This document shows, piece after piece, positions 1 through 64,000 of a DNA stretch of 64,000 bases. A program made the translations under genes and the position numbers. The notes beneath the pieces are model-generated. The model was given only the letters and a program-made list of their open reading frames with translations. It ran no database searches and had not been told where the DNA came from. Source of the DNA: Candidatus Omnitrophota bacterium. Lineage in GTDB: Bacteria; Omnitrophota; Gorgyraeia; Gygaellales; Profunditerraquicolaceae. The number at the start of each line of letters is the position of its first letter. The stretch's first letter is position 1. Location: assembly GCA_028717245.1 (NCBI GenBank), contig JAQUOD010000001.1:309324-373323 (forward strand), written 5' to 3'.

Positions 1-614
1 GTCGCGGTCAATGAAGGGGAGTGAATTCAAATCGTGGTTGAGTTGAAACTTACCGGTATTTCGGATTTGGCCATCCTGGCGGTAATAAATACCCGGCTCT
101 AATAGCTGTAAGCTGCAGGCGGTAAGCGGTAAGCTTTTAAGATTATTGCATAGATTCAGTAATAAAAAGTCGTAATCGCCGCCGGTTAGGACAAAATCTA
201 CCTGGGAATTTTGGAATGATTCTTCGGGCAGGGCCGTAACGTGGTCGCCGAATAATACTATTTTAGGGACAGTCCCCTTGGTTACCCCGGGATTAGCTAT
301 CTGCGGGGACAGTCCCTTAATTTCATTAATTATCTTCCAGTGTTGTTTGATAACCGGTGTCTTGGTTTCAAAGGCAATTAAATCAGGCTCTTCCTTTTGA
401 ATAAAATCCAGGAATTGCTTGTAAGTCCAACCTTCAGCAATACCATCCAACCAGATGACTTCATGCCCGGCCTGTTTTAAAAGCGTAGCTGCCGTGGCAG
501 GGACAACCGGATAGATATAAGTAGGTTCTTTAAAGAACTGGAACTGGCGGTTTTGCCCCAGGGTCGGGTAACCCTTATGGCTATCTAACGGCGGATAAGC
601 AATTATTACTTTCA
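1..614 (-). CDS. B12-binding-domain radical SAM protein, N-terminal part (gene runs off the window start)
   Basis: Reverse-strand translation from ATG at 614: MKVIIAYPPLDSHKGYPTLGQNR...IWLDGIAEGW...FVLTGGDYDF. This resembles the cobalamin-binding N-domain of class B radical SAM enzymes. It overlaps the stop codon of the next gene. Confidence 0.55.
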
Positions 615-1592
615 TTCTTCCCTAAGCCTTATGGATAACAAACCTTTTAGGAAATTAAAACCGTAAGTCAGGTGCGTCAAGATTATGCCTGAGAATACCA
701 AAGGAAGCATACGTAATTCATTACTAATACTAAAGACAAAAGCTAATGATAAATACAGGATTAAAATAAAAATATAGGTTGTCCTTAATGGGGCTAAAAA
801 ACAGGCTAAGATACCTCCTGATAAAACATACAATAAAAACAGGCTGGGAACAAAATAAGCCAATTTAAACGAAGTCTGCGGATACTTTTTGACAAAATAC
901 CCCCGATGCAGGGCGTAACTGGCTACTTGCTTAAGGTGCGCTAAAAATAAAGGCCGGCGATGGTGGTAAACTAAAACATCAGGGTCATAAATTATTTTTC
1001 TGCCTAACTTTTGGATTATGTCCAGGCAGAATTTTGTATCTTCTCCCGGCCAAAAATTTGTCTTAAAGCCGCCTAATTCCTGCATTACGGATTTACGCAC
1101 CAAAAAATTACAACTGGGATAATCATTAACTTCCCTTCTCTTTTTAGGCAAATACCTATAGGTAAAGTTAGCGCTGACTAAAAAGGAAGAATAGACCATG
1201 CCGCTGGCCCTCTGTCTCAGAGTATCTTCCTGCGGGGTTATCGCCGGCCCTCCCACTGCTCCTACCTGCGGATCCTCAAAGTTTATTACGGCATTCTTTA
1301 ACCAGTCTTTTCGCGGATAGGCGTCATCATCAATAAAAGCGAAGATTTCGCCCTCAGCATGGCCTATTGCCATATCCCTCTTTTGCGCAGGCGTAGCCCT
1401 GCCAGAAGGGACAATCCTGACAGGGACAGCCCCTTTAGTGTTCAATATATTAGATGAGGCAAGGACAGCTCCTGCCTCATCCGGAAAAACCAGGATCTCA
1501 AAATTACTATAATCCAATTCCCGGCATCTTTGGATGCACTCTTCTAAATTACTTTGCCAGGTTTTTACGGGGATAATAATCGATACGGTCAT
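612..1592 (-). CDS. family 2 glycosyltransferase with C-terminal TM segments
   Basis: 326 aa. GT2 fold signature IIIPVKT...DDDAYP, then hydrophobic C-terminus. Confidence 0.8.
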   Translation of the reverse strand: MTVSIIIPVKTWQSNLEECIQRCRELDYSNFEILVFPDEAGAVLASSNILNTKGAVPVRIVPSGRATPAQKRDMAIGHAEGEIFAFIDDDAYPRKDWLKNAVINFEDPQVGAVGGPAITPQEDTLRQRASGMVYSSFLVSANFTYRYLPKKRREVNDYPSCNFLVRKSVMQELGGFKTNFWPGEDTKFCLDIIQKLGRKIIYDPDVLVYHHRRPLFLAHLKQVASYALHRGYFVKKYPQTSFKLAYFVPSLFLLYVLSGGILACFLAPLRTTYIFILILYLSLAFVFSISNELRMLPLVFSGIILTHLTYGFNFLKGLLSIRLREE

Positions 1593-2319
1593 AGTATTTT
1601 AATATGTACATCCGGTAAAATATGGCCAAGGTGTCCCATCCGGTAGTATAAAGAGCCCGGTAACCGATCCTGCCGTATGGCCTTTGCGGCTTAAGGATGA
1701 TGGGCGCCTCGGCAATCTTATAGCCCAGGCGATGGGCATTCACCAAAACCTCTAAATCAAAGGCAAATTCTTTTACTAACACCCGGGGCAATACATCCCT
1801 TAAGACTTCAGTCTTGAATAATTTCAGGCCGGTCTGCGTGTCATGGCAAGGCAGGTTAAAGAGTAACCTTACTAATATATAATAAACAAAACTGATTATC
1901 TTACGCTGGATGGGATAATCTACTATAGAATTCGGGTGCAATTTAGAACCTATCACTATGTCTGCATTATCCAAACGCATAATATCAAAGAGGGTCTGAA
2001 ACTGAAGGGGATGCAAATCCATATCCGCATCTATAAAAAGCGTATAATCTCCGGTTATGTAATGCAGCGCCTTCTTAATGGCCCTGCCCTTGCCCGTATT
2101 CGCAGGATTCCTCCTCACAACAAGCTGGGGGTATTTCTGTGTTAAAGCCGCTGCCCTCTCATATGTCTGGTCAGTTGAGCCGTCATCCATGATAATGAGC
2201 TCCCAGGGGTGGCCAAAACTATTAAAGGCCCGCGCCGTTTCTTCAATGCTGGAGGCAATACGCCCTGCCTCGTTATAAGCAGGCATGACTATGGAAATTT
2301 TCTCTTTTATATCTTGCAT
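1549..2319 (-). CDS. family 2 glycosyltransferase (dolichyl-phosphate mannose synthase-like)
   Basis: 256 aa. SIVMPAYNEAGRI, MDDGSTD and IDADMD motifs. 44-nt overlap with the downstream GT2. Confidence 0.85.
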   Translation of the reverse strand: MQDIKEKISIVMPAYNEAGRIASSIEETARAFNSFGHPWELIIMDDGSTDQTYERAAALTQKYPQLVVRRNPANTGKGRAIKKALHYITGDYTLFIDADMDLHPLQFQTLFDIMRLDNADIVIGSKLHPNSIVDYPIQRKIISFVYYILVRLLFNLPCHDTQTGLKLFKTEVLRDVLPRVLVKEFAFDLEVLVNAHRLGYKIAEAPIILKPQRPYGRIGYRALYTTGWDTLAIFYRMYILKYYDRIDYYPRKNLAK

Positions 2320-2322
2320 ATA

Positions 2323-3576
2323 TTATGCGTGAATGGCCCTTTTCTTATAACTCAAAGCTAAATGTATAAAAAACAGTAAAATTGAATTTATGCATAAGGT
2401 TAACTGAACCTGTAAAAGGTTTGTGTGAAATAAAATAATGGCAAAGAATTGCAATAAGGTAAATAAAATTAAATATTTTATAAAACGCATGTCTTTTAGA
2501 GAAAGGAAATAGGTAATTAAAATAAATGAAAACGAAAAGAAACTCATGGAGAGCCCGAATAACCTGCCTAATATAACAGATTCGCCGAACGTTTTTCCGG
2601 TAAGTATCTTTAAAACGGAAACAGGGAAAAAATTATAAACTATGTTAGCGATAATACAAAGCACAGCGGCATACAAGAGGGAACGCCTTAATGCCGGACG
2701 GGTATCCATATTCCTGGCATTTAACCCTGCGGAGCGCGGAAACATTACCAGGCTTATTGCCCCCGGTAAAAAAAGAAAAATCTTGCCTACCATCTGCGCC
2801 AAAGAATAGAAACCCGCTTCAGCCGGGTTAAAAAAGTATTTTACCAACACCATATCGTAATTTACTAAAGCGGTAAAGCAAAAGAGGCTCACTGCCACGG
2901 GAAATAAGTAAGAAAAAAATTCTTTAAAATTTATATCCTCCTGCACAGGCCCCCGAGAAAAGAAATTGCGCAGAGGAAAAATAAAAATAATAATTCCTAT
3001 CAAATTAGCTGCCAGGAATGCGCCTAATGCCCCGCAGATATTAAACCCTAAACCAATAAATATAAAAGCAAGGCCCAGTTTTAATATTCCTGAGATAAGC
3101 GCGGAAGACACAAGCCAGTTAAATAACTCTAATCCCTGCAAGGCACCTGAAAAAACCGGCATAAACCAGGATAAAGCCAATAAGGCGGCTAAAATATAAC
3201 CGCAATTAAGAGAGGGAATTTTTAATTTATCCGTTACATAAGAAGCGGCCAAGAGAAAAATAAGGAACGTAAACACCGCAGGAAATAATACCTTCCTGCC
3301 AAGCCCCCTTAGTAAGGCCCTGGCTTTATCAGCTCTATTCTGCGCGCTGAATTCCGCGCTATATTTAGCTACTCCTGTCTGAATAGTTGCCAGGGGCGCT
3401 GAGATTAGCAAGAAGATAGAAAGTAAGGAATTAAAAGCAGCGAAGTCCGCTCCGGACATACGATGGGCAAGCAGGAGCTGATAAAAAAGATTAAAGATAT
3501 TAATCAAAGAGGTACCGAGGAATACAAGGATGATATTTTTATGAAAATTATCCAGCTTTTTTATCAGCCTCAACAT
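2323..3576 (-). CDS. polysaccharide flippase (MOP/Wzx-like polytopic membrane protein)
   Basis: 417 aa, about 12 hydrophobic helices. Sits in a glycosyltransferase cluster. Confidence 0.7.
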   Translation of the reverse strand: MLRLIKKLDNFHKNIILVFLGTSLINIFNLFYQLLLAHRMSGADFAAFNSLLSIFLLISAPLATIQTGVAKYSAEFSAQNRADKARALLRGLGRKVLFPAVFTFLIFLLAASYVTDKLKIPSLNCGYILAALLALSWFMPVFSGALQGLELFNWLVSSALISGILKLGLAFIFIGLGFNICGALGAFLAANLIGIIIFIFPLRNFFSRGPVQEDINFKEFFSYLFPVAVSLFCFTALVNYDMVLVKYFFNPAEAGFYSLAQMVGKIFLFLPGAISLVMFPRSAGLNARNMDTRPALRRSLLYAAVLCIIANIVYNFFPVSVLKILTGKTFGESVILGRLFGLSMSFFSFSFILITYFLSLKDMRFIKYLILFTLLQFFAIILFHTNLLQVQLTLCINSILLFFIHLALSYKKRAIHA

Positions 3577-3580
3577 TATT

Positions 3581-4750
3581 TTATTTTTCCAGTCTTAAGA
3601 AACGCTTCTTACCCACCTTTAGGATACCTTCCTGATCAAGGATAGAGTCTTCGCTGTCTAAACGTTTATCCGCAAAGGAAACGCCCCCCTGTTTTATCAG
3701 GCGCCGCGCTTCGTTTTTTGATTCCATTAAACCGCTATCCAAGAGCACGTCGATTAGACTAACTCCTCCTTCTTTTAATTTATAAACCGGGGCATCCTCA
3801 GGAAGCTCACCCTGGCTAAAAACGCGCTCAAAGCCTGCCCTGGCCTCCTTAGCCAAACGGCTGCCGTGATACTGAGAGGTTATCTTCTCTGCCAGGTTCA
3901 ATTTGGCTTGCTTAGGATGCATCTTCTTTACTGTTTCCAAATCCTCGTCCGTAAGCAGGGTGTAATACTTAAACATCAATTCATCGGACACCGACATAGT
4001 CTTCCCAAACATCTCCTTCGGTGCCTCATTAATACCAATATAATTACCCAGCGATTTACTCATCTTATTCACTCCGTCGGTGCCTTCAAGCAACGGTAGA
4101 GTAACGATTACCTGCGGGGACTGGCCAAAATCCTTTTGGAGTTCCCTGCCTACAATCAAATTGAATTTCTGGTCATTACCCCCAATCTCAATATCTGCCT
4201 TCAGGACTACCGAATCATACCCCTGAAGGATAGGATAAATAAATTCTGACATATATAGCGGCTTTTGCTCTTTAATCCTCAAGGAAAAATCATCCCGCTC
4301 TAATAACCTAGTTGCTGTGTAGTGGGTAAGCAGCCTGCCGAATTCAAGCCCCTTCAACCTGTTGAGCCAGCTGCTGTTAAAAACAATTTTTGTCTTTCTG
4401 GAATCAAGAATCTTAAAAACCTGTTTTTTATACGTCGCGCTATTAGCTTTTATTTCTTTTGCGCTGGGGACTCTTCTGGCTTTATTCTGTCCGGAGGGGT
4501 CGCCGATACGCGCGGTAAAATCACCGATGAGAAAAATCACCTGATGGCCTAAGTCCTGAAACTGGCGCAGTTTCCTCAAGAGGACAGTATGGCCCAAATG
4601 GATATCGGCGCTAGTTGGGTCAAAACCTGCCTTTACCCTCAAAGACCGGCCTTCTTTCAAGCTCTTTTCTAGCTTCAGCTTTAATTCTTCCTCGGAGATT
4701 ATCTCTACAGCCCCGCGCCTGATAATTTCCAGCTGTTTATTGATATCCAT
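3581..4750 (-). CDS. tyrS: tyrosine--tRNA ligase
   Basis: HLGH (HIGH-class) and KMSKS motifs; C-terminal S4-like domain. Confidence 0.93.
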   Translation of the reverse strand: MDINKQLEIIRRGAVEIISEEELKLKLEKSLKEGRSLRVKAGFDPTSADIHLGHTVLLRKLRQFQDLGHQVIFLIGDFTARIGDPSGQNKARRVPSAKEIKANSATYKKQVFKILDSRKTKIVFNSSWLNRLKGLEFGRLLTHYTATRLLERDDFSLRIKEQKPLYMSEFIYPILQGYDSVVLKADIEIGGNDQKFNLIVGRELQKDFGQSPQVIVTLPLLEGTDGVNKMSKSLGNYIGINEAPKEMFGKTMSVSDELMFKYYTLLTDEDLETVKKMHPKQAKLNLAEKITSQYHGSRLAKEARAGFERVFSQGELPEDAPVYKLKEGGVSLIDVLLDSGLMESKNEARRLIKQGGVSFADKRLDSEDSILDQEGILKVGKKRFLRLEK

Positions 4751-4762
4751 TTCCCACCTCTT

Positions 4763-6304
4763 TTATATTTTTGCGCTCAGGCCAACTTTCGCCTGCTCCA
4801 CATCCACCTTAATTACCTTTACTTTCAGTTTATCCTGAGGCTTCAACTGTGCCAGTATATCTTTTTCTATCTCGCTGGCATAAACCAAGCCCTCCAATTC
4901 CTCATCAATCTTCACAAATACCCCAAAATCAGTCAGGCTGACGACCTCTGTTTCCAGAAGAGTATCTAAAGGATACTTAGCGGCAATATCCGGCCAGGGG
5001 TTGGGCTGCAATTGTTTTAAACCCAAAGCAATGCGCCTGTTTGTAGCATCTACGGAGAGAACCACTACTTCTACTTTTTGCCCCTTCTTTAACACATCCT
5101 GGGGATGGGTTATTCTTTTTGTCCAGGACATATCTGAGATGTGGATCATCCCCTCTAGGTTACTATCCAGCTCTACAAATACGCCGTAGGTGGTAAAACC
5201 CCTTACCTTACCCGAAACCTTAGTGCCCGCCGGGTATTTGAATTCAGCATCTAACCAGGGGTTCTGTTCCAGCTGCTTAAGGCTTAAAGAAATCTTGCGC
5301 GATTCTTTATCAATATTCAACACCTGGACCTCCACCATATCCTGGATAGCGAACATCTCGCCCGGATTATTAATCCTCTTGGTCCAGGACATCTCTGATA
5401 CGTGGATCAAACCCTCTATCCCTTTTTCTAATTCTACAAATACGCCGTAAGGAAGGATATTTACGACTTTGCCCTTTATTTTGGAACCCACGCTATATTT
5501 TTTCTCGATATCCTGCCAGGGATCGGGAAACCTCTGCTTCAGGCCTAATGAGATCTTCCCTGCCTCTTTGTCCAAATTCAGGATTACGACATCAATTTTA
5601 TCTCCCAATGCCACGACTTCAGAAGGATGGCTGACCTTAGACCAGGACATATCAGTGATGTATAATAGCCCGTCTACCCCGCCTAAATCCACAAAAGCGC
5701 CGAAATCGGTGATGGCCTTGACGGTCCCGGAATGAATCATGCCTGCTTTTAGGTTCTGCCAGATCTTTTCTTTCGCCTCTTCCTTTTCTTTCTGCATAGC
5801 CTCGCGGTGAGATAAGATAATACTGTGCCTTAAGTTATTTATTTTAATGATCTTGAACTTAAATGTCTTATATAAAATATTTTTGTCAGGGACACCCCTA
5901 AAGGCAGAAAGCGATGCCGGCAGGAATCCTTCTATCCCCGTAACATCGATCAGAAAACCGCCTTTTACCTTTTTTATGGGCTTACCCTCAATGAGGCCGC
6001 CGTCTTTGGCATGCTGGACAATCTTATCCCAACCCTGTACGCGTATGGCCTTCTCCCGCGAGAGCCCAATCATGCCCGAGTCATCCTCGATGCAATCGAT
6101 AAAGAAATCAAGCTCTTTGCCCGCCTCCAGGTCCTCCCTGCTGAATTGGGTTATGGGCACAATACCTTCGGATTTAAAGCCCACGTCCACCAGCACCTCT
6201 TTCGTTTTTATGGAAACTATCTTGCCTTTTATAATCTGCCCTTCACGCAGTATTTTTATACTTTGGTTGTAAAGCTCCTCCATTATGGATTTTTCTTCTG
6301 TCAT
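4763..6304 (-). CDS. rpsA: 30S ribosomal protein S1
   Basis: 513 aa with repeated S1 domains (GxV...G.V.....FGAFV). Confidence 0.92.
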   Translation of the reverse strand: MTEEKSIMEELYNQSIKILREGQIIKGKIVSIKTKEVLVDVGFKSEGIVPITQFSREDLEAGKELDFFIDCIEDDSGMIGLSREKAIRVQGWDKIVQHAKDGGLIEGKPIKKVKGGFLIDVTGIEGFLPASLSAFRGVPDKNILYKTFKFKIIKINNLRHSIILSHREAMQKEKEEAKEKIWQNLKAGMIHSGTVKAITDFGAFVDLGGVDGLLYITDMSWSKVSHPSEVVALGDKIDVVILNLDKEAGKISLGLKQRFPDPWQDIEKKYSVGSKIKGKVVNILPYGVFVELEKGIEGLIHVSEMSWTKRINNPGEMFAIQDMVEVQVLNIDKESRKISLSLKQLEQNPWLDAEFKYPAGTKVSGKVRGFTTYGVFVELDSNLEGMIHISDMSWTKRITHPQDVLKKGQKVEVVVLSVDATNRRIALGLKQLQPNPWPDIAAKYPLDTLLETEVVSLTDFGVFVKIDEELEGLVYASEIEKDILAQLKPQDKLKVKVIKVDVEQAKVGLSAKI

Positions 6305-6306
6305 TT

Positions 6307-7164
6307 TTATTTCTCCTTTCGCGAACTTATTTTTTTAACGATATCCCCAACTAACCATTCCGGCGTGGAAGCGCCGCTGATCAAACCGACCCTATCGGCC
6401 TTTTTTAATATACCGGATAACGGCGTTCCTTTATTTTCCACCAGATACGTTCTTTTATTAATTTTGCGGCCTATGGAAAAGAGCCTCTTAGTGTTGGCGC
6501 TTAGGCGCGAACCAACAACCAAAAGGACATCTACGGACTTAGCCAGTTTTCCAGCTTCATCCTGCCTGCGGGCCGTATCCAAACATATGGTGTTATAAAT
6601 ATGCACCTCCTTTACCAAAGGATTTTTCTCTAGAATTTTATTGACTATCTTAAAAAACATGTCCTGCGCCTGCGTAGTCTGGGAAATAATCCCTATTTTC
6701 CTATATGAGAACCAGCCCTGTTTTATATCTTTTATCCTATCGATAGTATGCGCTCCTATAGCCAAATCCAATAACGCCTTTATCTCAGGATGCCTGCGTT
6801 CGCCGATAATGATAACTTCTAGCCCCTGTTCGTGGAGCATGGCGCAGGTCTTCTGCACCAAGGAGACATAAGGACAAGTTACGTCTATAAGCCTTAATTT
6901 TTTCTTTTTTGCGGTTTTTAATATATTGCGCGCAGTGCCGTGGGAGGGTAATATAAGGACGGATGATTCCTTTAGATTATCTAACGATTTTACTACGCAC
7001 AGGCCCCTTCTTTCCAGGCGTTTTATTACCTCGGGGTTATGTATGACCGGCCCCAGCGAATAAATAATGCCTTTATTTCTATTAAGCGCCCCTTCAACAA
7101 TATCTATTGCCCGCTTAACCCCTAAACAGAAACCAATATTCTTCGCTAATTTGATTCCTCGCAT
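6307..7164 (-). CDS. ispH: 4-hydroxy-3-methylbut-2-enyl diphosphate reductase
   Basis: GFCLGVKRAI...HNPEV motif. Adjacent to rpsA, a known ispH-rpsA association. Confidence 0.9.
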   Translation of the reverse strand: MRGIKLAKNIGFCLGVKRAIDIVEGALNRNKGIIYSLGPVIHNPEVIKRLERRGLCVVKSLDNLKESSVLILPSHGTARNILKTAKKKKLRLIDVTCPYVSLVQKTCAMLHEQGLEVIIIGERRHPEIKALLDLAIGAHTIDRIKDIKQGWFSYRKIGIISQTTQAQDMFFKIVNKILEKNPLVKEVHIYNTICLDTARRQDEAGKLAKSVDVLLVVGSRLSANTKRLFSIGRKINKRTYLVENKGTPLSGILKKADRVGLISGASTPEWLVGDIVKKISSRKEK

Positions 7165-7742
7165 GAAAGATGCCTAATATTATCCATTATTTGTTTTGCG
7201 GTTTCTTGATAAGGCACCCTCCTTTCTATGGGAATTTGTTCTCCGAAACGTACTGAAATACTCGCTGCCTTCAGAAACTTAACGCCGCGAGGCAATGCCT
7301 TTTCTGTCCCTGATATAAAAGCCGGTATCACCGGCACGTCCAGTTTTGCGCTTAAAAAACCGATGCCCGCATAAGGTTCGCTCGATTTACCGTCGAATCT
7401 ACGGCTGCCTTCGGGAAATAAAGCCAGGCCTTTACCGTTTTTTACGCGGCGCATAGCTTCTTTAATCGCGGATAAATCCGCAGAATCCCTCTTTACGGGA
7501 AAGGCGTAGACCGCATGCAGGAGCCGCGAAATCCAGGGACGGCAAAATAATTCTTCTTTAGCCATATAATTCAATTTACGCGAACAGGCAGCCCCTAAGA
7601 CCCCAGGGTCTAAGTAACTGACGTGGTTACTGACCAAAATAAACCCGCCTTTCCTGGGGATATGCTTTACCCCACGTACCTCAAAATGGAAAAATATTTT
7701 TAAAATAATGATTATTAGAAACCTGAAGAAACTATAGAGCAT
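7146..7742 (-). CDS. plsC: 1-acyl-sn-glycerol-3-phosphate acyltransferase family protein
   Basis: NHVSYLD (HX4D) and FPEGSR acyltransferase motifs. Confidence 0.8.
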   Translation of the reverse strand: MLYSFFRFLIIIILKIFFHFEVRGVKHIPRKGGFILVSNHVSYLDPGVLGAACSRKLNYMAKEELFCRPWISRLLHAVYAFPVKRDSADLSAIKEAMRRVKNGKGLALFPEGSRRFDGKSSEPYAGIGFLSAKLDVPVIPAFISGTEKALPRGVKFLKAASISVRFGEQIPIERRVPYQETAKQIMDNIRHLSCEESN

Positions 7743-9120
7743 CCTTTAAAATTAATTCCCTGCCGTAGGCTAATAATTTTTTGGCATCGCTTAAATTCTT
7801 TGACTCCGCATAGATACGCATCAGAGGCTCGGTCCCTGAGGCCCGAAACATCAGCCAGCTTTCGTCTGCACAAATCAATTTTATACCATCGTAATCCTTT
7901 ACCTGCGTCACCTTTTTTCCTAAAAGTTGCCCCGGCAGCATTTCTTTCCTGGGTTCTACGCGTTTAGAAAGACGCAAATCCTGGCGTAAATAATAATAAC
8001 GGCCAAATTGTTTTTCGGTTTCATTCAAAATCTTCAGGATATCCTTATTACGGTAGGCCATCATCTCCAGGAGCAAGAGCCCTGCCACTGTCCCGTCGCG
8101 TTCAGGTATATACCCTTTGACGCCCATGCCGCCTGCCTCTTCTCCGCCGGCTAAGATATCTTCTGTCTCCATAAGGTTAGAGATATATTTAAAACCTACC
8201 GGGGTCTCGTAAAGCTTGGCCTTTAAAAATCCGGCTATATGGTCAATCATAGTCGTGCCTGCGATCGTCTTGACAATACCGCCGCGCCAGGACCTATCCT
8301 GATGCAGGTGCAACGCCAAAAGGCCCAATATTTTCTGTGGATGGATAAATATGCCGCCTGGCGCAACTGCGGCAATCCTGTCTGCATCGCCATCTAAGGC
8401 TATCCCCAAATCAAACTTCTCTTTTTTAACCCTGGATTTTAAACCTCCCAGGTTCTCTTCAACCGGTTCGGGGTTTATGCCCATAAAAGAAGGGTTGATG
8501 CTGTTACGCATAAACTCTAATCTTATATCTGTCCCTTTAAGTACCTGGGCGATAAAACTGTCTCCTGAACCATACATGACATCGACTAAAACCTTGAATC
8601 TTTTTTTCTTAACTTTCTTTAAATCAAGGTAAGAACGGATGAATTTAACGTAGGCTCCGGTTAAGTCTTCTTTCTTTATTAAATCCGCGCTGCCGCTATC
8701 AGGCTTAACAGGAGTTTTCCCTAAGCGTTTTTCTATATCCTCTGTGACCTCCTCACCTGCTGCCCCTCCTGAAGGTATCTTAATCTTAAAACCGTTATAT
8801 TGCGCGGGATTATGGGATGCGGTAATCATAATGCCTAAATCCAGTTTCCTTGACCTGACGGCAAAACTTAAAGCAGGAGTAGGGACAGCCCTGTCCGAAA
8901 GCAAAACCTTAATGCCGTTATTTTCCAGCACTCCCGCTGCTGCCTCGGCAAAATCTGCGGACATAAAACGCGTGTCATAACCTACTGCCGCATCCTTCCC
9001 GGAACCCAGATAATCTGCCACCGCCTGCGAAACAATCTTTAAGTTTTTAAAGGTGTAGTTCTTGGCAATGATACCTCTCCAGCCGTCTGTGCCGAATTTA
9101 ATCTCATGGTTATCTTGCAT
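7732..9120 (-). CDS. phosphoglucomutase/phosphomannomutase family protein
   Basis: TASHNP active-site Ser loop; GDGDADR metal site. Confidence 0.88.
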   Translation of the reverse strand: MQDNHEIKFGTDGWRGIIAKNYTFKNLKIVSQAVADYLGSGKDAAVGYDTRFMSADFAEAAAGVLENNGIKVLLSDRAVPTPALSFAVRSRKLDLGIMITASHNPAQYNGFKIKIPSGGAAGEEVTEDIEKRLGKTPVKPDSGSADLIKKEDLTGAYVKFIRSYLDLKKVKKKRFKVLVDVMYGSGDSFIAQVLKGTDIRLEFMRNSINPSFMGINPEPVEENLGGLKSRVKKEKFDLGIALDGDADRIAAVAPGGIFIHPQKILGLLALHLHQDRSWRGGIVKTIAGTTMIDHIAGFLKAKLYETPVGFKYISNLMETEDILAGGEEAGGMGVKGYIPERDGTVAGLLLLEMMAYRNKDILKILNETEKQFGRYYYLRQDLRLSKRVEPRKEMLPGQLLGKKVTQVKDYDGIKLICADESWLMFRASGTEPLMRIYAESKNLSDAKKLLAYGRELILKDAL

Positions 9121-9754
9121 TTCTTATCCTTTCAATTGCTAACCTGGTATTCTTTGCGCCGAATATATAAGAACCCGCGGCTAAAATATCAGCCCCTGAT
9201 TTTATAATCCTGGCTGCTACCTTATCGTTTACTCCCCCGTCTACAGAAATATCCCCTTTAAAAATAGAGCGTAACTGCCTTATTTTTGGCAATACTGCAG
9301 GTATAAAAGATTGGCCGCTAAAGCCGGGGTTGACTGACATAACTAAAACAAAATCTACAAACCCCAGCGTTTCCTTAATTTTTGTTAAGGGTGTAGCAGG
9401 ATTCAAGGATATACCGAGCTTTATTCCCTTTTTTTTAAGCTTTACGCTTTGCGCTTTAAGCTTTGCGCTTGATATGGCTTCAATATGCACGGTAATCATA
9501 TCGCTTCCGGCACTTATAAATTCATCAATGAATTTCTGCGGGTTTTCAATCATTAAATGCACGTCTAAAGGGAGCTTTGTCACCCGGCGTATATATTTAA
9601 CCACTACCGGCCCGATGGTAATATTAGGCACAAAGTGTCCGTCCATAACATCTATGTGCAGCATATCTGCACCCGCTGACTCCACCTTTTTTATTTCCCG
9701 GGCAAGGCAGCTAAAATCCGCAGATAATATGGATGGTGCGATTTTGATTTTCAT
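9110..9754 (-). CDS. rpe: ribulose-phosphate 3-epimerase
   Basis: MKIKIAPSILSADF...HIDVMDGHFVPN. Confidence 0.92.
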   Translation of the reverse strand: MKIKIAPSILSADFSCLAREIKKVESAGADMLHIDVMDGHFVPNITIGPVVVKYIRRVTKLPLDVHLMIENPQKFIDEFISAGSDMITVHIEAISSAKLKAQSVKLKKKGIKLGISLNPATPLTKIKETLGFVDFVLVMSVNPGFSGQSFIPAVLPKIRQLRSIFKGDISVDGGVNDKVAARIIKSGADILAAGSYIFGAKNTRLAIERIRNAR

Positions 9755-10317
9755 TTGTAGAGCCTCTTTTTATTAATATACCTGGATACTGCCTCGGGGA
9801 CCAGATAACGAAATGACCTCTCTTCTTTGATCGCCTGGCGTACTTCAAACCCGGAGACATCCACTGCCCTGATCGGTATGGTAGAAATGTGGGAAGGTAT
9901 CTCCTCCAGCGGATAACCCGGCCGCGTCGCTACCACAAACTTGACCATTTTAATGATTTCATCTAAATCCTTCCACTCTTTTAGATACTTAAGCAGGTCT
10001 GAACCGATTATAAAATATAGCTCATCCTGCGGGTATATTTCCTTTAATGCCCTCAAGGTGTCTATCGTATAAGAACGGCCGTCTCTTTTGATTTCAATAT
10101 CGGAAGCTAAAAAATGCCTGTTGCCTTTTATGGCCAGCTTCACCATAGTAAGGCGCGTAGCAGCGCAGGCAATATCAGAATTATCTTTATGCGGCGGCAG
10201 GTATGCCGGCACAAAAATAACCTTATCTAATTTTAACTTTTCCCTGACCTCCTCAGCTAAAATGAGGTGGCCGATATGTATAGGGTTAAAAGTACCGCCT
10301 AATATTCCTATTTTCAT
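9751..10317 (-). CDS. nadD: nicotinate-nucleotide adenylyltransferase
   Basis: GILGGTFNPIHIGHL (HxGH nucleotidyltransferase). Confidence 0.9.
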   Translation of the reverse strand: MKIGILGGTFNPIHIGHLILAEEVREKLKLDKVIFVPAYLPPHKDNSDIACAATRLTMVKLAIKGNRHFLASDIEIKRDGRSYTIDTLRALKEIYPQDELYFIIGSDLLKYLKEWKDLDEIIKMVKFVVATRPGYPLEEIPSHISTIPIRAVDVSGFEVRQAIKEERSFRYLVPEAVSRYINKKRLYK

Positions 10318-10342
10318 ACTGATTATTGTTAAAATTAGTTCA

Positions 10343-10420
10343 TTGAGTTTATTGAGTTCATAGAGTTATTGAGTTATACATGGTTTAACTCAAAAAACTC
10401 AACAAACTCAAGTAACTCAA
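10343..10420. repeat. phased heptamer array: 4 x TTGAGTT then 4 x AACTCAA (long imperfect palindrome) between proA and nadD
   Basis: TTGAGTT at 10343, 10352, 10361 (TAGAGTT) and 10369. AACTCAA at 10387, 10396, 10405 and 10414. Spacing is 8-9 bp in both arms. Confidence 0.8.
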
Positions 10421-10424
10421 CAAA

Positions 10425-11684
10425 CTATTTTCTAATTTGTCCCTTCCCGAATATCGTATATTTATATGTCGTTAATTCTTCTAATGCCATAGGCCCCCGC
10501 GCATGCAGTTTATCCGTAGAGATACCTATCTCAGCACCCATGCCGAATTGATAACCGTCAGTAAAACGCGTGGAGGCGTTCAGATAAACACAGGCAGAAT
10601 CCACCTGCTTTAAAAAAACTTCTGCGTTCTCTTTATTATCGGTAACAATAGCATCGGAATGATGCGAACCATAATGATTAATGTGCCTGATTGCCTCTTC
10701 TAAACTATCTACGACCTTAACCGATAGGATCAAATCCAGATACTCCGTATGGTAATCTGCATCTTTTGCCTTTTTAATATTTTTCACGATTTTGCAGGTT
10801 ATAGGGCAACCGCGGATTTCCACGCCGGCTTCTTTAAATTTCTTAATCATCCCGGGTAAAAATCTTATGGCAACATCTTTATGCACGAGCATGCTCTCCA
10901 TGGCATTGCAGACTCCAGGCCGCTGAACTTTAGCGTTGTAACATAAATTTTGGGCCATATTCAGGTCTGCCCAATCGTCAACATATACATGGCAGATACC
11001 CTTGTAATGTTTTATTACCGGGATACGCGAAGTTTTGACTACGCGGTTAATCAGGCTTTCGCCGCCGCGGGGAATCACTAGGTCAATATAATCGTTTAAT
11101 TTCAGTAATATATCCACGGCCTGCCTGTCGGCAGTAGTAACCATATTAACGATGCCCGGCGAGATACCTGATCTCTTTATTACCTCTTTGAGTATCTGGT
11201 ATATGGCCAGGTTAGAATTCAGGGCCTCGCTGCCCCCTCTTAAGATAACTGCATTTGCGGATTTAAAACATAACCCGATACAATCCGCAGTCACATTAGG
11301 CCGCGACTCATAAATAATCGCGATTACGCCGATAGGCACGCGCACTTTATTTATCAGGAGGCCGCAAGGCCTGCGCCAAGCCCTCATTACTTCACCCACC
11401 GGGTCATCTAATCCGGCTATTTCTAATAAAGAGCCTGACATCTCTTCTATCCTCTTTTGGTTAAGAACGAGCCTGTCGATAAATGCAGCCGATGAGCCAT
11501 TGGCAAGAGACTTCTGTATATCCTTCTTGTTTGCTTTGAGGATAATGTTTTTATTTTTCTTTAAGGCCATGGCCATGCCCTTGAGAACTTTATTCTTCAA
11601 CGCAGAGGATACGTTAAGCATGCCTAATGATGCCTCACGGGCATTCCTGGCTATACGGATAAATTCTTCTTTCAGCTGCGCCAT
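10425..11684 (-). CDS. proA: glutamate-5-semialdehyde dehydrogenase
   Basis: 419 aa, aldehyde dehydrogenase fold; gene order proB-proA. Confidence 0.9.
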   Translation of the reverse strand: MAQLKEEFIRIARNAREASLGMLNVSSALKNKVLKGMAMALKKNKNIILKANKKDIQKSLANGSSAAFIDRLVLNQKRIEEMSGSLLEIAGLDDPVGEVMRAWRRPCGLLINKVRVPIGVIAIIYESRPNVTADCIGLCFKSANAVILRGGSEALNSNLAIYQILKEVIKRSGISPGIVNMVTTADRQAVDILLKLNDYIDLVIPRGGESLINRVVKTSRIPVIKHYKGICHVYVDDWADLNMAQNLCYNAKVQRPGVCNAMESMLVHKDVAIRFLPGMIKKFKEAGVEIRGCPITCKIVKNIKKAKDADYHTEYLDLILSVKVVDSLEEAIRHINHYGSHHSDAIVTDNKENAEVFLKQVDSACVYLNASTRFTDGYQFGMGAEIGISTDKLHARGPMALEELTTYKYTIFGKGQIRK

Positions 11685-11685
11685 A

Positions 11686-12777
11686 CTATTTCTCCTGCAG
11701 TATCACTATATTATCGCGGTGGATTACTTCTCTGTCGTGACGAGTGCCTTTAACCTTATCTAAATGCCTGCTGGAAAGATTAACTTTACCCCTGGCAAAT
11801 TCGCAATTTTCTTTATCTGCCACGCTGACAATGTCCGCTGACTCAAAGACACCATGGGTAGCAAGAATCCCTACGGCAAGCAGGCTCTTTTTATTCATAA
11901 GCGCCTTTTTCGCCCCGTCGTCAACAGTAATACTCCCTTTGGCTTTTGTGCCAAAGGCGATCCAGCGTTCTCTTGCCGCTAAGCCCTTTTTAGGAGAAAA
12001 CAGTGTTCCATACTTTTCTGGTTCCTTGATTACCGATAAAATTATATCCTTCGTGCGCCCGTTGGCTATAACGCAAGGTATCCCAGAATCCATGCATATC
12101 TTTGCCGCCTCAATCTTTGTAATCATCCCACCGACGCAAATCTTCTTATCTGTCGGACAGGCAAGTGCCTTTATTTGAGAATTAATCTCATCTACAACAG
12201 GAATGACTTTCTTATCCTTATCTAAAAGCCCGTCTACATCAGAAAGAATAATTAAAAGGTCAGCGGAAATCAAACTGGAAACTAAAGCAGAAAGCCTATC
12301 ATTATCTCCAAATTTAATCTCATCAGTAGATATTGTATCGTTTTCATTAATTATAGGAACGATGTGCTGAAGGCAATGCTTTTGTTTTTTTAATAATGCC
12401 TGCAACGTATTTCGGGCATTTAAGTAACGTTTTCTATTTGCAAAATCTTCATTGGTTAAAAGGATCTGAGCGCTAAAATAACCCTTCCCGAAGAAACCCC
12501 GATAACCATCCATCAATTTATTTTGACCAATGGCTGCCGTTGCCTGTAAATCCTCCAACTTCCTGGGGCGTTCTTTTAAGCCAAGCGTACGCATGCCAAA
12601 AGCAATTGCCCCAGAAGAAACAACTATTACTTCGTTGCCTTCTTTAACTAAACTGGCAATTTGACGGTGAGCGATATCATAAACGAAAGAATCATCCCAG
12701 ACTTTATTCGCCGAATATAAAAGGCTTGAGCCTATTTTTACGACAATCCTCTTATATTTTTTTTCCGATTGCTTCAA
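11686..12777 (-). CDS. proB: glutamate 5-kinase (with PUA domain)
   Basis: IVVKIGSSLL...amino-acid kinase fold, C-terminal PUA. Confidence 0.9.
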   Translation of the reverse strand: MKQSEKKYKRIVVKIGSSLLYSANKVWDDSFVYDIAHRQIASLVKEGNEVIVVSSGAIAFGMRTLGLKERPRKLEDLQATAAIGQNKLMDGYRGFFGKGYFSAQILLTNEDFANRKRYLNARNTLQALLKKQKHCLQHIVPIINENDTISTDEIKFGDNDRLSALVSSLISADLLIILSDVDGLLDKDKKVIPVVDEINSQIKALACPTDKKICVGGMITKIEAAKICMDSGIPCVIANGRTKDIILSVIKEPEKYGTLFSPKKGLAARERWIAFGTKAKGSITVDDGAKKALMNKKSLLAVGILATHGVFESADIVSVADKENCEFARGKVNLSSRHLDKVKGTRHDREVIHRDNIVILQEK

Positions 12778-13708
12778 TTAATTCCTCCAGGCCTTCTTTT
12801 TTTAATGCCGATATGGGATAAACCTTCTTCTTTTTTATTGCCTTTCTAAATTTCTCCAGATTAACGGTTGCCCCTTCTAAATCCATTTTGTTGGCTGCGA
12901 TAATCTGAGGTTTTTTGTAAACTTCTTTGCTGTAATTTTTTAGTTCCCTGTTTATGACTTTATAATCTTCTAGGGGGTTGCGGCCTTCATATCCGGACAT
13001 ATCTATAAGATGGATAAGGATCCTCGTGCGCTCAACATGCCTGAGAAACTCATCGCCCAAACCCCTGCCCCTGGATGAACCCTCAATCAGCCCCGGGATG
13101 TCAGCGATAACAAAAGAGCCGCCTGCATAATTTACCGCCCCTAATACCGGGGCCTTGGTGGTAAAGGGATAAGGGGCAATTTTAGGATGGGCATGGGAAA
13201 TACCGCTAATCAAAGTGGATTTCCCTACATTAGGAAAACCCACCACTCCCACATCGGCAATAAGCTTTAAATCCAGGATTAATTCTTTTTCTTCCCCTGG
13301 CTCGCCGTCTGTAGCAATCTGACGATGCTGGTTACCTAAACCTCCCCTGCCTGCGTGCGCTATAATAATTTCTTCCTGGTCTTTACCTAAGTCGCGCAGG
13401 ATACAGCCTGTTTTGGCATCCTTGATAGCCGTGCCGCAAGGGACCCGGATAAGAACCGGGTGGGCGTCTTTACCTTTTTTGTTTTTACTGGACCCGTTTC
13501 CTCCGGCAGGGCCAAAGAAATGCCTATTGTAGCGAAAATCTAAAAGGGTGCGTAGATTCCTGTCTGCCCTTACGACGATATCCGCGCCCCTGCCCCCATT
13601 ACCGCCATTGGGGATACCCCTACGGGTATATTTATCGCGATATAAACTGCTACAGCCTCCTCCGCCGTGGCCGGCCTTTACATAAATTTTTGCGCTGTCA
13701 ATGAACAT
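12752..13708 (-). CDS. obg: GTPase Obg (short form without long C-terminal extension)
   Basis: MFIDSAKIYVKAGHGGGGCSS...Gly-rich Obg fold plus GFPNVGKST G-domain. Confidence 0.9.
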   Translation of the reverse strand: MFIDSAKIYVKAGHGGGGCSSLYRDKYTRRGIPNGGNGGRGADIVVRADRNLRTLLDFRYNRHFFGPAGGNGSSKNKKGKDAHPVLIRVPCGTAIKDAKTGCILRDLGKDQEEIIIAHAGRGGLGNQHRQIATDGEPGEEKELILDLKLIADVGVVGFPNVGKSTLISGISHAHPKIAPYPFTTKAPVLGAVNYAGGSFVIADIPGLIEGSSRGRGLGDEFLRHVERTRILIHLIDMSGYEGRNPLEDYKVINRELKNYSKEVYKKPQIIAANKMDLEGATVNLEKFRKAIKKKKVYPISALKKEGLEELIEAIGKKI

Positions 13709-13745
13709 TTATACCGTTTTAGTCTGTTTTATCCGTTAAACGGAC

Positions 13746-14060
13746 TTAACCAATAGATATCTCTTTTATCTTCAGGCGGGTCAGCTGCTGACGGTGCCCC
13801 TTTTTCCAGTGGGAGGACTTACGGCGGCGGTATTTAAAGGAAACGACTTTCTCGCCCTTTATTTGTCCTAAGACCGTTGCCTCTACTTTTGCGCCTTTCA
13901 GGTAAGGCTGGCCTATTTCGGCCTTTTTATCTTTGGAAACAAAGAGTACTCTATTCAGGGTAATCTCGCTTCCATCTTTACCGGACTGCTTTTCTACCTC
14001 AATAATATCGCCTTTTTTTACACTATACTGTTTTGCCCCAACTTCAACTATTGCATACAT
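13746..14060 (-). CDS. rplU: 50S ribosomal protein L21
   Basis: MYAIVEVGAKQYSVKKGD. Confidence 0.92.
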   Translation of the reverse strand: MYAIVEVGAKQYSVKKGDIIEVEKQSGKDGSEITLNRVLFVSKDKKAEIGQPYLKGAKVEATVLGQIKGEKVVSFKYRRRKSSHWKKGHRQQLTRLKIKEISIG

Positions 14061-14166
14061 TTGTCGCTCTCCTTTAAGTTTATTTTTCTTATTTTATATA
14101 GAGTTATAATAATAACATATGGAACAAAGAGGGTCAAGGGAAAAAATGGGATGGATTAAGGCTGGC

Positions 14167-15609
14167 TTAAGATATTCTTATATCCTCTATATTGAGGCTG
14201 GGGTCAGCTACGGTATTAACTTTCACCCTGAATTTACGCTCAATAAAACGCAGGTGCTCTTTATCTCTTAGAACCTCATCAGCCACGGCAGGATTCAATA
14301 TAATCTTAGCCTCTTTTATAGACTTACCTTTGAGGAATCTCCTTAGCTCTTTAAGCGCGTAAATGGACATGGTCACTGGGGATTTAATCCTGCCCTTTCC
14401 CTGGCAGTAATGGCAGGCCTGATAAGAAAGCATCTGGACAGTCCTGTGTATGCGTTCACGGGTCATCTCTATCAGCCCGAATTTGGAAATACCCTCAATA
14501 TCGTATTTTGCCTTATCATTACTTAATTCTTTTTTGAGCACGTTTAAGACTTCCCGGCGGTGAGATTCCTTTAACATATCAATAAAATCTATGACGATTA
14601 TCCCTCCGAGGTCGCGCAATCTTAATTGGTGGGCAACCTCAATGGCTGCTTCGCAGTTTACCTTAAACGCCGTCTCTTCCTGTTCGGTTTTCTTCCTGAA
14701 ACCTCCGCTATTTACATCGATAACCACCAGGCCCTCGGTAGGCTCGATTATAATATATGCCTTTGATTTTAAATAGATCTTATTCTCAAAAATCCTGCTT
14801 ACCTGTCTTTCAATATCCTTATCTTCAAAGAGGCTATCTCCCCGGTATAATTCTACCCTGTTAGAGAGGTATCTTAAGAACGTGCTGATAAAACGGTGTA
14901 TCCGGCGGTATTCTTCTTTGGAATCTACAATTAATTTAGTAACGTCTTCGGTAAAAGAATCGCGTATCGCCCGCAGGGTCAAATCGTACTCCTCATAGAC
15001 AAGGGAAGGCGCTTTCTTCGCGCGGATTATTTTCTCAATCCTCTTCCATAACTTAATCAGAAAATTAGCATCCCTGAGCAATTCTTTCTTAGATTTACCC
15101 TGCGCAGCTGTGCGCACAATAAAACCCATATCCGTAGGCAGTTTTAATTCATGGAATATTGTTTTAAGGCGCATCCTCTCAACATCATCCTCTATCTTAC
15201 GCGATATCCCTACCTGATGGTCTTGGGGCATAAGCACCAGGTACCTTCCCGGAAGGCCGATATGGGTAGAAAGGCGCGGGCCTTTTGTGCCGAATGATTC
15301 TTTCACTACCTGCACCAGGACTTCCTGGCCCTTCTTGACTTCACGGGGGATATTCTCTTGTGGCGTTTCCACGAATTCAAAAGCAGATTCTATCTCGGTT
15401 AAGTATAAGAAACCTTTCTTGGGTAAGCCTATATCGACAAAGGCGGCGCCGATATTGGCAAGGGCTGCTTCGATTTTACCCTTATAGATATTACCGACTA
15501 TAGTCTTATCCTGCGGCCGTTCGATATAAAATTCTTCCAGGCGGCCGTCATTAACTATGGCTACCCGCTTTTCCTGCGGTTCAATATTAATCAATATCTC
15601 TTTAGGCAT
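14167..15609 (-). CDS. rng: ribonuclease E/G family (RNase G-like)
   Basis: N-terminal S1 domain plus RNase E/G catalytic core (DIDGGxxxxKK-like region), 480 aa. Confidence 0.85.
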   Translation of the reverse strand: MPKEILINIEPQEKRVAIVNDGRLEEFYIERPQDKTIVGNIYKGKIEAALANIGAAFVDIGLPKKGFLYLTEIESAFEFVETPQENIPREVKKGQEVLVQVVKESFGTKGPRLSTHIGLPGRYLVLMPQDHQVGISRKIEDDVERMRLKTIFHELKLPTDMGFIVRTAAQGKSKKELLRDANFLIKLWKRIEKIIRAKKAPSLVYEEYDLTLRAIRDSFTEDVTKLIVDSKEEYRRIHRFISTFLRYLSNRVELYRGDSLFEDKDIERQVSRIFENKIYLKSKAYIIIEPTEGLVVIDVNSGGFRKKTEQEETAFKVNCEAAIEVAHQLRLRDLGGIIVIDFIDMLKESHRREVLNVLKKELSNDKAKYDIEGISKFGLIEMTRERIHRTVQMLSYQACHYCQGKGRIKSPVTMSIYALKELRRFLKGKSIKEAKIILNPAVADEVLRDKEHLRFIERKFRVKVNTVADPSLNIEDIRIS

Positions 15610-15919
15610 ATTCTCTGGTTTCTTTTATAAAAATTCCTTCTGGTAACTGTTTTTGCAGCCTTTCCTGAAAATCCCGGGGGTCAACTGGCTCCCTTAAAGT
15701 AAAGGTCGCTTCTTCGCAATCGCTTTCTATCCCTAATTTCAAAGCGCGTTTAATGCTGATTTTAGGATGCGGGCTGAAGCCTTCGGTAATTTTAATCGGC
15801 AGTTCTGCCCGGCGTAATGCCCGCATAAATAAACGCATCAGGTCCAGATGCGATATGTATTTCATCGGGCCTTTTTTGCTGAATACGATATTCGCCTTAG
15901 GTATAATCCTATTTTTCAT
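15602..15919 (-). CDS. DUF2344/TIGR03936-like protein, N-terminal half only
   Basis: 105 aa. KGPMKYISHLDLMRLFMRALRRAELP matches the start of the radical-SAM-associated DUF2344 family. Overlaps the rng start. Confidence 0.6.
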   Translation of the reverse strand: MKNRIIPKANIVFSKKGPMKYISHLDLMRLFMRALRRAELPIKITEGFSPHPKISIKRALKLGIESDCEEATFTLREPVDPRDFQERLQKQLPEGIFIKETREYA

Positions 15920-16032
15920 ATCTCTAAGCGCTATTGTAAGTTACTGTAACTTAATAGTCAAGGAAAAACAAAGCGGCTGCCTTGTCTTGCTTTCTCATAA
16001 GCACCGCTTTAGTTTTCACTTAATAAGAAGCA

Positions 16033-16413
16033 GCGGGTCCTGCCGTGGGGGCGCCTCTCGTCAAATTTTCCTCGAGGCATCCCCCGCGTCACCCGCTGGA
16101 CATATTTAACCAGACAGTCTAAGTCCGTTCGTATCTTAAAGATGCTGTTCGAAAACACCCAAGCCACCCGCTAAATATGAATCTGACGAGTCACAATAAA
16201 TGAATCTGGCGGTTTTCGAGCGAATGGAGGTTTTAGCCAATGGAGCTTGAGCATTGAGGGAATCCCCGTGGAGCGAAGCGACAAAACGGGGATGGCGAAG
16301 CTGTTTGAGCAGCATTTGTTAGAACAAATGCTGCGAGTTCTGCAGCCACCGAAAATGCGAAAGATCATTGGCGTTAAAAAACCGACTTGAGCGAGAAAAC
16401 TGACAGATTCATT
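16033..16413. repeat. modular intergenic element, copy A (candidate structured ncRNA or MITE-like repeat)
   Basis: Shares a 5' module with copy B: GCGGGTCCTGCCG...GAGGCATCNCCCGCGTCACCCGCT. Carries the core AAATGAATCTGGCGGTTTTCGAGCGAATGGAGGTTTTAGCCAA and a 3' CAGATTCATT that pairs with the core. A/B differences are compensatory in stems. Confidence 0.7.
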
Positions 16414-16447
16414 GAATTGTTGCTTATGTTTATGGATAATATAAAAT

Positions 16448-16486
16448 AAAAAGGGCGAAGTGTTTTTTTTGCTTCGCCCTTTTATC
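16448..16486. terminator. bidirectional intrinsic terminator (GGGCGAAG-loop-CTTCGCCC flanked by A-run and T-run)
   Basis: 8-bp GC-rich stem 16453-16460/16472-16479 with T8 loop. TTTTAT follows on plus; TTTTTATTTTAT follows on minus. Terminates the pilin gene, and possibly a plus-strand transcript of copy A. Confidence 0.8.
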
Positions 16487-16508
16487 AAAACCTTCTTAAT
16501 TAACTAAT

Positions 16509-16940
16509 CTAACCGCCGGCTGCGGTACATGTAGCGTCCGTAGAAAGCACTCCGCCCGTACTTACGGTAAAACTCTTGGTCCCGGAGGTAGTACAACTAA
16601 CAGGCCTTGCGGTTATAGTATAACCGGCAGCCAAAGGAGTACCCACGCTATATGCATAGCCCTGGCAAGGCGAGGTAGCGGTACATTTTGTAAAGTAATT
16701 TTCATTTATATACGGCGGGGTGACATTTACCAGCTGCGCGGCAATATCCGTAGGGTATAAACCGTCATGAGATGCGGAATATGTCTCAAAGGCCGTAGAA
16801 ATAGTCCTTAAGGTCGCCTGGGCCGCTGATTCATTAGCGGTAATTCTCTGCCTTAACAAATTAGGTATGGCTATGGCCGCCAATAAGGCAATAATCGCGA
16901 CAACAATCATGATTTCGACTAACGTAAACCCTCTTTTCAT
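16509..16940 (-). CDS. type IV pilin / pseudopilin (prepilin-type N-terminal methylation domain)
   Basis: MKRGFTLVEIMIVVAIIALLAAIAIPN class III signal peptide. Cys pair in the C-terminal domain. Confidence 0.88.
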   Translation of the reverse strand: MKRGFTLVEIMIVVAIIALLAAIAIPNLLRQRITANESAAQATLRTISTAFETYSASHDGLYPTDIAAQLVNVTPPYINENYFTKCTATSPCQGYAYSVGTPLAAGYTITARPVSCTTSGTKSFTVSTGGVLSTDATCTAAGG

Positions 16941-17009
16941 TTAACACTGCCTCCTTTCTTAAATTACAGTTACCCTATGTTTAAACGCAAGTTATCTTGT
17001 ATTTTACTT

Positions 17010-17038
17010 TTTATATCACTTCCTTAAATACTTGTCAA
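17010..17038 (-). promoter_or_regulatory. sigma70-type promoter for pilin gene (TTGACA-17-TATAAA) with about 70-nt leader and AAGGAGG SD
   Basis: Minus-strand TTGACA at 17033-17038 and TATAAA at 17010-17015. Confidence 0.55.
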
Positions 17039-17085
17039 CACATTTGTATACCATAATAACATTATCGCCGAATGCGCCAGGTTAT

Positions 17086-18018
17086 TTATCCTGAAAACCA
17101 ATCTATCGTGCTTTTAAGGCCTTCCCTAAGCTCTATCCGGGGCTGCCATTTAAGGGCCTGTTTTGCCCGCGAGATATCCGGCTGCCTCTGCTTGGGGTCA
17201 TCTTCCGGTAAAGGCCTAAAAACAACCTTACTTTTAGTTTTGATCATTTTTAAGACCAGCTTTGCAAATTCTAAGATACTGAATTCATGAGGGTTGCCTA
17301 AATTTACCGGCTCATTTATACGGGACAACATAAGCTTGTATATACCTTCTATTAAATCGCTGATATAGCAAAATGAACGGCTCTGCCTTCCGCTGCCATA
17401 TATGGTAATGGGCTTATTATTTATTGCCTGATAGATAAAATTAGGCACCACCCGGCCGTCATTTATGCGCATGCGCGGGCCGTAGGTATTGAAAATCCTG
17501 GCGATCCTTGTATCTATGTTATGTATCCTATGGTATGCCATAGTGAGGGCCTCGGCAAAACGTTTGGATTCATCATAACAACCCCTCACCCCTACCGGAT
17601 TGACATTACCCCAATATTTTTCCGGCTGCGGATGCATTAACGGATCGCCGTAGACCTCCGAAGTAGAAGCTAATAAGAATACGGCGCGTTTCCTTTTAGC
17701 TAACCCCAGCGCATTATGCGTACCCAGGGACCCTACCTTCAGGGTCTGGATAGGGAATTTCAGATAATCTACCGGCGAGGCAAGAGAAGCCAAATGCAAG
17801 ACATAATCTACTTTTCCTGCAATATCAATGTATCCGGTAACGTTGTATCTTATAAACCTGAAATTCCTATCTTTCGTAAGATGCCTTATATTTTCTGTCT
17901 TGCCCGTAATAAGGTTGTCCAAACAGATAACTTTATAATCTTCTTTAATGAGCTTGTCGCATAAATGCGAACCGATAAAACCTGCACCACCCGTAATCAC
18001 TACGGTCTTTTTATGCAT
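17086..18018 (-). CDS. UDP-glucuronate decarboxylase (UDP-xylose synthase)-like SDR
   Basis: [12 protein letters not shown] Rossmann motif, YxxxK; UXS-like length of 310 aa. Confidence 0.8.
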
Positions 18019-18943
18019 TTCTAAAATACTCCGCTGTTAATTCCAGGCCGCGAAGAAAATCTATCCTGGGCCTGTAAGATAAAAGTTTTTGTATCTTAGT
18101 AATATCCGCCTTTGTCTTAAATACATCTCCCGGCCGCGGCGTGAGGAAAACAGGTTTTATATCTTTGCGCATGATTTTATTCAAGGACTTCAGCAGCTCT
18201 AAAACAGTGTAATCCCTGCCAAAGGCTACATTAAAAACCTCTCCCCTGAATTTTTGTTTCTGGCTTGCCAGGATATTCGCTTCTACTACATTGGCCACAT
18301 AAGTGAAATCCCGGGACTGCCTGCCTGTCCCGTATACGGGCGCGGGCTTGCCATTTAATATACAATGAATAAACTTAGGTATGACTACCGCATATTCATC
18401 ATCCAGGCCCTGGCGGGGGCCAAAGACATTAAAATAACGTAGAGATACCGTCGGCAAGCCATAATACCGGCTGAATATCCGGCAATAATGCTCCCCGGCT
18501 AATTTAGTCAGGGCATAGGGCGAAATAGGCGCAGGCGAAAACCCCTCTTTCTGTGGGAAATCTTTTACATCGCCATAGACTGAACTTGAAGAAGCAAAGA
18601 CAAAAGACTTAACTTTATTTTTTAATGCCGCCTCCAGTATATTCAAAGTGCCGTTTATATTTACTTCATTGTACTCTTTAGGATTGTTCATGGACTTAGG
18701 CACGCTCCTTAAGGCTGCCTGATGCAGGATAAAATCCATGCCTTTAGCTGCTTTTAAACACGTATCCTTCGAACGGATATCGCCCCTCACCAACTCTATC
18801 TTAGCCATTACCCCTTCGATATTTTTTTTCTTGCCGCTGGAGAAATTATCCAATACCCGTATAAAATGTTTTTTTTGTACGAGGGCCTCGACAAGGTGAG
18901 AACCGATAAAACCCGCGCCGCCGGTTACTAAGAATTTACTCAT
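18011..18943 (-). CDS. NAD-dependent nucleotide-sugar epimerase/dehydratase
   Basis: [17 protein letters not shown] catalytic Tyr-Lys. Confidence 0.8.
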
Positions 18944-20250
18944 AGTTTAATCACCTTATTGCTTTTGATGCCTTCATAGACATTACGCGTATCGAATATA
19001 ATACGGGAATTCTTCAACAAGGACTGATAGTCTATCGCTGAATGTTCGGTAGCAATAACTACGCAGTCAAACTTCTTCAAGTTAAGTACGGTTAAATCTA
19101 CGGACTTAAGGTCGGTATGGTTAAATTTTAAATAAGGGATAAGCGGGTCATGATAGCATACGCAGGCATTTTCTTTCTCTAAAATTTCGATGATGTCTAA
19201 AGAAGGGGATTTCCTTAGGTCTTTGATGTCTTTTTTATAAGTAACGCCGATAAGCAGGACTTTAGCCTTACTCAACGCAATACCTTGTTTACCTAAAATC
19301 TGCCGCAGCCTTTCTACTACATATTTGGGCATATAAGTAATAATATCCGAAGCAAGTTTAATAAAACGCGGCTTAAAGCCTTGTAGCCCGGCCTTCCAAT
19401 ATAAGTATAAAGGGTCCTTTGGTATGCAGTGGCCGCCCACGCCCGGCCCCGGATAAAAAGGCATAAAACCGAACGGCTTGGTCTTAGCTGCTTCAATAAC
19501 CTCCCAGATATCGATACCCATCTTATGCGCCATCATCGCCAACTCATCTATAAGCCCGATATTAATCAGGCGAAAAGTATTCTCCAGTAATTTTACCGCC
19601 TCCGCAACCCTGCTGGAAGAAACCGGGACGACTTTATGAATTATATTCTTGTAAAGCGCCACGGTTAAATCTGTAGCTTCTTTTGTTATTCCCCCGACGA
19701 CCTTAGGAATTTTATTGACCGGGTATTTGGCATTGCCGGGGTCTATGCGTTCCGGAGAGAATGCCAGATAAAAATCCTCGCCGCATTTTAAGCCTTTTGA
19801 TTCCAGAAGCGGCAGGATCACATCTTCGGTTGTGCCGGGATAAGTAGTGCTCTCCAAAATAATCAGGCTCCCTTTTTTTATATTTTTCGCTATGGAATTC
19901 ACCGCCTGCTTAATATAGGAGATATCAGGATGGTATTTTCTCTTCAAGGGCGTGGGCACACATATAATCACTGCATCCGCTCCTTTTAAGGCCTGGAAAT
20001 TAGCGCTAGCCCTGAATTTTCCGGAGGCTATAATTTTCCTTAATTCCGCTGTGGGGATATCGCTGATATAGGACTCCTTCTTACTGATATGCGCCAACCT
20101 ATCTTTATCTATATCTATGCCTAAAACATAAAAGCCCTTTTTAGCAAACTCCAAAGCCAGAGGCAAACCTACATAACCTAAGCCCACAACGCAAATCCTG
20201 GCTTTCTTTTTATTGATTCTTTCTTTAAACCCCTGTATAGAATTTCCCAT
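18940..20250 (-). CDS. UDP-sugar dehydrogenase (UDP-ManNAc/UDP-GlcNAc dehydrogenase family)
   Basis: VVGLGYVGLPLA N-terminal Rossmann; catalytic Cys region GGHCIPKD. Confidence 0.85.
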   Translation of the reverse strand: MGNSIQGFKERINKKKARICVVGLGYVGLPLALEFAKKGFYVLGIDIDKDRLAHISKKESYISDIPTAELRKIIASGKFRASANFQALKGADAVIICVPTPLKRKYHPDISYIKQAVNSIAKNIKKGSLIILESTTYPGTTEDVILPLLESKGLKCGEDFYLAFSPERIDPGNAKYPVNKIPKVVGGITKEATDLTVALYKNIIHKVVPVSSSRVAEAVKLLENTFRLINIGLIDELAMMAHKMGIDIWEVIEAAKTKPFGFMPFYPGPGVGGHCIPKDPLYLYWKAGLQGFKPRFIKLASDIITYMPKYVVERLRQILGKQGIALSKAKVLLIGVTYKKDIKDLRKSPSLDIIEILEKENACVCYHDPLIPYLKFNHTDLKSVDLTVLNLKKFDCVVIATEHSAIDYQSLLKNSRIIFDTRNVYEGIKSNKVIKL

Positions 20251-20259
20251 TTTTATCCG

Positions 20260-21567
20260 TTATTTTTTAGAGGCTCCTGCCCTGCCAATACCGATATAGT
20301 TAAAGCCTAATTTAGTCAACCCCTGGGGGTCGTAGATATTACGCCCGTCTATGATAAAAGGCCTCTTGAGTAACTTCTTAACCTTAACAAAATCTAACTC
20401 CTTGAATTCATCCCATTCCGTAAGGACCAATAAACAATCGCTGCCCCGGCAAACTTCGTAGGAATCCTTACAGAATGTTACCGCCTTCAATACCTCCTTC
20501 GCCTTCTGCGTTGCGCAAGGGTCATAGACCTTTACTCTTGCGCCTTCTGATTGCAGGGTCTTAATTATATCTATGGCCGGGGCGCTACGGATATCGTCGG
20601 TGTTTGGCTTAAAAGACAGGCCTAATATCCCGATAGTCTTATCTTTAATTATCCATAAGGCATCCTTAACCTTGTTTAAGAATAATTCTTTTTGCTGCTG
20701 GTTAATAACCCTGACTGCCTTAAGCAAATCAAAACTACAGCCTAATTTTTCCGAGATATTTACAAAGGCATCTACGTCCTTAGGAAAACATGACCCGCCG
20801 TATCCTATGCCGGCATTCAAAAATCCCGGTCCAATCCGTTTATCCAAACCCATGCCTTGCGCTACCTCTGCTACATCCGCCCCTACTTTATCGCAAACCT
20901 GGGAGACGGCATTGATAAAAGAAATCTTAGTGGCTAGAAAAGAGTTAGAAGCATGTTTTATCAATTCCGCGGACTTAATATCCGTTACCACCAGCGGTAC
21001 ATTCAGGGGTTTATATAAAGCGGCCAGTATATCCCTTGCCTTTTTTGATTCTACGCCGATAACAATCCTGTCCGGATGCATAAAATCATTGATGGCCTGG
21101 CCTTCCCTTAAGAATTCCGGGTTGGAGGCGATATCAAATTTTACTTTTCGTTTCACATAGGCCGAGATAGTCTGTTTTACCCATTTACCCGTTTCCACCG
21201 GCACGGTAGATTTCTCAACGATAAGACGGTAACCGGAAAGATTCAGCGCTATATTACGCGCTACATTCTCAACACCGGTAAGGTCGGCTTCGCCGTTATC
21301 CAAAGAAGGCGTGCCTACGGCAATAAATATTACCTCAGATTTAGAGAGCGCTTCCTTAATGCTAGTTGTAAAGAAAAGCCTCTTTTTTTTGACATTAATC
21401 TTCACCAGCTCCTCAAGGCCCGGCTCATATATGGGTATGCTGCCTTTTTTCAGGTTGGCAATCTTTTTACGGTCATTGTCCGCGCAGATAACCTTGTTTC
21501 CCAACTCAGCAAAGCAGGCACCCGTAACTAATCCTACATAACCTGTACCAATAATAGCAATATTCAT
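20260..21567 (-). CDS. ugd: UDP-glucose 6-dehydrogenase
   Basis: IIGTGYVGLVTGACFA; GGSCFPKD catalytic Cys. Confidence 0.9.
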   Translation of the reverse strand: MNIAIIGTGYVGLVTGACFAELGNKVICADNDRKKIANLKKGSIPIYEPGLEELVKINVKKKRLFFTTSIKEALSKSEVIFIAVGTPSLDNGEADLTGVENVARNIALNLSGYRLIVEKSTVPVETGKWVKQTISAYVKRKVKFDIASNPEFLREGQAINDFMHPDRIVIGVESKKARDILAALYKPLNVPLVVTDIKSAELIKHASNSFLATKISFINAVSQVCDKVGADVAEVAQGMGLDKRIGPGFLNAGIGYGGSCFPKDVDAFVNISEKLGCSFDLLKAVRVINQQQKELFLNKVKDALWIIKDKTIGILGLSFKPNTDDIRSAPAIDIIKTLQSEGARVKVYDPCATQKAKEVLKAVTFCKDSYEVCRGSDCLLVLTEWDEFKELDFVKVKKLLKRPFIIDGRNIYDPQGLTKLGFNYIGIGRAGASKK

Positions 21568-21584
21568 ACTTCTACCTTCTCCTT

Positions 21585-23849
21585 TTATCGCACTACAGAA
21601 GCTGATTGCGAGCCGGGCTTAGGCGCATGATAATCTTGATTAAAATTAAACTCCAGCTCAGGAAATGCCTTTAGCCTAAAAACAAACCAGATGCTTTCGC
21701 CGTAGCCTCTTTTAACATTGTAGGTAACATCCCAAGTCCAACAGTGTAAATCTCTGGATATGGTATATTCCTGTTCTCTTAAACCCCTGGCCCTATTCGT
21801 TTCGTGCCCCCTATAGTATCTCTGATAAGCCGAGAACTTCCATTTAGGAGTCAAGCGCCACTTTAGATCATAGGTTATTTCATTGCCGCCTTTTATCTCA
21901 TAACGCTGCCCTACCCCGAATGAGCGTTCATTCCCAAAATCAAAATTAATATCATAATTACCGTTAGAGAAATGGTTGTATTTAGGGTCAGAGCGGGCCC
22001 CGGAATGCGTATAGGTGGCATCAGCATCTATATGCATCCATGAATATGGCAAGATTCGCAAATCAAAGAGGACATCAGAGAAGCCGCTGCCCCGCTTACT
22101 CCTTCCTTCCGAGATAGATTTAGGTTTATATACATAGGAGGTATTGATGCGTAAATCCGCAAAATCCACGCTTTTATTATTACGTTTTGTCTGCAGTTTA
22201 TTGGATATTTCAAAAGCCGGAGAGTTGCTGCTGGTATCAATCGTATCTACATCATCTATCTGCCTAAGCTTAGCGCTTCCTATGGTAGGCTCGTGACGAT
22301 AGGTATAACTTACGGTAGGCGTAATGATATGCCTTAAGCCGTTTATATCTAACCCTAAAAAGTTGCTCTTTATATCAAATATACGGTAAAATTTAGTGCT
22401 CATATCCGCCCCGCCATAAAAAATAGTGCGCGGGGCTTCGTCGGAAGCGCTAACCGCCTTTTTATCGTAAAAGGTCAGGCGGTCCATAACAAAAGGAGTG
22501 AAATTGATAAAAGCTACCTTCATAGGTATGGACAGCTTATTACTGGTATCCAGCCTGTCCACGTGGGCATCAGGATTAGTATCGTTTGCCGTAGGCGTCA
22601 TGGTGCTGGTGTTCTTCTTATTATAACTGCCCGCAGAAGTAGTATCTTCAAAATAAAATGGGCTGTCTAAAATCTGGTAACTGGGCAGGCTATATTTTAC
22701 TTCGGGGAGCTTTTCCAAATAACCCGGGTCATACCAACGGTTAGTACGTTTCTGCACAAGTATATCTAAGCTGGAATAATTGAAACTGTGGTGCAATAAG
22801 GCATAACTCAGCGGTTGGCTATCCTTTTCGTATTCACGATAGAAATAATCTTTCAGAAAATTATATGTAGGGCCCTTGATCGCCATCTTAGAATCCGTAA
22901 TTTTATAATATTCTGAGGTAAAATCTGTTCTTTCGTCTATAGTCCACTTGTGCCGCCAACGGATAAGGTATCTTTGGAATATTCTGGGATTGCTATTGTC
23001 TTTGGGAAGGGTATGGTCTCTTTCCTGGGTATAATAATATTTGAAATCGCCTCTTCCGAAATTTTCACTTTTATAATTAGCCCCAAAACCTTCTGCTACG
23101 CCGAGTTTAGTGCGATAATCCAGGTAAATCCTGCCGTTGATATTATCGGTAAAGCTGTATCTCCAGGCGCTGAGCATATAAGGGCCCCATTCTTTTTTCT
23201 TACCGGGCGTTAACTGCACGTGCGCCATCGGGTCCTTCAGGTTATGGTTGTATCGGGGAAGATACAATATGGGCACCTTACCTATGTAGAAAGCATTATC
23301 CTTAGCCTGGATCTTGTCATTCGGAAAAACATCTATCTTTCCGGATTTAATACGGTAATGGGGATTATCATAACTACAAGTGGTAAAATATCCCCGGTTA
23401 GCTATAAATTCGCTATCGCTCACCTTCTCTACGTTCTCTGCCCTGCCGAAATAGGGATTAGCCCGAAAACCTGAATCAATAATAATGCCTTTCTTGGTCT
23501 GGAAATTATATTTTATTTTTTTTCCCTCTACTATCCCTTCCTTATCTTCCAGCCTGACATCGCCTTCGGCCTGTGCATCCTTAGTCTGGGTGTTTACGCT
23601 CAACTTATGGCAGGTCAGCTTGCTGCCTTTATAGATTACCGATACGTTTCCCGTAGCAGTCACTTCTTTGGCATCGGTAGAATATTCAACCGTATCGCCG
23701 TTCACAATAATAGCTTCGTCTTTTTTCTCTTGGGCGTATAAGCTGTAAGCTGTAAGCTGTAAGCTGTAAGCGAAAATAAAAAAGGACAGTGAAATCATCC
23801 TAAGAAATTTCAACTTTTGAACTGTGATTTCTAATTTATGACTTATCAC
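21585..23849 (-). CDS. lptD: LPS-assembly protein LptD (OstA family)
   Basis: 754 aa with OstA N-domain and large beta-barrel region. The annotated GTG start is doubtful; an internal ATG (MISLSFFIF...) about 16 codons downstream fits a signal peptide better. Confidence 0.8.
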   Translation of the reverse strand: MISHKLEITVQKLKFLRMISLSFFIFAYSLQLTAYSLYAQEKKDEAIIVNGDTVEYSTDAKEVTATGNVSVIYKGSKLTCHKLSVNTQTKDAQAEGDVRLEDKEGIVEGKKIKYNFQTKKGIIIDSGFRANPYFGRAENVEKVSDSEFIANRGYFTTCSYDNPHYRIKSGKIDVFPNDKIQAKDNAFYIGKVPILYLPRYNHNLKDPMAHVQLTPGKKKEWGPYMLSAWRYSFTDNINGRIYLDYRTKLGVAEGFGANYKSENFGRGDFKYYYTQERDHTLPKDNSNPRIFQRYLIRWRHKWTIDERTDFTSEYYKITDSKMAIKGPTYNFLKDYFYREYEKDSQPLSYALLHHSFNYSSLDILVQKRTNRWYDPGYLEKLPEVKYSLPSYQILDSPFYFEDTTSAGSYNKKNTSTMTPTANDTNPDAHVDRLDTSNKLSIPMKVAFINFTPFVMDRLTFYDKKAVSASDEAPRTIFYGGADMSTKFYRIFDIKSNFLGLDINGLRHIITPTVSYTYRHEPTIGSAKLRQIDDVDTIDTSSNSPAFEISNKLQTKRNNKSVDFADLRINTSYVYKPKSISEGRSKRGSGFSDVLFDLRILPYSWMHIDADATYTHSGARSDPKYNHFSNGNYDINFDFGNERSFGVGQRYEIKGGNEITYDLKWRLTPKWKFSAYQRYYRGHETNRARGLREQEYTISRDLHCWTWDVTYNVKRGYGESIWFVFRLKAFPELEFNFNQDYHAPKPGSQSASVVR

Positions 23850-23892
23850 TTATAGCTTATAGCTTATAACTTATAGCTTATAACTTATAACT
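23736..23892. repeat. two tandem short-repeat blocks at the lptD 5' end: (GCTGTAAG)x4.5 at 23740-23771 inside the coding region, and (CTTATAR)x7 at 23841-23892 across the start
   Basis: Read directly from the sequence. The in-frame octamer block encodes AYSLQLTAYSLYA in the LptD signal-peptide region. Confidence 0.9.
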
Positions 23893-24537
23893 TCACTTGG
23901 GGATTTTCTTATAATCCTCCAGGAACCTCTGGACGCCTATGTCCGTCAAGGGGTGTTTTATCAGCTGTTCGATGACGGCAAAAGGTATGGTGGCGATATC
24001 TGAGCCGATCTTTGCCGCCTCTACTACATGCAAAGGATTACGGATAGAAGCTACGATTATCTGGGTCTTAAAATTATAATTGGAGTAGACCTGTTTTATA
24101 TCGCGGATCAAATCCATTCCTACCTGGCTTATATCATCCAGCCGGCCGATAAAGGGCGATATATAGTCTGCCCCGGCCTTGGCCGCGAGTATTGCCTGTG
24201 AAGGAGAAAAACAAAGCGTAACATTTGTTTTTATTCCTTTTTCGGAAAGAATTTTTACTGCCTTAAGTCCCTCCTTAACCAGGGGAACCTTAATCACGAT
24301 ATTCTTGGCAATCTTAGAAAGCTCTAAGGCCTCAGCGACCATGCCGTTAGCTTCCAAAGATATAACCTCTGCGCTTACCGGGCCATTTACCAATGAACAT
24401 ATCTCTTTTAATAATTCGCCTGCCTTACGGTTTTCTTTTGCGATTAGGCTGGGATTGGTGGTAACCCCGTCTATGACACCTAAAGCTACTGCCTCTTTTA
24501 TATCTTTTACATTCGCGGTATCAATGAATATTTTCAC
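23893..24537 (-). CDS. tal: transaldolase (fructose-6-phosphate aldolase-like short form)
   Basis: [16 protein letters not shown]...TTNPSL; GTG start. Confidence 0.9.
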
Positions 24538-24589
24538 CCCGCTCTTCCTTTCTTATTTATACCCCTGCCCTTATTAGGAAGGGCGGGGT

Positions 24590-25516
24590 TCATTGCCTTA
24601 TCCCCTCTTTTACTAATATAGCGGCCCCGATTAAACCTGCATCAGCGCCTAATTTTGCCTTAAATATATTTACGCGCCTTGCCTGCACGCTCATTGCGCG
24701 TTTTAAGGTAATCTTTTTTAAATTATCGAACAAGACTCTACCGGCATTTGCTACTCCCCCTCCGATAACGATACAATCCGGATTAAGTATATTTATTATA
24801 CCCGTAAGCGCAACTGATAACCTTTCAGCGAATTGCCTCCAGATTGCTTTGGCCTTGGGATTTCCTTTTCTTGCCAAAGAACTCAATTCCTCCAGGGTTA
24901 TGCTGCTGCTAAAGATCTTCCTTGCTTCTTCCAAAACCCTGTTATTACCGATATAACTTTCAAGGCAGGCCCTGCCGCCGCAATTACACCGCGGCCCATT
25001 TTCATTAATCGGCAAATGCCCTATTTCGCCTGCGGCGTTACTTAATCCGCGGTAGAGCTTCCCGTTAATAATGATGCTTCCGCCGATGCCGGTTCCTAAA
25101 GTAAGGCATACGGCATTAGTTGCACCTCTGGCTGCGCCGAGTTTATATTCTGCAAGGCACATGGCCTTGGCATCATTATCCACGAATACCGGTAACCTTA
25201 ATTTATTTTGGAGAATAATTTTTAGTTTTACTTCTTTCCAGCCGGGAATATTAGGGAAGAAATGGACTATTCCTTTTTCAAAATCTATAGGGCCGGGCAA
25301 ACCTAAACCGACACCTAAGAGGTTCGCCCTGTTTAACTTATTATCCTTTAAGATTTTATCTACGGAATGGACGATTGCCGAAATCAAGGCTTCTTTTTTA
25401 CTAAACCTTTGTGTATCTAAGACTTCCTTGTGCCTAATCCTGAACTTTAAATCTAATAATGCAATCTTTAAATTCGTCCCCCCTAAATCAATAGCCGCTA
25501 TAAATCTCTTCGCCAT
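24590..25516 (-). CDS. ROK family sugar kinase (glucokinase-like)
   Basis: AIDLGGTNLK ATP-binding region and CNCGxxGCLE zinc motif. Confidence 0.88.
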   Translation of the reverse strand: MAKRFIAAIDLGGTNLKIALLDLKFRIRHKEVLDTQRFSKKEALISAIVHSVDKILKDNKLNRANLLGVGLGLPGPIDFEKGIVHFFPNIPGWKEVKLKIILQNKLRLPVFVDNDAKAMCLAEYKLGAARGATNAVCLTLGTGIGGSIIINGKLYRGLSNAAGEIGHLPINENGPRCNCGGRACLESYIGNNRVLEEARKIFSSSITLEELSSLARKGNPKAKAIWRQFAERLSVALTGIINILNPDCIVIGGGVANAGRVLFDNLKKITLKRAMSVQARRVNIFKAKLGADAGLIGAAILVKEGIRQ

Positions 25517-25563
25517 AGTTATTTATTCTATATGAAAGTTACGATAATTTCAATAGATAATAT

Positions 25564-25874
25564 TTTAGCGGGTCCTGCCGCGTGAGCGCCTCTCGCCAAA
25601 TTTGGCTCGAGGCATCTCCCGCGTCACCCGCTAAAGATAAATATGTCAACTTGCAACAAATGAATCTGGCGGTTTTCGAGCGAATGGAGGTTTTAGCCAA
25701 AGCAGCTTGAGTGAACGAGGGAATCCGAACGCGGAAGCATTCGGACAGCGAGGATGTTTGAGCCCGTCCTGGCGAAGCCGACGGGCGAGTTCCGCAGCTG
25801 CCGAGTTCACGAAAGACCTTTGGCGTGCCCGATAGGGCAAAACCGACTTGAGCGAGAAAATCGACAGATTCATT
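25564..25874. repeat. modular intergenic element, copy B
   Basis: Begins TTTAGCGGGTCCTGCCG and ends CAGATTCATT. Has the same core as copies A and C, plus the conserved TTTGAGC-hairpin-CGAGTTC module with a different stem sequence than A. Confidence 0.7.
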
Positions 25875-25889
25875 TGTACGGTAGGCTTG

Positions 25890-26873
25890 CTAATAAAGGC
25901 AAACCTTGTTCCTGCCTCCTTCTTTGGCGCGGTATAAAGCCGTATCAGCTTTATCAATAAGCGTCTTCATATCCTTGCCGTCACCGGGAAAAACAGAGAT
26001 ACCTATACTGACCGTAACTTTTAATTCTTCATCATAGGCCTTTATACGCTTCTCTTCTATGGCCTGGCGGATACGCTCTGCCGCAAACCCCGCTGCTTCT
26101 TTATCCGTCTGGCTCAGAATAACGGAGAATTCTTCTCCGCCGTAGCGGCCCATTAAATCTATCTGCCTGATATTCTGCTGGATTATCTTAGAAAGCTCCC
26201 TGAGTATGGTATCTCCCACAATATGGCCGTAACGGTCATTATATTCTTTAAAATAGTCTATATCTATCATTAAACAACAAAACCGATAGTTGAATTTTTG
26301 TGAACGCTCCAATTCTTCTTTAAACCTCTCCAGATAATACCGGCGGTTAAAAACCTTAGTAAGGCTGTCTATGATAGCCAGCTCCTGGACGTCCTGATAC
26401 AAGATGGCTCTTTTAATCCCCAGAAGAAACTGCTGGGATAAGATATAAAATTTATCCCTCTCCTCCTCCTTTAATCCTTCTACCACCAGATGGCCGATAA
26501 GCTCCCCGCTTATGCTTAAGGGAAAGGTTAAGCAGTCTTTATAAACCGACAGATCTTGATTACCTTTCAAAAATTTACAATCATTTACCGTAACATATTC
26601 CCTGACCTTTTCCTTAAAACAAGCGAACACCTTATCCGCATCCAGTGTTTTAGAGATCTGTTTGGTTATATCGTAAAGGGCCATTGTACTATCGAGTTTA
26701 TCCTGCAATCTATGGTTGGCTTCTTTAATCATCTTGTTTTCTGCCGATAGGTTATCATATTCATTTTTCAGGCTTTTATGCATATGGGCCTCAATGGGGC
26801 TCTTAGACAATTTCTTCCTAAGCCAAAGGAATAAAAAGAAAGTAGCCAGGACTAAAATTATTATGTAATACAT
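25890..26873 (-). CDS. GGDEF-domain diguanylate cyclase with N-terminal TM helix and coiled coil
   Basis: RYGGEEFSVIL active-site motif. Confidence 0.88.
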   Translation of the reverse strand: MYYIIILVLATFFLFLWLRKKLSKSPIEAHMHKSLKNEYDNLSAENKMIKEANHRLQDKLDSTMALYDITKQISKTLDADKVFACFKEKVREYVTVNDCKFLKGNQDLSVYKDCLTFPLSISGELIGHLVVEGLKEEERDKFYILSQQFLLGIKRAILYQDVQELAIIDSLTKVFNRRYYLERFKEELERSQKFNYRFCCLMIDIDYFKEYNDRYGHIVGDTILRELSKIIQQNIRQIDLMGRYGGEEFSVILSQTDKEAAGFAAERIRQAIEEKRIKAYDEELKVTVSIGISVFPGDGKDMKTLIDKADTALYRAKEGGRNKVCLY

Positions 26874-28096
26874 ACCCTGTTCCGTCCTTTTTGTTTCGCT
26901 TCGTACATCGCCTTATCTACTTTCAAGATCAGCTCATCGGCGTTATTTCCGTCCAGAGGAAAAGAAACTACGCCGATAGATACCGTAATATGAGTTTCCT
27001 GTTTACGCAAGGTTACTTTTGCTTTTTCTATCTTTACCCTTAGCTCCTCCGCGACTTGATGGGCCTTGGCCTTACCCAGAGAAGGCAGGATTACGCAGAA
27101 TTCTTCTCCCCCGAAACGGCTGATCACCGCATCGAGGCCTTTTAAAAAATCAGTTATATTGTGGCTTAGGTTCTTTAATACGATATCGCCTGAGATATGG
27201 CCGAATTTATCGTTATAATTCTTAAAATAATCTATATCAAGCATCAGTAATGAAAAAGATGTACCCTGCCTGAGCCCCTTAAGGCATTCATTCTTTAAAC
27301 CGTCTAAAAAATAATGCCTGGTAAAAAGCGAGGTCAGCTCGTCATGTATGGCTAAATCCCTCATCCTCTGGAAGAGCTCTCCGTTTTCTAAAGCTAGTGC
27401 CCCTAAATTGCATATGGCGTCAAGGTAGCGCAGGTCATCCTGGGAATAAAAGCTGCTTAAAGGGCTATCCAGCCTAAACACACCTAAAAACTTATGCTCG
27501 CTGATGAGGGGTGAGCTGATTAAAGAAGAGACAGGCCTGGTATATGCCTGGGCCCCTATTTTTTCCAGATCAAAGCGGAAATCCTTCCTGATATCTTCTA
27601 CTAATAAAGGGCTTGAATGCCTTAATACCCAAAAATCGAATATATCGCCTTCCTTGGCCTTGACGATCAATCCCTCTTCTTCTTTTTTTGTCTTAAAAAG
27701 ATTCAGTTTCTGCGTCTGGCTATCCAATAAATACAAAATACACGTACCCTTACCGCGGGCAATGACGGAAAAGGCAGATGAGGTGAGGCTATCGCCTATA
27801 GTTTCTAAATCCAGGCTCTGGTCTATCTCTTCGGTAATCTCTTTTAATTTATTGTAACGTTTTATTTTATCTTCCAGGGCAATTTTGTTTTCGGCCTCCT
27901 TGGCGTTTTCGGCGTTCAGGATATTTATTTTTTCTTCAAGGCCCTGGCTCTGGATAGTAAGGCAGTTCTTTCTGACGAAATACCTGCGGATAAGATAAAA
28001 TATGGCGAGGATATTAACAAAGAGGAGCACGGCTAATAAACGAAAGAGCAAAATATCCATATGAAGCGCCGGTGGCTTTAAGGAAGGATAAAGCAT
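26861..28096 (-). CDS. GAF-GGDEF diguanylate cyclase with N-terminal TM helix
   Basis: RFGGEEFCVIL motif. 13-nt overlap with the downstream GGDEF gene. Confidence 0.85.
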   Translation of the reverse strand: MLYPSLKPPALHMDILLFRLLAVLLFVNILAIFYLIRRYFVRKNCLTIQSQGLEEKINILNAENAKEAENKIALEDKIKRYNKLKEITEEIDQSLDLETIGDSLTSSAFSVIARGKGTCILYLLDSQTQKLNLFKTKKEEEGLIVKAKEGDIFDFWVLRHSSPLLVEDIRKDFRFDLEKIGAQAYTRPVSSLISSPLISEHKFLGVFRLDSPLSSFYSQDDLRYLDAICNLGALALENGELFQRMRDLAIHDELTSLFTRHYFLDGLKNECLKGLRQGTSFSLLMLDIDYFKNYNDKFGHISGDIVLKNLSHNITDFLKGLDAVISRFGGEEFCVILPSLGKAKAHQVAEELRVKIEKAKVTLRKQETHITVSIGVVSFPLDGNNADELILKVDKAMYEAKQKGRNRVCIT

Positions 28097-28152
28097 GGGT
28101 TAACTATTCCCTGCTTGAGAAGAGTCTTTGCGAGAGGGTATGGAAATTAAGT

Positions 28153-29256
28153 TTATACGATTGTTTCCTCGGTCTTCTTATCGAAAAAATGCGCCTTACT
28201 CATGTCGAAAACTACGTCCATATTCTGGTTGACCGCAGGCCTATCGTGTGCCCCTGCGCGTGCGATAAAAGTGTGTTTTCCTGTGTTCAGATAAAGGTAG
28301 ACCTCTGAACCCATCGGTTCAACCACCTCGCAGTTAACCCTGACGATATTTTCCGGCGGGGCTTCAGAAACGAATAATTTATCGTATATATCTTCGGAGC
28401 GGATGCCAAAAATGACTTCCTGGCCTATGTGGGGGTAGAGTTTCGCATACATCTCCTCTACTATCTTTACTGCGGCCCTGCCCTCATCAAAATACATGCG
28501 CCCGTTTTTTTTGATAAGCTCACCCTGCATAAAATTCATCGGCGGAGAACCGATAAATCCGGCTACGAATTTATTCCGCGGATGGTCATAAACCGTCATC
28601 GGGTCTGCCACCTGCTGCAGGAGGCCGTCTTTCATGACCGCAATCCTGTCGCCCATAGTCATAGCCTCTACCTGGTCATGGGTAACGTATATTATCGTTG
28701 ACTGCAGCCTGATATGGAGCTTGTGTATTTCTGTACGCATCTGAACCCTTAGTTTTGCATCCAGGTTGCTGAGGGGTTCGTCAAATAGAAACACTAAAGG
28801 CTTCCTCACGATTGTCCTGCCTACGGCAACGCGCTGCCTTTCGCCGCCGGAGAGCTCCCGGGGCTTACGGTTCAGCAGGTGTTTTATGCCTAAAATATCC
28901 GCTGCCTCATTAACCCGCCGGACAATCTCATTTTTAGGATAACCCCTTAGTTTCAAACCAAAGGCCATATTCTCAAATACGCTAAAATGCGGATAAATGG
29001 CATAGTTCTGGAAGACCATGGCGATATCGCGGTCTTTTGCCGGAATATCATTTACCAGTTTATCGCCTATATATACCTCGCCTTCACTTATTTCCTCTAA
29101 ACCGGCAATCATCCTCAAGGTCGTAGATTTCCCGCAGCCGGATGGCCCTACCAATATCATAAATTCCTTATTCTCCACCCCTAAATCTATGCTGTCCACT
29201 ACCTTTACGCCGTTACTAAAGACCTTAGAAACTCTTTTCAGGCTCACTTGCGCCAT
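28153..29256 (-). CDS. ABC transporter ATP-binding protein (MalK/UgpC/MsiK-type with TOBE domain)
   Basis: GPSGCGKST Walker A, LSGGERQRVAV signature, Walker B DEPLSNLD. Confidence 0.9.
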   Translation of the reverse strand: MAQVSLKRVSKVFSNGVKVVDSIDLGVENKEFMILVGPSGCGKSTTLRMIAGLEEISEGEVYIGDKLVNDIPAKDRDIAMVFQNYAIYPHFSVFENMAFGLKLRGYPKNEIVRRVNEAADILGIKHLLNRKPRELSGGERQRVAVGRTIVRKPLVFLFDEPLSNLDAKLRVQMRTEIHKLHIRLQSTIIYVTHDQVEAMTMGDRIAVMKDGLLQQVADPMTVYDHPRNKFVAGFIGSPPMNFMQGELIKKNGRMYFDEGRAAVKIVEEMYAKLYPHIGQEVIFGIRSEDIYDKLFVSEAPPENIVRVNCEVVEPMGSEVYLYLNTGKHTFIARAGAHDRPAVNQNMDVVFDMSKAHFFDKKTEETIV

Positions 29257-29279
29257 TTGTCCTCGCTTCGCTCAGTATG

Positions 29280-30119
29280 TCAACTTAAATAATCCAGTAA
29301 TTGGCCGAGCGTCGCCTTTAAACTCTTACGTTGCACTATCATATCAATTAAACCGTGCTGCAGGAGGAACTCCGAACGCTGGAACCCCGCAGGCAATTTC
29401 TGCCTGATAGTCTGTTCAATGACCCGGGGGCCGGTAAAACCTATCAGGGCTTTTGGCTCGGCAATAATTATATCCCCTAATCCCGCAAATGACGCCATAA
29501 CCCCGGCCATAGTAGGGTCAGTGAGGACGGAAATATAAGGTAATTTCTCCTGATGGTGATAATAGAGCGCGGCTGAGGTCTTGGCCATCTGCATCAGGCT
29601 AAACATCCCTTCATACATCCGAGCTCCGCCGCCTGAACCGGAAACAATAATCAAGGGGAGCCTGTTTTTTGTTGCCGCTTCAATGGCGCGGGTTATCTTT
29701 TCTCCCACAACCGTGCCCATCGAACCCATAATAAAACGGGAATCCGTGACGGCAAGGATTGCTTTTTTATTTTCCAAGAGGCCCTCGCCGGTTATTACCG
29801 CCTCTTTTAATCCTGTCGCGGCTTTATCCTGCTCTAATTTCTCCGGGTAAGTCTTTGGCCCTTTAAAATCCAGCGGGTCAGAAGATAGCATATCTTTATC
29901 ATACTCCTGGAACGTATCTTTATCTAAAAGCATGTTTATTCTCTCATAAGCGCCCAGCACAAAATGATAATTACATTTCGGGCAGACTTTCAGGTTCTCG
30001 TCCAGGGTCTTATTATATAAAGCCTCTGAGCAGGCCTCGCATTTTGTCCAGAGCCCGTCAGGGATCTCTTTCTTCTTAAGCCTTACGATTGTGTATTTGG
30101 GTTTACCAAAGAGTGCCAT
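29280..30119 (-). CDS. accD: acetyl-CoA carboxylase carboxyltransferase subunit beta
   Basis: N-terminal zinc ribbon CEACSEALYNK...CPKCNYH plus carboxyltransferase domain. Confidence 0.9.
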   Translation of the reverse strand: MALFGKPKYTIVRLKKKEIPDGLWTKCEACSEALYNKTLDENLKVCPKCNYHFVLGAYERINMLLDKDTFQEYDKDMLSSDPLDFKGPKTYPEKLEQDKAATGLKEAVITGEGLLENKKAILAVTDSRFIMGSMGTVVGEKITRAIEAATKNRLPLIIVSGSGGGARMYEGMFSLMQMAKTSAALYYHHQEKLPYISVLTDPTMAGVMASFAGLGDIIIAEPKALIGFTGPRVIEQTIRQKLPAGFQRSEFLLQHGLIDMIVQRKSLKATLGQLLDYLS

Positions 30120-30144
30120 TTTCCCGTATTGTGTATCGCGTTAT

Positions 30145-30162
30145 GCGTATTGCGCAATACGC
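30145..30162. promoter_or_regulatory. perfect 18-bp palindrome GCGTATTGCGCAATACGC upstream of accD, embedded in CGCAATAC/GTATTGCG repeats
   Basis: The sequence reads identically on both strands. Extra copies of the 8-mer lie at 30166-30174 and, degenerate, at 30125-30140. Confidence 0.75.
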
Positions 30163-30180
30163 CATACGCAATACTCGCTC

Positions 30181-31458
30181 CTAATCACCATGTTTATTAA
30201 TTACCAGCCCCGATAATACCTTCGGATAGAAATAAGTAGATTTAGGCGGCATCTTCTGGCCGGTTAAGGCCACGGAAATTATCTGCTGGATTTTCACCGG
30301 GTTCAAAAAGAAGGCAATATATGTATTATCACTATCTACTCTATCAATCAATTCCTGTGCATGGGGACTATAGGCGATATTCTCCTGATCACCCGCGCCC
30401 ATCCCCATGGCCTTTTTAAAAATCAGGTGGTTTAATATAGAAACGTCCAATGACCTCACCGAGTGGGGTTTATCGCTGATTATCTTATCCAGGATCTTGA
30501 TATTCTTTAAACGCAGGAGCCAGTATTTCTTATCATAATACATACCCAAGGCATGTTCGCTCTGCCCGCCTTTTGCCAGAAGGAAGAAGAAACGCGTTCT
30601 ATCCTTAATCTCCTCCATCTCAAAGAAGTCTTTGATATTCTCTCTAAAATTTTCCATATCCAGCCTATGGTCTAATTTTATCAGGCGGTGGATAGGTAAT
30701 ATAGTAAGGCCGCCGGGGTTTGTATTGGTAAAATAAGCCAGGGTATAATCGAAATCCGCTTCCTGCGCGCTGCCACCTAACTTTTTCCTCATCTCGTCCC
30801 TGTAAATACAGGATACTTCATAACGGTGGTGGCCATCCGCGATAAAGATGCTTTCGTTTTGCATCTTGGATTTTATGCTATCCAAAATATCAGGAGAATC
30901 CAGCCTCCATAGCCTATGGTTGACTTTTTCTTTATCTACTATATCAATAAAAGGCTTCTCATCCTGAATATGTTGATTGATACCAGAGATAATACGTTTT
31001 TTATCGGAGAAAATCACAAATATGGGGCTTAGATTCGCCTTAACGCTTTTAAGCAATTTCAGCCTATCTTCCTTGGGTTCAAGGCGGGTATGTTCATGCC
31101 CGTATATAGCTGTTTTTTTATCCTCCAGGTACAAACGCGCGATAAACCCCAGGCGGGTCTTTTTCTCTCCCTTAATATTATACTGCTGGCTATAAAAATA
31201 TATTGCCGGCGACCTGTCTGGGTTGAGTATCTTATTCTTTTGCCACTCCTTAAAAAGATACGCCGCGCGCCGATACTTATCTTCACCGGGGATATCTTTA
31301 CCTAAAAGTATATGAATGAAGTTATGGGGATTAAGATCGTGATAGTATTGCTGTTGCGCAGGCGAGATGACATCATAGGGCGGGCAGACAACAGAAGAAA
31401 GGTCATTGGTCTCTCCCGGATTATAAATAAGCGCTCTAAAAGGCTCTATCTTTGCCAT
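30181..31458 (-). CDS. DUF1015 family protein
   Basis: MAKIEPFRALIYNPGE is a typical DUF1015 N-terminus; 425 aa. Confidence 0.7.
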   Translation of the reverse strand: MAKIEPFRALIYNPGETNDLSSVVCPPYDVISPAQQQYYHDLNPHNFIHILLGKDIPGEDKYRRAAYLFKEWQKNKILNPDRSPAIYFYSQQYNIKGEKKTRLGFIARLYLEDKKTAIYGHEHTRLEPKEDRLKLLKSVKANLSPIFVIFSDKKRIISGINQHIQDEKPFIDIVDKEKVNHRLWRLDSPDILDSIKSKMQNESIFIADGHHRYEVSCIYRDEMRKKLGGSAQEADFDYTLAYFTNTNPGGLTILPIHRLIKLDHRLDMENFRENIKDFFEMEEIKDRTRFFFLLAKGGQSEHALGMYYDKKYWLLRLKNIKILDKIISDKPHSVRSLDVSILNHLIFKKAMGMGAGDQENIAYSPHAQELIDRVDSDNTYIAFFLNPVKIQQIISVALTGQKMPPKSTYFYPKVLSGLVINKHGD

Positions 31459-31476
31459 AGTTTAGCTAGAGAGTTC

Positions 31477-31737
31477 TTATTTGTGCGGACAGGACTTACA
31501 ACCGTCTTTGGCTTGCGCGCAGGCCTTGCTCGGATTATGTCCGGAGGCAGGCGGATTTTTACGGTAATCCGTCGCATAAAATCCTTTACCCTTAAAGATT
31601 ACGCCCGAACCCGAACCTATAAGCCGCCTGATTTTTTGATTACATTTAGGGCATTTAGTTAATGCCGCTGCGGTCATTTTCTGGAAAAGCTCAAATTGGT
31701 GCCCGCAATGCGTACATTCGTATTCGTAGGTTGGCAC
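31477..31737 (-). CDS. FmdB-family zinc-ribbon protein
   Basis: YECTHCGHQFE...CPKCNQ dual CxxC; 86 aa. Confidence 0.75.
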   Translation of the reverse strand: MPTYEYECTHCGHQFELFQKMTAAALTKCPKCNQKIRRLIGSGSGVIFKGKGFYATDYRKNPPASGHNPSKACAQAKDGCKSCPHK

Positions 31738-31760
31738 TTGTTCATTCCTTTTTTATAATA

Positions 31761-31834
31761 AAGTATCAAGGTGTCAATGTGTCAGAGTATCAAAGTAAAA
31801 CTTTGACACTTTGATACCTTGACACTCTGATACA
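31761..31834. repeat. phased heptamer array: 4 x GTRTCAR then 4 x YTGAYAC (imperfect palindrome) between dnaJ stop and FmdB start
   Basis: GTATCAA 31763, GTGTCAA 31771, GTGTCAG 31780, GTATCAA 31787. TTGACAC 31802, TTGATAC 31811, TTGACAC 31819, CTGATAC 31827. Confidence 0.75.
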
Positions 31835-32998
31835 TTATTTAAATGCTTTCTTTATCCTATCGACAACGCCTTCCCTGTTTATGTCTTCACCCGACGATCT
31901 GGCAAAATCTTCTATGAGCCGGCGTTGCTCTAAAGTTAAACGCGTAGGGATTTCAACCGTTACTCTAACCAGTTCATCGCCTATATCCCTGCTATGTACA
32001 TCGGGTATGCCTTTCTCCCTAAGCCGGAAAATTTTTCCGCTTTGCGTGCCAGGGGGTATCTTCATTTCAACATGGCCATTGAGCGTAGGAACCTCTATCT
32101 CAGAGCCTAATATCGCTTTCGTTAAGCTGATAGTTACTCCAGTTAATATATCATTATTGTGCCTTTGAAAAACCGGATGCGGCCTTACCTCAATAACTAC
32201 ATATAAATCGCCTCTGCCGGCAGTGCCGGATTCTCCCTCTCCCCGTATCCTCAAATGCGAATCCGTATCTACTCCGGCGGGGATCTTCACTTTAATCTTA
32301 CGCGTTACCTTAGTCCTGCCTTGCCCGCGGCATTGCGGGCAGGGCGCTTGTATAATCGAACCTTCTCCGCCGCAGCGCGAACAGGCCTGGGCCAGCTGAA
32401 AAAAACCGTTAGAGACTACTGTACGGCCCGAACCTTTACACTGAGAACAGGTAACCTTTTTAGTGCCCGGTTTTGCTCCGCTGCCCGCGCATACCTGACA
32501 TGTTTCATAGCGGGGCACATTAATAGTCTTTTCCGTACCGCTGGCTGCTTCTTCCAAAGTTATATTCAATGCAATCTCTAAATCTCTCCCGCGGCGCGCA
32601 GCACGTCCTGTGCCCTGACGGCCCCTGCCGCCGAAAATATCATAGCCTAAATCGCTGAATATTTCGTCAAATAACCCGCCTCCTACGCCAAAGTCTCCCA
32701 GGTCCTGGAATACGCTGTTAAAATCTGCCCCCTTAAAAATATCTTCATAGGCATATTTCTGATCTATCCCGGAATGGCCATACTGGTCATAAAGGGCCCG
32801 CTTTTGAGAATCAGAAAGTACCGCATAAGCTTCGGAAATTTCTTTGAACTTCTCTTCTGCTTCTTTTTTTTGCTCGTGAGGCACCCTGTCCGGATGATAA
32901 CGCAGGGCCATCTCCCGATAGGCCTTCTTTATTTCATCCAGACTGGCACTCTTTTTGACTCCCAGGATTTCGTAATAATCACGTTTTGTAGTCGGCAT
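31835..32998 (-). CDS. dnaJ: molecular chaperone DnaJ
   Basis: J-domain HPD, G/F region, four CxxCxGxG zinc repeats. Confidence 0.95.
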
Positions 32999-33007
32999 TC
33001 TTAGTTT

Positions 33008-33046
33008 TAAGCTGTAAGCTTTAAGCTTACGGCTTACTGCTTAAGA
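33008..33046. repeat. GTAAG-family heptamer tandem repeat / hairpin in the dnaK-dnaJ intergenic region
   Basis: AGCTGTAAGCTTTAAGCTTACGGCTTACTGCTTAAGACTTACC. Contains a 9-bp stem GCTGTAAGC/GCTTACGGC with loop TTTAA. Confidence 0.7.
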
Positions 33047-34960
33047 CTTACCACTTTTATCATCTTCTTCCTTAAAATCCGCGTCTATAATATCTTCGTC
33101 TTTTCCGCCGGAGGCGGATCCGCCTTCGGCGGACTTCTTATCCTCTGGCTCTTCAGTTTGCTCCTGGCCTCTTGCACCTTGCGCCTGGCCCTGTTGCTGC
33201 TGTTTCTGCGCTGCCTGCTTATATATTTCTTCTGCTAATTTATGCGAGGCCTTGGTTAAATCCTCTGAGCCCCTTTTGATCCTATCAACGTTCTTATCTT
33301 TTATAGCTGCCTTAAGGTCATTGAGCTTTGCTTCTATATCTAAGCGCTCTGCCTGGGAGACTTTATCGCCGAATTCTTTCAGGGATTTCTCCGTAGCGTA
33401 AACAAGATTGTCTGCCTGGTTAATGACTTCTACTTCTTCTTTCTTCTTTGTGTCTTCGGCGGCAAACTTTTCCGCATCCCTGACCATCTTATCGATTTCT
33501 TCTTTAGAGAGCTTCTTGGGTGCGGTAATGCGTATGGATTGTTCTTTGCCTGTGCCTAAATCCTTGGCAGAAACGTGCACAATCCCGTCACGGTCAATAT
33601 CAAATTTTACCTCTATCTGCGGAACGCCGCGCGGAGCCGCGGGAATACCTACCAGGTCAAACCTGCCCAATTCCACGTTATCATCGGCCATCTGGCGTTC
33701 GCCCTGAAGCACGCGGATAGTCACCGCCGTCTGATTATCGGCAGCTGTGGAAAATATCTGGCTCTTTTGCGTAGGGATAGATGCGTTTCTTTCAATCAAT
33801 TTTGTATCTACTCCGCCTAAGGTTTCAATACCGAGGGATAGCGGGGTAACATCCAAAAGCAATACATCTTTAACATCCCCCTTTATAATCGCTGCCTGTA
33901 TTGCAGCGCCTAAGGCAACGCACTCCATGGGGTCGACTCCGCGCTCTATTTTCTTGCCGACATAATCCTCGACAAATTTCTGCACGATAGGCATACGCGT
34001 AGGCCCGCCGACCATGATAATCCTGTCTATATCTTTGGGCGTCAATTTGGCATCGCTGATTGCCTGCTCCATGGGGTGGCGGCACCGGTCAATTATAGGC
34101 GAAATCAAATCCTCTAATTTTGCGCGGGTGATGGTCATGGTTAAATGCTTAGGGCCGGTGGCGTCTGCCGTGATAAAAGGTAAATTGATATCCGTGCTTA
34201 CCGTAGAGGATAATTCTATCTTGGCCTTCTCCGCTGCCTCGCGTAACCTCTGCACAGCCATCTTGTCATTCATCAGGTCTATCCCGGTTTCGCGTTTAAA
34301 TTGCCCGGCAATATGTTCAAGTAATACCTTATCCATATCTGTGCCGCCTAATTGCGTATCGCCTGATGTTGACTGCACATGGAATACGCCTTGAGCCATT
34401 TCCATTATAGTGACATCCAGGGTTCCGCCGCCTAAATCAAAGACCATGATCTTCTGCTCTTTCTGCGCTTTTTCAAGGCCATAAGCCAGGCAGGCTGCGG
34501 TCGGTTCGTTTATAATCCTTAATACTCTTAAACCCGCTATTTCACCGGCATCCTTAGTAGCTGTCCTCTGGTTATCATCAAAATATGCGGGGCAGGTAAT
34601 TACCACTTCCTCAACTTTATCTCCGAGATACGCCTCCGCATCCTGCTTTATCTTTTGCAGGATAAAAGCGGAGATCTGTTGCGGCGTATATTCCTTGCCG
34701 AAAACTTTAAACTTAAAGTCAGTACCCATCTTACGTTTAGCAGCTTGTATAGTACCTTCTGCGTTAATTGCTGCCTGGCGCCTAGCCGGCTCGCCGACTA
34801 AACGCTGGCCGTCTTTGGTAAAAGCAACGTAAGAAGGGAATGCCTTGCCTGATGCCACGCCCGCGCCTTCGGCAGACGGGATTATTACGGGCCTGCCGCC
34901 TTCCATCACTGCTGCTGCCGAGTTAGATGTCCCTAAGTCAATACCTATCACTTTAGCCAT
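33041..34960 (-). CDS. dnaK: molecular chaperone DnaK
   Basis: [16 protein letters not shown] and VGGPTRMP Hsp70 signatures. Confidence 0.97.
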
Positions 34961-34987
34961 ATTGCACCTCCGTAAATTTTAAATTAT

Positions 34988-35080
34988 CCAATTGCTAAAT
35001 CCCAATTAATTTCCAATTATTCAATTACCAATTGTAGAATTGGGCATTGGTAATTTATTGGACATTGGAAATTGGGAATT
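34988..35080. repeat. CCAATT/AATTGG palindromic element, copy 1, in the dnaK leader
   Basis: 4-5 x CCAATT, then 5 x ATTGG inverted. About 93 percent identical over about 95 nt to the copy at 51105-51210. Confidence 0.85.
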
Positions 35081-35087
35081 ATAAAAT

Positions 35088-35639
35088 TTATTTCTGTTTA
35101 CTAACCTTCACTTTCGCCGTCCTGATAATCCGGTCATTCAATAAATAACCTTTTTGTAATTCCTCTATAACGGTGTGCTCCGGCACATCAATGTCTTCTG
35201 CCTGCATCAGCGCTTCGTGGTAATGCGGGTCAAATAACTTACCCTCTGCCTCGATGGGTTTAACCCCGTATTCTTTCAGCATTTCGTAAAGATGCGCCAG
35301 GATCATTTCTACGCCTTTTAAAAAAACCGGCAGGTCCTGGTGTTTAGACTGGGCTAATTCCACAGTGCGCTCTAAATCATCCAGTATATTTAATAATTCT
35401 AGAATAATGCCTTCGTTAGCAAATTTTACAAAATCCTGCTTTTCCTTCTCTAAACGCTTACGCGTATTATCAAAATCAGCCTGCAGCCGCAGCAACCTGT
35501 CCCAGTATTCCTTAGCTTTTTCTGCCTCTTCCTTTAACTTCAGGTATTCGGATTCTGGCAAAGAAACGGTCTTTTCTTCTTTTGCGGGCGCTTCGGTGTG
35601 CTTTTTATCCTCTTGCTGATTTTGTTTCTGGGGCTGCAT
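35088..35639 (-). CDS. grpE: nucleotide exchange factor GrpE (start placed at internal ATG with SD)
   Basis: The ORF track extends to 35798, but AAGGATGACGATG gives an SD plus ATG at 35639. GrpE coiled-coil and beta domain follow. Confidence 0.85.
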   Translation of the reverse strand: MQPQKQNQQEDKKHTEAPAKEEKTVSLPESEYLKLKEEAEKAKEYWDRLLRLQADFDNTRKRLEKEKQDFVKFANEGIILELLNILDDLERTVELAQSKHQDLPVFLKGVEMILAHLYEMLKEYGVKPIEAEGKLFDPHYHEALMQAEDIDVPEHTVIEELQKGYLLNDRIIRTAKVKVSKQK

Positions 35640-35647
35640 CGTCATCC

Positions 35648-36385
35648 TTAAATGCTGTCGATAACCTCTGTTAAAACATCCGATATGTAACCTAATGCGG
35701 GAATAGCGTGTTCGTATTCCATGCGCATCGGCCCTAAAACCGCAAGCCTGCCTGCGCTTTTGTCCTTTAGACGGTAAGTAGAAACGACCAGGGAACAACC
35801 GTTCATTTCAGGGCACTCTAATTCTTCGCCGATATAGACCTTTACCTTATCATTAAAGTCACGGTTGATAATATCCAGTAAGTACTGCCTGTCTTCGATA
35901 GTCTTGATTAAAAGGCGTATCCTCCGGGAATCCTGAAATTCCGGCTGTTTTAAAACAAGGCTTATGCCTTTATAAAAAAACTTATCCTGCCACTCTGGGA
36001 AATAAGCTATCCCCGTATAATGCGTGATTTCAGATATAATCTGTGAAGTCTTATCCAGGATATCCTCTAACCGGTTTATTTTTTTCTTATATTCCCTGCT
36101 AATATGTTCTTTTTCTTCTGCCACAAGCTCTATTTGCGAAAGCAGAAAATCTACATAGTAACGGTACCCCTTAACCGTAGGTATCCTTCCTCCGGAAGTA
36201 TAAAGGTGCGTAAGGTAATTTGCCTCCTCCAGCTCAGCTAATATACTTCTTATAGTAGCCGGGCTTAAGTCAAAATCCCTGGCAATATCCTCCGAGGCTA
36301 CCGGTTCTGCGTCCTGGATATACTTATTAATAGTTGCGGCAAGAATCGCCCTTCTTCTAGACTCGTAATCAACTGTCTTAACCAT
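35648..36385 (-). CDS. hrcA: heat-inducible transcription repressor HrcA
   Basis: N-terminal wHTH RRRAILAATINKYIQDAEPVAS...SPATIRSILAELE. CIRCE operators lie upstream. Confidence 0.88.
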   Translation of the reverse strand: MVKTVDYESRRRAILAATINKYIQDAEPVASEDIARDFDLSPATIRSILAELEEANYLTHLYTSGGRIPTVKGYRYYVDFLLSQIELVAEEKEHISREYKKKINRLEDILDKTSQIISEITHYTGIAYFPEWQDKFFYKGISLVLKQPEFQDSRRIRLLIKTIEDRQYLLDIINRDFNDKVKVYIGEELECPEMNGCSLVVSTYRLKDKSAGRLAVLGPMRMEYEHAIPALGYISDVLTEVIDSI

Positions 36386-36400
36386 AGATCACCCCACCTT

Positions 36401-36427
36401 TTAGCGCTTCCACCATAAGAATGCTAA
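36401..36427. promoter_or_regulatory. CIRCE operator 2 (TTAGCGCTT-N9-GAATGCTAA), immediately downstream of the hrcA promoter -10
   Basis: Matches the CIRCE consensus TTAGCACTC-N9-GAGTGCTAA at 14/18 arm positions. Promoter TTGACA (36456-36461) -16- TAGAAT (36434-36439) on the minus strand. Confidence 0.8.
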
Positions 36428-36492
36428 AAGTTAATTCTAACATAATTTTCCGCTTTGTCAATCCAGCTCTTTATCGAGATATACTATATAAT

Positions 36493-36519
36493 TTAGCGCC
36501 CTCAACCATAGAGTGCTAA
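36493..36519. promoter_or_regulatory. CIRCE operator 1 (TTAGCGCCC-N9-GAGTGCTAA)
   Basis: 15/18 arm matches to the CIRCE consensus. Located upstream of the -35 element. Confidence 0.8.
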
Positions 36520-36536
36520 TGACAATTTAAAAAAAA

Positions 36537-36800
36537 TTATTCCTCTGTTTCTTTTTCTAGGATTATCCTTATACCATGAATATTCACGCGTTTTTCTTCC
36601 ATGAGATAATGCACATACTCTAATTTCTTTACATCCTTTAAAGAATAAAGCCGGTTCTTTTTACCTATTCTCTTGGGGCAAACCAGCCCTGCCTTATCCA
36701 GCTGGCGTAAAGTCCACGCCGGCAGGTCCACTAATTTGCTGACCACGCTGATTACATAAACAGGCTCATCAGGACTAATACGGATATCAAATAAAGGCAT
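36537..36800 (-). CDS. MerR-family regulator, HspR-like
   Basis: 87 aa. VYVISVVSKLVDLPAWTLRQLDKAGLV...YSLKDVKKLEYVHYLMEEKRVNIHGIRIILE aligns by eye with HspR/MerR HTH plus the conserved GV(N)LAG(I/V)(R/K)(I/R)(I/V)LEL region. Confidence 0.65.
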   Translation of the reverse strand: MPLFDIRISPDEPVYVISVVSKLVDLPAWTLRQLDKAGLVCPKRIGKKNRLYSLKDVKKLEYVHYLMEEKRVNIHGIRIILEKETEE

Positions 36801-36887
36801 TCTTCTCTCCCTTTGCTTCTTTGATTATTATGTATAACATAAAATAATAATTTTGTCAAGGAAAATTAATAAAATTTATTAGATATT

Positions 36888-38147
36888 CTAATTGATTTTC
36901 TCTATTTCTTTGTTATGCAATAACTTATGTGCTATAATTATAGGTAGATTTACTCTAATTTTTATACCTTTTTGCAGATATTTTACCTCTTCTACTTTAC
37001 CCTCCCGATAACAAAAATCTATCAGATCCATGCGGGAATGCGGGATATTTAATTCCAGGTAAGTCATCCTATCCGAAAAATTATCCTCTATCTTTTTTAA
37101 TAATAAACTTAGGTTTTCTCCGGACCGCGCAGAAATAGCTATAGAATTAGGGAAATCTGCCTTCTGTTTCTCTAACCAACTCTTATCTTCTAATAAATCA
37201 ACTTTATTTAAAGCAGTGATTATGGGCTTGTCCTCTGCCCCTAATTCTTTCAATACGCCAAACACAGCCTGATTGTGTTGATATGCGCGCGGGTGGCTTA
37301 TATCTAAAACATGGATTAATAAATCTGCTTCTGTGGCTTCTTCTAACGTAGCCTTAAATGCCTCGATGAGATGATGAGGAAGGTCGTGCAAAAATCCTAC
37401 GGTGTCTGAGATGATCACCTGTTCTGCGTTAGGTAATTTCAGGCTCTTTGAGAGAGGGTCTAAAGTAGTAAACAAACTATCGGCTACCACTTGTCCGGCA
37501 GATGTCAACGCATTAAGCAGCGTCGATTTACCGGCATTGGTATAACCTATTAAAGCCACGCTGGGTATAGCTTTATCTTTTCTTTTTTTACGCAGAGTCA
37601 GGCGGTGCTGGGTAAGATACCTTAAATCAGCCTTAAGGTTATCAATCTTTTTTCTGATACGCCTGCGGTCTGTCTCAAGCTTCTGTTCTCCCGGGCCGCT
37701 TGTACCGATACCGCCTCCTAAACGCGAAAGGATTATCCCCTTACCTATTAACCTGGGCATAATATACTGTAACTGCGCCAGCTCTACCTGCATCTTCCCT
37801 TGCGGGCTCTTAGCGTGCTGGGCAAAGATATCCAGGATCAACTGCGTGCGGTCAATGGTCTTTTTATTGATGACCTCTTCTAAATTCCGCTGCTGCGTTC
37901 CGGATAAATCATGGCTGAAAATTACCGTATCTACGCCTTCCTCATCGGCTAACAAAGCTATCTCTTCTGTTTTTCCTTTACCGATAAAAAAATTAGGCGT
38001 GGGTTTATCGCAGACGCAGGTAATATTATCCACTGCTTCTACGCCGCAGGTTTGAGCCAGCTCTTCTAGCTCCTCAGCCGTATCTTCCATCCGCCAGCTG
38101 TCCTTCTCTGACCTCAATTTTATCGTGACTAACAGCGCCCGTTCCAT
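36888..38147 (-). CDS. hflX: GTPase HflX
   Basis: HflX N-domain plus G-domain GYTNAGKSTLLNAL, DTVGF. Confidence 0.9.
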   Translation of the reverse strand: MERALLVTIKLRSEKDSWRMEDTAEELEELAQTCGVEAVDNITCVCDKPTPNFFIGKGKTEEIALLADEEGVDTVIFSHDLSGTQQRNLEEVINKKTIDRTQLILDIFAQHAKSPQGKMQVELAQLQYIMPRLIGKGIILSRLGGGIGTSGPGEQKLETDRRRIRKKIDNLKADLRYLTQHRLTLRKKRKDKAIPSVALIGYTNAGKSTLLNALTSAGQVVADSLFTTLDPLSKSLKLPNAEQVIISDTVGFLHDLPHHLIEAFKATLEEATEADLLIHVLDISHPRAYQHNQAVFGVLKELGAEDKPIITALNKVDLLEDKSWLEKQKADFPNSIAISARSGENLSLLLKKIEDNFSDRMTYLELNIPHSRMDLIDFCYREGKVEEVKYLQKGIKIRVNLPIIIAHKLLHNKEIEKIN

Positions 38148-38171
38148 AATTATTCCTCTATAACTATAACA

Positions 38172-39086
38172 TTAAAACATTCTAACAATTCTATTAACTA
38201 TATGTTGTGGCTTTTGTTTTTCGCTAATTTCAATCCACTGAATACGTTTATCCTTCCTGAACCAGGTAAGTTGCCTCTTGGCGTAATTACGGGTATTTTT
38301 TTTGAGTAAACGTTTTGCTTCTTCTAAATCATATAAACCATCCAAATAACCCTTTATCTCCCTTATGCCTAAGGCGTACCCGGCGGTCCTGCTTAGTTTT
38401 AATTTAAGCAGCTTCTTTGCCTCGGAAACCGCGCCTTGAATAAACATCTTATCTACACGCCCATCTATTCTACGATAAAGTTTATCGCGCTCCATATTCA
38501 GGCAAAAAATCTTTACATCATATTCATCCTTTAAGCCCTGCCTCTGTCTTTGTAAAGAAGATATGGGCTTACCCGTGGCTGCATAGACTTCCAGTGCACG
38601 TATGATGCGTTTAGTATCATGGGGATGTATTTTTAGCGCTGCGTCAGGGTCTATGCCTTTGAGTTTACTATATAAATATCCGCTCCCCTTTGTTTCTGCT
38701 TCTTTATAAAAACGGCTGCGCCTAACTTTGCAAATGGGCCTGCTTTTAAATATACCGTCAATGAGTATGGACATATAAAGGCCGGTCCCGCCTACAATAA
38801 GCGGAATCTTACCGCGCCCTATAATCTCTTTAACCTTTGCTGCTACGTCTTTATAGTATCTGGAGACATTATATTCTTTATCCGCGGAAACCATGTTTAT
38901 TAAATGGTGGGGAATGGCTTTTCTTAATGCCGCAGGCGGCTTAGAAGTAAGGATATCCGCGCCCCTATAAACCTGCATGGAATCGCAGGAGATGATTTCT
39001 GCTTTGATTTTTTTCGCTAACGCCAGCGCAATATCGGTTTTACCTATGGCGGTGGGGCCGACCAGGAATACTATTTTTGGCTTCAT
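38172..39086 (-). CDS. miaA: tRNA dimethylallyltransferase
   Basis: GPTAIGKT P-loop; MiaA core. Confidence 0.9.
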   Translation of the reverse strand: MKPKIVFLVGPTAIGKTDIALALAKKIKAEIISCDSMQVYRGADILTSKPPAALRKAIPHHLINMVSADKEYNVSRYYKDVAAKVKEIIGRGKIPLIVGGTGLYMSILIDGIFKSRPICKVRRSRFYKEAETKGSGYLYSKLKGIDPDAALKIHPHDTKRIIRALEVYAATGKPISSLQRQRQGLKDEYDVKIFCLNMERDKLYRRIDGRVDKMFIQGAVSEAKKLLKLKLSRTAGYALGIREIKGYLDGLYDLEEAKRLLKKNTRNYAKRQLTWFRKDKRIQWIEISEKQKPQHIVNRIVRMF

Positions 39087-39094
39087 AAAAAGCT

Positions 39095-39895
39095 TTAAGG
39101 AATGATCTTTGTGGGATAACCTTCGCCTGAAAGTCGATTTTCTAATTGCGTTGCTTCCGAGCGTAACTTTAATCTTCCGACCTTAACCCGGTAGACCCTG
39201 GCATCATTCATCTGGGCCTCTTCGGTATAGGCATCGTATCCTCTCTTGATTAATTTATCGCGTAGATTCCCGGCATTTGAGGCCTTTGCAAACGAGCCTA
39301 CCTGTACGGTATAGTATATATCCGTAAGAGAATACAGTTCCTTATCTAATTTTACTTCAAGGCTGGAAGGAAAATTTTTCTTTAGTTTGTCCAGGTATTC
39401 TTTTGCCTGCTGGGTATCCCCTGTCTTGAATCCGATCTGGCTGAGCCGGTAATAAAGCGAAGCGGTAAATCTTGTGCGGGGGTCAACATTTAAGAGTTCT
39501 TTGTAGTAATCTTGCGCCTTAACGTATTCGCCTCTTAGGAAATAAGTGTCGCCTAACCCTACCTGCGCGCCTTCCGTAAAAGGGCTATTTTTGAATTCTT
39601 TAAGTAATATTTCAAATATATCCGAAGCACGCAGATAATTACCGTCCTTAAGATAACTTAAGGCCAGTATATAATACAGCTCTTCCAGGCCAGAATGGCT
39701 GCCGCTATAATTAGCTAAGGCCTTTTCGCCTGCTGATATAGCGGACTTGTAATCGCCGTTTAAAAAGGAAACCTTAACCTTATCAATATCTAAGGCATAA
39801 GCACTGTTACAAATCACAATACACAATACACAAATTATAAATAATACCCATTTCCGTAAGCTGTAAGTGGTAAGCTGTAAGCCGTAATTTAACAT
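39095..39895 (-). CDS. TPR-repeat protein with C-terminal SPOR (peptidoglycan-binding) domain
   Basis: TPR motifs. C-terminal YTVQVGSF...YRVKVGRL matches SPOR. The N-terminus is encoded by a GTAAG heptamer repeat. Confidence 0.7.
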   Translation of the reverse strand: MLNYGLQLTTYSLRKWVLFIICVLCIVICNSAYALDIDKVKVSFLNGDYKSAISAGEKALANYSGSHSGLEELYYILALSYLKDGNYLRASDIFEILLKEFKNSPFTEGAQVGLGDTYFLRGEYVKAQDYYKELLNVDPRTRFTASLYYRLSQIGFKTGDTQQAKEYLDKLKKNFPSSLEVKLDKELYSLTDIYYTVQVGSFAKASNAGNLRDKLIKRGYDAYTEEAQMNDARVYRVKVGRLKLRSEATQLENRLSGEGYPTKIIP

Positions 39896-41028
39896 TGCTT
39901 CTTCCTAGATATTTCTTTCTGTAACTCCAGAATCAACCGATGCCTTTTTTCCTTCTCCTGTTTATCTACGTCATCAAGAAAATTCTCGGCTTGCGTATGC
40001 GGACGCGGCGAATATTTAAATATATACGCGGCGTTGAATCCTACATCCTTTACTAAATCGTAAGTATCCTGGAAGTCCTGTAATGCCTCCGTAGGAAAGC
40101 CTACGATAATATCCGTAGTCAGGGCCGCACCCTTTACAATTTTACGATAATTACCTGCTAATTCCAAATAAAAATTTCTGGTGTAGCCGCGGTTCATCAG
40201 CTTCAAAATCCTGTCCGAGCCTGACTGGATGGGTAGATGCAGGTATTTTTTTAACTTTTCTAAATCTGCCATTGCCTTAAATAATTCCAGGGACGTGTCC
40301 TTAGGATGCGAGGTAATAAAACTGAATTCTTTTAACCCTTTAACGGAATTAACCGATTCAATAAGCTTAACGAAATTAATACCATTGTATTTATAGGCAT
40401 TTACATTCTGGCCTAAAAGCGTAATTTTGTCTCTACCGCGGCCGACCGCCTCTTTTATTTCTTTCAGGATATCTTTGTCATTACGGTTACGTAACTGCCC
40501 TCTGACATAAGGCACGACGCAATAAGAACAATAATTGGAGCAACCTTCTGAAATAACCACATAGGCGTGTTTTTTATCTGCGTAAAAACCGCTGTGATAA
40601 ATCCCTTCCGGCCTGCCATCGCCGTCAGTCTCCCAAACCTTTCTCTCGAATAAATCTTTTTGTGCTGATAATTTTTTTATAATTTCGGGTATCTTATCTA
40701 TATCTTGCGGCCCCACCACAAAATTTACATTAGCTGCTTTTTGAAAAATATCTTCTTTATAATTCTGGGCCATACATCCGACGACACCGATAATTACCTT
40801 TTTATTCTTATACCTGCCGATCTCTGACCAAACCTTATCTTCGGCGTGCCGGCGCACCGAACAAGTATTAAAAATAATGATGCCGGATTTCTTGGGCTCT
40901 TGAGTTATTTTATAACCTTCTTTTTTCAGCAGCCCGCAGATTACCTCCGAATCCCGCACATTCATCTGGCAACCGAAGGTAACAATGTAGAGACGCTTGC
41001 CTAACTCTTTTTTGGTTGTTACACCCAT
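39889..41028 (-). CDS. miaB: radical SAM methylthiotransferase (MiaB-like, no TRAM domain)
   Basis: MTTase N-domain, CSNYCSYC radical SAM motif; next to miaA. Confidence 0.8.
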   Translation of the reverse strand: MGVTTKKELGKRLYIVTFGCQMNVRDSEVICGLLKKEGYKITQEPKKSGIIIFNTCSVRRHAEDKVWSEIGRYKNKKVIIGVVGCMAQNYKEDIFQKAANVNFVVGPQDIDKIPEIIKKLSAQKDLFERKVWETDGDGRPEGIYHSGFYADKKHAYVVISEGCSNYCSYCVVPYVRGQLRNRNDKDILKEIKEAVGRGRDKITLLGQNVNAYKYNGINFVKLIESVNSVKGLKEFSFITSHPKDTSLELFKAMADLEKLKKYLHLPIQSGSDRILKLMNRGYTRNFYLELAGNYRKIVKGAALTTDIIVGFPTEALQDFQDTYDLVKDVGFNAAYIFKYSPRPHTQAENFLDDVDKQEKEKRHRLILELQKEISRKKQC

Positions 41029-41151
41029 ATTTGTTAAATAGAAAACCTTATTTAAAATTTATCTTGCCTAGGATATTACGGACATCCCAATCAACATAGT
41101 CTAACGTCTTAGAAATATGCCACAATTGAATAATTATAATAACTAGCAAAA

Positions 41152-41841
41152 TTATGAGAATATATTTAAGATATCTTTTTCTCTTGCTTCTTCCAATCCT
41201 TTTATAACTTTCTTCTGCCATTTCGGTAACATGGAATTAAAAACGTGTTTAATGGTTGCTGCTTCGCCCTTATTTATCAAAGCCTTAATAATTTCTATAG
41301 CAGCATTCCTGTCTTTTGCGGCTTTATCTTCCTTGAATCTACGCTGGAAAATGATTAATTTGTGGAGGGCAAAATTGATAGGATGAGGTAATAAAACTTC
41401 AAAATCTTCAACTTTAGCCTTAATTACATTGTCGGTAAGCAAACTCAAAAACCTCAGAGCAACCGCATTAACGCCTAATTTTGGTAAGGGGATTGGCTTG
41501 TCGCTGCCTTTTCCTTTTTCTGGAGATAAAAATTCTACTACCAAATCAGGATGTTCTAATTTAATATATCCTTTTGCTCCCCTATAACCAATGATAAATC
41601 CTAAGTCTTTTAATAATTCTGGAATATTCACATTAACGCTGATTCCGTGTGGGTTGGGAATCAAGAAATCTACGTCTCTTGTTTTAATGGTCGAGATATA
41701 CTTTATACCTACAAAATATTCTTTATAGAATGGAATACACCAACTACCTATAAGAATAACGTCTTTTAGAACTCCGGCCTTCTCTAATCTTTTTAGAACT
41801 TTAACGCATAGTTCATATTGATTCTTTTCCACGCAAAGCAC
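41152..41841 (-). CDS. nucleotidyltransferase-fold protein (AbiEii/MNT-like, candidate toxin/effector)
   Basis: 229 aa. LIGSW...RDVDFLI resembles the GS...DxD minimal nucleotidyltransferase motif. Overlaps the upstream small gene by 29 nt. Confidence 0.5.
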   Translation of the reverse strand: MLCVEKNQYELCVKVLKRLEKAGVLKDVILIGSWCIPFYKEYFVGIKYISTIKTRDVDFLIPNPHGISVNVNIPELLKDLGFIIGYRGAKGYIKLEHPDLVVEFLSPEKGKGSDKPIPLPKLGVNAVALRFLSLLTDNVIKAKVEDFEVLLPHPINFALHKLIIFQRRFKEDKAAKDRNAAIEIIKALINKGEAATIKHVFNSMLPKWQKKVIKGLEEAREKDILNIFS

Positions 41842-42130
41842 TCCTTAAGAATCTGATTTGTTTTTTTACTTGAGATAATAATTTCCTATACTTGGCCCTG
41901 TATTCTTTTACTTCTCTATATTTCTTTATTTCTTCGTCAGATACTTTCCCCTTGTAGATAAATTTAACCTTACCCTTCTCCCGTAACAGAATATAGTAAT
42001 ATTCGTGCCCCTTGACCTTCTTCTTAATAAGGCTGCCTTTAGGCAATTTTGCCAATTCTCTCTCATAATCGCTTTTCATCCGTATAGAATTCTCAAGTTC
42101 TTCTTTAAGTACCCCTTTTATCACTCCCAT
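41813..42130 (-). CDS. small Lys/Tyr-rich protein, candidate partner (antitoxin or regulator) of the nucleotidyltransferase
   Basis: 105 aa, highly basic, no recognisable family. First gene of the two-gene unit, downstream of the operator-laden promoter. Confidence 0.45.
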   Translation of the reverse strand: MGVIKGVLKEELENSIRMKSDYERELAKLPKGSLIKKKVKGHEYYYILLREKGKVKFIYKGKVSDEEIKKYREVKEYRAKYRKLLSQVKKQIRFLRSALRGKESI

Positions 42131-42156
42131 ATTATCTCTCCATTTAATATAAGATA

Positions 42157-42226
42157 GTTACCATACAAACTACTGAATAGTATATATTGTATGGTAACTA
42201 TTGTCAAACAAAAAAGTTACCATACA
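42157..42226 (-). promoter_or_regulatory. consensus sigma70 promoter (TTGACA-17-TATACT) embedded in three copies of the 11-mer GTTACCATACA (two inverted), a candidate autoregulatory operator
   Basis: Minus-strand -35 at 42202-42207 and -10 at 42179-42184. 11-mer copies at 42157-42167, 42188-42198 (inverted) and 42216-42226. Confidence 0.7.
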
Positions 42227-42430
42227 TTTTTTGTAATTCATGCTTTTGTAGGGTAACTGGCGGCTGAGATTAAAAAAGTCTCTCCGTAACTTTAGTTTCT
42301 AAAATTATGGCCTGTATAACCTAACCCATTTATTCCAAAACACTTATCCTCTTTAATACTTCAAGCGCCATCCCGAGCCACTGTAACCAACGGCCAGCCG
42401 AAAGTCCAGATAGATATTCTTCTTATCCAT

Positions 42431-44446
42431 TTAATGTTTCAACAGCGCCACGGGTCTATATTTTACTGAATAAATCGCTGCGATTATATATAAACCTAAG
42501 GCTATCAGGTAGAGGGCGTTTAAACCCCAGATCATAGAGGTGTACTCCAGGAAACCCCCGATTACCGCACCCAAAAGGTTTGAACCCAGGGCAATACCCG
42601 TATCCTTTGTATGTTTAAGTATAACCGCAAATATCAAAGACGTAAAGAATATAGGTAAGGCCAATAATATGCCGGCAGAAAGAATTTTAGCTAAAAACCC
42701 CAGCCTCAATAAATTAGTAACGGGAAAAAAGTAAAGAAAAAATAAAGATAATATCAGACCTACCAGGAACCAGCGCGGGTTTTCTAATTGCCTCGCCTGC
42801 ACAAACCAATTAGCCAGCAATGCAATAGTTAAAATAGCCGAAAATACCACCGCGTTCACTATCCAGGTAGAGCCGAAAAGCAGGGAAAAAGTAGTCACGC
42901 TTTTTGTCTCAAGCAGGAGAAAACCGCACCCCAATAAGAAAAATAAAGGGTCTATTTTTCCGGGCTTAAGGGGTGAAAAGACCAATACCGCCATAATAGA
43001 AAAACAGATAAGGAAAATGAGCGTAGTCAGATAAAGATGAGGAATGCCGCGCTGGGTAAGATATAAATAAGGCCAGTCATCTTTAGGGAGAGTAGTATTT
43101 AATTTTTCAGGCGGGGCAGATAGAATTTTAGATAGATCCGCATTCTCTGAAAGCGCCTGCCTGACTCCTGGCCCTGCCACTATCACCAGATTAAATAAAT
43201 AGCCGTCCATAATAACATAGCGCGTATCCTGCGCGCCAAAGACAGAACGTACTGTCTCCAGGAGCCTATTAGCTAACCAATCCGTAGGGACAGAGAAAAG
43301 CAGGACCATGACTCCTTGGGTGCTGAGTAATTGCTTTGCCTCCGTAAGCGCTTCCTGGGTATAAACGTAATTATCTAAACGTATGGAAGAAGTCACGGAA
43401 AGAGTAGCATGAGAATCCAGGGTCCCATAGATAATCATATCGTATTTTTCCCTGGCTTTATGCATAAATGAACGGGCATCATCTACAAAGACCCTTACCC
43501 TTTTAGCCTCATAAGGACGCTGGGGATGTTTTTGGTAACCCACCTTCAGGATAATCGGGTCTATTTCCACTGCATCGATGGATTCAACCCCGGCGTTGCG
43601 CGCAATCCAGACGTCATTGCCCGTGCCCGAACCTATGATCAATACCCGCTTAGGATGAAACCACTTATAAGGAAACATATATTTTTCATACGTCGTTTTT
43701 TCCTGTTCAAAGTTTACCGCCTTTTGATGAGCGAGTTTATTTATGTAGACAAGTATACCTTTATTATCGGTTTCTCTTAAATCAATAGCATAATAAGGTG
43801 ACCATAAGGTGCCTTTTTCCGCGAATCCTATGGTAAGGACGATCGCTACCATAGCCATTAGTCTTATAACAAAGCCCTGTTTTTTATAATTTATTGCCGC
43901 AACCGCTAATCCTGTAATGATAAACCAGAGATAGGCCGGGGCGCAAAAAAGGGCAAGCAATCCGAAGCCAATAACACCCAGCAGGCTCCCTAAAATATTC
44001 AAGGTGTAAGCGCGTAAAGGGATAAGCCCCTGCATAAGCTTACCTATCTTCTGCCCGACAGGAACAAGAATAACCACCGTTAAGGCAAAAATTAACCCTA
44101 TAAGCTGCGCAATAGTAAGTTTTAAGGAAGATAAATTATAGAGCCTATTTTCCTGATAATAACTCCAGATCCAGGTCTGGGCATTGGCAGGCAGCGCTAC
44201 CTGGATATCCCGTAAAAACAAAACCAGGCATACGCCAGCCAAAAGGATATATGGAAAGAAATTGAAGAAATCGCGTTTGTAGTGCGAAAGAAGTAACCCT
44301 AAACCTAATCCTAAAAACGAGGCAATCAAAACAATATTAGAAAAGAAGGCGATAGAGAAAATATGCGCGGGAAACCAGCGGATAAGGCTAAGCTCAAGAA
44401 AAAGGCCTAAAAAACTCACTAAAACCAATTCTATCTTCTGCCTCAT
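42431..44446 (-). CDS. polytopic membrane protein with spermidine synthase-like (aminopropyltransferase-fold) domain
   Basis: VLIIGSGTGND...DAVEIDP...DMIIYGTLDSH methyltransferase-fold motifs, flanked by many TM helices. Confidence 0.7.
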   Translation of the reverse strand: MRQKIELVLVSFLGLFLELSLIRWFPAHIFSIAFFSNIVLIASFLGLGLGLLLSHYKRDFFNFFPYILLAGVCLVLFLRDIQVALPANAQTWIWSYYQENRLYNLSSLKLTIAQLIGLIFALTVVILVPVGQKIGKLMQGLIPLRAYTLNILGSLLGVIGFGLLALFCAPAYLWFIITGLAVAAINYKKQGFVIRLMAMVAIVLTIGFAEKGTLWSPYYAIDLRETDNKGILVYINKLAHQKAVNFEQEKTTYEKYMFPYKWFHPKRVLIIGSGTGNDVWIARNAGVESIDAVEIDPIILKVGYQKHPQRPYEAKRVRVFVDDARSFMHKAREKYDMIIYGTLDSHATLSVTSSIRLDNYVYTQEALTEAKQLLSTQGVMVLLFSVPTDWLANRLLETVRSVFGAQDTRYVIMDGYLFNLVIVAGPGVRQALSENADLSKILSAPPEKLNTTLPKDDWPYLYLTQRGIPHLYLTTLIFLICFSIMAVLVFSPLKPGKIDPLFFLLGCGFLLLETKSVTTFSLLFGSTWIVNAVVFSAILTIALLANWFVQARQLENPRWFLVGLILSLFFLYFFPVTNLLRLGFLAKILSAGILLALPIFFTSLIFAVILKHTKDTGIALGSNLLGAVIGGFLEYTSMIWGLNALYLIALGLYIIAAIYSVKYRPVALLKH

Positions 44447-44469
44447 AATATCTTCCCGCGCCTTATATA

Positions 44470-44516
44470 CATATAAAGATTAACCCCGCACCTTAACAGT
44501 AAGATGCGGGGTTAAT
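44470..44516 (-). terminator. intrinsic terminator (11-bp stem TTAACCCCGCA/TGCGGGGTTAA) after the TM-helix protein gene
   Basis: Stem 44480-44490/44505-44515, followed on the minus strand by a U-rich tract. Confidence 0.7.
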
Positions 44517-44538
44517 TTATGCGTGCTCAAAAACTATA

Positions 44539-45225
44539 TTATTTTTTTGACTTTACACTATCAACTAAATCTGAAAGGGACTTTGCAGCCATATCTTTGC
44601 ATCCTAAGCCAAAGGCTAAAGCCAAACCTAGCCCTAAAGAACCCAGGATTATGGTTATGCCTAACTTAATTATATCGGTGCTGATACCCAGTTGTTCCAG
44701 GGACATAACCGCAGCAAAGATAATTACCGCAATCTCTACCACCTTACCCAGCAACTTCGCCTGAATTAAACCGGCGTTATTAGCCGCTGTGCGGATGATA
44801 TTGCTTAATAACGTAGCCACGAACATACCCAATACCAGAATGAATATCGCGGCGATGACGCTGGGTATGTAAAGGATGACCTTGTTCAAAAGGTCAGCGG
44901 CAATCGTCAGGCCTATAGCATTGACGGCAACTACAAAGGTCACTAATAGCCCCAACCAATAGCATATCACCCCGATGAGCTCGGAAAGTGAATAATTGAT
45001 ACCGCCCTTCGCCAGCACATTGTCTAACTCAATACGTTCGGATAACTCATCCAACTTTATCGTCCGCAAGAGCTTTGTAACCACTGTCCTGATGAGTTTA
45101 GCGATAACCCAGCCAACGATGAGAATAACCACCACCAGCAGCACGTTAACGAGGAACTTGCCGATTTCAGAAAGGACTGCCTTGGCTGGTTCCATTAAAA
45201 CTGTTTGCCAATCGCTCATGCCCAC
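44539..45225 (-). CDS. conserved TM-helix repeat membrane protein (MscS-like N-terminal region)
   Basis: Repeated hydrophobic helices. Likely true start is ATG at 45219, preceded by AAGGAGG. Confidence 0.6.
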   Translation of the reverse strand: MGMSDWQTVLMEPAKAVLSEIGKFLVNVLLVVVILIVGWVIAKLIRTVVTKLLRTIKLDELSERIELDNVLAKGGINYSLSELIGVICYWLGLLVTFVVAVNAIGLTIAADLLNKVILYIPSVIAAIFILVLGMFVATLLSNIIRTAANNAGLIQAKLLGKVVEIAVIIFAAVMSLEQLGISTDIIKLGITIILGSLGLGLALAFGLGCKDMAAKSLSDLVDSVKSKK

Positions 45226-45255
45226 CTCCTTTGGTTTTTGAGCTTATTTCCCATA

Positions 45256-45284
45256 ACATTATCATAATTATCGGGTTATGTCAA
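45256..45284 (-). promoter_or_regulatory. sigma70-type promoter TTGACA-17-TAATGT
   Basis: Minus-strand -35 at 45279-45284 and -10 at 45256-45261. Confidence 0.55.
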
Positions 45285-45325
45285 GTGAAAGTTTTATTAA
45301 GTGAAGGGCATAAGTTATGCGCTCA

Positions 45326-46111
45326 TTAAAAGTCAAGCGCCATTCCGTCATAGGCTGCCAATACCTCTATCCCCAGCTTTTTGGATAATTCCTCTGCCTG
45401 TATATGGGGTTTTGCCTTAAGCATGGTCATGCCAAAATGCGTAAGTATAGCTTTCCTGGGCCGGATATCCCTGATTAAAGTTTCAGCATCCAAAAGGCTC
45501 AAATGGTCTATCTCCGCGCGGGGTTCAAAAAATACTACGCAGATAATTAATATGTCTGTCTTATAAAAATCTGACAGCTCTTTAAAATACCGGGTGTCCG
45601 TGAGCAGGGACACGCTTGTATTTTTAAGCTTGAATTTTAAACCATAGGTCGAAACAGGATGGATGTGTTTCATCGAAGTCTGAAAGGAAAAATCGCCCAC
45701 GCTATATGTCTTATCGGCTTCCAATATTTCTATCTTCTCCAGAAAAGCCCTGGTGTGCCTCAACAATACAGGGTCTTCGCCTATGGCGTCACCCGGACAA
45801 AATAATACGCCTCTCTTTTTAAATCCGCCTTCTGTCATGGCTTCAATCATCACGTTTACATCATTAGCGTGGTCGAGGTGGCGGTGCGTCAATATAATGC
45901 CGTCTAATTTTCCCGGGTCTAACCTGGGCCGGCTAGAAGCGCAGCGCACTATGCTGCCAGGGCCCGGGTCAATAAGGACGTTCGTCCCCTTATACGAAAC
46001 CCACAGGCCTCCTGATGCACGTAACTGCCTGATCATTACAAAGCGCGCCCCGGCAGTGCCTAAAAATTTTATAAAGTCCCCCTGGCTTGGTTTATCTAAT
46101 CTTTTAACCAT
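45326..46111 (-). CDS. MBL-fold metallo-hydrolase
   Basis: THRHLDHAND (HxHxDH) motif. Confidence 0.8.
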   Translation of the reverse strand: MVKRLDKPSQGDFIKFLGTAGARFVMIRQLRASGGLWVSYKGTNVLIDPGPGSIVRCASSRPRLDPGKLDGIILTHRHLDHANDVNVMIEAMTEGGFKKRGVLFCPGDAIGEDPVLLRHTRAFLEKIEILEADKTYSVGDFSFQTSMKHIHPVSTYGLKFKLKNTSVSLLTDTRYFKELSDFYKTDILIICVVFFEPRAEIDHLSLLDAETLIRDIRPRKAILTHFGMTMLKAKPHIQAEELSKKLGIEVLAAYDGMALDF

Positions 46112-46578
46112 ATCTTTTTTAATTCCTGGTTTATCGCATCCATCTGGGTATAGGTTAATTCGGTCTTGAGCAGATCCTTCTGCCGGGCCTGCGATTTATC
46201 CTTCGGGCAGATAAATTCTTCAACGCTAATCGGCCGCGCCCCCAGCGCCCTGATAAAAAATTTTATCTCTTTATCATCGGAAACTACCACGACGTTCTTA
46301 GGGTTACTGTGTACTTCAACCATCTTCTTAATCCTGCTATCTGCCGATTCTTTACAGGAAAAAACAACGCGGATATCGGAACCATTCAATTCCTGTCCGG
46401 ATGAACCCGCGTAGCCGTCAAAGACTACGGTAATCTTATTGTTAGGGCTACCGCATAATTTTTTGGCCTTAATTAATTCCAAAAGCGCCTCTCTGGGGTC
46501 TTTTATCTTTTTATGGGCAGGGGTGAACTTGCTGTGGCTTGTGATATTGCATCCGTCTATGATGTATGTTAAGGACAT
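46096..46578 (-). CDS. NYN-domain (YacP-like) protein
   Basis: YIIDGCNI...VVFDG pattern of the PIN-like NYN/YacP nucleases. Confidence 0.65.
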   Translation of the reverse strand: MSLTYIIDGCNITSHSKFTPAHKKIKDPREALLELIKAKKLCGSPNNKITVVFDGYAGSSGQELNGSDIRVVFSCKESADSRIKKMVEVHSNPKNVVVVSDDKEIKFFIRALGARPISVEEFICPKDKSQARQKDLLKTELTYTQMDAINQELKKIWLKD

Positions 46579-47503
46579 AAATGAGTCCTCCTATAAGGGC
46601 ATATACCAGGATAAAGGAAAAGTTTATCAGGGACATGGCAAAAGCCAGATCCTTGCTCATGCCTGCCTTGGAAAAAAAGTATATAGTCGTAGCATCCCGT
46701 AAGCCCAGGCCGCCTATAGAAATGGGCAAGAGCGTAATGGCTCCTATAATAGGGATATAGACAAAAAAGTAGGCGATATTTATCTTAACCCCCAGGGAAA
46801 GGGCAATGATATAAAAAGTGAGGGGAGTAATAGACTGTATAAGGATAGATAAAATAAGGTTATTTACGATTATATTTTTCCGGTGCCTGAAAATATGGAT
46901 CTCCTGGTGCAGGTTTTTGATGGCCTCTCTCATCCTGCCGGCAGTAGGCGAATGCAGGATTTGATTTATCTTAGAATACAGGAAACTATTAAATAATATT
47001 AATAATGCCACCACCAATACGCCGGTGATGACAGCCACAGACCAGAAGACGCTTTTTTCCTCCACTAATCCCCAGCCAAAAACCAGAGCCAATAATGTTA
47101 CTGTTACCAAACCTATATAACCGCTTAACCTGTCTAATAATACCGTAGTCACAACTTCCCGGGGCCTTTTTGTATGCGTAGCCAGATCAATACTGCGGAT
47201 AAGGTCCCCCCCGATGCTGGAGGGCAGAAAAATATTAAAAAAATTCCCTCCGGCAAAAGATATAATTACCCTTTTTAAGGGTAGGTAAACTTTAGCGCCC
47301 TTAAGCAGCATCTCCCAGCGAAAGAGAGCCAGGATATATAGAGAAAAATAAATAAACGCCGCAAGGAGCACAAGGCCTATATCGGCATTGCTGACTACTT
47401 TCCATAAGGCCTTGGCATCTACGTGCCTGAATAAAAAAATCAGCAAGACAATGCTGATACCGACTCTCAAGAATACAGGCAAAATTTGTTTTAGTATTTT
47501 CAT
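46511..47503 (-). CDS. UPF0104 / lysylphosphatidylglycerol-synthase-TM-region-like membrane protein
   Basis: 330 aa, about 8 TM helices. Confidence 0.6.
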   Translation of the reverse strand: MKILKQILPVFLRVGISIVLLIFLFRHVDAKALWKVVSNADIGLVLLAAFIYFSLYILALFRWEMLLKGAKVYLPLKRVIISFAGGNFFNIFLPSSIGGDLIRSIDLATHTKRPREVVTTVLLDRLSGYIGLVTVTLLALVFGWGLVEEKSVFWSVAVITGVLVVALLILFNSFLYSKINQILHSPTAGRMREAIKNLHQEIHIFRHRKNIIVNNLILSILIQSITPLTFYIIALSLGVKINIAYFFVYIPIIGAITLLPISIGGLGLRDATTIYFFSKAGMSKDLAFAMSLINFSFILVYALIGGLIYVLNIHHRRMQYHKPQQVHPCP

Positions 47504-47513
47504 TTATTTTTCC

Positions 47514-48434
47514 TTAAAGTTCTTTGCCGGTCAATCTCTTATATGCCTCAAGGTATTTTTGGCTCGTCTTCTCAATAATCTCCGGGGGCAGTTTTGGCGC
47601 AGGCGGAGTCTTGTCCCAATCTAAACTCTCCAGATAATCCCGCACAAACTGCTTATCAAAACTATGCTGAGGCTTACCCGGCTGATACTGGTCCGAGGGC
47701 CAGAAACGCGAAGAATCCGGGGTGAGCGCTTCATCGATTAAAATAAGCTTATCTTCCTCTATACCGAATTCGAATTTTGTATCCGCGATAATAATCCCCT
47801 TATTAAGCGCATAATCGCTGGCTTTTTTATAAATAGCTATGCTTATCCTTTTTAATTTATCGGCAATATCCCCGCCTATTGCGCTTGCCACTTCTTTTTG
47901 GGTAATATTCATATCGTGGCCCGTGTCTGCTTTGGTAGAAGGGGTGAAGATAACCTCCGGCAGCTTATCCGATTCACGCAAGTCCACAGGCAACTTTATC
48001 CCGCATACTGACCCGCTCCGCTGGTACTCTTTCCAGCCTGAACCCGAGAGATAACCCCTGACCACACACTCTACAGGCAGGGGTTTTGTTTTTACCACCA
48101 ACATCGAGCGGCCGGGGAGTTTGCCCTTATATTTCTGTAACTCTTTAGGATACCGGTTTATATCTGAAGTGATAAAGTGATGCGGAATAATTTCCCGGAT
48201 AAAATCAAACCAGAAACAGGATAAGCCGGTTAAGACCTGGCCCTTACAGGGTATGCCGGAAGGTAAAACCACATCAAAACAAGAGATCCTATCCGTGGAA
48301 ACAACCAGCAATTTATCGCCTAAATCATAAACGTCCCTTACTTTGCCGCGCTTGTAAAGTTTCAGGTCTTTAAAATCAGTAGTCAATAAAATGTCTCTAG
48401 TCATGGGATCCCAGGCGTATGCGTAAGGCCTCAT
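47514..48434 (-). CDS. purC: phosphoribosylaminoimidazole-succinocarboxamide synthase
   Basis: [12 protein letters not shown]...SAICAR synthetase core. Confidence 0.9.
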
Positions 48435-50190
48435 ATTCCTGCCACAATTCCTGCGGCAGGCTTCTTTTGAATTGTTTAAAGAACGCCTTGATGCCTTTTA
48501 ATTCCTCAAGCCAGGCCTGTTTATCTATCGCCAGGAGTTTCTCCATGGCCCCGGCGGATAATTGCAGGCCGGTCATATCTATATCAGAATTGCTGGGGAT
48601 ATAGCCGATAGGCGTTTTTACTGCCTCTACCTTATTGTTGCAACGGTCTAATATCCATTCTAAAATTCTTAAGTTCTCTCCAAAACCCGGCCAGAGGAAT
48701 TTATTTTCCGCATCGACCCTGAACCAGTTTACATGGAAAATTTTAGGGGGCTTAACCATGCGCCTGCCCATTTCTAACCAATGCCGGAAATAATCCGCCA
48801 TATTATAACCGCAGAAAGGCAGCATAGCCATGGGGTCGCGGCGTACCTGGCCGATCTTTCCGACTTGCGCAGCAGTCAATTCAGAGGCCATAGCCGCTCC
48901 TAAAAATACGCCGTGCTGCCAGCTAAATGATTCCTGGACTAAAGGCGCAAGATGCGCCCGGCGCCCGCCAAAAATAATAGCGGAAATAGGTACGCCATGA
49001 TGTTGCTCTATCCTGAATGAAGCAGTAGGGCAATTAGTAATGGGGGTAGTAAAACGGCTATTAGGATGTGCGCCTAAAACAACTTTCCCATGAGCATCAA
49101 CTATACCCGGTTTCCAGGCCCTACCCTGCCAGTCAATGCCTCCGGAAGGAACTTCACCGTCAGCCCCCTCCCACCATACTGTGCCGTCTGGTTTTAAAAG
49201 AACATTGGTATAAATAGTATCTTTCTTGATAGTCTCAACCATATTAGGGTTGGTTTTAGAATTCGTCCCCAAGGCAACCCCAAAAAAACCCGTCTCCGGA
49301 TTAACTGCCCAGAGCGAGCCGTCAGAATCAATGCGCATCCAGGCAATATCATCGCCTACTGTCCAAATACGGTAACCTTTTTTCTTCAGGCCTTCAGGGG
49401 GAACGAGCATCGCCAGGTTTGTTTTACCGCAAGCGCTGGGGAATGCTGCGGCAATATATTCGACATGGCCGCTAGGCTCTTCAATACCCATAATCAACAT
49501 ATGCTCGGCAAACCATTTTTCTTTTCTGGCCAGAAAACTGGCGATACGTAATGAAAGGCATTTTTTACCCAGCAGTACATTCCCGCCATATCCGGAACCC
49601 ACGCTCCAGATAGTATTATCCTGGGGGAAGTGCAATATCAATCTCTTATTTATATCCAACTGGGCCTTGGAGTGAAGGCATTTGGTAAACTCAATATCCT
49701 TATCCAGCTGCTTAAGGACTGCTTCTCCGGCGCGGGTCATGATTAACATATTCAGCACTACGTAGCGCGAATCGGTTAATTCTATGCCGATCTTGCTAAA
49801 GGTAGAGCCCACCGGCCCCATGGAGAAAGGAATAACATACATCGTCCTTCCTTTCATCGCACCCTGAAAAATTACTTTCGCTTTTCTATAAGCTACCCCG
49901 GGAGACATCCAGTTATTTGTTACTCCGGCGTCGCGTTTTCTCTTTGTGCAGATAAAGGTAAGGTGTTCTGTACGCGCTACGTCATCAGTACTGGTGCGGT
50001 GCAGAAAACAACCCGGGAGTTTATCCTGATTTAAAGGAATAATCTCCCCCTGGGCAATGGCTTCTTCTTCTATTTTCTTTCTCTGGGCCTCTGAACCGTC
50101 TATCCAGGCTATCTCATCCGGCTGACAGAGTTTGGCCATTTTATTGACCCACTTAACCAATTTTTTATTACGGGTGGGGAATTTAATCAT
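48397..50190 (-). CDS. pckG: phosphoenolpyruvate carboxykinase (GTP)
   Basis: 597 aa, GTP-PEPCK kinase-1a/P-loop region [10 protein letters not shown]. Confidence 0.92.
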
Positions 50191-51095
50191 TTATTTAATA
50201 GGTATTTATGCGCGGAATCAGCGGCTTGCGCGCCTTCTGCGCAGGCGGTAATGACCTGATATAAACCTTTTTTACGGCAGTCTCCGCAGGCAAATACGCC
50301 CTCACAAGAAGCCTTCATGTCCTGGTCAGTCATTATAAAGCCGGCTTCGTCCATATTCAATTGATTTTTTAGGAAAATAGTATTCGGCTCTATGCCCACG
50401 AATATGAATACCCCCTGCGTAGAAAGTTCGCTCGTAGAACCTGTTTTAACATCTTTAAGCTTCACTGACTCTGCCTTATCCTTGCCTTTGATTTCTTCTA
50501 TAACGGTATCCAAAATAAAATTTATCTTAGGATTCTGCCGCGCCTTCTCTTCTAATATTTTTGATGCCCGCAGGGCCTGGCGGCGATGAATAACATTAAC
50601 TTTTTTGGCATAGCTGCTTAAAAAAAGCGCATCTTCTATAGCCCTGTCTCCCCCTCCGACGACTATGATATCTTTATCTCTGAATAATGGCCCGTCGCAG
50701 GTACCGCAATAAGAAACGCCCCGTCCGGTAAGCCTTTCTTCACCTGCTACACCCAGGCGCTTAGGTTTAGCTCCGCTGGCAATAACCACTGTCTTGGCCC
50801 GATATTCCTCCTCTCTACCGGATATTTTAGATTCGGGGCCAAAAATTATTTTCTGCGCTTCGTCGATTTTTATTTCCACATCTAATTCTTCAACTTGTTT
50901 CTGCATTGAAGAAATAAGCTTGTCGGTAATCACCCCCCCGGAGAAACCGGGAAAATTTTCAATAGTAGGAGTCAAAATAACTTGCCCTCCTAAACTCATC
51001 TTCTCCAAAAGCAGGGTCTTCATACGGAACCTGCCTGCATACAGGGCGCAAGTCAATCCTGCAGGCCCGCCTCCGATAATAATCAAATCATACAT
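50187..51095 (-). CDS. trxB: thioredoxin-disulfide reductase
   Basis: IIGGGPAG FAD motif; redox CGTCD-like CxxC (CGTCDG). Confidence 0.92.
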   Translation of the reverse strand: MYDLIIIGGGPAGLTCALYAGRFRMKTLLLEKMSLGGQVILTPTIENFPGFSGGVITDKLISSMQKQVEELDVEIKIDEAQKIIFGPESKISGREEEYRAKTVVIASGAKPKRLGVAGEERLTGRGVSYCGTCDGPLFRDKDIIVVGGGDRAIEDALFLSSYAKKVNVIHRRQALRASKILEEKARQNPKINFILDTVIEEIKGKDKAESVKLKDVKTGSTSELSTQGVFIFVGIEPNTIFLKNQLNMDEAGFIMTDQDMKASCEGVFACGDCRKKGLYQVITACAEGAQAADSAHKYLLNK

Positions 51096-51104
51096 AATTC
51101 AATT

Positions 51105-51210
51105 TCCAATTAGCCAATTGCCAAATCCCAATTAATTTCCAATTATTCAATTACCAATTGTAAAATCGGTCATTGGTAATTTATTTGACATTGGAAATTG
51201 GTAATTGGCC
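51105..51210. repeat. CCAATT/AATTGG palindromic element, copy 2; its right arm encodes the last 10 codons and the stop of lipA
   Basis: Near-identical to copy 1. The lipA frame reads through ATTGG repeats to TAA at 51181. Confidence 0.85.
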
Positions 51211-52137
51211 ATTATTGTGTAATAATGCTAGTTCGTTATAAATCTTCCCTGCCTGATAAGAACTGCGTACTTTCGGCCCGGATAATACTGCCTTAAATCC
51301 TAAATCAAGGCCGACCTCTTTATAACGCCTGAATTGCTCAATATTAATGAATTCCTGGACAGGATAGTGTTCTTTAGAAGGCGCCAGGTACTGGCCCAGC
51401 GTCAGAATATCGCATTGGCAATATCTTAAGTCCGCCATAGCCTCTATAATTTCTTCTTCAGTCTCGCCTAAACCCAGCATCAACGAGGACTTGGTGATTA
51501 AGGCACGATTTACACTCTTTATTCTGGCCAGTAATTCTAAAGAACGCAGATAACCTGCCTGCGGCCTTAATTGCGGGTACAACCTGGAGATGGTCTCCAG
51601 ATTATGCGCCAAGACAGCGGGCTTAGACATAATCACAGTTTTGAGGCTGTCAAAATGCCCTGAGAAATCCGGAATCAACGCCTCTATCTTGGTATTTTTA
51701 TTTATCCGGCGGATTAATCCTATTGTCCTGGCAAACTCTCCCGCGCCGCCATCGTTTAAGTCATCCCTGGTAACCGAAGTAATCACCACATAACTTAAAT
51801 CCAATAATTTAATTATCCGGCCGACCTTCCCTGGTTCGTTTTGGTCAATCGGTAAAGTTTTTTTGCTGGTTTTTGTTACGGCGCAGAACCTGCAATCCCT
51901 GGTGCAGGTATCCCCTAAAATCATAAAAGTAAATTCCAGGTTCTTAAAACAACGGCTAAGGTTAGGGCATCTGGCTTCCTGACATACGGTATGCACATTA
52001 AGCCCGGAAAACAAACGCATGCCAGCTTTGGCTTCGGCATCCGGTATATCCTGTCTAAACCACGCAGGCAATCTGTTTTTCACCCCGCTCTTCCTTGATA
52101 TATTTAATTCGTTTATTTTAGGAAGAGCAGGGTTCAT
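51181..52137 (-). CDS. lipA: lipoyl synthase
   Basis: CPNLSRC and CTRDCRFC Fe-S cluster motifs. Confidence 0.93.
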   Translation of the reverse strand: MNPALPKINELNISRKSGVKNRLPAWFRQDIPDAEAKAGMRLFSGLNVHTVCQEARCPNLSRCFKNLEFTFMILGDTCTRDCRFCAVTKTSKKTLPIDQNEPGKVGRIIKLLDLSYVVITSVTRDDLNDGGAGEFARTIGLIRRINKNTKIEALIPDFSGHFDSLKTVIMSKPAVLAHNLETISRLYPQLRPQAGYLRSLELLARIKSVNRALITKSSLMLGLGETEEEIIEAMADLRYCQCDILTLGQYLAPSKEHYPVQEFINIEQFRRYKEVGLDLGFKAVLSGPKVRSSYQAGKIYNELALLHNNGQLPISNVK

Positions 52138-52331
52138 TTATTTGTTCTGATAAAATTGGCGATGGAGCGGTCATAAGTTTTTTCTATATCGGCGGGGAAA
52201 AAACAGGCAGGTATCTGGCTGTTCTTACGATGATAAAGAACGCATTCGCAACAGACCCCTTTCCTGGAGCAAGGATCATAACTACAATTGCAATTAGCGA
52301 GATTCCTTTTTTGATTCGGGCAATCCTTCAT
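52134..52331 (-). CDS. small Cys-rich protein of unknown function (9 Cys in 65 aa)
   Basis: C-x8-C-x-C-x4-C-x5-CC-x-C pattern. Translationally coupled to def upstream and lipA downstream. Confidence 0.5.
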   Translation of the reverse strand: MKDCPNQKRNLANCNCSYDPCSRKGVCCECVLYHRKNSQIPACFFPADIEKTYDRSIANFIRTNK

Positions 52332-52830
52332 CTTTTGACCTCTTTTTGATTTGCGCTAATTTCCTCTTTATCTTTAACTTATCAAGTAACGAGGCGTAAT
52401 CGACAATAAGCTTGCCTTTTAAATGGTCTATCTCATGCTGAAAAACACAGGCCAATAAGTCTTCTGCTTCTATGCTCACATCCTTGGCGGATTCATCCTG
52501 CGCCTGGAGTAAAACTTTTTTAGCGCGCTTAACCTTTATACAAACACCGGGAATACTCAGACAACCCTCTTCCGTAATCTGCTGGCCCTCTTTTTTCACG
52601 ATTCTGGGATTAATCAATTTATAGAGGCCGCTGCCGATATCCACGACAATTATCGCTTCGTTAATGCCTACCTGGGGCGCTGCCAGGCCTACGCCTGAAT
52701 TAGCATACATTAACTGAACCATGCGGCTTAATATATCGCTATGGCTAGGCGTTATTTTCTTTACCAGACAGGACTTTTTCCTTAATCCGGGTTCACCCAA
52801 CAACCTAATCTCTAATGCGGTTTCTTTCAT
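52294..52830 (-). CDS. def: peptide deformylase
   Basis: [15 protein letters not shown] and HEIDHL motifs. Confidence 0.93.
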
Positions 52831-53155
52831 TAACGGTAATTATCTTTGGTTTGATAGCCTTGGCATCCTTATCGTCAACTATGGCGTAAGAGACAATGAC
52901 GACCTCATCGCCTACGCATGAGCCCCGCGCGGCCGGGCCGTTAAGACAGATAACGCCGGAATCCCCCTTGCCTTTGATAGCGTAGGTCTCCAGGCGCTGG
53001 CCGTTATTCAGATTCAGCACTTCCACCTTTTCGCCCTCAATAATATCTGTTGCCTGCATCAGCCTTTCATCGATAGTGATGCTGCCTTCATAATAAAGAT
53101 TTGCTTCTGTAACATGCGCACGGTGTATCTTTGATTTTAAGAGTGTCCGTAACAT
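52805..53155 (-). CDS. panD: aspartate 1-decarboxylase
   Basis: [29 protein letters not shown]; Gly-Ser self-processing site. Confidence 0.92.
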
Positions 53156-53176
53156 ATTTCTCTCCTCATTTCTTCT

Positions 53177-53767
53177 TTATTTTAATGCCTTAACTAATTC
53201 CTGCGCGAATTCAGCTACCGCAGTGGGTCCAGAAGCGGTAATAATATTTCCGTCTTTTTCTACTGCCCTTGCGGTATAATTTGCGCCTTTTGATTTAAGC
53301 TCGCCTGCCTCGGAAGAAAAAACCGTAGCGCGCCTGCCTTTTAAAATGCCTGCCCTGGCTAAAGTAACCGGGGCAATGCAAATCGCAGCTACAATTTTAT
53401 TCTGGGTAAGCGCCTCCTGGGCTAATTTGTGCGCCAACGGGTCATCGTAGTATTGAATGGCGCCTGAGCCGCCTACGAATATTATCGCGGAAAAATCCCC
53501 TATCTTTATGTCGGTAAGCAAAATATCAGGCCGGGCTTTTGCGCCCAACATGCCTTCTATCTGGTTAATGGTCGTAGAAGCAACTTTAACCTCTATGCCG
53601 TTTCTTTCCAGGATATTTTTAGTCTCTATGAGTTCCTCGTCTCTAAACTCAGTTGAAGGGATAATCATTACTACTTTTTTCATATCTACCGCCCTCTCTT
53701 GGGCATAACCCATTGCTAACAATCCATAATTCACAACTAATAATAAAGCTAATAAGGTTCTTTTCAC
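53177..53767 (-). CDS. DJ-1/PfpI family protein with signal peptide
   Basis: AICIAP nucleophile-elbow Cys; N-terminal signal sequence. Confidence 0.8.
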   Translation of the reverse strand: MKRTLLALLLVVNYGLLAMGYAQERAVDMKKVVMIIPSTEFRDEELIETKNILERNGIEVKVASTTINQIEGMLGAKARPDILLTDIKIGDFSAIIFVGGSGAIQYYDDPLAHKLAQEALTQNKIVAAICIAPVTLARAGILKGRRATVFSSEAGELKSKGANYTARAVEKDGNIITASGPTAVAEFAQELVKALK

Positions 53768-53771
53768 TCTA

Positions 53772-54827
53772 TTAACTTTTTATCAGCCGATAGGCCTGCC
53801 GGGCAATAAAGAGCTCTTCGTTGGTAGGAATAACCAGGATCTTTGGTTTCTTCTTAAGATACGAGAATAAACCCCGGGAAATTTCTCCCCTGATCCTTTT
53901 CTGATTTTCGCCGATACCTCCCGTAAACACCAGGGCATCGCAGCCGGACATAATAGCGGTGTAGGCCCCGATATATTTTTTGATCCGGTAGATAAAAATA
54001 TCAACGGCCAGCCTGGCGCGTTTATTTTGTTTTTTTGCCCTCTCTTCCAATATTCTCATATCATTGCTTATACCGGAGATGCCTTTGAGGCCGCTGGCTT
54101 TATTGAGAAGATCCTCCGCCTGAGAGATATTAAATTTTTCTTTGTGCATGATATAGGTGACCAGGGCCGGATCAATATCTCCGCAGCGCGTACCCATGAT
54201 TAAACCTTCTAAAGGAGTAAAACCCATACTGGTATCAATGGATCTACCCCTGTCTATTGCCGTAATACTGCAGCCATTGCCTAAATGACAGGTAATCATC
54301 TTTAATCGCGCAATCGGTTTTTTTAAACGCCTGGCTGCTTCATGGGCTACGTATTGGTGGCTGGTGCCATGAAAACCGTATTTTCTGATACCGAATCTTT
54401 TATAATATTCATAAGGCAGGCCGTAGATGTAAGCGTAGTCGGGTAACGTCTGATGAAAGGCAGTATCAAAAACGGCGACCTGTCTTATACCCGGTAATAA
54501 TTTCTTACAGGCCAGGATACCGGCTAAATTGGCAGGGTTGTGTAAAGGTGCTAATTCACAACACTCCTTTATCTCTTTGATTACCGCGGCATTGATTAAT
54601 ATTGGTTTTTTAAATTTTTCTGCTCCGTGCACCACACGATGCCCCACTAGGTCCACGTGCCTGACCTTTCCTAAAACCATCTTCAGGCCCGTATAATGGT
54701 CTTCTATTTTAGAGCCTTTTTCACCGATATGCTCAATTATGCCGTGCGTTGAATTCTTTTCGGTAGGCATATCAAACAGCTTATATTTTATGGAAGAACT
54801 GCCGCAGTTTATAACTAATATATTCAT
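53772..54827 (-). CDS. ackA: acetate kinase (short form)
   Basis: ILVINCGSSSIKY...HLGNG motifs. Confidence 0.85.
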   Translation of the reverse strand: MNILVINCGSSSIKYKLFDMPTEKNSTHGIIEHIGEKGSKIEDHYTGLKMVLGKVRHVDLVGHRVVHGAEKFKKPILINAAVIKEIKECCELAPLHNPANLAGILACKKLLPGIRQVAVFDTAFHQTLPDYAYIYGLPYEYYKRFGIRKYGFHGTSHQYVAHEAARRLKKPIARLKMITCHLGNGCSITAIDRGRSIDTSMGFTPLEGLIMGTRCGDIDPALVTYIMHKEKFNISQAEDLLNKASGLKGISGISNDMRILEERAKKQNKRARLAVDIFIYRIKKYIGAYTAIMSGCDALVFTGGIGENQKRIRGEISRGLFSYLKKKPKILVIPTNEELFIARQAYRLIKS

Positions 54828-54830
54828 ATT

Positions 54831-55760
54831 TTATTGTGCCCTGATTGCAGTCACTGCTACACAATCTACAATATCCTCGGCAGAACAACCGCGCGATAAA
54901 TCACTGCAGGGCTTATTCAAACCCACGATTAACGGCCCTATTGCGCGGGCCTTAGCCAGCCTCTCTACCAGTTTATAACCGATATTCCCCGCCTCTAAAT
55001 TAGGAAAGATCAAAACATTTGCCCGGCCCTTAAGCAGGCTGTCAGGGTATTTGATCTCTGCTACTTCCGGGACAATGGCAGCGTCTACCTGTAATTCTCC
55101 GTCAATAAGAAGGTCTGGCCGCATTTTCTTCGCCAGGGCTAATGCATCCAGTGTCTTATCTATAACCCTGCCCTTCGCAGACCCTTTAGTGGAATAACTC
55201 AAAAACGCCACTTTTGGAGTAACACCCAGCACCTGTTGTGCTAAACCGGCATTGGCAATGGCAATAGAGGCTAACTGCCTGGAATTAGGGTCAGGGACAA
55301 TACCGCAGTCCGCAAAAACAAATGCCCCTGCTTCCCCGTAAGGAGAATCCGGAACAACCATCAAAAAACAGCTGGAGGCGATATTTATCTCTTTTTCTAC
55401 CCCCAGGCAGTGTATCGCAGCCCTGGCCACATCCGGGGTAGTATGGCTTGCCCCGGCCACAAAACCGTCGATTTCTCCGTTATGCGCCATCATTGCGGCA
55501 TAATAAAGAGGGTCCTCTAAAGTTTTTTTCGCCTCTTCTAAGCTGATTCCTTTTATTTTACGCAATTCGTAATAACTTTTTGCGTATTCATCCTGCCTGG
55601 CCTTATCCAACATCCCCCTGCCGAATAATAAAACCTTAGCAAAACCTTCTTTTTCTATAATTCCTGCTGCTTCCTTGACCCGCTTGTCTTCGATTTCGGG
55701 CAAGGCGATAGTTTTTATTTTTAGTTTTGCGCGCGCCCTGATTTTATTAATAATATCCAT
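54831..55760 (-). CDS. pta: phosphate acetyltransferase (PTA_PTB catalytic domain only)
   Basis: 309 aa, PTA_PTB fold. Confidence 0.85.
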   Translation of the reverse strand: MDIINKIRARAKLKIKTIALPEIEDKRVKEAAGIIEKEGFAKVLLFGRGMLDKARQDEYAKSYYELRKIKGISLEEAKKTLEDPLYYAAMMAHNGEIDGFVAGASHTTPDVARAAIHCLGVEKEINIASSCFLMVVPDSPYGEAGAFVFADCGIVPDPNSRQLASIAIANAGLAQQVLGVTPKVAFLSYSTKGSAKGRVIDKTLDALALAKKMRPDLLIDGELQVDAAIVPEVAEIKYPDSLLKGRANVLIFPNLEAGNIGYKLVERLAKARAIGPLIVGLNKPCSDLSRGCSAEDIVDCVAVTAIRAQ

Positions 55761-55761
55761 A

Positions 55762-56853
55762 TTATAACCCCTTTGTAATCATGTCCAGGTCCACATAATC
55801 ATGAATTATTTTTTTTACTATCTCTATTTTCTCCCTGTCAGCCGGCCTGATCTTTACGGTCAGGTCATGCACTATTGCAGCTGCGGCATAGGTATCTGAC
55901 CTGGCTAATAATACGGGTATAGAGGCTGCCTTTGTCTGTTCTATAACCTCATCAGATGGCATCAAATCTCCGGTCAGGACTATCCCGGCAATCTTACAGC
56001 CTTTACCTGAAAGTTCCAGGGCAAGCTTAATCATGTCCTCCCGGTCTCCGGGAGTAATCATCAGGCTGTGTCCGGTAATATATTTTACGGCATCTTTTAC
56101 CTGCATTGCCCCGATTACCACCTTGGAGACATGGTTATCTAACGCCGTATCAGCGCATTCAAATAATAATTCATATTCCGTCTCTTCCAACAGCTGCCTG
56201 ACAGTAGGACAGGAAAGCACGGGGTTGTAGGGTACGACGCCTAATACCTTGATTCCCTTGCGGCGTAAGCCCTTTCTGATTAAATTATTTATCTTGCCGA
56301 ATTTTTCCGGTATAACCTTATTGACAATTACACCTAAAAGTTTTACGCCCTCCCGGTCAAAGAGCGCCTTATTCAAAATAATTTCGTCAATGGGCCTGCC
56401 GATGCCTCCGGAAGAAATCATAATGACTTTTGAACCGAGTAATTTTGCCACTACGGCATTGGAATGGTCAAAGACCGAACCTACTCCGGCATGGCCGGTA
56501 CCTTCGATAACTACCAGGTCTTCTTTTTTAGAAACGCGCTTAAAGGCATATTTAATTTGCCTGGTAATGTTTTTCCGTTCAGGGTTGGCAATATATTTTT
56601 CGGTAAAACCCTTTTCTACGGCTACCGGACTCATATCTTTCAACTTAGCCTTTATCCCGTATAACTTCAAGGATTCCTCAATCAATATAGAATCCTCGTC
56701 CACCTTTAAGCCGTCTTCCTCCAAATACCTCTGGCCTACCGGTTTAATAAATCCTATTTTCTTAAAATGCTTCTGTAAGTTGGATATCAACCCCAAGGCG
56801 ACGGTAGTCTTGCCGTCATTCTGTTTTGTAGCGGCGATAAATATCTTCTTCAT
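55762..56853 (-). CDS. Pta N-terminal-like AAA/DRTGG domain protein (split pta)
   Basis: KQNDGKTTVALGL P-loop-like region and DRTGG-type C-domain, encoded separately from the catalytic domain. Confidence 0.7.
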   Translation of the reverse strand: MKKIFIAATKQNDGKTTVALGLISNLQKHFKKIGFIKPVGQRYLEEDGLKVDEDSILIEESLKLYGIKAKLKDMSPVAVEKGFTEKYIANPERKNITRQIKYAFKRVSKKEDLVVIEGTGHAGVGSVFDHSNAVVAKLLGSKVIMISSGGIGRPIDEIILNKALFDREGVKLLGVIVNKVIPEKFGKINNLIRKGLRRKGIKVLGVVPYNPVLSCPTVRQLLEETEYELLFECADTALDNHVSKVVIGAMQVKDAVKYITGHSLMITPGDREDMIKLALELSGKGCKIAGIVLTGDLMPSDEVIEQTKAASIPVLLARSDTYAAAAIVHDLTVKIRPADREKIEIVKKIIHDYVDLDMITKGL

Positions 56854-56862
56854 CCTAGGGCC

Positions 56863-57186
56863 CTAAAGAAGGTTCTCTTCTATCCTCTTTTTTAATTCAG
56901 CCTTACTCAAAGCGCCGACAGCCTGGTCCATGACGCGGCCTTGTTTAAAAAACATCAGTGTAGGTATGGACATTACTCCATAATGGGTGGGAGTTTTGGG
57001 GTTTTCATCTATATTGATTTTGCCGATTTTTATCCTGTGGCCGTATTCCTTGGCCAGTTCCTCGATAAAAGGCGCGATCATCTTGCAGGGCCCGCACCAG
57101 GTGGCCCAAAAATCCACCAAAACCGTCAGGTCCGCTTCCAAAACTTCCTTCTTAAAATTAGTATCGGTTAAATGTAATAAGGCCAT
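56863..57186 (-). CDS. trxA: thioredoxin
   Basis: WCGPCK active site. Confidence 0.93.
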   Translation of the reverse strand: MALLHLTDTNFKKEVLEADLTVLVDFWATWCGPCKMIAPFIEELAKEYGHRIKIGKINIDENPKTPTHYGVMSIPTLMFFKQGRVMDQAVGALSKAELKKRIEENLL

Positions 57187-57302
57187 CTGGTAATAAAATT
57201 ATTAAATAGACGGAATGAATTTATAAAATATCACAAACAGTGGGAGAATGCAAGAGATTTTAGGCTTCCGCTAAAATCCGTAGATATATATAGCAGTTTA
57301 AC

Positions 57303-57675
57303 GGGTCCTGTCTTGGCTTGTTCTCGCAGCATCGCTCGAAATTCCCAGCGTGAATTTCTCGCTTCGTGAAACTTCTCGCTCTCGATACTAAGCAGGGGCG
57401 AAACGAACCTTGCCCGCTCGAACTTTCAAGATGCTGCTGAAAAACATGCCTCGTTACCCGCTAAAGATAAATATGCTAATTTACAAATGAATCTGGCAGT
57501 TTTCGAGCGAACGTTAGCATTTAGTGGGTGGCTTGGGTGTTTTCGACAGCATGTAGTTTGTGCGAACGGCCAGGGTTCACCCGCTACCACAAATATCAGT
57601 GAGAGTGAGCACAAACTCCAAGCGATCCGCCGTAGGCGGAGAGCGGTGCTGGAGAAAATACCCAAGACAGGACCC
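57303..57675. repeat. modular intergenic element, copy C, bounded by perfect 14-bp terminal inverted repeats GGGTCCTGTCTTGG / CCAAGACAGGACCC
   Basis: Shares with A/B the core TTACCCGCTAAAGATAAATATG...CAAATGAATCTGGCAGTTTTCGAGCGAA. Shares with A the AAGATGCTG.T..GAAAAACA module. Confidence 0.75.
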
Positions 57676-57683
57676 ACTACCTC

Positions 57684-59261
57684 TCAAGTTCCTTGACTCT
57701 CATGAATTTGGCGGGAGAAATAGCCACCGGTTAAGGCATCTATGGAGGCGGTGAGTTCCTGCAGTTTTAACTCCTTCTCAAACCTTTTCTTCCTGTCTTC
57801 TATACTAAGATTATCCATCTCCGCCTTAGTGCGGATACGCTCAAAATATAATTTGGTCACCTCATCTAAGATCTCATCGCGTAACTCTACCATTAACCGC
57901 GAACGCACATCAATGGAGGTCTGGTCGTCGTTCCAGATGAGTTCGCCTAAATCCCAGCTTAAAGTCACATCCCAACCTATGCCATCGTTGCCCTTACGCA
58001 GTATATCGTCTTCGGTCTTGGTGCTGGAACCTGTCTCCCAATGCCAGAGGTCAGTAATATTCCTATCCAGGCCTATGTTCACTTGAGGCAGAAACGCTCT
58101 CTTGGCTGCCTGTTTTCTCCAACGCATAATCTTCTGAGGTTCTACTTCAGCATACTTAATTGCCGCCTGCTGCACTTCATTAATCTTAGGTTCGCCCTGG
58201 CAATACAGGAAAAAGGTATTGCCACCCCCATTGTTACTAAAACCTGTTAAATTTGCCTTAAATAATCCTTTATCACAAGCCGCATAAAGATTATTCAGGT
58301 TATCTAAAACCAGAAACCTGATATCATCTGCTGGCAGGCTAAACGATAATTCCTGCCAACGCCCCATGCTATATTTAAATATACCGGATTTGGTAAGCGC
58401 GTAGATGTCGGATCTATCGGAAACTAATAAAAATTTTATACCTTGGCTCAACAGGCCGTAGTTAGAAACTGCATCCCAACTCTTACCTTTATCCTGGCTC
58501 TTATAAAGGCCTTTTGCGGTAGCCAGATAAAGATAATTTAAGTTATTAAGGTCGCAACTTATATGGCTTACTTGCGAAAAACGCTGCTCTTCATCCCGAT
58601 CCCCCTTCTCTTGCCCGTTATCGCTATCTCCATTTTCTACGGGCTTAGCTACAAAAACCCTCTCCCAGGATTGGCCTCCATCTTGCGTCTGGAAAACCCC
58701 GTCTACACAAGCCAGAGAAATATAGCCCGATTTTTTGGGATGAACGGCAATAGCGAGAATATTACTGTTAGCTAATGTGCCTGATGCCCTTTGCCAACTG
58801 CGGCCCTTATCTTTACTCACGAAAAACCCGGACCTGGTGCCTAAGTAAATGGCCTCGGATAAAACCGCGATGCTTGTGCAGTCACTTTCTAAATAGTTCT
58901 TACCCTGAAAAATCCTCCTCCAGCCCTGGCCTTGATTATGGCTATAGAAAAGGCCGTTGCCGGTTGCCGCATATAGATAATTTCTGTTCTGATGATCAAA
59001 TAAAAGGAAATTTACTGCCTTGTTTTGGCCTTTTGCCAAAAAGATATTCCTCCAACTCTCTCCTGCATCCTCTGTCTTAAATATCCCCTTATCAGAACCG
59101 ATATAGATAATGCGCGGATTTTTCGAATCGATTAAAACACACCTTAAATCCAGGATTTCCCTGCTTATGTTCTGCCAGATGAACTCATCAGCTAGGGATC
59201 TTGTCCTAAGGCCTAAAATAAATAAACCTGCAGCTGCCAGAATTACAATATATTTTTTCAT
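57684..59261 (-). CDS. secreted BNR/Asp-box repeat (beta-propeller-like) protein with C-terminal coiled-coil region
   Basis: Signal peptide MKKYIVILAAAGLFILG. Five or more S/T-x-D-x-G-x-S-W-like repeats (DAGESW, GQGW, KGRSW, DGGQSW, DKGKSW). Confidence 0.7.
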   Translation of the reverse strand: MKKYIVILAAAGLFILGLRTRSLADEFIWQNISREILDLRCVLIDSKNPRIIYIGSDKGIFKTEDAGESWRNIFLAKGQNKAVNFLLFDHQNRNYLYAATGNGLFYSHNQGQGWRRIFQGKNYLESDCTSIAVLSEAIYLGTRSGFFVSKDKGRSWQRASGTLANSNILAIAVHPKKSGYISLACVDGVFQTQDGGQSWERVFVAKPVENGDSDNGQEKGDRDEEQRFSQVSHISCDLNNLNYLYLATAKGLYKSQDKGKSWDAVSNYGLLSQGIKFLLVSDRSDIYALTKSGIFKYSMGRWQELSFSLPADDIRFLVLDNLNNLYAACDKGLFKANLTGFSNNGGGNTFFLYCQGEPKINEVQQAAIKYAEVEPQKIMRWRKQAAKRAFLPQVNIGLDRNITDLWHWETGSSTKTEDDILRKGNDGIGWDVTLSWDLGELIWNDDQTSIDVRSRLMVELRDEILDEVTKLYFERIRTKAEMDNLSIEDRKKRFEKELKLQELTASIDALTGGYFSRQIHESQGT

Positions 59262-59282
59262 TTTGCCCTCCTTTTATATTAA

Positions 59283-59309
59283 TAGACGCAGGAAGGCAGT
59301 AAATCTAAC
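59283..59309 (-). promoter_or_regulatory. conserved promoter-like motif GTTAGATT-N11-TGCGTCTATTA upstream of the BNR gene
   Basis: Near-identical bipartite motif also at 62276-62302. The CGTCTA resembles an ECF -10 element. Confidence 0.55.
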
Positions 59310-59330
59310 AGGATTTTTTTAACGGCGGGC

Positions 59331-61541
59331 CTAGTTGGTGCTGGGATTATCGAATTCCGAGAGTTTCTCCTTTATTTCCTGGTATTCAGGCGTACCCATC
59401 TGCCCATAAATCTCCTGGGCCTGCCGGAGATAGTCTTTGGCTTTATTCCTCCGGCCCCTTTTTTCGTATAAAACCCCCAGGCTGTAAAAAGCAGAAGCAA
59501 GTTCCGGGCGCGCGTTTATTTCTTTGCCGGCTAAAACCGATTGCTTAAGAAACCTTTCGGCATCAGCAAAATTATCCATCTCCATATATAATTCGCCGAT
59601 CATGCCATAATCACCGGCGATATTGGGTTTATTCTGCTGCCTCTGATCAATTGCTAACCCTTTAAAGTAATAAGCTATGGCCTTTTGGTATTGTTTCTCA
59701 AAGGCATATATCTCACCCAGGTTAAAATAATAATCGCTCAGCTCTCCTTTTAATTTTAATTTTTCGAATAGCTTCAGGCCCTTATGATAAAAATCCCTGG
59801 CTGCGGCAAAATCATCCTTATTAGTAAAAACCAGCCCTATATCGAAATAATCGCAGGCTAAATTATACCTATGCTCATACAGATATTTCCTCTCCCGGTT
59901 GATTTCCGAACTCTTCATTAATAATTCCAGGGCCTTATCATTATCCTCCTTATCGATGTACCAGACCGCCAGTTTCCTAAGGGCGATTGCTTCATTCAGC
60001 TTGTCCCCGCCTTCGCTGCTTAGGCGGATAGCTTTATTATAGAAATCAAACGCCTTAGAATATTCTCCCTGCAGGTGATAAATCCAGCCGATCCCGATAT
60101 AAGCACAAGAGAGATGTTTTTTATTATTCTTCTTTTCACTATAAAGGGCATAATCAAAATAATATTTAAGCGCCTTCTCCCTATCGCCTTGCCTCTGATA
60201 AGTATCTGCTAAAAGAGGATAAGCCTGCAGAAAAAGTGGCTCCTTTTCAATGATTTGTCCGCAGAGTAAAATAACTTTCTGGTTATCGCCTTTAAGATAC
60301 AATTTATGCGATTTAGCAAAAGAAAGGTAAGTATTGGGATTTATGGTCGGCAGCCAGGCATATAAAGGTATGCAAAGAGATACTATAAGGGCTACTGAGG
60401 CAATCGCTAAAGCCGGTTTTTTATATAAAGAGGCCTTTCTTTTAAACTTTAGCGCCTGCGGTTTATGCTTAGGTTTAAATAATATAAAGCTGGGATTTCC
60501 GTAGAGAAGATAACTCATCCAGGATACGCCGGCAATGCCATATTCTTTGATTAATTTTAGGCGCCCCAGGCGCACGCATTCTCCTACGCAGGAGCCCCTA
60601 ATTAACTGGGTATAGAATTCCTTGGCAAATATCAGGCTTACGGGGTCTTCGATCTTGCGCGTGGTGCCGATATAATGCCGCACGCCGGAAAATAAAAATG
60701 CCGAGGCCAAGCTGTAATTTTTCTCTTGATAATCTGCATCCGTTAAACCGGATGCGGCCCTTGCAGAATGGCAGGCATTGGAAAAAATCAGACTCGGCAA
60801 AGGCGAACTCTGCGCCAGCTTAAGGATATCCGAAGGCGTAAACTTCCCGTCGTTTAACAACCATCCCATATTTTTCTGGTTATCCGTATCATATTCGCAG
60901 TGTCCGGCAAAATGCACGATATCATAATCGCGCAGATTTTTCTTTACATAGAGCGTATCGATAGAGGTAGATTTAAAATTGATGCTAATCTCGTTTCTTC
61001 TGCGGTCAAACTGATTTTTGATATACACGCCCTCTAGATACGCGGACCTTAGGTCATTGGTAGGGTTAGCCAGTATCAACATCCTGGGAGTACCCATGTG
61101 GCTTCGGTATTGCGGCAGGCGTATTTCATCCTTGGTCCGGATTAACCTGCCTAAATTAAATTTGAGGCACAGGAAATTTTCTGCGTCGTATAAGAGTTCC
61201 CAGGGAATATGGACTAATTTTTCATCTATGGAAAGGATTAAATCCTTAATGATCGTGGACTTTAATCTGTCTTTAACTATCCTCGTAAGCAACTGGTCCC
61301 AGAGTAGCTGGCCTATTTTCCTAAGGTTTTGCAGGGCATCGGACTCTAAAATACCTCCTGGGGTAGCTTTATTCAATATAGCTATCATTTCCTGGCATAA
61401 TTTATCTATTTCGGGAAAGGATACGGCTAGCTGGCTATAATGCCTTAAGGTCGAGGCAAGCTCTTTTTGTTCAAAAATGCTCATCGCCAGCGTCTCTTCT
61501 TGCCGCGATATCTCTAAAACCAGGGCATTCGATTCTTCCAT
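59331..61541 (-). CDS. CHAT-domain (caspase-like protease) protein with one TM helix and C-terminal TPR repeats
   Basis: IVHFAGHCEY (His) and LIFSNACHSA (Cys) CHAT dyad. TM helix KPALAIASVALIVSLCIPLYAWL near residue 375. About 330 aa of TPR-like repeats follow. Confidence 0.8.
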   Translation of the reverse strand: MEESNALVLEISRQEETLAMSIFEQKELASTLRHYSQLAVSFPEIDKLCQEMIAILNKATPGGILESDALQNLRKIGQLLWDQLLTRIVKDRLKSTIIKDLILSIDEKLVHIPWELLYDAENFLCLKFNLGRLIRTKDEIRLPQYRSHMGTPRMLILANPTNDLRSAYLEGVYIKNQFDRRRNEISINFKSTSIDTLYVKKNLRDYDIVHFAGHCEYDTDNQKNMGWLLNDGKFTPSDILKLAQSSPLPSLIFSNACHSARAASGLTDADYQEKNYSLASAFLFSGVRHYIGTTRKIEDPVSLIFAKEFYTQLIRGSCVGECVRLGRLKLIKEYGIAGVSWMSYLLYGNPSFILFKPKHKPQALKFKRKASLYKKPALAIASVALIVSLCIPLYAWLPTINPNTYLSFAKSHKLYLKGDNQKVILLCGQIIEKEPLFLQAYPLLADTYQRQGDREKALKYYFDYALYSEKKNNKKHLSCAYIGIGWIYHLQGEYSKAFDFYNKAIRLSSEGGDKLNEAIALRKLAVWYIDKEDNDKALELLMKSSEINRERKYLYEHRYNLACDYFDIGLVFTNKDDFAAARDFYHKGLKLFEKLKLKGELSDYYFNLGEIYAFEKQYQKAIAYYFKGLAIDQRQQNKPNIAGDYGMIGELYMEMDNFADAERFLKQSVLAGKEINARPELASAFYSLGVLYEKRGRRNKAKDYLRQAQEIYGQMGTPEYQEIKEKLSEFDNPSTN

Positions 61542-61547
61542 CTGTTA

Positions 61548-62252
61548 TTATTTTTTTATATCCAATAATACGGAGGCGATTTTGCTTTCGGGATTAGATA
61601 TCTCAATGGTATATTTGCCCGCTAATACATGCTCGAAAATCACCTTTTCGGAATCGCTAAGGTAGGACTCTAGTTCCAGATCTTCTTTGAAGAGGGTAAC
61701 CCTTAAATCTTTTATGACGCGATGGGTTTGCTTATCTTTTACAAAAACGCTCAAATCAAAAACCTCACCCACCTTCCTTTCTAATTTTAACTCTACCCTA
61801 ATATTCTTAAAATCCTTTAATATGGTCACTTCGTCTTTAAAATCTTTTATCTGACGGCTGCGCAATACGGGCGCAGGCACAAATTCCTGGCCCACCAGTA
61901 TATCTCCGGTAGTATGGATTATCTCTAACGCCTTTTCTTTAAAGGCAATACAAATCTCTAAAATAGGGGCCTTACCTTGCCCGATAACTAAATTTTTCAT
62001 ACGTTCCAACAATTCTTTAGGCACGTTTTTACCCTGCTCGGGCCCTAGCCTCAGCTGAATAGCAAAGGCCTCGGCACAGATATCGCAACTGAGCAAATGT
62101 TCTTCTAAATCCCGGCTTTCTTGCTGGCCTAGCCTTCCTTCCAGAAAACAGGCCCAAGCCTCCTCATCAGGATGCGTGTCATGAACCCTGACGTGACCGG
62201 ATCTCCATCTCTTATAAACTGCCTTAATTAATCTCTCTAATCGATCTGCCAT
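61548..62252 (-). CDS. anti-sigma factor, ZAS (zf-HC2) type, cytoplasmic
   Basis: HLLSCDICAE H-x3-C-x2-C zinc motif. No TM segment. Immediately downstream of the ECF sigma gene. Confidence 0.65.
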   Translation of the reverse strand: MADRLERLIKAVYKRWRSGHVRVHDTHPDEEAWACFLEGRLGQQESRDLEEHLLSCDICAEAFAIQLRLGPEQGKNVPKELLERMKNLVIGQGKAPILEICIAFKEKALEIIHTTGDILVGQEFVPAPVLRSRQIKDFKDEVTILKDFKNIRVELKLERKVGEVFDLSVFVKDKQTHRVIKDLRVTLFKEDLELESYLSDSEKVIFEHVLAGKYTIEISNPESKIASVLLDIKK

Positions 62253-62275
62253 TTTTAAACCCTCTCCTGCTATAA

Positions 62276-62302
62276 TAGACGCAAATACTTCAGCAATCTA
62301 AC
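62276..62302 (-). promoter_or_regulatory. conserved promoter-like motif GTTAGATT-N11-TGCGTCTATTA upstream of the anti-sigma gene (overlaps sigma stop codon)
   Basis: Same motif and spacing as at 59283-59309; followed by an SD and ATG. Confidence 0.55.
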
Positions 62303-62895
62303 ATAAAACCTTTGTCTCTAAAACACTCTCTTAACCGTTCTAAAATCCGCGACTTACGCATATCTATGGCCCCGCGAGAGACTTTAAAATAGGCCCTTAG
62401 TTCTTCGAGGTTTAACCCCCTATGGATATGTAGCTCCAAGAAATATTTATCATTATTCTCCAGTTTATCAATGCAGTCTTTAAGGTGCACCAGCCTCTCC
62501 TGTTGATTGTAGGTATCAGCTGCAGACGGAGAATTAGAAGAAAGTATCTCTGTAAGGCTAAAGCCCTTATCGTCTTCCTCATCAATAGAGATAACTGACT
62601 TAAGCCGGCGCGTGTAACTAATGGTAAAATTAACCGTAACTTGTCTTAACCAGCTGGCGAGGCTTGCGCCATTTCTGGCTTTAAAACTGCTTAATTTTCT
62701 AAAATTATCTTTGACTAAGGAGAGGATTATTTCCTGAAAGATATCGTTAAGGTTTTCCTGCGTAAAGCTAGAACCCTGGATTTTTAAAACGCTGTGTATA
62801 TAGTTATATATCAGGCGGGAATACTTATCTATGAATTCATCCCAGGCGCGTTTGTCCCCTTTGGCACACTTTTGGACAAACTCTAGATCATCCAT
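62290..62895 (-). CDS. RNA polymerase ECF-type sigma-70 family factor
   Basis: Region 2 (FIDKYSRLIYNYIHSVL) and region 4 HTH (LELHIHRGLNLEELRAYFKVSRGAIDMRKSRILERLR). Confidence 0.85.
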   Translation of the reverse strand: MDDLEFVQKCAKGDKRAWDEFIDKYSRLIYNYIHSVLKIQGSSFTQENLNDIFQEIILSLVKDNFRKLSSFKARNGASLASWLRQVTVNFTISYTRRLKSVISIDEEDDKGFSLTEILSSNSPSAADTYNQQERLVHLKDCIDKLENNDKYFLELHIHRGLNLEELRAYFKVSRGAIDMRKSRILERLRECFRDKGFMLDC

Positions 62896-62904
62896 AGTGG
62901 TAAA

Positions 62905-62934
62905 ATTATACCACTAAATATTCCCCTTTATCAA
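62905..62934 (-). promoter_or_regulatory. sigma70-type promoter TTGATA-18-TATAAT for the ECF sigma gene; -10 sits in a GTGGTA/TACCAC mini-palindrome 9 nt before the ATG (leaderless-like)
   Basis: Minus-strand -35 at 62929-62934 and -10 at 62905-62910. No SD before the ATG at 62895. Confidence 0.45.
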
Positions 62935-62982
62935 TCTTTTTTAGTAATTAGAACTTGGGGGGGGACAGGTACAATCTTAAGT

Positions 62983-63020
62983 TTGCACCAGGTGCCCGAT
63001 TAGTTTCGCACCTGGTGCAA
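62983..63020. promoter_or_regulatory. perfect 13-bp inverted repeat TTGCACCAGGTGC-N12-GCACCTGGTGCAA between hppA stop and the sigma promoter; G8 homopolymer at 62957-62964
   Basis: Read directly from the sequence. No U-tract follows on the coding strand, so operator or hppA 3' hairpin are both possible. Confidence 0.6.
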
Positions 63021-63024
63021 AAAT

Positions 63025-63966
63025 TTATTTGAAGAGGGTATGGGAGATAATAAAGGAAGCAAAAACAATAGAGACCATAGACATAAGTTTAATCAGGATA
63101 TTCAGGCTGGGGCCGGAAGTATCCTTAAAAGGGTCGCCAACGGTATCGCCGACAACCCCTGCCTTATGCGCCAGAGAGCCTTTTCCGCCGTGATGGCCTT
63201 CTTCTATATATTTCTTGGCATTATCCCAGGCGCCTCCGGAATTAGCCATCATTATTGCCAGGACAAAACCGGATACGGTCGCGCCGGTCAAAAGCCCTAC
63301 TTCTGCTTCAATGCCCACAAAAAGCCCCACGGCAATAGGAACAATTATGGCCATAAGCGAGGGTATGATCATCTCTTTCTGCGCGGCTGCAGTAGCTATA
63401 TCCACGCAACGCGCATAATCCGGCTTAGCTTTACCTTCCATCAGGCCGGTTATCTCCTTGAATTGCCTGCGCACCTCTACTACGATTTTACCCGCTGCCC
63501 TGCCTACCGCGCGCATAGTCATAGAACAGAATAAAAACGGCAGCATCCCTCCAAGAAATAAGCCTACCAGGATATTGGGGTTCATCATGCTCAAGTTCAT
63601 CTCTTTACCGTATAGGGCTATCTGGTCGCGATAAGCGGCAATTAAAGCTAAGGCGGTTAAGGCGGCTGAGCCAATGGCAAATCCTTTTCCTGTCGCAGCG
63701 GTAGTATTACCTAAGGCATCCAAAGCATCCGTCCTTTTTCTTACTTGCGGGTCCAGATTAGCCATCTGGGCGTTACCGCCGGCATTATCCGCTACCGGCC
63801 CATAGGCATCAGTAGCCAGGGTTATACCTAACGTAGAAAGCATACCCACCGCAGAGATAGCCACGCCGTAGAGCCCGGAATTAAAATTTGCCGCGCCTCC
63901 GGATAAGAAATAGCTGGTCAATATAGCAATCCCTACCACGATAACCGGTATAGCAGTTGACATCAT
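63025..63966 (-). CDS. hppA: membrane-bound proton-translocating pyrophosphatase, C-terminal part (gene continues past window end)
   Basis: [23 protein letters not shown] and DNAGG motifs of H+-PPase. Confidence 0.9.
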
Positions 63967-64000
63967 GCCTACGGAGATACCGCCGATAATTACGGTTGCC

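Follow-up and report, generated by a model that had tools for sequence, protein, structure and literature searches.

ERIC/IRU sequences of the Enterobacteriaceae are imperfect palindromes of ~127 bp and are classed as MITEs (Delihas 2011, PMC3184786), as are the Correia elements of Neisseria (NEMIS or CREE, 104-157 bp) and the 107-bp RUP of S. pneumoniae (PMC3184786). Palindromes of the REP/BIME/REPIN type, which go with RAYT transposases, are extragenic, lie between co-directional genes and form hairpins in operon mRNA (PMC3337134). Intergenic heptamer repeats, for example TAACTGA, are on record in cyanobacteria, Beggiatoaceae and Bacteroidetes, and the roles proposed for heptamer arrays are transcript stability, translational coupling and regulator binding (PMC2670836; PMC4679880; bioRxiv 10.1101/2022.06.06.494920). 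No published account of such elements in Omnitrophota was found in the searchable literature.

The window analyzed here is a stretch of 64,000 nt from an Omnitrophota contig, with a G+C content of 43% and all sizeable ORFs on the minus strand. It holds two copies of an AT-rich palindrome, termed here the CCAAT element. The family is new, but its kind, that of MITE/ERIC-like intercistronic palindromes, is familiar; what sets it apart is a distinctive heptad-array build. The favored reading, to which a probability of about 0.75 was given, is that the element is a non-coding dispersed repeat of Omnitrophota that inserts between operon genes as a MITE/ERIC-like mobile element and is co-transcribed with them as a long AU-rich hairpin.

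The CCAAT element resembles ERIC in its size, its build as a whole-element imperfect palindrome, its place in operon spacers in both orientations, its AT-type termini, its patchy distribution and the mRNA hairpin it would form. It differs in being built of CCAAT heptads at a regular period, their cores conserved and the spacers between them variable, and in its host phylum; the likeness is an analogy by description, with no evident sequence relation between ERIC and the CCAAT heptads. With Correia and RUP elements it shares a small non-coding body, inverted ends, a gene-adjoining position, probable co-transcription, fusion or extension of ORFs, and orthologous sites both empty and filled. Correia elements are known for their defined 26-bp TIRs, TA duplication, IHF site, outward promoters and cleavage by RNase III; the CCAAT element differs from them in that its conservation is periodic over its entire length. 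The REP arrangement of hairpins between co-directional genes is also seen, but REPs are 20-40 nt long, GC-rich, marked by a conserved 5′ tetranucleotide and arranged in inverted doublets, whereas the CCAAT element is ~ 115 nt long and ~ 70% A+T, forms one extended hairpin and lacks any such tetranucleotide, a GTAG-type head included. REPs are reportedly able to stabilize upstream mRNA and to affect translation when near a stop codon.

Cyanobacterial STRR arrays, such as the one at hupS/hupL (PMC2670836), share with the CCAAT element a 7-nt unit, an intercistronic or start-adjoining position and the folding of an array with its inverted array into hairpins. They are simple single-unit arrays, however, whereas the CCAAT element is a fixed composite of differing units with aperiodic landmarks that is copied whole. 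Like the ORF-extending repeats (RPE of Rickettsia, BOX/RUP/SPRITE, Yersinia ERIC; PMC3184786), it supplies 3′-terminal codons and a stop, as in lipA of the window, thrS of locus L139 and prmC of locus L124. RPE lies in frame inside genes, whereas the CCAAT element alters C-terminal tails only, apparently as a by-product of landing at stop/start junctions. One STRR unit, which we take to be TTGGTCA, matches the ATTGGTC unit of the CCAAT element.

The two copies in the window, described beforehand as near-identical, proved to be 92% identical over 106 nt (34975-35080 and 51101-51206, in direct orientation on the plus strand) and lie 16 kb apart. A 25-nt core occurs exactly twice in the window, against 0.00 occurrences expected from shuffles. 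Each copy contains nine CCAAT/ATTGG motifs; no other 120-nt segment of the 64-kb window contains four or more, and no third copy was found in it. Both copies are imperfect palindromes, and whichever strand is folded gives a single extended hairpin, with energies from -27 to -37 kcal/mol and z-scores between -1.9 and -4.4. The features of the two sites are:

34958-34960, minus strand: start codon of dnaK.
34965-34971, minus strand: dnaK ribosome-binding site GGAGGTG, just beyond copy 1 and unpaired with it in the predicted fold.
34970-35087, no strand assigned: element copy 1, occupying the entire grpE/dnaK intercistronic spacer; nhmmer match at 34970-35080, 90 bits.
35088-35090, minus strand: grpE stop codon TAA, at the outer edge of the copy 1 palindrome.
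36401-36519, no strand assigned: two CIRCE-like inverted repeats (36401-36427 and 36493-36519) upstream of hrcA; context, outside the element.
50187-51095, minus strand: trxB, whose start codon (51093-51095) directly adjoins the end of copy 2.
51096-51215, no strand assigned: element copy 2, between lipA and trxB; nhmmer match at 51098-51214, 101 bits; used in the excision test.
51181-51215, minus strand: new LipA C terminus (N)NGQLPISNVK, the translated portion of copy 2, with the TAA stop at 51181-51183; from the orthologue alignment.
51181-52137, minus strand: lipA.

At the first site, the spacer between the grpE stop codon and the dnaK start codon is 127 nt long. The part of copy 1 homologous to the family is 34970-35080, and an AT-rich palindromic extension (TAAATTTTA...TAAAATTTA) continues it up to the grpE stop codon. 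The copy ends ~ 14 nt before the dnaK ATG, just 5′ of the ribosome-binding site. The preliminary description had placed both copies 10-15 nt upstream of a start codon in an mRNA leader; this distance holds for copy 1 but not for copy 2, which abuts the trxB ATG, and copy 1 is an intercistronic spacer within the hrcA-grpE-dnaK-dnaJ operon, not a promoter-proximal leader. Two spurious plus-strand ORFs reach or enter the element (50794-51135, antisense to trxB, and 34845-34982, antisense to dnaK) and carry a risk of mis-annotation.

At the second site, the lipA reading frame does run into copy 2, as had been proposed: the last ~ 10 codons and the stop lie within it, and the 85 nt of untranslated spacer upstream of trxB is element sequence throughout. 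In an alignment with 18 Omnitrophota orthologues of LipA (59-71% identical), every one of them stops ~ 12 residues short of the window protein, at ..EL-xYV*, and none ends as the LipA of the window does, so the ...NGQLPISNVK tail and its stop codon come from the element. The closest relative, L144, has the same gene order (def-lipA-trxB-pckG) without the element, and there the lipA and trxB genes overlap by 8 nt (ATGTATGA), with ...TAT GTA TGA of lipA lying over ATG TAT GA of trxB. In silico deletion of the 120 nt at 51096-51215 gave CAC AAT GTA TGA over ATG TAT GAT, which is the same ATGTATGA overlap, and a 309-residue LipA; the right frame would be reached by chance in one case out of three, and the limits of the deletion were taken from the family consensus (by which copy 2 was bounded) and not fitted. 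The earlier proposal that an insertion had remodeled the end of lipA is borne out by this comparison, and the LipA tail appears to be a side effect of the element having entered the junction where lipA and trxB overlapped. The 120-nt excision is bounded by, and implies, a 2-nt AT direct repeat. For this site, duplication of a TA or TTAA target was considered as well and rejected, since keeping one TA leaves lipA without a stop, whereas the AT-bounded excision works. Most copies of the element end in TTAA or TAAA, which could be either a TIR or a TSD.

Further copies were sought outside the window. A hairpin-shaped query against one genome per species led, among many other matches, to the Omnitrophota MAG contig L054, which carries two copies of the same build in 7 kb; an exact 22-mer of the element had no match when each GTDB species was represented by a single genome. 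Searching JGI metagenomes with a consensus pattern returned 23 loci, 10 of them with true copies, and an nhmmer profile added second copies on L139 and L141. No true copies were present in viral contigs, where the three matches were due to chance and lay inside a coding sequence. The family recovered in this way comprises 16 copies on 12 contigs, the window copies included, so that the element is far from confined to the two loci where it was first noticed. Contig L142 carries the element and is collinear with the window over 4.6-12.4 kb at 74-80% amino acid identity, and on L141 all named matches of FabF are to Omnitrophota. At least four Omnitrophota lineages (that of the window and at least three others) thus carry the element. 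A repeat family is thereby documented in a phylum known from metagenomes only, and its profile could serve as a strain marker.

Copies are 84-143 nt long, typically ~ 115 nt, and ~ 70% A+T, and contain no ORF of their own, with stops in all frames. The ends are AT-rich (consensus TTAAAT-NN-CCAAT ... ATTGG-NN-ATTTAA) and form terminal inverted repeats, the whole element being an imperfect palindrome with 6-7 CCAAT-containing heptads (NNCCAAT) per arm followed by mirrored ATTGGNN heptads. From the end inwards come two or three NNCCAAT heptads, CCAAATCCCAAT-KAATYWCCAAT, two more units, a CAATTG-centered loop and then the mirror, which includes ATTCATTGG. The heptad spacing of the CCAAT cores is clear; the units differ at two positions, and units of 8 and 11 nt stand at fixed places. 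Three aperiodic landmarks, CCAAATCCCAAT, the 11-nt KAATYWCCAAT unit and the mirror ATTCATTGG, recur in the same order across copies. Most of one arm has been lost from the copies on L121 and L124, and within the orthologous pair L123/L139 the L139 copy has one extra 8-nt unit. In the L138 copy (2760-2871) the right arm is interrupted by a GC-rich palindrome nested within it (GCCTGCCTGCCGGCAGGCAGG), which hints at another small palindromic element with hairpins as its targets.

All copies occupy short spacers of co-directional genes, a few nucleotides from the upstream stop and the downstream Shine-Dalgarno sequence or start, and, judged by the asymmetric landmarks, about half lie in each orientation relative to transcription. 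The flanking pairs are leuA/aroE, PP-loop ATPase/membrane protein, rplT/trkA (twice, orthologous), thrS/infC, PALP enzyme/coaBC, tig/clpP, fabF/leuC, leuC/leuD, grpE/dnaK and lipA/trxB, together with sites downstream of a carbamoyltransferase gene and of prmC and upstream of dusB and of rpsA. The flanks are housekeeping operons, not a stress regulon. Upstream ORFs end within the element, or on its terminal TAA, in lipA, thrS (L139), prmC (L124) and fabF (L141). New C-terminal tails such as those of LipA, ThrS and PrmC, and spurious ORFs such as 50794-51135, matter for the annotation of MAGs.

The distribution of the element is patchy. At fabF/leuC it is present in L141, whereas the site is empty in L151, L152, L154 and L155, where the two genes overlap by 1 nt (TAATG) and FabF is 84% identical; the flanks have diverged between the filled and empty sites, and L141 has an extra 11 nt. 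The relatives used for the comparisons at lipA/trxB and fabF/leuC are 71-84% identical in protein, so that these junctions are not exact. The grpE/dnaK spacer lacks the CCAAT element in L145, where GrpE is 96% identical and a GC-rich hairpin is found instead, and in L146 and L147, where array palindromes built of other units are found. Upstream of rpsA the element is present in L142 and absent from the window; here the window (6307-7164, compared with L142 5331-5494) has a 285-residue gene between rpsA and the orthologue of L142 4756-5346, and L142 has the element in that place. An nhmmer scan of ~ 85 kb of related Omnitrophota loci found no copy. A patchy, lineage-specific distribution together with insertions into junctions that were once gapless fits a mobile element.

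The suggestion that the element behaves as a miniature mobile or REP-like sequence is thus upheld in its MITE form: it is small (well below ~ 600 bp) and non-coding, dispersed at unrelated loci and in other genomes, bounded by terminal inverted repeats, and its orthologous sites are found both empty and filled. Its conservation is periodic along the full length and not confined to the ends, which is atypical for a decaying MITE, and no transposase adjoining any copy, nor any longer parent element with matching ends, was found on the contigs that carry copies. The CCAAT element would accordingly be a miniature, non-autonomous mobile element of the MITE/ERIC type, probably spread by transposition, that lands at or adjoining the stop/start junctions of co-directional genes in either orientation and, once inserted, would be transcribed within the operon mRNA to give one long AU-rich hairpin. 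At lipA/trxB, the insertion would have split the ancestral 8-nt stop/start overlap: LipA would have acquired ~ 10 new C-terminal residues and another stop codon within the element, and trxB an 85-nt leader that consists of the element, so that direct translational coupling would have to be lost. At grpE/dnaK, the element occupies a spacer in which the relatives, without exception, have a different hairpin. By analogy with REP, ERIC, Correia and the cyanobacterial heptamer hairpins (PMC3184786, PMC2670836), the hairpin may influence mRNA stability and processing, translational coupling and the relative translation of the flanking genes. The element reshapes compact genomes, in that it separates overlapping, presumably translationally coupled pairs such as lipA/trxB and fabF/leuC.

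In every copy the predicted fold is one hairpin, with energies between -27 and -68 kcal/mol and z-scores reaching -10. Base-pair covariation was sought with RNAalifold, which found only invariant CCAAT:ATTGG pairs and 0 compensatory pairs. Complementarity between the arms was 86% in the CCAAT/ATTGG blocks compared with 49% at the positions between them. In a G-U pair test, the sense RNA was the more stable in 8/14 copies, that is, there was no strand-specific signal, and nothing therefore points specifically to selection on RNA. Outside the stretch by which the copies were found, core columns had a mean pairwise identity of 0.85 compared with 0.51 for inter-core columns (p = 3e-7). The conservation of the cores could be explained by maintenance of the hairpin, by anchoring of the alignment or by protein recognition of a repeated motif.

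Several other explanations were weighed against a mobile insertion. The preliminary description had linked the element to stress genes and proposed that, in the leaders of dnaK and trxB specifically, it may act as a long AU-rich hairpin for thermosensing or stability. AU-rich hairpins do melt easily, dnaK and trxB are preceded by two of the 16 copies and clpP by another, and copy 1 has a promoter-like TTGGGA-18-TAAAAT on its sense strand. The link is not sustained by the other 14 copies, however, which flank housekeeping pairs such as leuA/aroE, rplT/trkA, thrS/infC and leuC/leuD, nor by the occurrence of both orientations or by the relatives that lack the element at grpE/dnaK and lipA/trxB. 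As to thermosensing, the hairpin does not take in the dnaK Shine-Dalgarno sequence, and the MFE fold leaves free the 16 nt that precede the trxB AUG. The operators upstream of hrcA, with two to three mismatches to the CIRCE sequence TTAGCACTC-N9-GAGTGCTAA, point to canonical HrcA heat-shock control of the hrcA-grpE-dnaK-dnaJ operon from there. Rfam gave no match at the gathering score and only miRNA-like chance matches at permissive thresholds, the PutA thermometer scoring 13 bits against a threshold of 51, and promoter-like matches were at chance level, with none in copy 2. A stress-gene regulatory RNA was considered very improbable on these grounds. Two narrower candidates were rejected as well: a hairpin that hides the start of trxB until ribosomes completing lipA open it, because of the same unpaired 16 nt, and a promoter or terminator inside the element, because of the chance level of the matches. 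That the element is an intrinsic terminator or attenuator separating transcription units, as a strong hairpin right after stop codons might imply, is scarcely credible either, given an AU-rich stem with no U-tract, no terminator-like site called at either window copy, and copies within classical operons that need read-through (leuC/leuD, thrS/infC and grpE/dnaK) as well as at tig/clpP.

It could also be that nothing moved, and that the palindromes were made in place by heptad slippage and strand-switch inverted duplication, their likeness being due to convergence or ectopic gene conversion. Orthologous spacers do use other units (TTGAGTT in the window and GTTAGCC in L142; CCAAT, GTGTACA and TAAGTGTG types at grpE/dnaK), orthologous copies can differ in their number of units, as the extra 8-nt unit of L139 relative to L123 shows, and units have gone missing from L121 and L124. 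This origin was nevertheless judged improbable: the aperiodic landmarks are common to the copies and in the same order, the window copies are 92% identical in spite of the 16 kb between them, the same element is found at unrelated junctions in different genomes, and gapless overlaps (ATGTATGA, TAATG) offered no spacer in which an array could grow. A further possibility, compatible with mobility, is that the CCAAT/ATTGG cores are the functional unit and form a multivalent platform of ~ 12 sites at 7-nt spacing for a nucleic acid-binding protein, be it on mRNA, ssDNA or dsDNA; the element would then be one flavor of general intercistronic heptad arrays, retained and perhaps spread for binding rather than selfish. 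The contrast between core and inter-core identity is in keeping with this, as are the conservation of the cores in genomes from different environments, the several other unit-array palindromes at operon junctions in the window and in relatives, the ACCAATT-heptad palindromes in intergenic spacers of Planctomycetota, Chloroflexota and cyanobacteria, and the proposal that heptamer repeats near start codons in Beggiatoaceae and cyanobacteria are regulator-binding sites (PMC4679880; bioRxiv 10.1101/2022.06.06.494920). Yet the conserved cores are the only positions that pair between the arms, so that hairpin maintenance or alignment anchoring could give the same pattern; the cross-phylum matches were pre-selected by the ACCAATT heptad in the query; the array units are wholly unlike one another at orthologous sites, so that a binder specific to one motif could not serve them all; and no candidate protein was identified. 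A binding platform was therefore regarded as conceivable but unlikely.

More speculatively, and with similarly low expectations, the CCAAT element may be a portable member of a wider layer of operon punctuation in Omnitrophota and apparently in Chloroflexota, Planctomycetota and cyanobacteria. Intercistronic junctions would be filled by palindromic arrays of a 7-8-nt unit, the position of an array being conserved from species to species as its unit turns over completely by concerted evolution or cassette replacement. The cores, here ~ 12 CCAAU/AUUGG sites at 7-nt spacing, would be multivalent sites for some abundant protein with affinity for RNA or ssDNA, and this protein would adjust how stable neighboring cistrons are, or how much they are translated, relative to one another. 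Periodic CCAAT cores and array palindromes at conserved junctions offer a tractable way into the role of intergenic heptamer repeats.

Apart from the CCAAT element, the window has palindromes made of short-unit arrays in three operon spacers: at 10318-10424, at 30120-30180 and, between dnaK and dnaJ, at 32999-33040. The unit types are TTGAGTTNN x4 with its mirror (-34.5 kcal/mol), GTATTGC x3 with GCAATAC x4, and TAAGCTN heptads with their mirror; the TAAGCTN palindrome at dnaK/dnaJ is common to the window and L146. Plain heptad arrays are also present, with TATAAGY in a spacer (23850-23892) and TAAGCTG x5 within an apparent signal-peptide coding start (23732-23783). Orthologous Omnitrophota spacers were compared in pairs (L142 2041-2130 with window 10318-10424; L146 3300-3378, L147 3780-3872 and L145 660-737 with window 34961-35087; L153 12631-12762 with L141 5678-5794). 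All of them have a hairpin, and the sequences are unrelated, the array units being GTTAGCCN, GTGTACA, TAAGTGTG and TGTGTAA, with one GC-rich stem. Across these pairs, the position and architecture of the hairpins are conserved and the unit sequence turns over.

Hairpins of the form (AATTACC)n-loop-(GGTAATT)n were also found in intergenic spacers of other phyla, although the query contained the heptad and over-representation is not established. The loci are L023, L033, L064, L065 and L077 (Planctomycetota FR_29), L032, L108, L109 and L118, then L003, L006, L007 and L051 (Chloroflexota) and L053 (a cyanobacterium). The Planctomycetota hairpins are a family of their own with AACAGC...GCTGTT flanks, forming AT-rich islands in genomes of 65% G+C, and those of Chloroflexota occupy the spacers of co-directional genes. 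Finally, a second, unrelated intergenic repeat family of ~ 300 nt is present in the window at 16032-16413, 25567-25877 and 57303-57675, with 72-89% identity and internal inverted repeats. Rfam gave no match even at E<=1, and the spacer at 25517-25889, which contains one of these repeats, folds to -142 kcal/mol.

Follow-up and report, generated by a model that had tools for sequence, protein, structure and literature searches.

Genomic context and boundaries of copy C

The window was the whole stretch of DNA that was analysed, 64,000 nt from a Candidatus Omnitrophota bacterium. All of its open reading frames of at least 200 aa, and all genes checked, were located on the minus strand. Three copies of a repeated sequence (A, B and C) were found in the window. 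Copy C occupied the spacer between a thioredoxin gene and a BNR/YCF48-like gene. The features of the three copies and of the neighbouring genes, as they are read in this work, are listed below. The strands, ends and promoters of the modules are those suggested by sequence features.

56863..57186, minus strand: thioredoxin gene, on the other side of copy C from the BNR gene; its upstream region (57198-57262) is conserved with locus L048
57298..57467, minus strand (sense read 57467->57298): left M1' unit, long form (~170 nt); profile match; carries the left "TIR" arm at its 3' end
57303..57316: left 14-nt arm, of which the minus strand reads CCAAGACAGGACCC; P2 3' strand, ACAGG internal loop and P1 3' strand of the left unit
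57468..57485: A+T-rich spacer from the left unit to the handle arm, with a counterpart of ~20 nt in copies A and B
57486..57516, plus strand: conserved 31-nt 5' handle arm AATGAATCTGGCAGTTTTCGAGCGAACGTTA, located by Hamming scan; M2 profile positions 2-31 at 57484-57513
57518..57680, plus strand, sense: right M1' unit, long form (~163 nt); profile match; right "TIR" arm at its 3' end
57662..57675, plus strand: right 14-nt arm CCAAGACAGGACCC, 3' end of the right unit
57684..59261, minus strand: BNR/YCF48-like gene, with its stop codon 8 nt from the right arm
about 16030-16416: copy A overall, M1 part and M2 RNA
16030..16177, minus strand: M1 part of copy A, made up of a short unit (16032-16097) and, after it, a long unit that is truncated (16137-16175)
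16196..16416, plus strand: M2 RNA of copy A, with handle 5' arm, GA-rich multi-helix core and handle 3' arm
about 25565-25877: copy B overall, M1' and M2
25565..25637, minus strand: short M1' unit of copy B
25656..25877, plus strand: M2 RNA of copy B, positional orthologue of the M2 in L032

Copy C had been described in the first-pass annotation as a MITE-like element that was bounded by terminal inverted repeats (TIRs) and shared modules with copies A and B in a mosaic manner. The descriptive part of this account was borne out. Perfect 14-nt arms enclosed 373 nt: the left arm, at 57303-57316 on the plus strand, read GGGTCCTGTCTTGG, and the right arm, at 57662-57675, was its reverse complement CCAAGACAGGACCC without a mismatch. 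A distance of 8 nt separated the right arm from the stop codon of the BNR/YCF48-like ORF (57684-59261, minus strand). According to the repeat search, the arms could be extended to 35 nt at 77% complementarity. At up to two mismatches, GGGTCCTGTCTTGG had three matches in the window against 0.21 expected, a number that was reached in 0 of 100 shuffles; the third match was the start of copy A at 16035. BLAST and alignment placed the core AAATGAATCTGGC(R)GTTTTCGAGCGAA in copies A, B and C, all of which also began with GGGTCCTG. The AAGATGCTG..GAAAA module of copy C was present in copy A as well, and the 3' part of copies A and B was missing from copy C. The whole copy C block folded far better than its shuffles (z = -10.2 on the plus strand and -8.8 on the minus strand), although a strong folding z-score is expected from any long inverted repeat or inverted duplication.

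Two-unit architecture and origin of the inverted repeat

A profile HMM of the M1' module (176 positions) was made from loci L002, L006, L018 and L042 only, with no sequence from the window, and was used with nhmmer. The left match ran from 57465 to 57299 (E = 2.5e-25, profile positions 3-175 of 176), and the right match ran on the opposite strand from 57520 to 57679 (E = 1.7e-18, profile positions 3-175). Because a foreign profile matched copy C twice, end to end, copy C was read as two complete units of ~165 nt in opposite orientation. Block-wise alignment agreed with this: once reverse-complemented, the 3' half of copy C could be aligned with the 5' half of the copy as well as with the M1 domains of L002 and L006. 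The ~50 nt between the two units included the 31-nt handle arm, which in copies A and B opens the M2 RNA and is paired with a 3' arm. Neither the M2 core nor that 3' arm was present in copy C. This two-unit architecture is considered highly probable.

The elements of M1' followed the order 5'-UUUAGCGGGU-GG-CUUGGnnnG-UUUCGAGC-(apical three-way junction)-GCGAGAAA-CnnnCCAAG-ACAGG-ACCCGCUAA-3'. The arm sequence CCAAGACAGGACCC was parsed into the P2 strand CCAAG, the loop ACAGG and the P1 strand ACCC, which together formed the 3' end of the M1' unit. Alignment columns 153-165, corresponding to the arm region, were nearly invariant and represented the best-conserved stretch of the family, and the same 14-mer also terminated solo M1' units. 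Hence, the perfect inverted repeat is accounted for by a near-invariant M1' 3' end that is present twice in opposite orientation.

The two units of copy C had a mutual identity of 59% and belonged to different subtypes. Against foreign copies (L002 and L018), identity was 70-72% for the left unit and 63-65% for the right unit. The two units are old paralogues. Both halves of copy C had the profile match and the local fold of a modular family found in Omnitrophota, the modules of which are termed M1', M2 and M3. The arms that had been taken for the TIRs of a MITE-like element were thus the 3' ends of two paralogous units, 59% identical, each fitting the family profile. The condition that the first-pass annotation gave as refuting its reading, namely that the TIR is just the closing stem of the RNA, came close to what was found: each arm was the 3' strand of its own unit's closing helices. 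However, there was no single stem that closed the block.

Local fold, covariation and sense strand

The alignment of long-form M1' contained both halves of copy C and four foreign units. The local fold was composed of P1, the internal loop GG/ACAGG, P2, a GA helix, P3 and a three-way junction. A total of 92.3% of the cells were paired and 23 of the 56 pairs were compensatory; this result was reached in 0 of 500 shuffles, and slid controls gave 34-48%. The right unit retained 48 of the 56 consensus pairs and the left unit 46, with a partly degenerate P2. The short form of M1' (~72 nt) had the same P1 and P2, and 12 of its 23 pairs were compensatory, with the P2 covariation running from CUUGG/CCAAG to CGCGG/CCGCG.

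The orientation in which the first-pass annotation had read the unit, with GGGUCCUG at the 5' end, led to pyrimidine mismatches (UUUCUCGC versus GCUCGAAA). The M1' orientation read UUUCGAGC ... GCGAGAAA, and so had the CGAG/CGAG tandem-G.A helix that is also present in the handle of M2; read in this direction, the left unit had G.U in P1 where the other reading gave A.C. The minimum free energy (MFE) of the left unit was -63.3 kcal/mol in the sense orientation versus -50.7 kcal/mol in the other, and the corresponding values for the right unit were -77.5 and -64.8 kcal/mol. Of 16 units, 15 folded better as M1' than as M1, and the mean gain was 7.5 kcal/mol. From the better fold, the G.U in place of A.C and the CGAG/CGAG helix, we infer that M1' is the sense orientation.

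For M2, the handle strand carries a genuine structure. Among its 21 sequences, 96.9% of the cells were paired and 23 of the 61 pairs were compensatory (0 of 500 shuffles reached this value; slid controls, 33-48%), with 78 G.U cells versus 8 A.C cells. The stretches CGAGCGAA and UGAGCGAGAA, which formed three successive tandem G.A/A.G mismatches in the M2 handle, were invariant in 21/21 sequences. The handle strand was better folded than its complement in all 23 copies, and the mean gain was 15 kcal/mol.

A scan for sigma-70 promoters gave no convincing candidate within copy C, and no intrinsic terminator stood out there. The handle was also considered as a sigma-54 promoter and rejected as such. 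TGGCGGTTTTCGAGC has the GG-N10-GC spacing, but its -12 box was poor, and the position that requires a conserved A was a variable, covarying N. Small open reading frames of 16 aa (at the handle ATG), 69 aa (57487-57696, plus strand) and 83 aa (57426-57677, minus strand), the latter two overlapping copy C, were judged to be non-coding, since conservation was at the nucleotide level and included third codon positions. The handle ATG was not kept: it was ATA in L016 and L019 and ATT in L024, with a C->U compensation in the 3' arm in L019 only.

Distribution and modular organization of the family

The core AATCTGGCNGTTTTCGAGCGA was found at eight loci in 185,579 species genomes, and the seven true loci were all from Candidatus Omnitrophota. 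The metagenome scan added 37 further loci, of which three were due to chance and 34 looked genuine. The matches excluded as chance, four in total, were L004, L012, L013 and L020 (Nitrobacter-like). Many of the metagenome loci were at contig ends, as would be expected of a multi-copy repeat.

Across these loci, the handle 5' arm AAAUGAAUCUGGCNGUUUUCGAGCGAAUGGAG was followed by differing cargos. The M2 cargo, a ~215-nt module with a ~150-nt GA-rich core closed by a complementary 3' arm, was the type present in copies A and B. The other cargos were a short hairpin, the third, long-hairpin module M3, and the inverted 5' domain that begins with GGGTCCTG (M1). The CGAG/CGAG tandem G.A helix recurred across the modules. 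A divergent M1' upstream of the handle was observed at 10 loci (copies A, B and C, L002, L006, L007, L008, L038, L042 and L044). A handle arm followed by a sense M1' was observed at five to six loci, namely copy C, L009, L021, L033 and L044, together with L018, in which the handles were degenerate. Both arrangements were present in L044, as in copy C; the subtypes of its units were unrelated, and its ends shared only GCGGGTCC/GGACCCGC (8 bp). Therefore, the long-range pairing of copy C was not a conserved feature.

The same building blocks occurred in many combinations and in both orientations across Omnitrophota, which supports the suggestion of the first-pass annotation that recombination had taken place among paralogous structured-RNA loci. 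In 19 loci the handle ran against both of its neighbouring genes, and in five it shared their strand; M1' had no such bias. Neither the window nor 127 kb of related sequence (16 loci, both strands) had a match to an Rfam 15 model at the gathering threshold, and searches of copies A, B and C on both strands at E <= 10 returned chance-level matches or none. No description of the family was found among the Rfam 15 entries or in the literature that could be searched, to which the main genome survey of Omnitrophota belonged.

Orthologous sites, stability and plasticity

The closest syntenic relative was L048, in which the BNR protein was 69% identical and the gene order CHAT-TPR/BNR/thioredoxin/DRTGG/PTA/AckA was kept. 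Its BNR-thioredoxin spacer of 173 nt contained one 72-nt short unit, located 7 nt after the BNR stop codon. The right unit of copy C was located 6 nt after the BNR stop codon and had the same position, orientation and basal-stem subtype as the L048 unit, and the region upstream of thioredoxin was conserved beyond the L048 unit. The right unit is thus the positional orthologue of the single unit in L048. One end of the supposed element was thus ancestral at the site, because the L048 unit matched the right unit. What set the window apart from L048 at this spacer was the left unit together with the handle arm. The check for an empty site proposed in the first-pass annotation accordingly found one unit in this nearest relative (69% BNR identity), that is, neither an empty site nor a 373-nt block. 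In L050 (65% identical), other genes were present and no module was located at the corresponding site. Logan contigs from the same population (L046 and L047) broke inside the two ends.

M2 was also retained at orthologous positions. The M2 of copy B was 84% identical to its L032 orthologue, with flanking proteins 70-84% identical, and L018, L029 and L019 were syntenic with M2 in place. M2 was 82-96% identical between loci with wholly non-alignable flanks. The M2 of copy A and that of copy B were 67% identical to each other, whereas each was 87-90% identical to a foreign copy; the range of identities to foreign copies for copy B was 84-90%. Subtypes were thus common between genomes and not within them.

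The RuvB-QueH locus was variable. L027 and L028 had unrelated ORFs between M2 and M1', and the whole block was inverted between them. The inter-module ORF of L028 encoded a 241-aa unknown protein, and those of L027 encoded a 227-aa unknown protein and a 101-aa HNH protein; a Pfam search of the three ORFs gave no match or one small HNH domain. Small accessory genes at RuvB-QueH (L027 versus L028) and the comparison of L018 with L029 were seen as hints of an exchange hotspot. The ORFs between M1' and M2 in six loci had no shared homology, which indicates that no enzyme is encoded by the element. Decayed units were also observed: the P2 of the left unit was affected, L018 had a collapsed ~50-nt remnant, and L029 had a unit whose 3' end was degenerate. 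Hence, not every copy is under selection. The density of copies was high, and copies were mosaic and truncated.

Evaluation of alternative explanations

Overall, copy C is best explained as a compound locus of M1' modules and a handle arm that formed without TIR transposition, with a probability of roughly 75%. As a MITE or other non-autonomous transposon, it would be a 373-nt mobile unit that carries an RNA gene and whose TIRs are bound by a transposase acting in trans. The perfect 14-bp inverted repeat, which was well beyond chance, the mosaic copies, and membership in a multi-copy family that breaks assemblies are the features expected of such an element. However, no target-site duplication was found, as the flanks AGTTTAAC and ACTACCTC had no direct repeat. 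The copies of a MITE and their two ends are normally homogeneous, whereas the arms came from units of differing subtypes that were only 59% identical, and the M2 RNAs of copies A and B were 67% identical where near-identical copies in the genome would be expected. The arms did not delimit a unit either: each paired locally within its own unit, with covariation, and the 14-mer ended every solo unit, so it was no marker of the ends of a 373-nt element. Moreover, the orthologous site in L048 had one unit and was not empty, and the C-like locus L044 had an end identity of only 8 bp. No transposase-sized ORF, or any other ORF, was flanked by these ends in the 64-kb window plus ~350 kb of related loci. 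Plasmid and phage collections and viral contigs gave no match beyond chance. The MITE reading is considered extremely improbable. A phage or plasmid origin was rejected as well, since the handle had 0 matches in viral contigs and blastn found no match in plasmids or phages; the 16-mer CCAAGACAGGACCCGC had five viral-contig matches, which equals chance, and no module was present there. IS200/IS605 elements, PATEs and omega/reRNA were rejected because there was no neighbouring gene of the size of TnpA, TnpB or IscB and no match to a HEARO/omega RNA model; the only nuclease-like neighbour of a module was the 101-aa HNH ORF in L027. An integron attC site was discarded because the R'/R'' boxes GTTRRRY/RYYYAAC and an integrase were absent.

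The compound-locus reading was also compared with two other explanations. The block could be a single long hairpin RNA of ~380 nt with a 14-bp closing stem, which might serve as a substrate of RNase III or as a 3'-UTR stabiliser of the BNR mRNA. At its MFE of -163 to -165 kcal/mol (z = -10), the whole block indeed formed a rod; in the direction of the mRNA, the block began 6-8 nt past the stop codon of BNR; and a transcript spanning the block would prefer the rod (-165 kcal/mol) over the local folds (-51, -78 and -6 kcal/mol). However, any inverted duplication yields such a z-score, and the long-range pairing was not conserved, given the single unit of L048 and the unrelated subtypes with 8 bp in L044, whereas each half retained the local three-way-junction fold of the family with compensatory changes. 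The long hairpin is therefore regarded as very unlikely. The main rival to an RNA-level role was repeat biology of the REP/ERIC type, in which the modules are REP/BIME-, REPIN- or ERIC-like repeats acting at the level of DNA or single-stranded DNA, copy C is a REPIN-like inverted doublet, effects on RNA are secondary, and spread is due to an enzyme acting in trans or to recombination. The high copy number with assembly breaks, the mosaic, truncated and decayed copies, and the location of units 3-25 nt from stop or start codons are consistent with it. So are the occurrence of M1' in both orientations relative to genes and handle, which fits a DNA-level palindromic repeat, and the conserved RuvB-QueH locus, where the genes that separate the modules vary and L027 and L028 carry the block in opposite orientations. 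Copy C also has the geometry of a doublet, but its units, at 70-250 nt, were much larger than the 20-40 nt palindromes of REPs and had multi-helix, three-way junctions and conserved unpaired bases. Subtypes were common between species (the M2 of copy B was 84-90% identical to foreign copies versus 67% to copy A), positional orthologues were more conserved than their flanks, and the G.U pairs and tandem G.A conserved on one strand point to RNA. Furthermore, no RAYT/Y1-transposase-like gene was located beside any module in the loci examined. This explanation is considered unlikely, though better placed than the hairpin. Copy number, mosaicism and the differing inter-module genes of L027 and L028 could nevertheless reflect some form of mobility.

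Proposed role and significance

An RNA-level role of the modules is suggested by the better fold of the strand that carries the G.U pairs and tandem G.A (15/16 M1 and 23/23 M2), and the chances for and against it are judged to be about even. The modules may function as structured RNAs that have sheared tandem-G.A helices at their core and for which the handle would serve as a common leader or closing stem. The common CGAG/CGAG helix may be a recognition platform, probably for a protein. The mosaics seen in copies A, B and C would have arisen from recombination or duplication among paralogous copies and not from TIR-dependent transposition. More tentatively, and with somewhat less confidence than the RNA-level role itself, copy C may be a locus of an undescribed modular RNA family (M1', M2 and M3) that extends across Omnitrophota and is perhaps a platform for protein binding or processing; the divergent M1'/M2 pair perhaps brackets a hotspot at which small accessory genes are exchanged. 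If true, this would be a new class of RNA or recombination module, unrelated to known ncRNA, REP or MITE families.

The perfect TIR, which invites a MITE call, is explained by the ends of two modules, and annotation of the locus as a transposon is to be avoided. The family was restricted to one phylum, multi-copy and folded, and its covariation was unusually strong, as two of the modules had 23 compensatory pairs each. The bacteria of this phylum are ultra-small, have not been cultivated and probably depend on a host, and an abundant conserved RNA or repeat system may be useful as a handle for metatranscriptomics of the phylum and for the search for a partner protein. The family is also a practical source of assembly breaks in Omnitrophota MAGs.

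Comparison with known systems

The MITEs of the Correia/NEMIS type in Neisseria resemble the family in being small, non-coding, multi-copy and intergenic, and in being foldable when transcribed. The likeness of copy C to these elements, which lies in its perfect terminal inverted repeats, is superficial: copy C had no target-site duplication, its ends were not specific to the 373 nt, and its halves were 59% identical. In the family, no related IS was found, and the internal structure was kept by compensatory changes across species.

REP/BIME and REPIN sequences are likewise interspersed palindromic modules that occur in either orientation and as mosaics, many units being located just after stop codons, and the two inverted units of copy C make up a larger hairpin as in a REPIN. 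However, REPs are simple hairpins of 20-40 nt, whereas the units of the family were 70-250 nt long with three-way junctions. The family was conserved across species of the phylum and was not species-specific, it had a strand-specific G.U / tandem G.A signature, and no RAYT was seen. ERIC/IRU and pneumococcal BOX sequences are closer in size and plan: they are imperfect palindromes of more than 100 nt or modular repeats, highly conserved between species, found at transcribed intergenic sites in both orientations, with size variants arising from internal insertions and with no known mobilising enzyme. In contrast with these, the family had no sequence relation to them, at least three module types with a common CGAG/CGAG motif and a 5' handle, and a far richer secondary structure.

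With OLE, ROOL, GOLLD, raiA and HEARO/omega RNA, the family shared strong covariation, multi-helix junctions, conserved unpaired nucleotides and a restricted range. Unlike these large ncRNAs, it was without an Rfam 15 match on either strand, multi-copy in each genome and modular, and whereas HEARO/omega RNA is linked to IscB, the family was tied to no particular protein gene.

Orientation of the modules and a third hairpin module

The orientation of the module family, a multi-copy set of structured-RNA-like modules in Omnitrophota, was evaluated relative to the surrounding genes. All ORFs of at least 200 aa in the window (1-64000) and each gene that was checked were carried by the minus strand, and the GC skew was negative across the whole window. 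The sense strand of M2 and of the handle, the conserved 31-nt 5' arm that opens M2, was the plus strand, i.e., opposite to the genes. At 19 of the related loci, this sense ran against that of the two neighbouring genes, and at 5 it agreed with the two of them. Moreover, a third module, M3, was observed after the handle arm in many loci outside the window (L006, L008, L014, L030, L035, L043, L034, L040, L036 and L009). M3, which reads UUUUGCGGAGGGAUUUGUGAGCG..GCAUUAGAAAAUUUUUGGCA...ACGGCAAAAAAUUUCAGC..CGCGAACAAA..CCCGCAGCAAAA, was an extended, imperfectly paired hairpin 150-200 nt in length, and G.A mismatches were present in it as well.

Possible gene exchange between the modules and decay of units

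The interval between RuvB and QueH was syntenic in two genomes (L027:8509-10194 and L028:3101-4280), whereas the ORFs bracketed by M2 and M1' were unrelated between them. L028 carried a single ORF of 241 aa with no Pfam match, and L027 carried an ORF of 227 aa, also with no Pfam match, together with a 101-aa HNH ORF. Furthermore, the whole module-flanked block was in inverted orientation in one genome relative to the other. The block may be a gene-exchange hotspot with modules on both sides. The modules themselves were variable at another syntenic position, where the counterpart of a long M1' unit (L029:1531-1696) was a remnant that had collapsed to about 50 nt (L018:1890-1950), and the spacing from M2 to M1' was 560 nt in one locus and 150 nt in the other. 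Hence, M1' units decay and the spacer between the modules varies.

Hairpins and conserved sequence in the window

The features of the window considered here are as follows.
263-318: paired palindromes AGGGAC(A/T)GTCCCC ... GGGGAC(A/T)GTCCCT
15950-16030 and 16449-16483: two hairpins flanking copy A of the module family
57198-57262: region upstream of the thioredoxin gene, CCTAAAATCTCTTGCA...GTGATATTTTATAAATT

The hairpins around copy A resemble bidirectional intrinsic terminators; one, which has T-rich tails, reads AAAGCGG...CCGCTTT, and the other reads AAAAGGGCGAAG..CTTCGCCCTTTT. No such terminator-like hairpins flanked copies B and C. The thioredoxin upstream region was conserved at L048:4683-4757, although protein identity with L048 was only about 69%, and is probably a promoter or leader of that gene. 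On another Omnitrophota contig, a bAvd gene, an accessory gene of diversity-generating retroelements, was located near the BNR orthologue (L049:4610-4948).

The paired palindromes, which were also seen in L015, L028, L029 and L034, paired into a stem of 13 bp that had a mismatch at its centre. Twelve copies of this hairpin were counted in 354 kb of Omnitrophota sequence, where 0.34 were expected. It looks like a second interspersed hairpin repeat of Omnitrophota, much simpler than the module family.

Module ends and assembly breaks

Short-read contigs terminated within module ends or the handle arm (L046, 1-20; L047, 2178-2211), as did many JGI loci (L010, L011, L022, L026, L031 and L032). The module family is a practical source of fragmentation in Omnitrophota assemblies.

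Follow-up and report, generated by a model that had tools for sequence, protein, structure and literature searches.

Where the gene of a caspase-like CHAT protein lies directly behind the genes of an ECF sigma factor and an anti-sigma factor, does the protease act on the anti-sigma factor and thereby on the sigma factor? The question is raised by a four-gene locus on the minus strand of a metagenome-assembled genome of Candidatus Omnitrophota, for which we analysed a DNA stretch of 64 kb (the window). All four open reading frames were recovered at the positions given in Table 1, where the other features discussed below are also listed.

Table 1. Features of the locus, with positions counted from the first nucleotide of the window
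Feature	Position	Strand	Basis
ECF (group IV) sigma factor, 201 aa	62290..62895	-	TIGR02937, weaker Sigma70_r2/r4
Soluble two-domain ZAS-type anti-sigma factor, 234 aa	61548..62252	-	Zinc motif, conservation, AF2 model
HetF-like CHAT-TM-TPR receptor protease (putative), 736 aa	59331..61541	-	Pfam, TM segment, AF2 model
Secreted Asp-box (BNR) beta-propeller protein, 525 aa	57684..59261	-	Signal peptide, 5 Asp boxes, profile matches
CHAT domain, residues 75-348	60498-61319	-	PF12770
TM helix, residues 377-397	60351-60413	-	Sole hydrophobic segment
Predicted extracytoplasmic TPR domain, ~ residues 413-720	59382-60305	-	TPR models
Arg131 codon, candidate P1 of CHAT cleavage site PAPVLR/SR	61860..61862	-	Conservation, pLDDT <50 region, HetF analogy
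Predicted sigma70-type promoter of the sigma gene	62905..62934	-	TTGATA, 18 nt, TG-extended TATAAT
Putative ECF-type promoter motif 1, TGTTAGATT-N13-CGTCTATTA	62273..62303	-	Sigma end and 37-nt gap
Putative ECF-type promoter motif 2	59280..59310	-	Within 69-nt gap upstream of BNR gene

A conserved sigma/anti-sigma/CHAT triad

The genes are tightly packed, with gaps of 37 nt (sigma/anti-sigma), 6 nt (anti-sigma/CHAT) and 69 nt (CHAT/BNR). The sigma factor was recovered by the TIGR02937 sigma70-ECF profile (65.1 bits; cutoff 42.9), its matches to Pfam Sigma70_r2 and r4 both stayed below threshold, and its best relatives of solved structure are AlgU/RpoE-like. The BNR protein combines a signal-peptide-like N-terminus with five Asp boxes and matches Sortilin-Vps10 (56.4 bits; cutoff 33) as well as Ycf48-like profiles; a Pfam scan of its C-terminal 169 aa returned no family. 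A TM segment is absent from both the sigma and the anti-sigma factor. Profile searches, hydrophobicity and the measured gaps bore out the preliminary description in its domain calls, its one TM helix and its closely spaced genes, including the 6 nt between the anti-sigma and CHAT genes.

The sigma, anti-sigma and CHAT genes are adjacent in all 79 scorable loci of a genome survey (74 of Omnitrophota type and five divergent ones, L003-L007): the anti-sigma gene directly precedes the CHAT gene in each of them (median gap 5 nt), and a sigma homologue was found upstream wherever the DNA on that side extended over 1.6 kb or more (71/71). The same adjacency occurs in 58 of 65 divergent metagenome loci, with overlaps of mostly 1 to 11 nt, and sigma and CHAT genes flank even the most distant anti-sigmas examined (25-27% identity). 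Across phyla the anti-sigma and CHAT genes remain strictly adjacent, and in many cases the stop codon of the first overlaps the start codon of the second. The arrangement is not due to chance: the gene order recurs in every related locus with sufficient upstream DNA. Seven divergent loci, mostly encoding cyclase-fused CHAT proteins, have no sigma/anti-sigma pair, which implies that the CHAT domain is able to serve other partners. The wider neighbourhood is also constant: an H+-PPase gene upstream and thioredoxin and pta-ackA genes downstream recur in dozens of species-level Omnitrophota genomes.

The BNR gene behaves differently. It lies at most 6 kb downstream in 31 of 45 Omnitrophota loci, with 54 to 5951 nt in between; we noted none in the gene lists inspected for the distant-branch loci L003-L007. 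The conserved core is therefore a triad and not a tetrad; of the four-gene module described earlier, the synteny of the first three members held among relatives, and the BNR gene as a fixed fourth member had to be dropped. Within the triad the part of the CHAT protein that lies outside varies (TPR, DUF4384, F5/8-type-C or a short tail only) and some members carry a fused cyclase domain, while the CHAT N-domain and the anti-sigma factor stay constant, a pattern expected of a sensor/transducer.

Architecture of the CHAT protein and of the anti-sigma factor

The CHAT domain matches PF12770 with 94.2 bits (cutoff 24). It is preceded by a small beta/alpha subdomain and separated from the TM helix by a basic juxtamembrane stretch; beyond the helix, TPR_12 (1.5e-31) and further TPR models match. 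The lysines and arginines that flank the helix number nine before and four after it. Since the TM segment occurs in 72 of 72 CHAT orthologues and the N-side charge bias in 69 of these, the positive-inside rule places the CHAT domain in the cytoplasm, in the same compartment as the anti-sigma factor, and the TPR domain outside. The motifs HFAGH (from residue 210) and SNACHS (from residue 254) hold the dyad H214/C257. Neither residue varies among 65 diverse homologues, an argument for selection on catalysis, and the dyad aligns in register with solved structures of CHAT and caspase enzymes, among them 3bij, DdvA (C907) and Sb TPR-CHAT. The spacing of 43 residues between His and Cys equals that of Csx29 (H615/C658), and the AF2 model (pLDDT 88.3) resembles Csx29, separase, SAVED-CHAT and DdvA, with Csx29 nearest (E 7e-13, TM-score 0.59). 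By invariance, register, spacing and modelled fold, then, the protease looks active. The earlier reading of the dyad as intact agrees with this, and the topology check places CHAT on the side where the anti-sigma factor is found. Orthology with HetF itself was rejected (23 bits with the NCBIfam HetF model; cutoff 1200).

Clustering at 50% identity divides the anti-sigma family into 510 clusters, almost all of them of 225-245 aa. The proposed check against zf-HC2 came out divided: the Pfam match is sub-threshold (15.3; cutoff 22.2), and the zinc motif H52-x3-C56-x2-C59 is nevertheless present. The N-terminal domain, modelled by AF2 with moderate confidence only, is helical and of the zinc-binding type, with ligands H27, H52, C56 and C59. 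The complete C/H-H-C-C motif is conserved; the Omnitrophota have His as first ligand and hence an HHCC site. The best matches of solved structure to the anti-sigma profile were DdvA-Nt (the top sequence match), RsiW, RslA, RsrA and ChrR. Residues 27-82 align with ChrR 6-61 and bring all four ligands into register with those of ChrR, which we take to be residues 6, 31, 35 and 38. A linker of about 70 residues (~65-137) follows, which is conserved, with many invariant residues, yet modelled with pLDDT <50; it leads to a conserved Ig-like beta-sandwich (residues 140-234) with generic Ig/MG-like fold matches. Past P78, R131 is the sole linker residue kept in both branches (140 sequences), and in the Omnitrophota it is directly followed by S132. 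By analogy with HetF we regard R131-S132 as a candidate CHAT cleavage site. That the protein extends beyond a minimal anti-sigma domain, with a conserved linker and a beta-sandwich, was counted in favour of cleavage.

Promoter motifs, the proposed circuit and its alternatives

Two kinds of putative promoter were recovered as new results. The sigma gene is preceded by a predicted sigma70-type promoter that matches the consensus at 11 of 12 positions and has the top score in the region; since 9 nt separate the end of its -10 box from the ATG, the transcript should have no leader or almost none. TGnTAtAaT was found at the sigma gene in 43 of 73 loci (background 0.064 TGnTATAAT per kb), and in 39 of these 43 the box ends 6-9 nt before the start codon. 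The second kind is an ECF-type motif that occurs before the anti-sigma-CHAT genes and again before the BNR gene. Motif 1 reaches from the last sigma codons into the gap behind them and lies ~20 nt ahead of the anti-sigma gene, with its GGAG ribosome-binding site and start codon; motif 2 is identical to it at all 18 consensus positions, and these two are the only perfect matches in the window (0.04-0.15 expected). Many ECF promoters typically carry an AAC in the -35 half; here, in GTTAGA, it is missing. Across the survey, 64 loci have the motif where the sigma and anti-sigma genes meet, with a start between -18 and +158 relative to the sigma stop, and this variation points to a DNA-level signal rather than a coding constraint. 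It also precedes the BNR gene in 36-38 loci, irrespective of how far the CHAT and BNR genes are apart (54-5951 nt). The spacing is fixed at 15 nt in 111 of 113 matches, of which only a few are estimated to be due to chance. From this co-localisation we infer that the local sigma factor reads TGTTAGATT-N13-CGTCTATTA. Having an ECF-type promoter of its own, the BNR gene is more likely a target than a fixed fourth member, and its product is probably the output of the regulon.

Taken together, we propose a three-component transmembrane pathway (sigma factor, anti-sigma factor, CHAT receptor protease) in which a HetF-like receptor protease would control the ECF sigma factor by cutting the linker of its inhibitor, a proposal to which we give an even chance. 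The sigma factor would be produced constitutively from the leaderless sigma70-type promoter and kept inactive by the soluble zinc-binding (ZAS) anti-sigma factor, which presumably binds it. The 736-aa protein would cross the membrane once, with the TPR sensor outside and the caspase-like CHAT domain in the cytoplasm; a cue at the TPR domain would activate CHAT, likely via induced proximity or allostery, on the model of caspases, Csx29 and DdvA. CHAT would then cut the conserved flexible linker, possibly between Arg131 and Ser132, the cut would destabilise the anti-sigma factor, and the freed sigma factor would transcribe from the ECF-type motif both the anti-sigma and CHAT genes, closing a feedback or reset loop, and the gene of the secreted Asp-box propeller as the output. 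The positions of the motif at the junction and at the BNR gene fit this logic, and each step has a precedent in HetF/PatU3 or Csx29/Csx30. Of the two readings first put forward, that of a membrane sensor protease acting on a cytoplasmic anti-sigma factor is the best supported, by topology, adjacency, variable outside domains and the invariant dyad; the cleavage step itself is inferred.

The CHAT gene, lying behind an ECF-type promoter, could equally be a regulon member. On such a view, which we consider rather unlikely, the anti-sigma factor would itself be the sensor of a cytoplasmic cue, either thiol oxidation (RsrA) or a signal that depends on the C-terminal domain (ChrR), and the co-induced CHAT protein would cut other targets, e.g. 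envelope or division factors like HetF. If the ZAS domain did sense redox as RsrA does, CHAT would be dispensable for sigma release. The conserved zinc motif in register with ChrR, the single ECF-type promoter that would drive both genes, and the CHAT homologues without a sigma/anti-sigma pair are all compatible with this, as is the known HetF substrate, an inhibitor of division/differentiation and not an anti-sigma factor. It leaves unexplained, however, why anti-sigma and CHAT genes stay adjacent across phyla with overlapping codons while the apparent regulon changes, and why a variable receptor-like outside domain accompanies a co-varying CHAT/anti-sigma pair. Moreover, the HHCC site of the Omnitrophota is of the ChrR type, which is not known to act as a thiol-redox switch, and no thioredoxin-type regulon was detected, the nearby thioredoxin gene being without the upstream motif.

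Distinctly less probable is a CHAT protein that serves as a non-proteolytic membrane tether or co-anti-sigma factor, on which the anti-sigma C-terminal domain docks and keeps the sigma/anti-sigma complex at the membrane until a signal brings about its release or a change of partners, the anti-sigma factor staying uncut. The strict co-occurrence of the two genes and the conserved beta-sandwich would suit such docking, and the linker might act as a pseudosubstrate in the way that securin holds separase, whose complexes with securin also came up when the fold of the CHAT model was compared; but none of the 65 homologues deviates at the catalytic His or Cys, and the characterised relatives HetF, Csx29 and separase all work by cleavage. 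The second of the readings first put forward, a caspase-like effector under ECF control as in defence or cell-fate systems, found no support, and of it only the placement of the CHAT gene behind an ECF-type promoter stands. An anti-phage or cell-suicide system whose effector kills or arrests the cell, modelled on CHAT-containing CRISPR type III, CBASS or Avs-like systems, appears most improbable. The nearest structural neighbours of the CHAT model (Craspase, SAVED-CHAT, DdvA) do all come from defence loci, and the sigma factor weakly matches the NCBIfam type III-E sigma family, but with 29.6 bits this is far under the cutoff of 100. The 64-kb window contains no cas genes, no CRISPR array and no Cas7-11-sized ORF, PADLOC matched nothing except a generic TPR, and the sensor domain is predicted to face outward. 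Defence islands are patchy and variable, whereas this locus sits in a constant housekeeping context.

Comparison with known systems

The preliminary description knew of no canonical ECF module that pairs CHAT with a sigma/anti-sigma pair; the literature corrects this with DdvA/DdvS (PMC11506125), Craspase Csx29/Csx30/CASP-sigma (PMC10028731) and the ECF54 context (PMC8999054), next to HetF (PMC8406250, PMC9457339), a CHAT-TM-TPR protein that cuts a soluble inhibitor. For the ECF54 group of Actinobacteria, a conserved neighbourhood with CHAT-domain and other protease-domain proteins has led to a proposal of proteolytic control (PMC8999054 section 3.3; PMC7826278), but that group belongs to another phylum and has neither a recognisable anti-sigma factor nor a characterised example. 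CalpL-CalpT-CalpS, a type III CRISPR system of SAVED-Lon protease, anti-sigma factor and ECF-like sigma factor (PMC11417357, bioRxiv 10.1101/2024.05.08.593097), is likewise tripartite, and its signal-activated cytoplasmic protease cuts a soluble anti-sigma factor to free the sigma factor; it differs in its Lon-type protease, in its cA4 second messenger in place of a membrane-spanning receptor and in its defence context. ChrR (RpoE-ChrR) and RsrA (SigR-RsrA) share the soluble, zinc-binding H/C-x(23-26)-H-x3-C-x2-C domain, and ChrR also has two domains, its C-terminal beta domain being needed for the signal response. That domain is a cupin, where we find an Ig-like sandwich, and neither ChrR nor RsrA has the 70-residue conserved linker or the obligatory CHAT neighbour.

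In DdvA of Myxococcus xanthus, a ZAS-type (CHCC) domain, a single TM helix and a TPR/CHAT region control the ECF sigma factor DdvS, with CHAT-mediated proteolysis proposed as the trigger; DdvA-like proteins were reported only from Myxococcota and one Comamonas species (PMC11506125, PMC6061681). There, one polypeptide holds a cytoplasmic anti-sigma domain and a periplasmic TPR-CHAT region, whereas here the anti-sigma factor is separate and soluble, CHAT is predicted to be cytoplasmic and TPR alone to lie outside. DdvA also lacks a three-helix active-site motif, and its proposed self-cut followed by RseP processing is inapplicable to a soluble anti-sigma factor. In Craspase, Csx29 (TPR-CHAT) cuts Csx30 and so relieves the inhibition of the ECF-like CASP-sigma (PMC10028731; bioRxiv 10.1101/2022.08.17.504292). 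A cytoplasmic CHAT that cuts a soluble sigma-binding inhibitor is the logic proposed here, the nearest solved fold and the same His-Cys spacing are those of Csx29, and Csx30 is built like our anti-sigma factor: its N-terminal domain binds the sigma factor, a flexible linker follows, and the C-terminal domain is divergent and rich in beta structure (DUF4384 in some members). In contrast, Csx29 is activated by Cas7-11 that binds target RNA, its TPR is N-terminal and cytoplasmic without a TM helix, Csx31 is absent here and the context is one of housekeeping instead of defence; Csx30 was also not among the solved structures matched by the anti-sigma profile at E up to 10.

The closest protease architecture is that of HetF from Anabaena sp. 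PCC 7120, with an N-terminal CHAT, one TM helix and a C-terminal TPR described as periplasmic (PMC8406250, PMC9457339). HetF is larger, its CHAT region being given as aa 1-555, its target PatU3 came out of a genetic suppressor screen and is not described as an anti-sigma factor, and its output is cell division and heterocyst differentiation rather than an ECF regulon. The isolated HetF CHAT domain cuts PatU3 once, after R117 and before S118 (PMC9457339), which ends the sequestration of the partners of PatU3 (PMC8406250, PMC9457339). The order CHAT-TM-TPR is identical in both proteins, and the Arg117-Ser118 cut has its possible counterpart in the candidate Arg131-Ser132 bond of the flexible linker.

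Gene layout and conservation of the locus

An ORF check confirmed the four genes reported in the preliminary description, all on the minus strand, together with the gap of 6 nt between the anti-sigma and CHAT genes (from sigma to BNR the gaps are 37, 6 and 69 nt, respectively). The triad of sigma, anti-sigma and CHAT-TM-TPR genes, the last encoding an N-terminal CHAT domain, a TM helix and a TPR domain, is present in single copy in the 64-kb window, in which no Rfam match was found. The coordinates of these genes and of the associated sequence elements are collected in the table.

Features of the locus and their coordinates within the window
Feature	Coordinates	Strand	Description
Sigma	62290-62895	minus	ORF, 201 aa
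Anti-sigma	61548-62252	minus	ORF, 234 aa
CHAT-TM-TPR	59331-61541	minus	ORF, 736 aa
BNR protein	57684-59261	minus	ORF, 525 aa
Sigma70-type promoter of sigma	62896-62934	minus	TTGATA-18-TG-TATAAT
ECF-type motif, sigma/anti-sigma junction	62273-62303		perfect consensus match
ECF-type motif, 5' of BNR	59280-59310		perfect consensus match
trx promoter	57187-57260		CTTGCA-N17-TGTGATAAT, sigma70-type
Hairpin between BNR stop and trx promoter	57300-57690		~370 nt
Partial copy of this hairpin	16125-16224
Partial copy of this hairpin	25619-25684
Hairpin 3' of H+-PPase	62983-63021		arms GCACCAGGTGC and GCACCTGGTGC

The conserved core is the triad and not a tetrad. On long Omnitrophota contigs the gene order is H+-PPase, sigma, anti-sigma and CHAT-TM-TPR, and in MAGs labelled Deltaproteobacteria or Nitrospirota, as well as in metagenome contigs, a zf-HC2 protein of 234-240 aa is encoded directly 5' of a CHAT N-domain protein, and an ECF sigma lies close by whenever upstream sequence is available. 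A scan of the GTDB species representatives recovered 419 CHAT N-domain relatives, the best 80 of which were Omnitrophota-type MAGs. When these best 80 loci were pooled with the loci gathered earlier, the anti-sigma gene was found directly 5' of CHAT in all 79 loci whose upstream DNA extends over at least 800 nt (79/79; median gap 5 nt), and sigma was found upstream of CHAT in 71/71 loci having at least 1.6 kb of it. A metagenome scan with a divergent member as query yielded at least 536 relatives; among 80 metagenome loci the anti-sigma gene was directly 5' of CHAT in 58 of the 65 scorable cases, the two usually overlapping by 1-11 nt. Even the most divergent anti-sigmas that we looked up (25-27% identity) are preceded by sigma and followed by a CHAT N-domain gene. 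The BNR gene was encountered within 6 kb downstream of CHAT in only 31 of the 45 Omnitrophota loci, at distances of 54-5951 nt and with other genes intervening.

One Omnitrophota MAG carries two genes between CHAT-TPR and BNR (L001, 9923-10996), encoding a 187-aa protein without family match and a 138-aa chagasin-type cysteine-peptidase inhibitor (Pfam Inhibitor_I42). Downstream of the triad, deltaproteobacterial-type loci carry genes in tandem that encode classical TPR-then-CHAT proteins (~820-980 aa, with signal- or lipoprotein-like N-termini) and DUF4384 proteins (L003 9049-15977, L004 8805-13744 and L007 3235-8392, all three of the divergent branch, and downstream in L088-L106). These clusters of exported CHAT proteins may constitute a local regulon.

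The encoded proteins

Profile searches bore out the domains assigned initially to the sigma, CHAT, TPR and BNR proteins; in the anti-sigma the H-x3-C-x2-C motif is present and the match to zf-HC2 is sub-threshold (15.3 bits, cutoff 22.2). The sigma protein belongs to the ECF (group IV) superfamily (TIGR02937 sigma70-ECF, 65.1 bits, cutoff 42.9), with Pfam r2 and r4 matches around residues 22-99 and 142-190 that each score below gathering; none of the equivalog- or subfamily-level NCBIfam models assigned it further, including the CASP-sigma type NF041236 (29.6 bits, cutoff 100). No TM segment was detected in sigma or anti-sigma.

The anti-sigma carries the ZAS motif (H27...H52-x3-C56-x2-C59), with His at position 27 in Omnitrophota, or Cys there in the other phyla, completing the four-ligand site of the ZAS type. 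At 50% identity the family falls into 510 clusters, almost all of 225-245 aa and aligning end to end, also across phyla, and no member longer than ~250 aa occurred among the best 150. In 140 sequences of both branches the residues common to all are L41, H52, C56, C59, P78, R131, R184, L187, E193, S196, F206, G212 and Y214. The top solved matches of the family profile are all anti-sigma domains, albeit weak: DdvA-Nt (0.0035), RsiW (0.012), RslA (0.15), RsrA (0.43) and ChrR, with residues 27-82 aligning to ChrR 6-61 and all four ligands in register. The inhibition of the cognate sigma by direct binding is what the adjacency of the two genes in 71/71 loci leads us to infer. In the AF2 model the N-terminal helices are of moderate confidence and the C-terminal Ig-like sandwich is confident; residues 65-137 have a pLDDT < 50, although many of them are invariant within Omnitrophota. 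Downstream of P78, R131 is the sole conserved residue of this low-confidence linker; Omnitrophota have Ser132 directly after it (PAPVLR-SR). Because the CHAT protease HetF cuts between Arg and Ser, R131/S132 is a natural candidate, by analogy only, for a CHAT cleavage site.

The CHAT-TM-TPR protein matches PF12770 over residues 75-348 (94.2 bits, cutoff 24) and, strongly, TPR models over ~residues 413-720, and contains a single hydrophobic segment (residues 377-397). The His/Cys dyad, described initially as intact, is indeed so: H214 and C257 are invariant in 65 CHAT homologues and occupy the catalytic positions, as in a CHAT-only profile HFAGH and SNAC align to SGHG and DSCHSG of the caspase-like 3bij, C257 to C907 of DdvA, and the Gly-His to 584/585 of the Sb TPR-CHAT protein (stretch 584-668). 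The AF2 model is confident (pLDDT 88.3, pTM 0.84), and among solved folds Foldseek places it nearest to the Craspase protease Csx29 (E 7e-13), followed by separase, SAVED-CHAT, DdvA and gingipain. The dyad residues are 43 positions apart, as are H615 and C658 in Csx29. All 72 complete orthologues have the TM helix, and the N-terminal side is the more basic one in 69 of them (on average 6.5 K/R versus 3.0; 9 versus 4 in the window). By the positive-inside rule the CHAT domain is thus predicted to be cytoplasmic, where the anti-sigma would be accessible to it, and the TPR domain to lie outside the membrane.

The part beyond the TM helix differs among the CHAT proteins and consists of TPR, DUF4384, an F5/8-type-C domain or a short tail. 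We also looked for fusions between anti-sigma and CHAT (Rosetta-stone) and found none in 80 divergent loci: the additional 220-260 N-terminal residues that occur there are a class III nucleotide cyclase domain. A large subgroup is built in this way, with an N-terminal class III adenylate/guanylate cyclase catalytic domain followed by CHAT, TM helix and outside domain (~1050-1130 aa; L089-L093 and L126-L167, e.g. L129 5242-8466), and most of its loci keep sigma and anti-sigma upstream. Of the 7 loci in which the sigma/anti-sigma pair is genuinely missing, most are of this cyclase type, which suggests an alternative or additional output via a nucleotide second messenger.

Promoters, putative regulon and repeat elements

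ECF sigmas normally autoregulate, and a sigma70-type promoter is unusual for a gene encoding one. No ECF-type motif was found 5' of sigma, and classical ECF autoregulation from that position was rejected, as a conserved extended -10 promoter of the sigma70 type occurs there instead. The promoter in the window is near-consensus and the best sigma70-type match of the region; because its -10 box ends 9 nt before the ATG and a Shine-Dalgarno sequence is absent, the sigma mRNA is probably leaderless. An extended -10 box is present in the last 80 nt 5' of the sigma start in 43 of 73 loci (the background frequency of TGnTATAAT is 0.064 per kb) and ends 6-9 nt before the start codon in 39 of these 43. 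It implies housekeeping transcription of sigma. The promoter is kept across Omnitrophota, at the same position in L008-L087.

A bipartite ECF-type motif, GTTAGA-N15-CGTCTA (full consensus TGTTAGATT-N13-CGTCTATTA), was first noticed 5' of the BNR genes. In 1.04 Mb of loci there are 113 occurrences, where by estimate only a few would arise by chance, and 111 of them have a spacing of exactly 15 nt. The motif is located at the sigma/anti-sigma junction in 64 loci, where its start ranges from -18 to +158 relative to the sigma stop, which excludes coding constraint; 5' of BNR in 36-38 loci, independent of the distance to CHAT; 5' of a Y1-transposase-like gene of ~160 aa in 8 loci; and at few other positions. 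The window contains two perfect matches to the 18-position consensus (0.04 expected) and no other when up to 3 mismatches were allowed. Its CGTC -10 element resembles that of many ECF promoters. The co-localisation of motif and sigma, in combination with the usual control of ECF sigmas over their own operon, makes this sigma the putative reader of the motif. In the simplest reading, sigma is constitutive, anti-sigma and CHAT have a basal level by read-through and are induced by free sigma, and BNR is the output of the regulon, a target rather than a fixed member.

The gene behind the motif in those 8 loci encodes a homologue of Y1/IS200-like HUH transposases (motif PNHIHLI; 226 aa in L039). 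It is absent from the window, usually diverges from sigma between H+-PPase and sigma (L001 5672-6201, minus; L039 from 10288, plus; and L008, L009, L013, L016, L021 and L042), and resembles a domesticated or RAYT-like gene that is controlled by the ECF system. In several species a conserved, hairpin-rich element (AAGTGAGGACATAACTTATGGAGC...GGCGACATAACTyAT..CCGAACTTACCCC) lies directly 3' of the CGTCTATTA box, in the leaders of both BNR and anti-sigma genes (L030 ~3980-4280, L044 ~8460, L053 ~10445-10530, and 5' of BNR in L012, L016 and L073); it could represent either a structured 5' leader or a small mobile repeat inserting at these promoters. Thioredoxin (trx), considered as a regulon member by likeness to SigR-RsrA, was rejected: the CGTCTA box that precedes trx in the window is present in only 1 of 26 loci, which places trx outside the ECF regulon, and trx has a conserved sigma70-type promoter of its own.

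The N-terminus of the BNR protein resembles a signal peptide. The protein contains five Asp boxes (S-x-D-x-G-x-x-W, at residues 63, 107, 149, 192 and 255) and matches Sortilin-Vps10 (56.4 bits, cutoff 33) and PSII_BNR (36.1, cutoff 27); its score against the F510_1955 family glycosylhydrolase model NF045728 is below cutoff (96.4 bits versus 175), which gives no ground for an enzymatic role, and a sequence search of the PDB returned generic Asp-box propellers only. The C-terminal 169 aa (residues ~357-525, window 57684-58190) had no Pfam match at E up to 10. By eye this part (…LPQVNIGLDRN…WDVTLSWDLGELIW…TASIDALTGGYF) consists of short strands and then long helices, a pattern that gives an impression of outer-membrane-factor (TolC-like) repeats.

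The gap from the BNR stop to the trx promoter is filled by a long, near-perfect hairpin (RNA MFE -156 kcal/mol, z -7.6), bracketed by GGGTCCTGTCTTGG and CCAAGACAGGACCC. A known RNA in this 450-nt gap was rejected, with no Rfam match at E up to 1 and the hairpin repeat not conserved in the related loci; together with its partial copies it is probably a genome-specific MITE-like repeat. Another hairpin is found 3' of H+-PPase, and the same palindrome, GGGACACCC...GGGTGTCCC, recurs, often in multiple copies, in the PPase-sigma intergenic regions of many other species (e.g. L012, L016, L029 and L067), which suggests a family of REP-like elements common to Omnitrophota.

A candidate protease pathway and its relatives

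The preliminary description had offered two readings of the locus, a membrane-bound CHAT protease that cleaves the anti-sigma or a caspase-like effector in defence or cell fate. We favour the former, its central step by analogy, and consider it an evenly balanced proposition that a HetF-like receptor protease controls sigma by cutting the linker of the anti-sigma. The outside domain of CHAT-TM-TPR would sense a cue, upon which the cytoplasmic CHAT domain would cut the linker; the sigma set free would then drive transcription of the anti-sigma/CHAT pair, as feedback, and of BNR, as output.

In the main rival, the ZAS anti-sigma would do the sensing, and CHAT would be a protease that is co-regulated with it and acts on other substrates. 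This is rather unlikely: it accounts for the ECF-type promoter before CHAT, but leaves without explanation both the strict, translationally coupled pairing of the two genes across phyla and the receptor-like modularity of the protease. A CHAT-TM-TPR protein acting as a non-catalytic tether conflicts with the invariant dyad, and we judge this quite improbable. The effector reading, a role in defence or suicide, fares worst and is to be given very little credence, being contradicted by the conserved housekeeping neighbourhood, by the outward-facing sensor domain and by PADLOC-DB 2.0, which returned for the four proteins generic TPR models on the TPR region only, and nothing for sigma, anti-sigma and BNR; membership of a defence system was rejected on this result and on the absence of CRISPR/cas genes from the window.

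ECF sigmas rank among the major modes of signal transduction in bacteria; the catalogued routes of their release comprise regulated intramembrane proteolysis, conformational change, partner switching, phosphorylation and C-terminal extensions. If the proposed pathway is true, direct cutting of a soluble anti-sigma by a HetF-like, membrane-spanning caspase-type protease would be a new route. A wider and more tentative suggestion is that the triad represents a widespread, previously unrecognised 'receptor-caspase' class, in which an outside ligand domain acts on CHAT, a single cut behind a conserved Arg is made in the dedicated soluble anti-sigma and an ECF regulon is activated. The ligand-binding domains would be TPR, DUF4384, discoidin-like and others, with activation across a single TM helix; ECF activation of this kind would dispense with a site-1/site-2 protease cascade and with a membrane anti-sigma. 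With at least 80 species-level Omnitrophota genomes and several hundred further relatives containing it, the module may be a principal envelope-sensing pathway of this uncultivated phylum. The ECF and CHAT-protease fields would gain a concrete, phylum-conserved pathway, its central step drawn by analogy, that is testable at the candidate cleavage site R131/S132 and with the catalytic mutant C257A, and the TGTTAGATT-N13-CGTCTATTA motif could serve in an orthogonal switch of sigma, promoter, anti-sigma and protease.

The preliminary description knew of no ECF module that pairs CHAT with a sigma/anti-sigma pair. This does not hold, DdvA, Craspase and the ECF54 context being precedents, with CalpL/CalpT/CalpS and HetF as further related systems. 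The initial interpretation is upheld in part: the first reading is retained, the claim of novelty went too far, and BNR is more readily taken as a target than as a member. Our literature search, of incomplete coverage, found no account of a transmembrane CHAT protease that stands alone and is paired with a soluble ZAS anti-sigma, and each ingredient of the proposed pathway has precedent. DdvA is a ZAS anti-sigma fused via a TM helix to a periplasmic TPR-CHAT part, for which a self-cut before the action of RseP was proposed (PMC11506125); it is a single polypeptide, whereas here the anti-sigma is separate and without hydrophobic segment, and CHAT is N-terminal to the TM helix, on its basic side. 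In Craspase, Csx29 cleaves Csx30, which relieves the inhibition of the ECF-like CASP-sigma (PMC10028731), and CalpL/CalpT/CalpS make the same use of a Lon-type protease (PMC11417357). The present locus differs from the Craspase module in its sigma, which falls short of NF041236, in the 64-kb window being without a CRISPR-like repeat array, and in a longest ORF of 754 aa, too short for Cas7-11. Sequence kinship of the anti-sigma to Csx30 was rejected, as the anti-sigma profile did not retrieve Csx30 from the PDB even with E values of up to 10. As part of the wider, tentative suggestion above, the stand-alone module could be the evolutionary source of the type III-E CRISPR accessory genes Csx29/Csx30/CASP-sigma. 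The conserved context of ECF54 includes CHAT-domain proteins, without an anti-sigma (PMC8999054). The closest architecture is that of HetF, with the identical order of CHAT, single TM helix and periplasmic TPR domain (PMC8406250 Fig. 4A; PMC9457339), although CHAT-TM-TPR scores only 23.2 bits against the HetF equivalog NF045509 (cutoff 1200; residues 254-352 only). In the soluble inhibitor PatU3, the isolated CHAT domain of HetF cleaves a single bond, between R117 and S118, and no longer does so when R117 is mutated (PMC9457339). If the proposed pathway is true, HetF/PatU3 of cyanobacterial development, Craspase and DdvA would unite with it as one family of CHAT-gated regulators.
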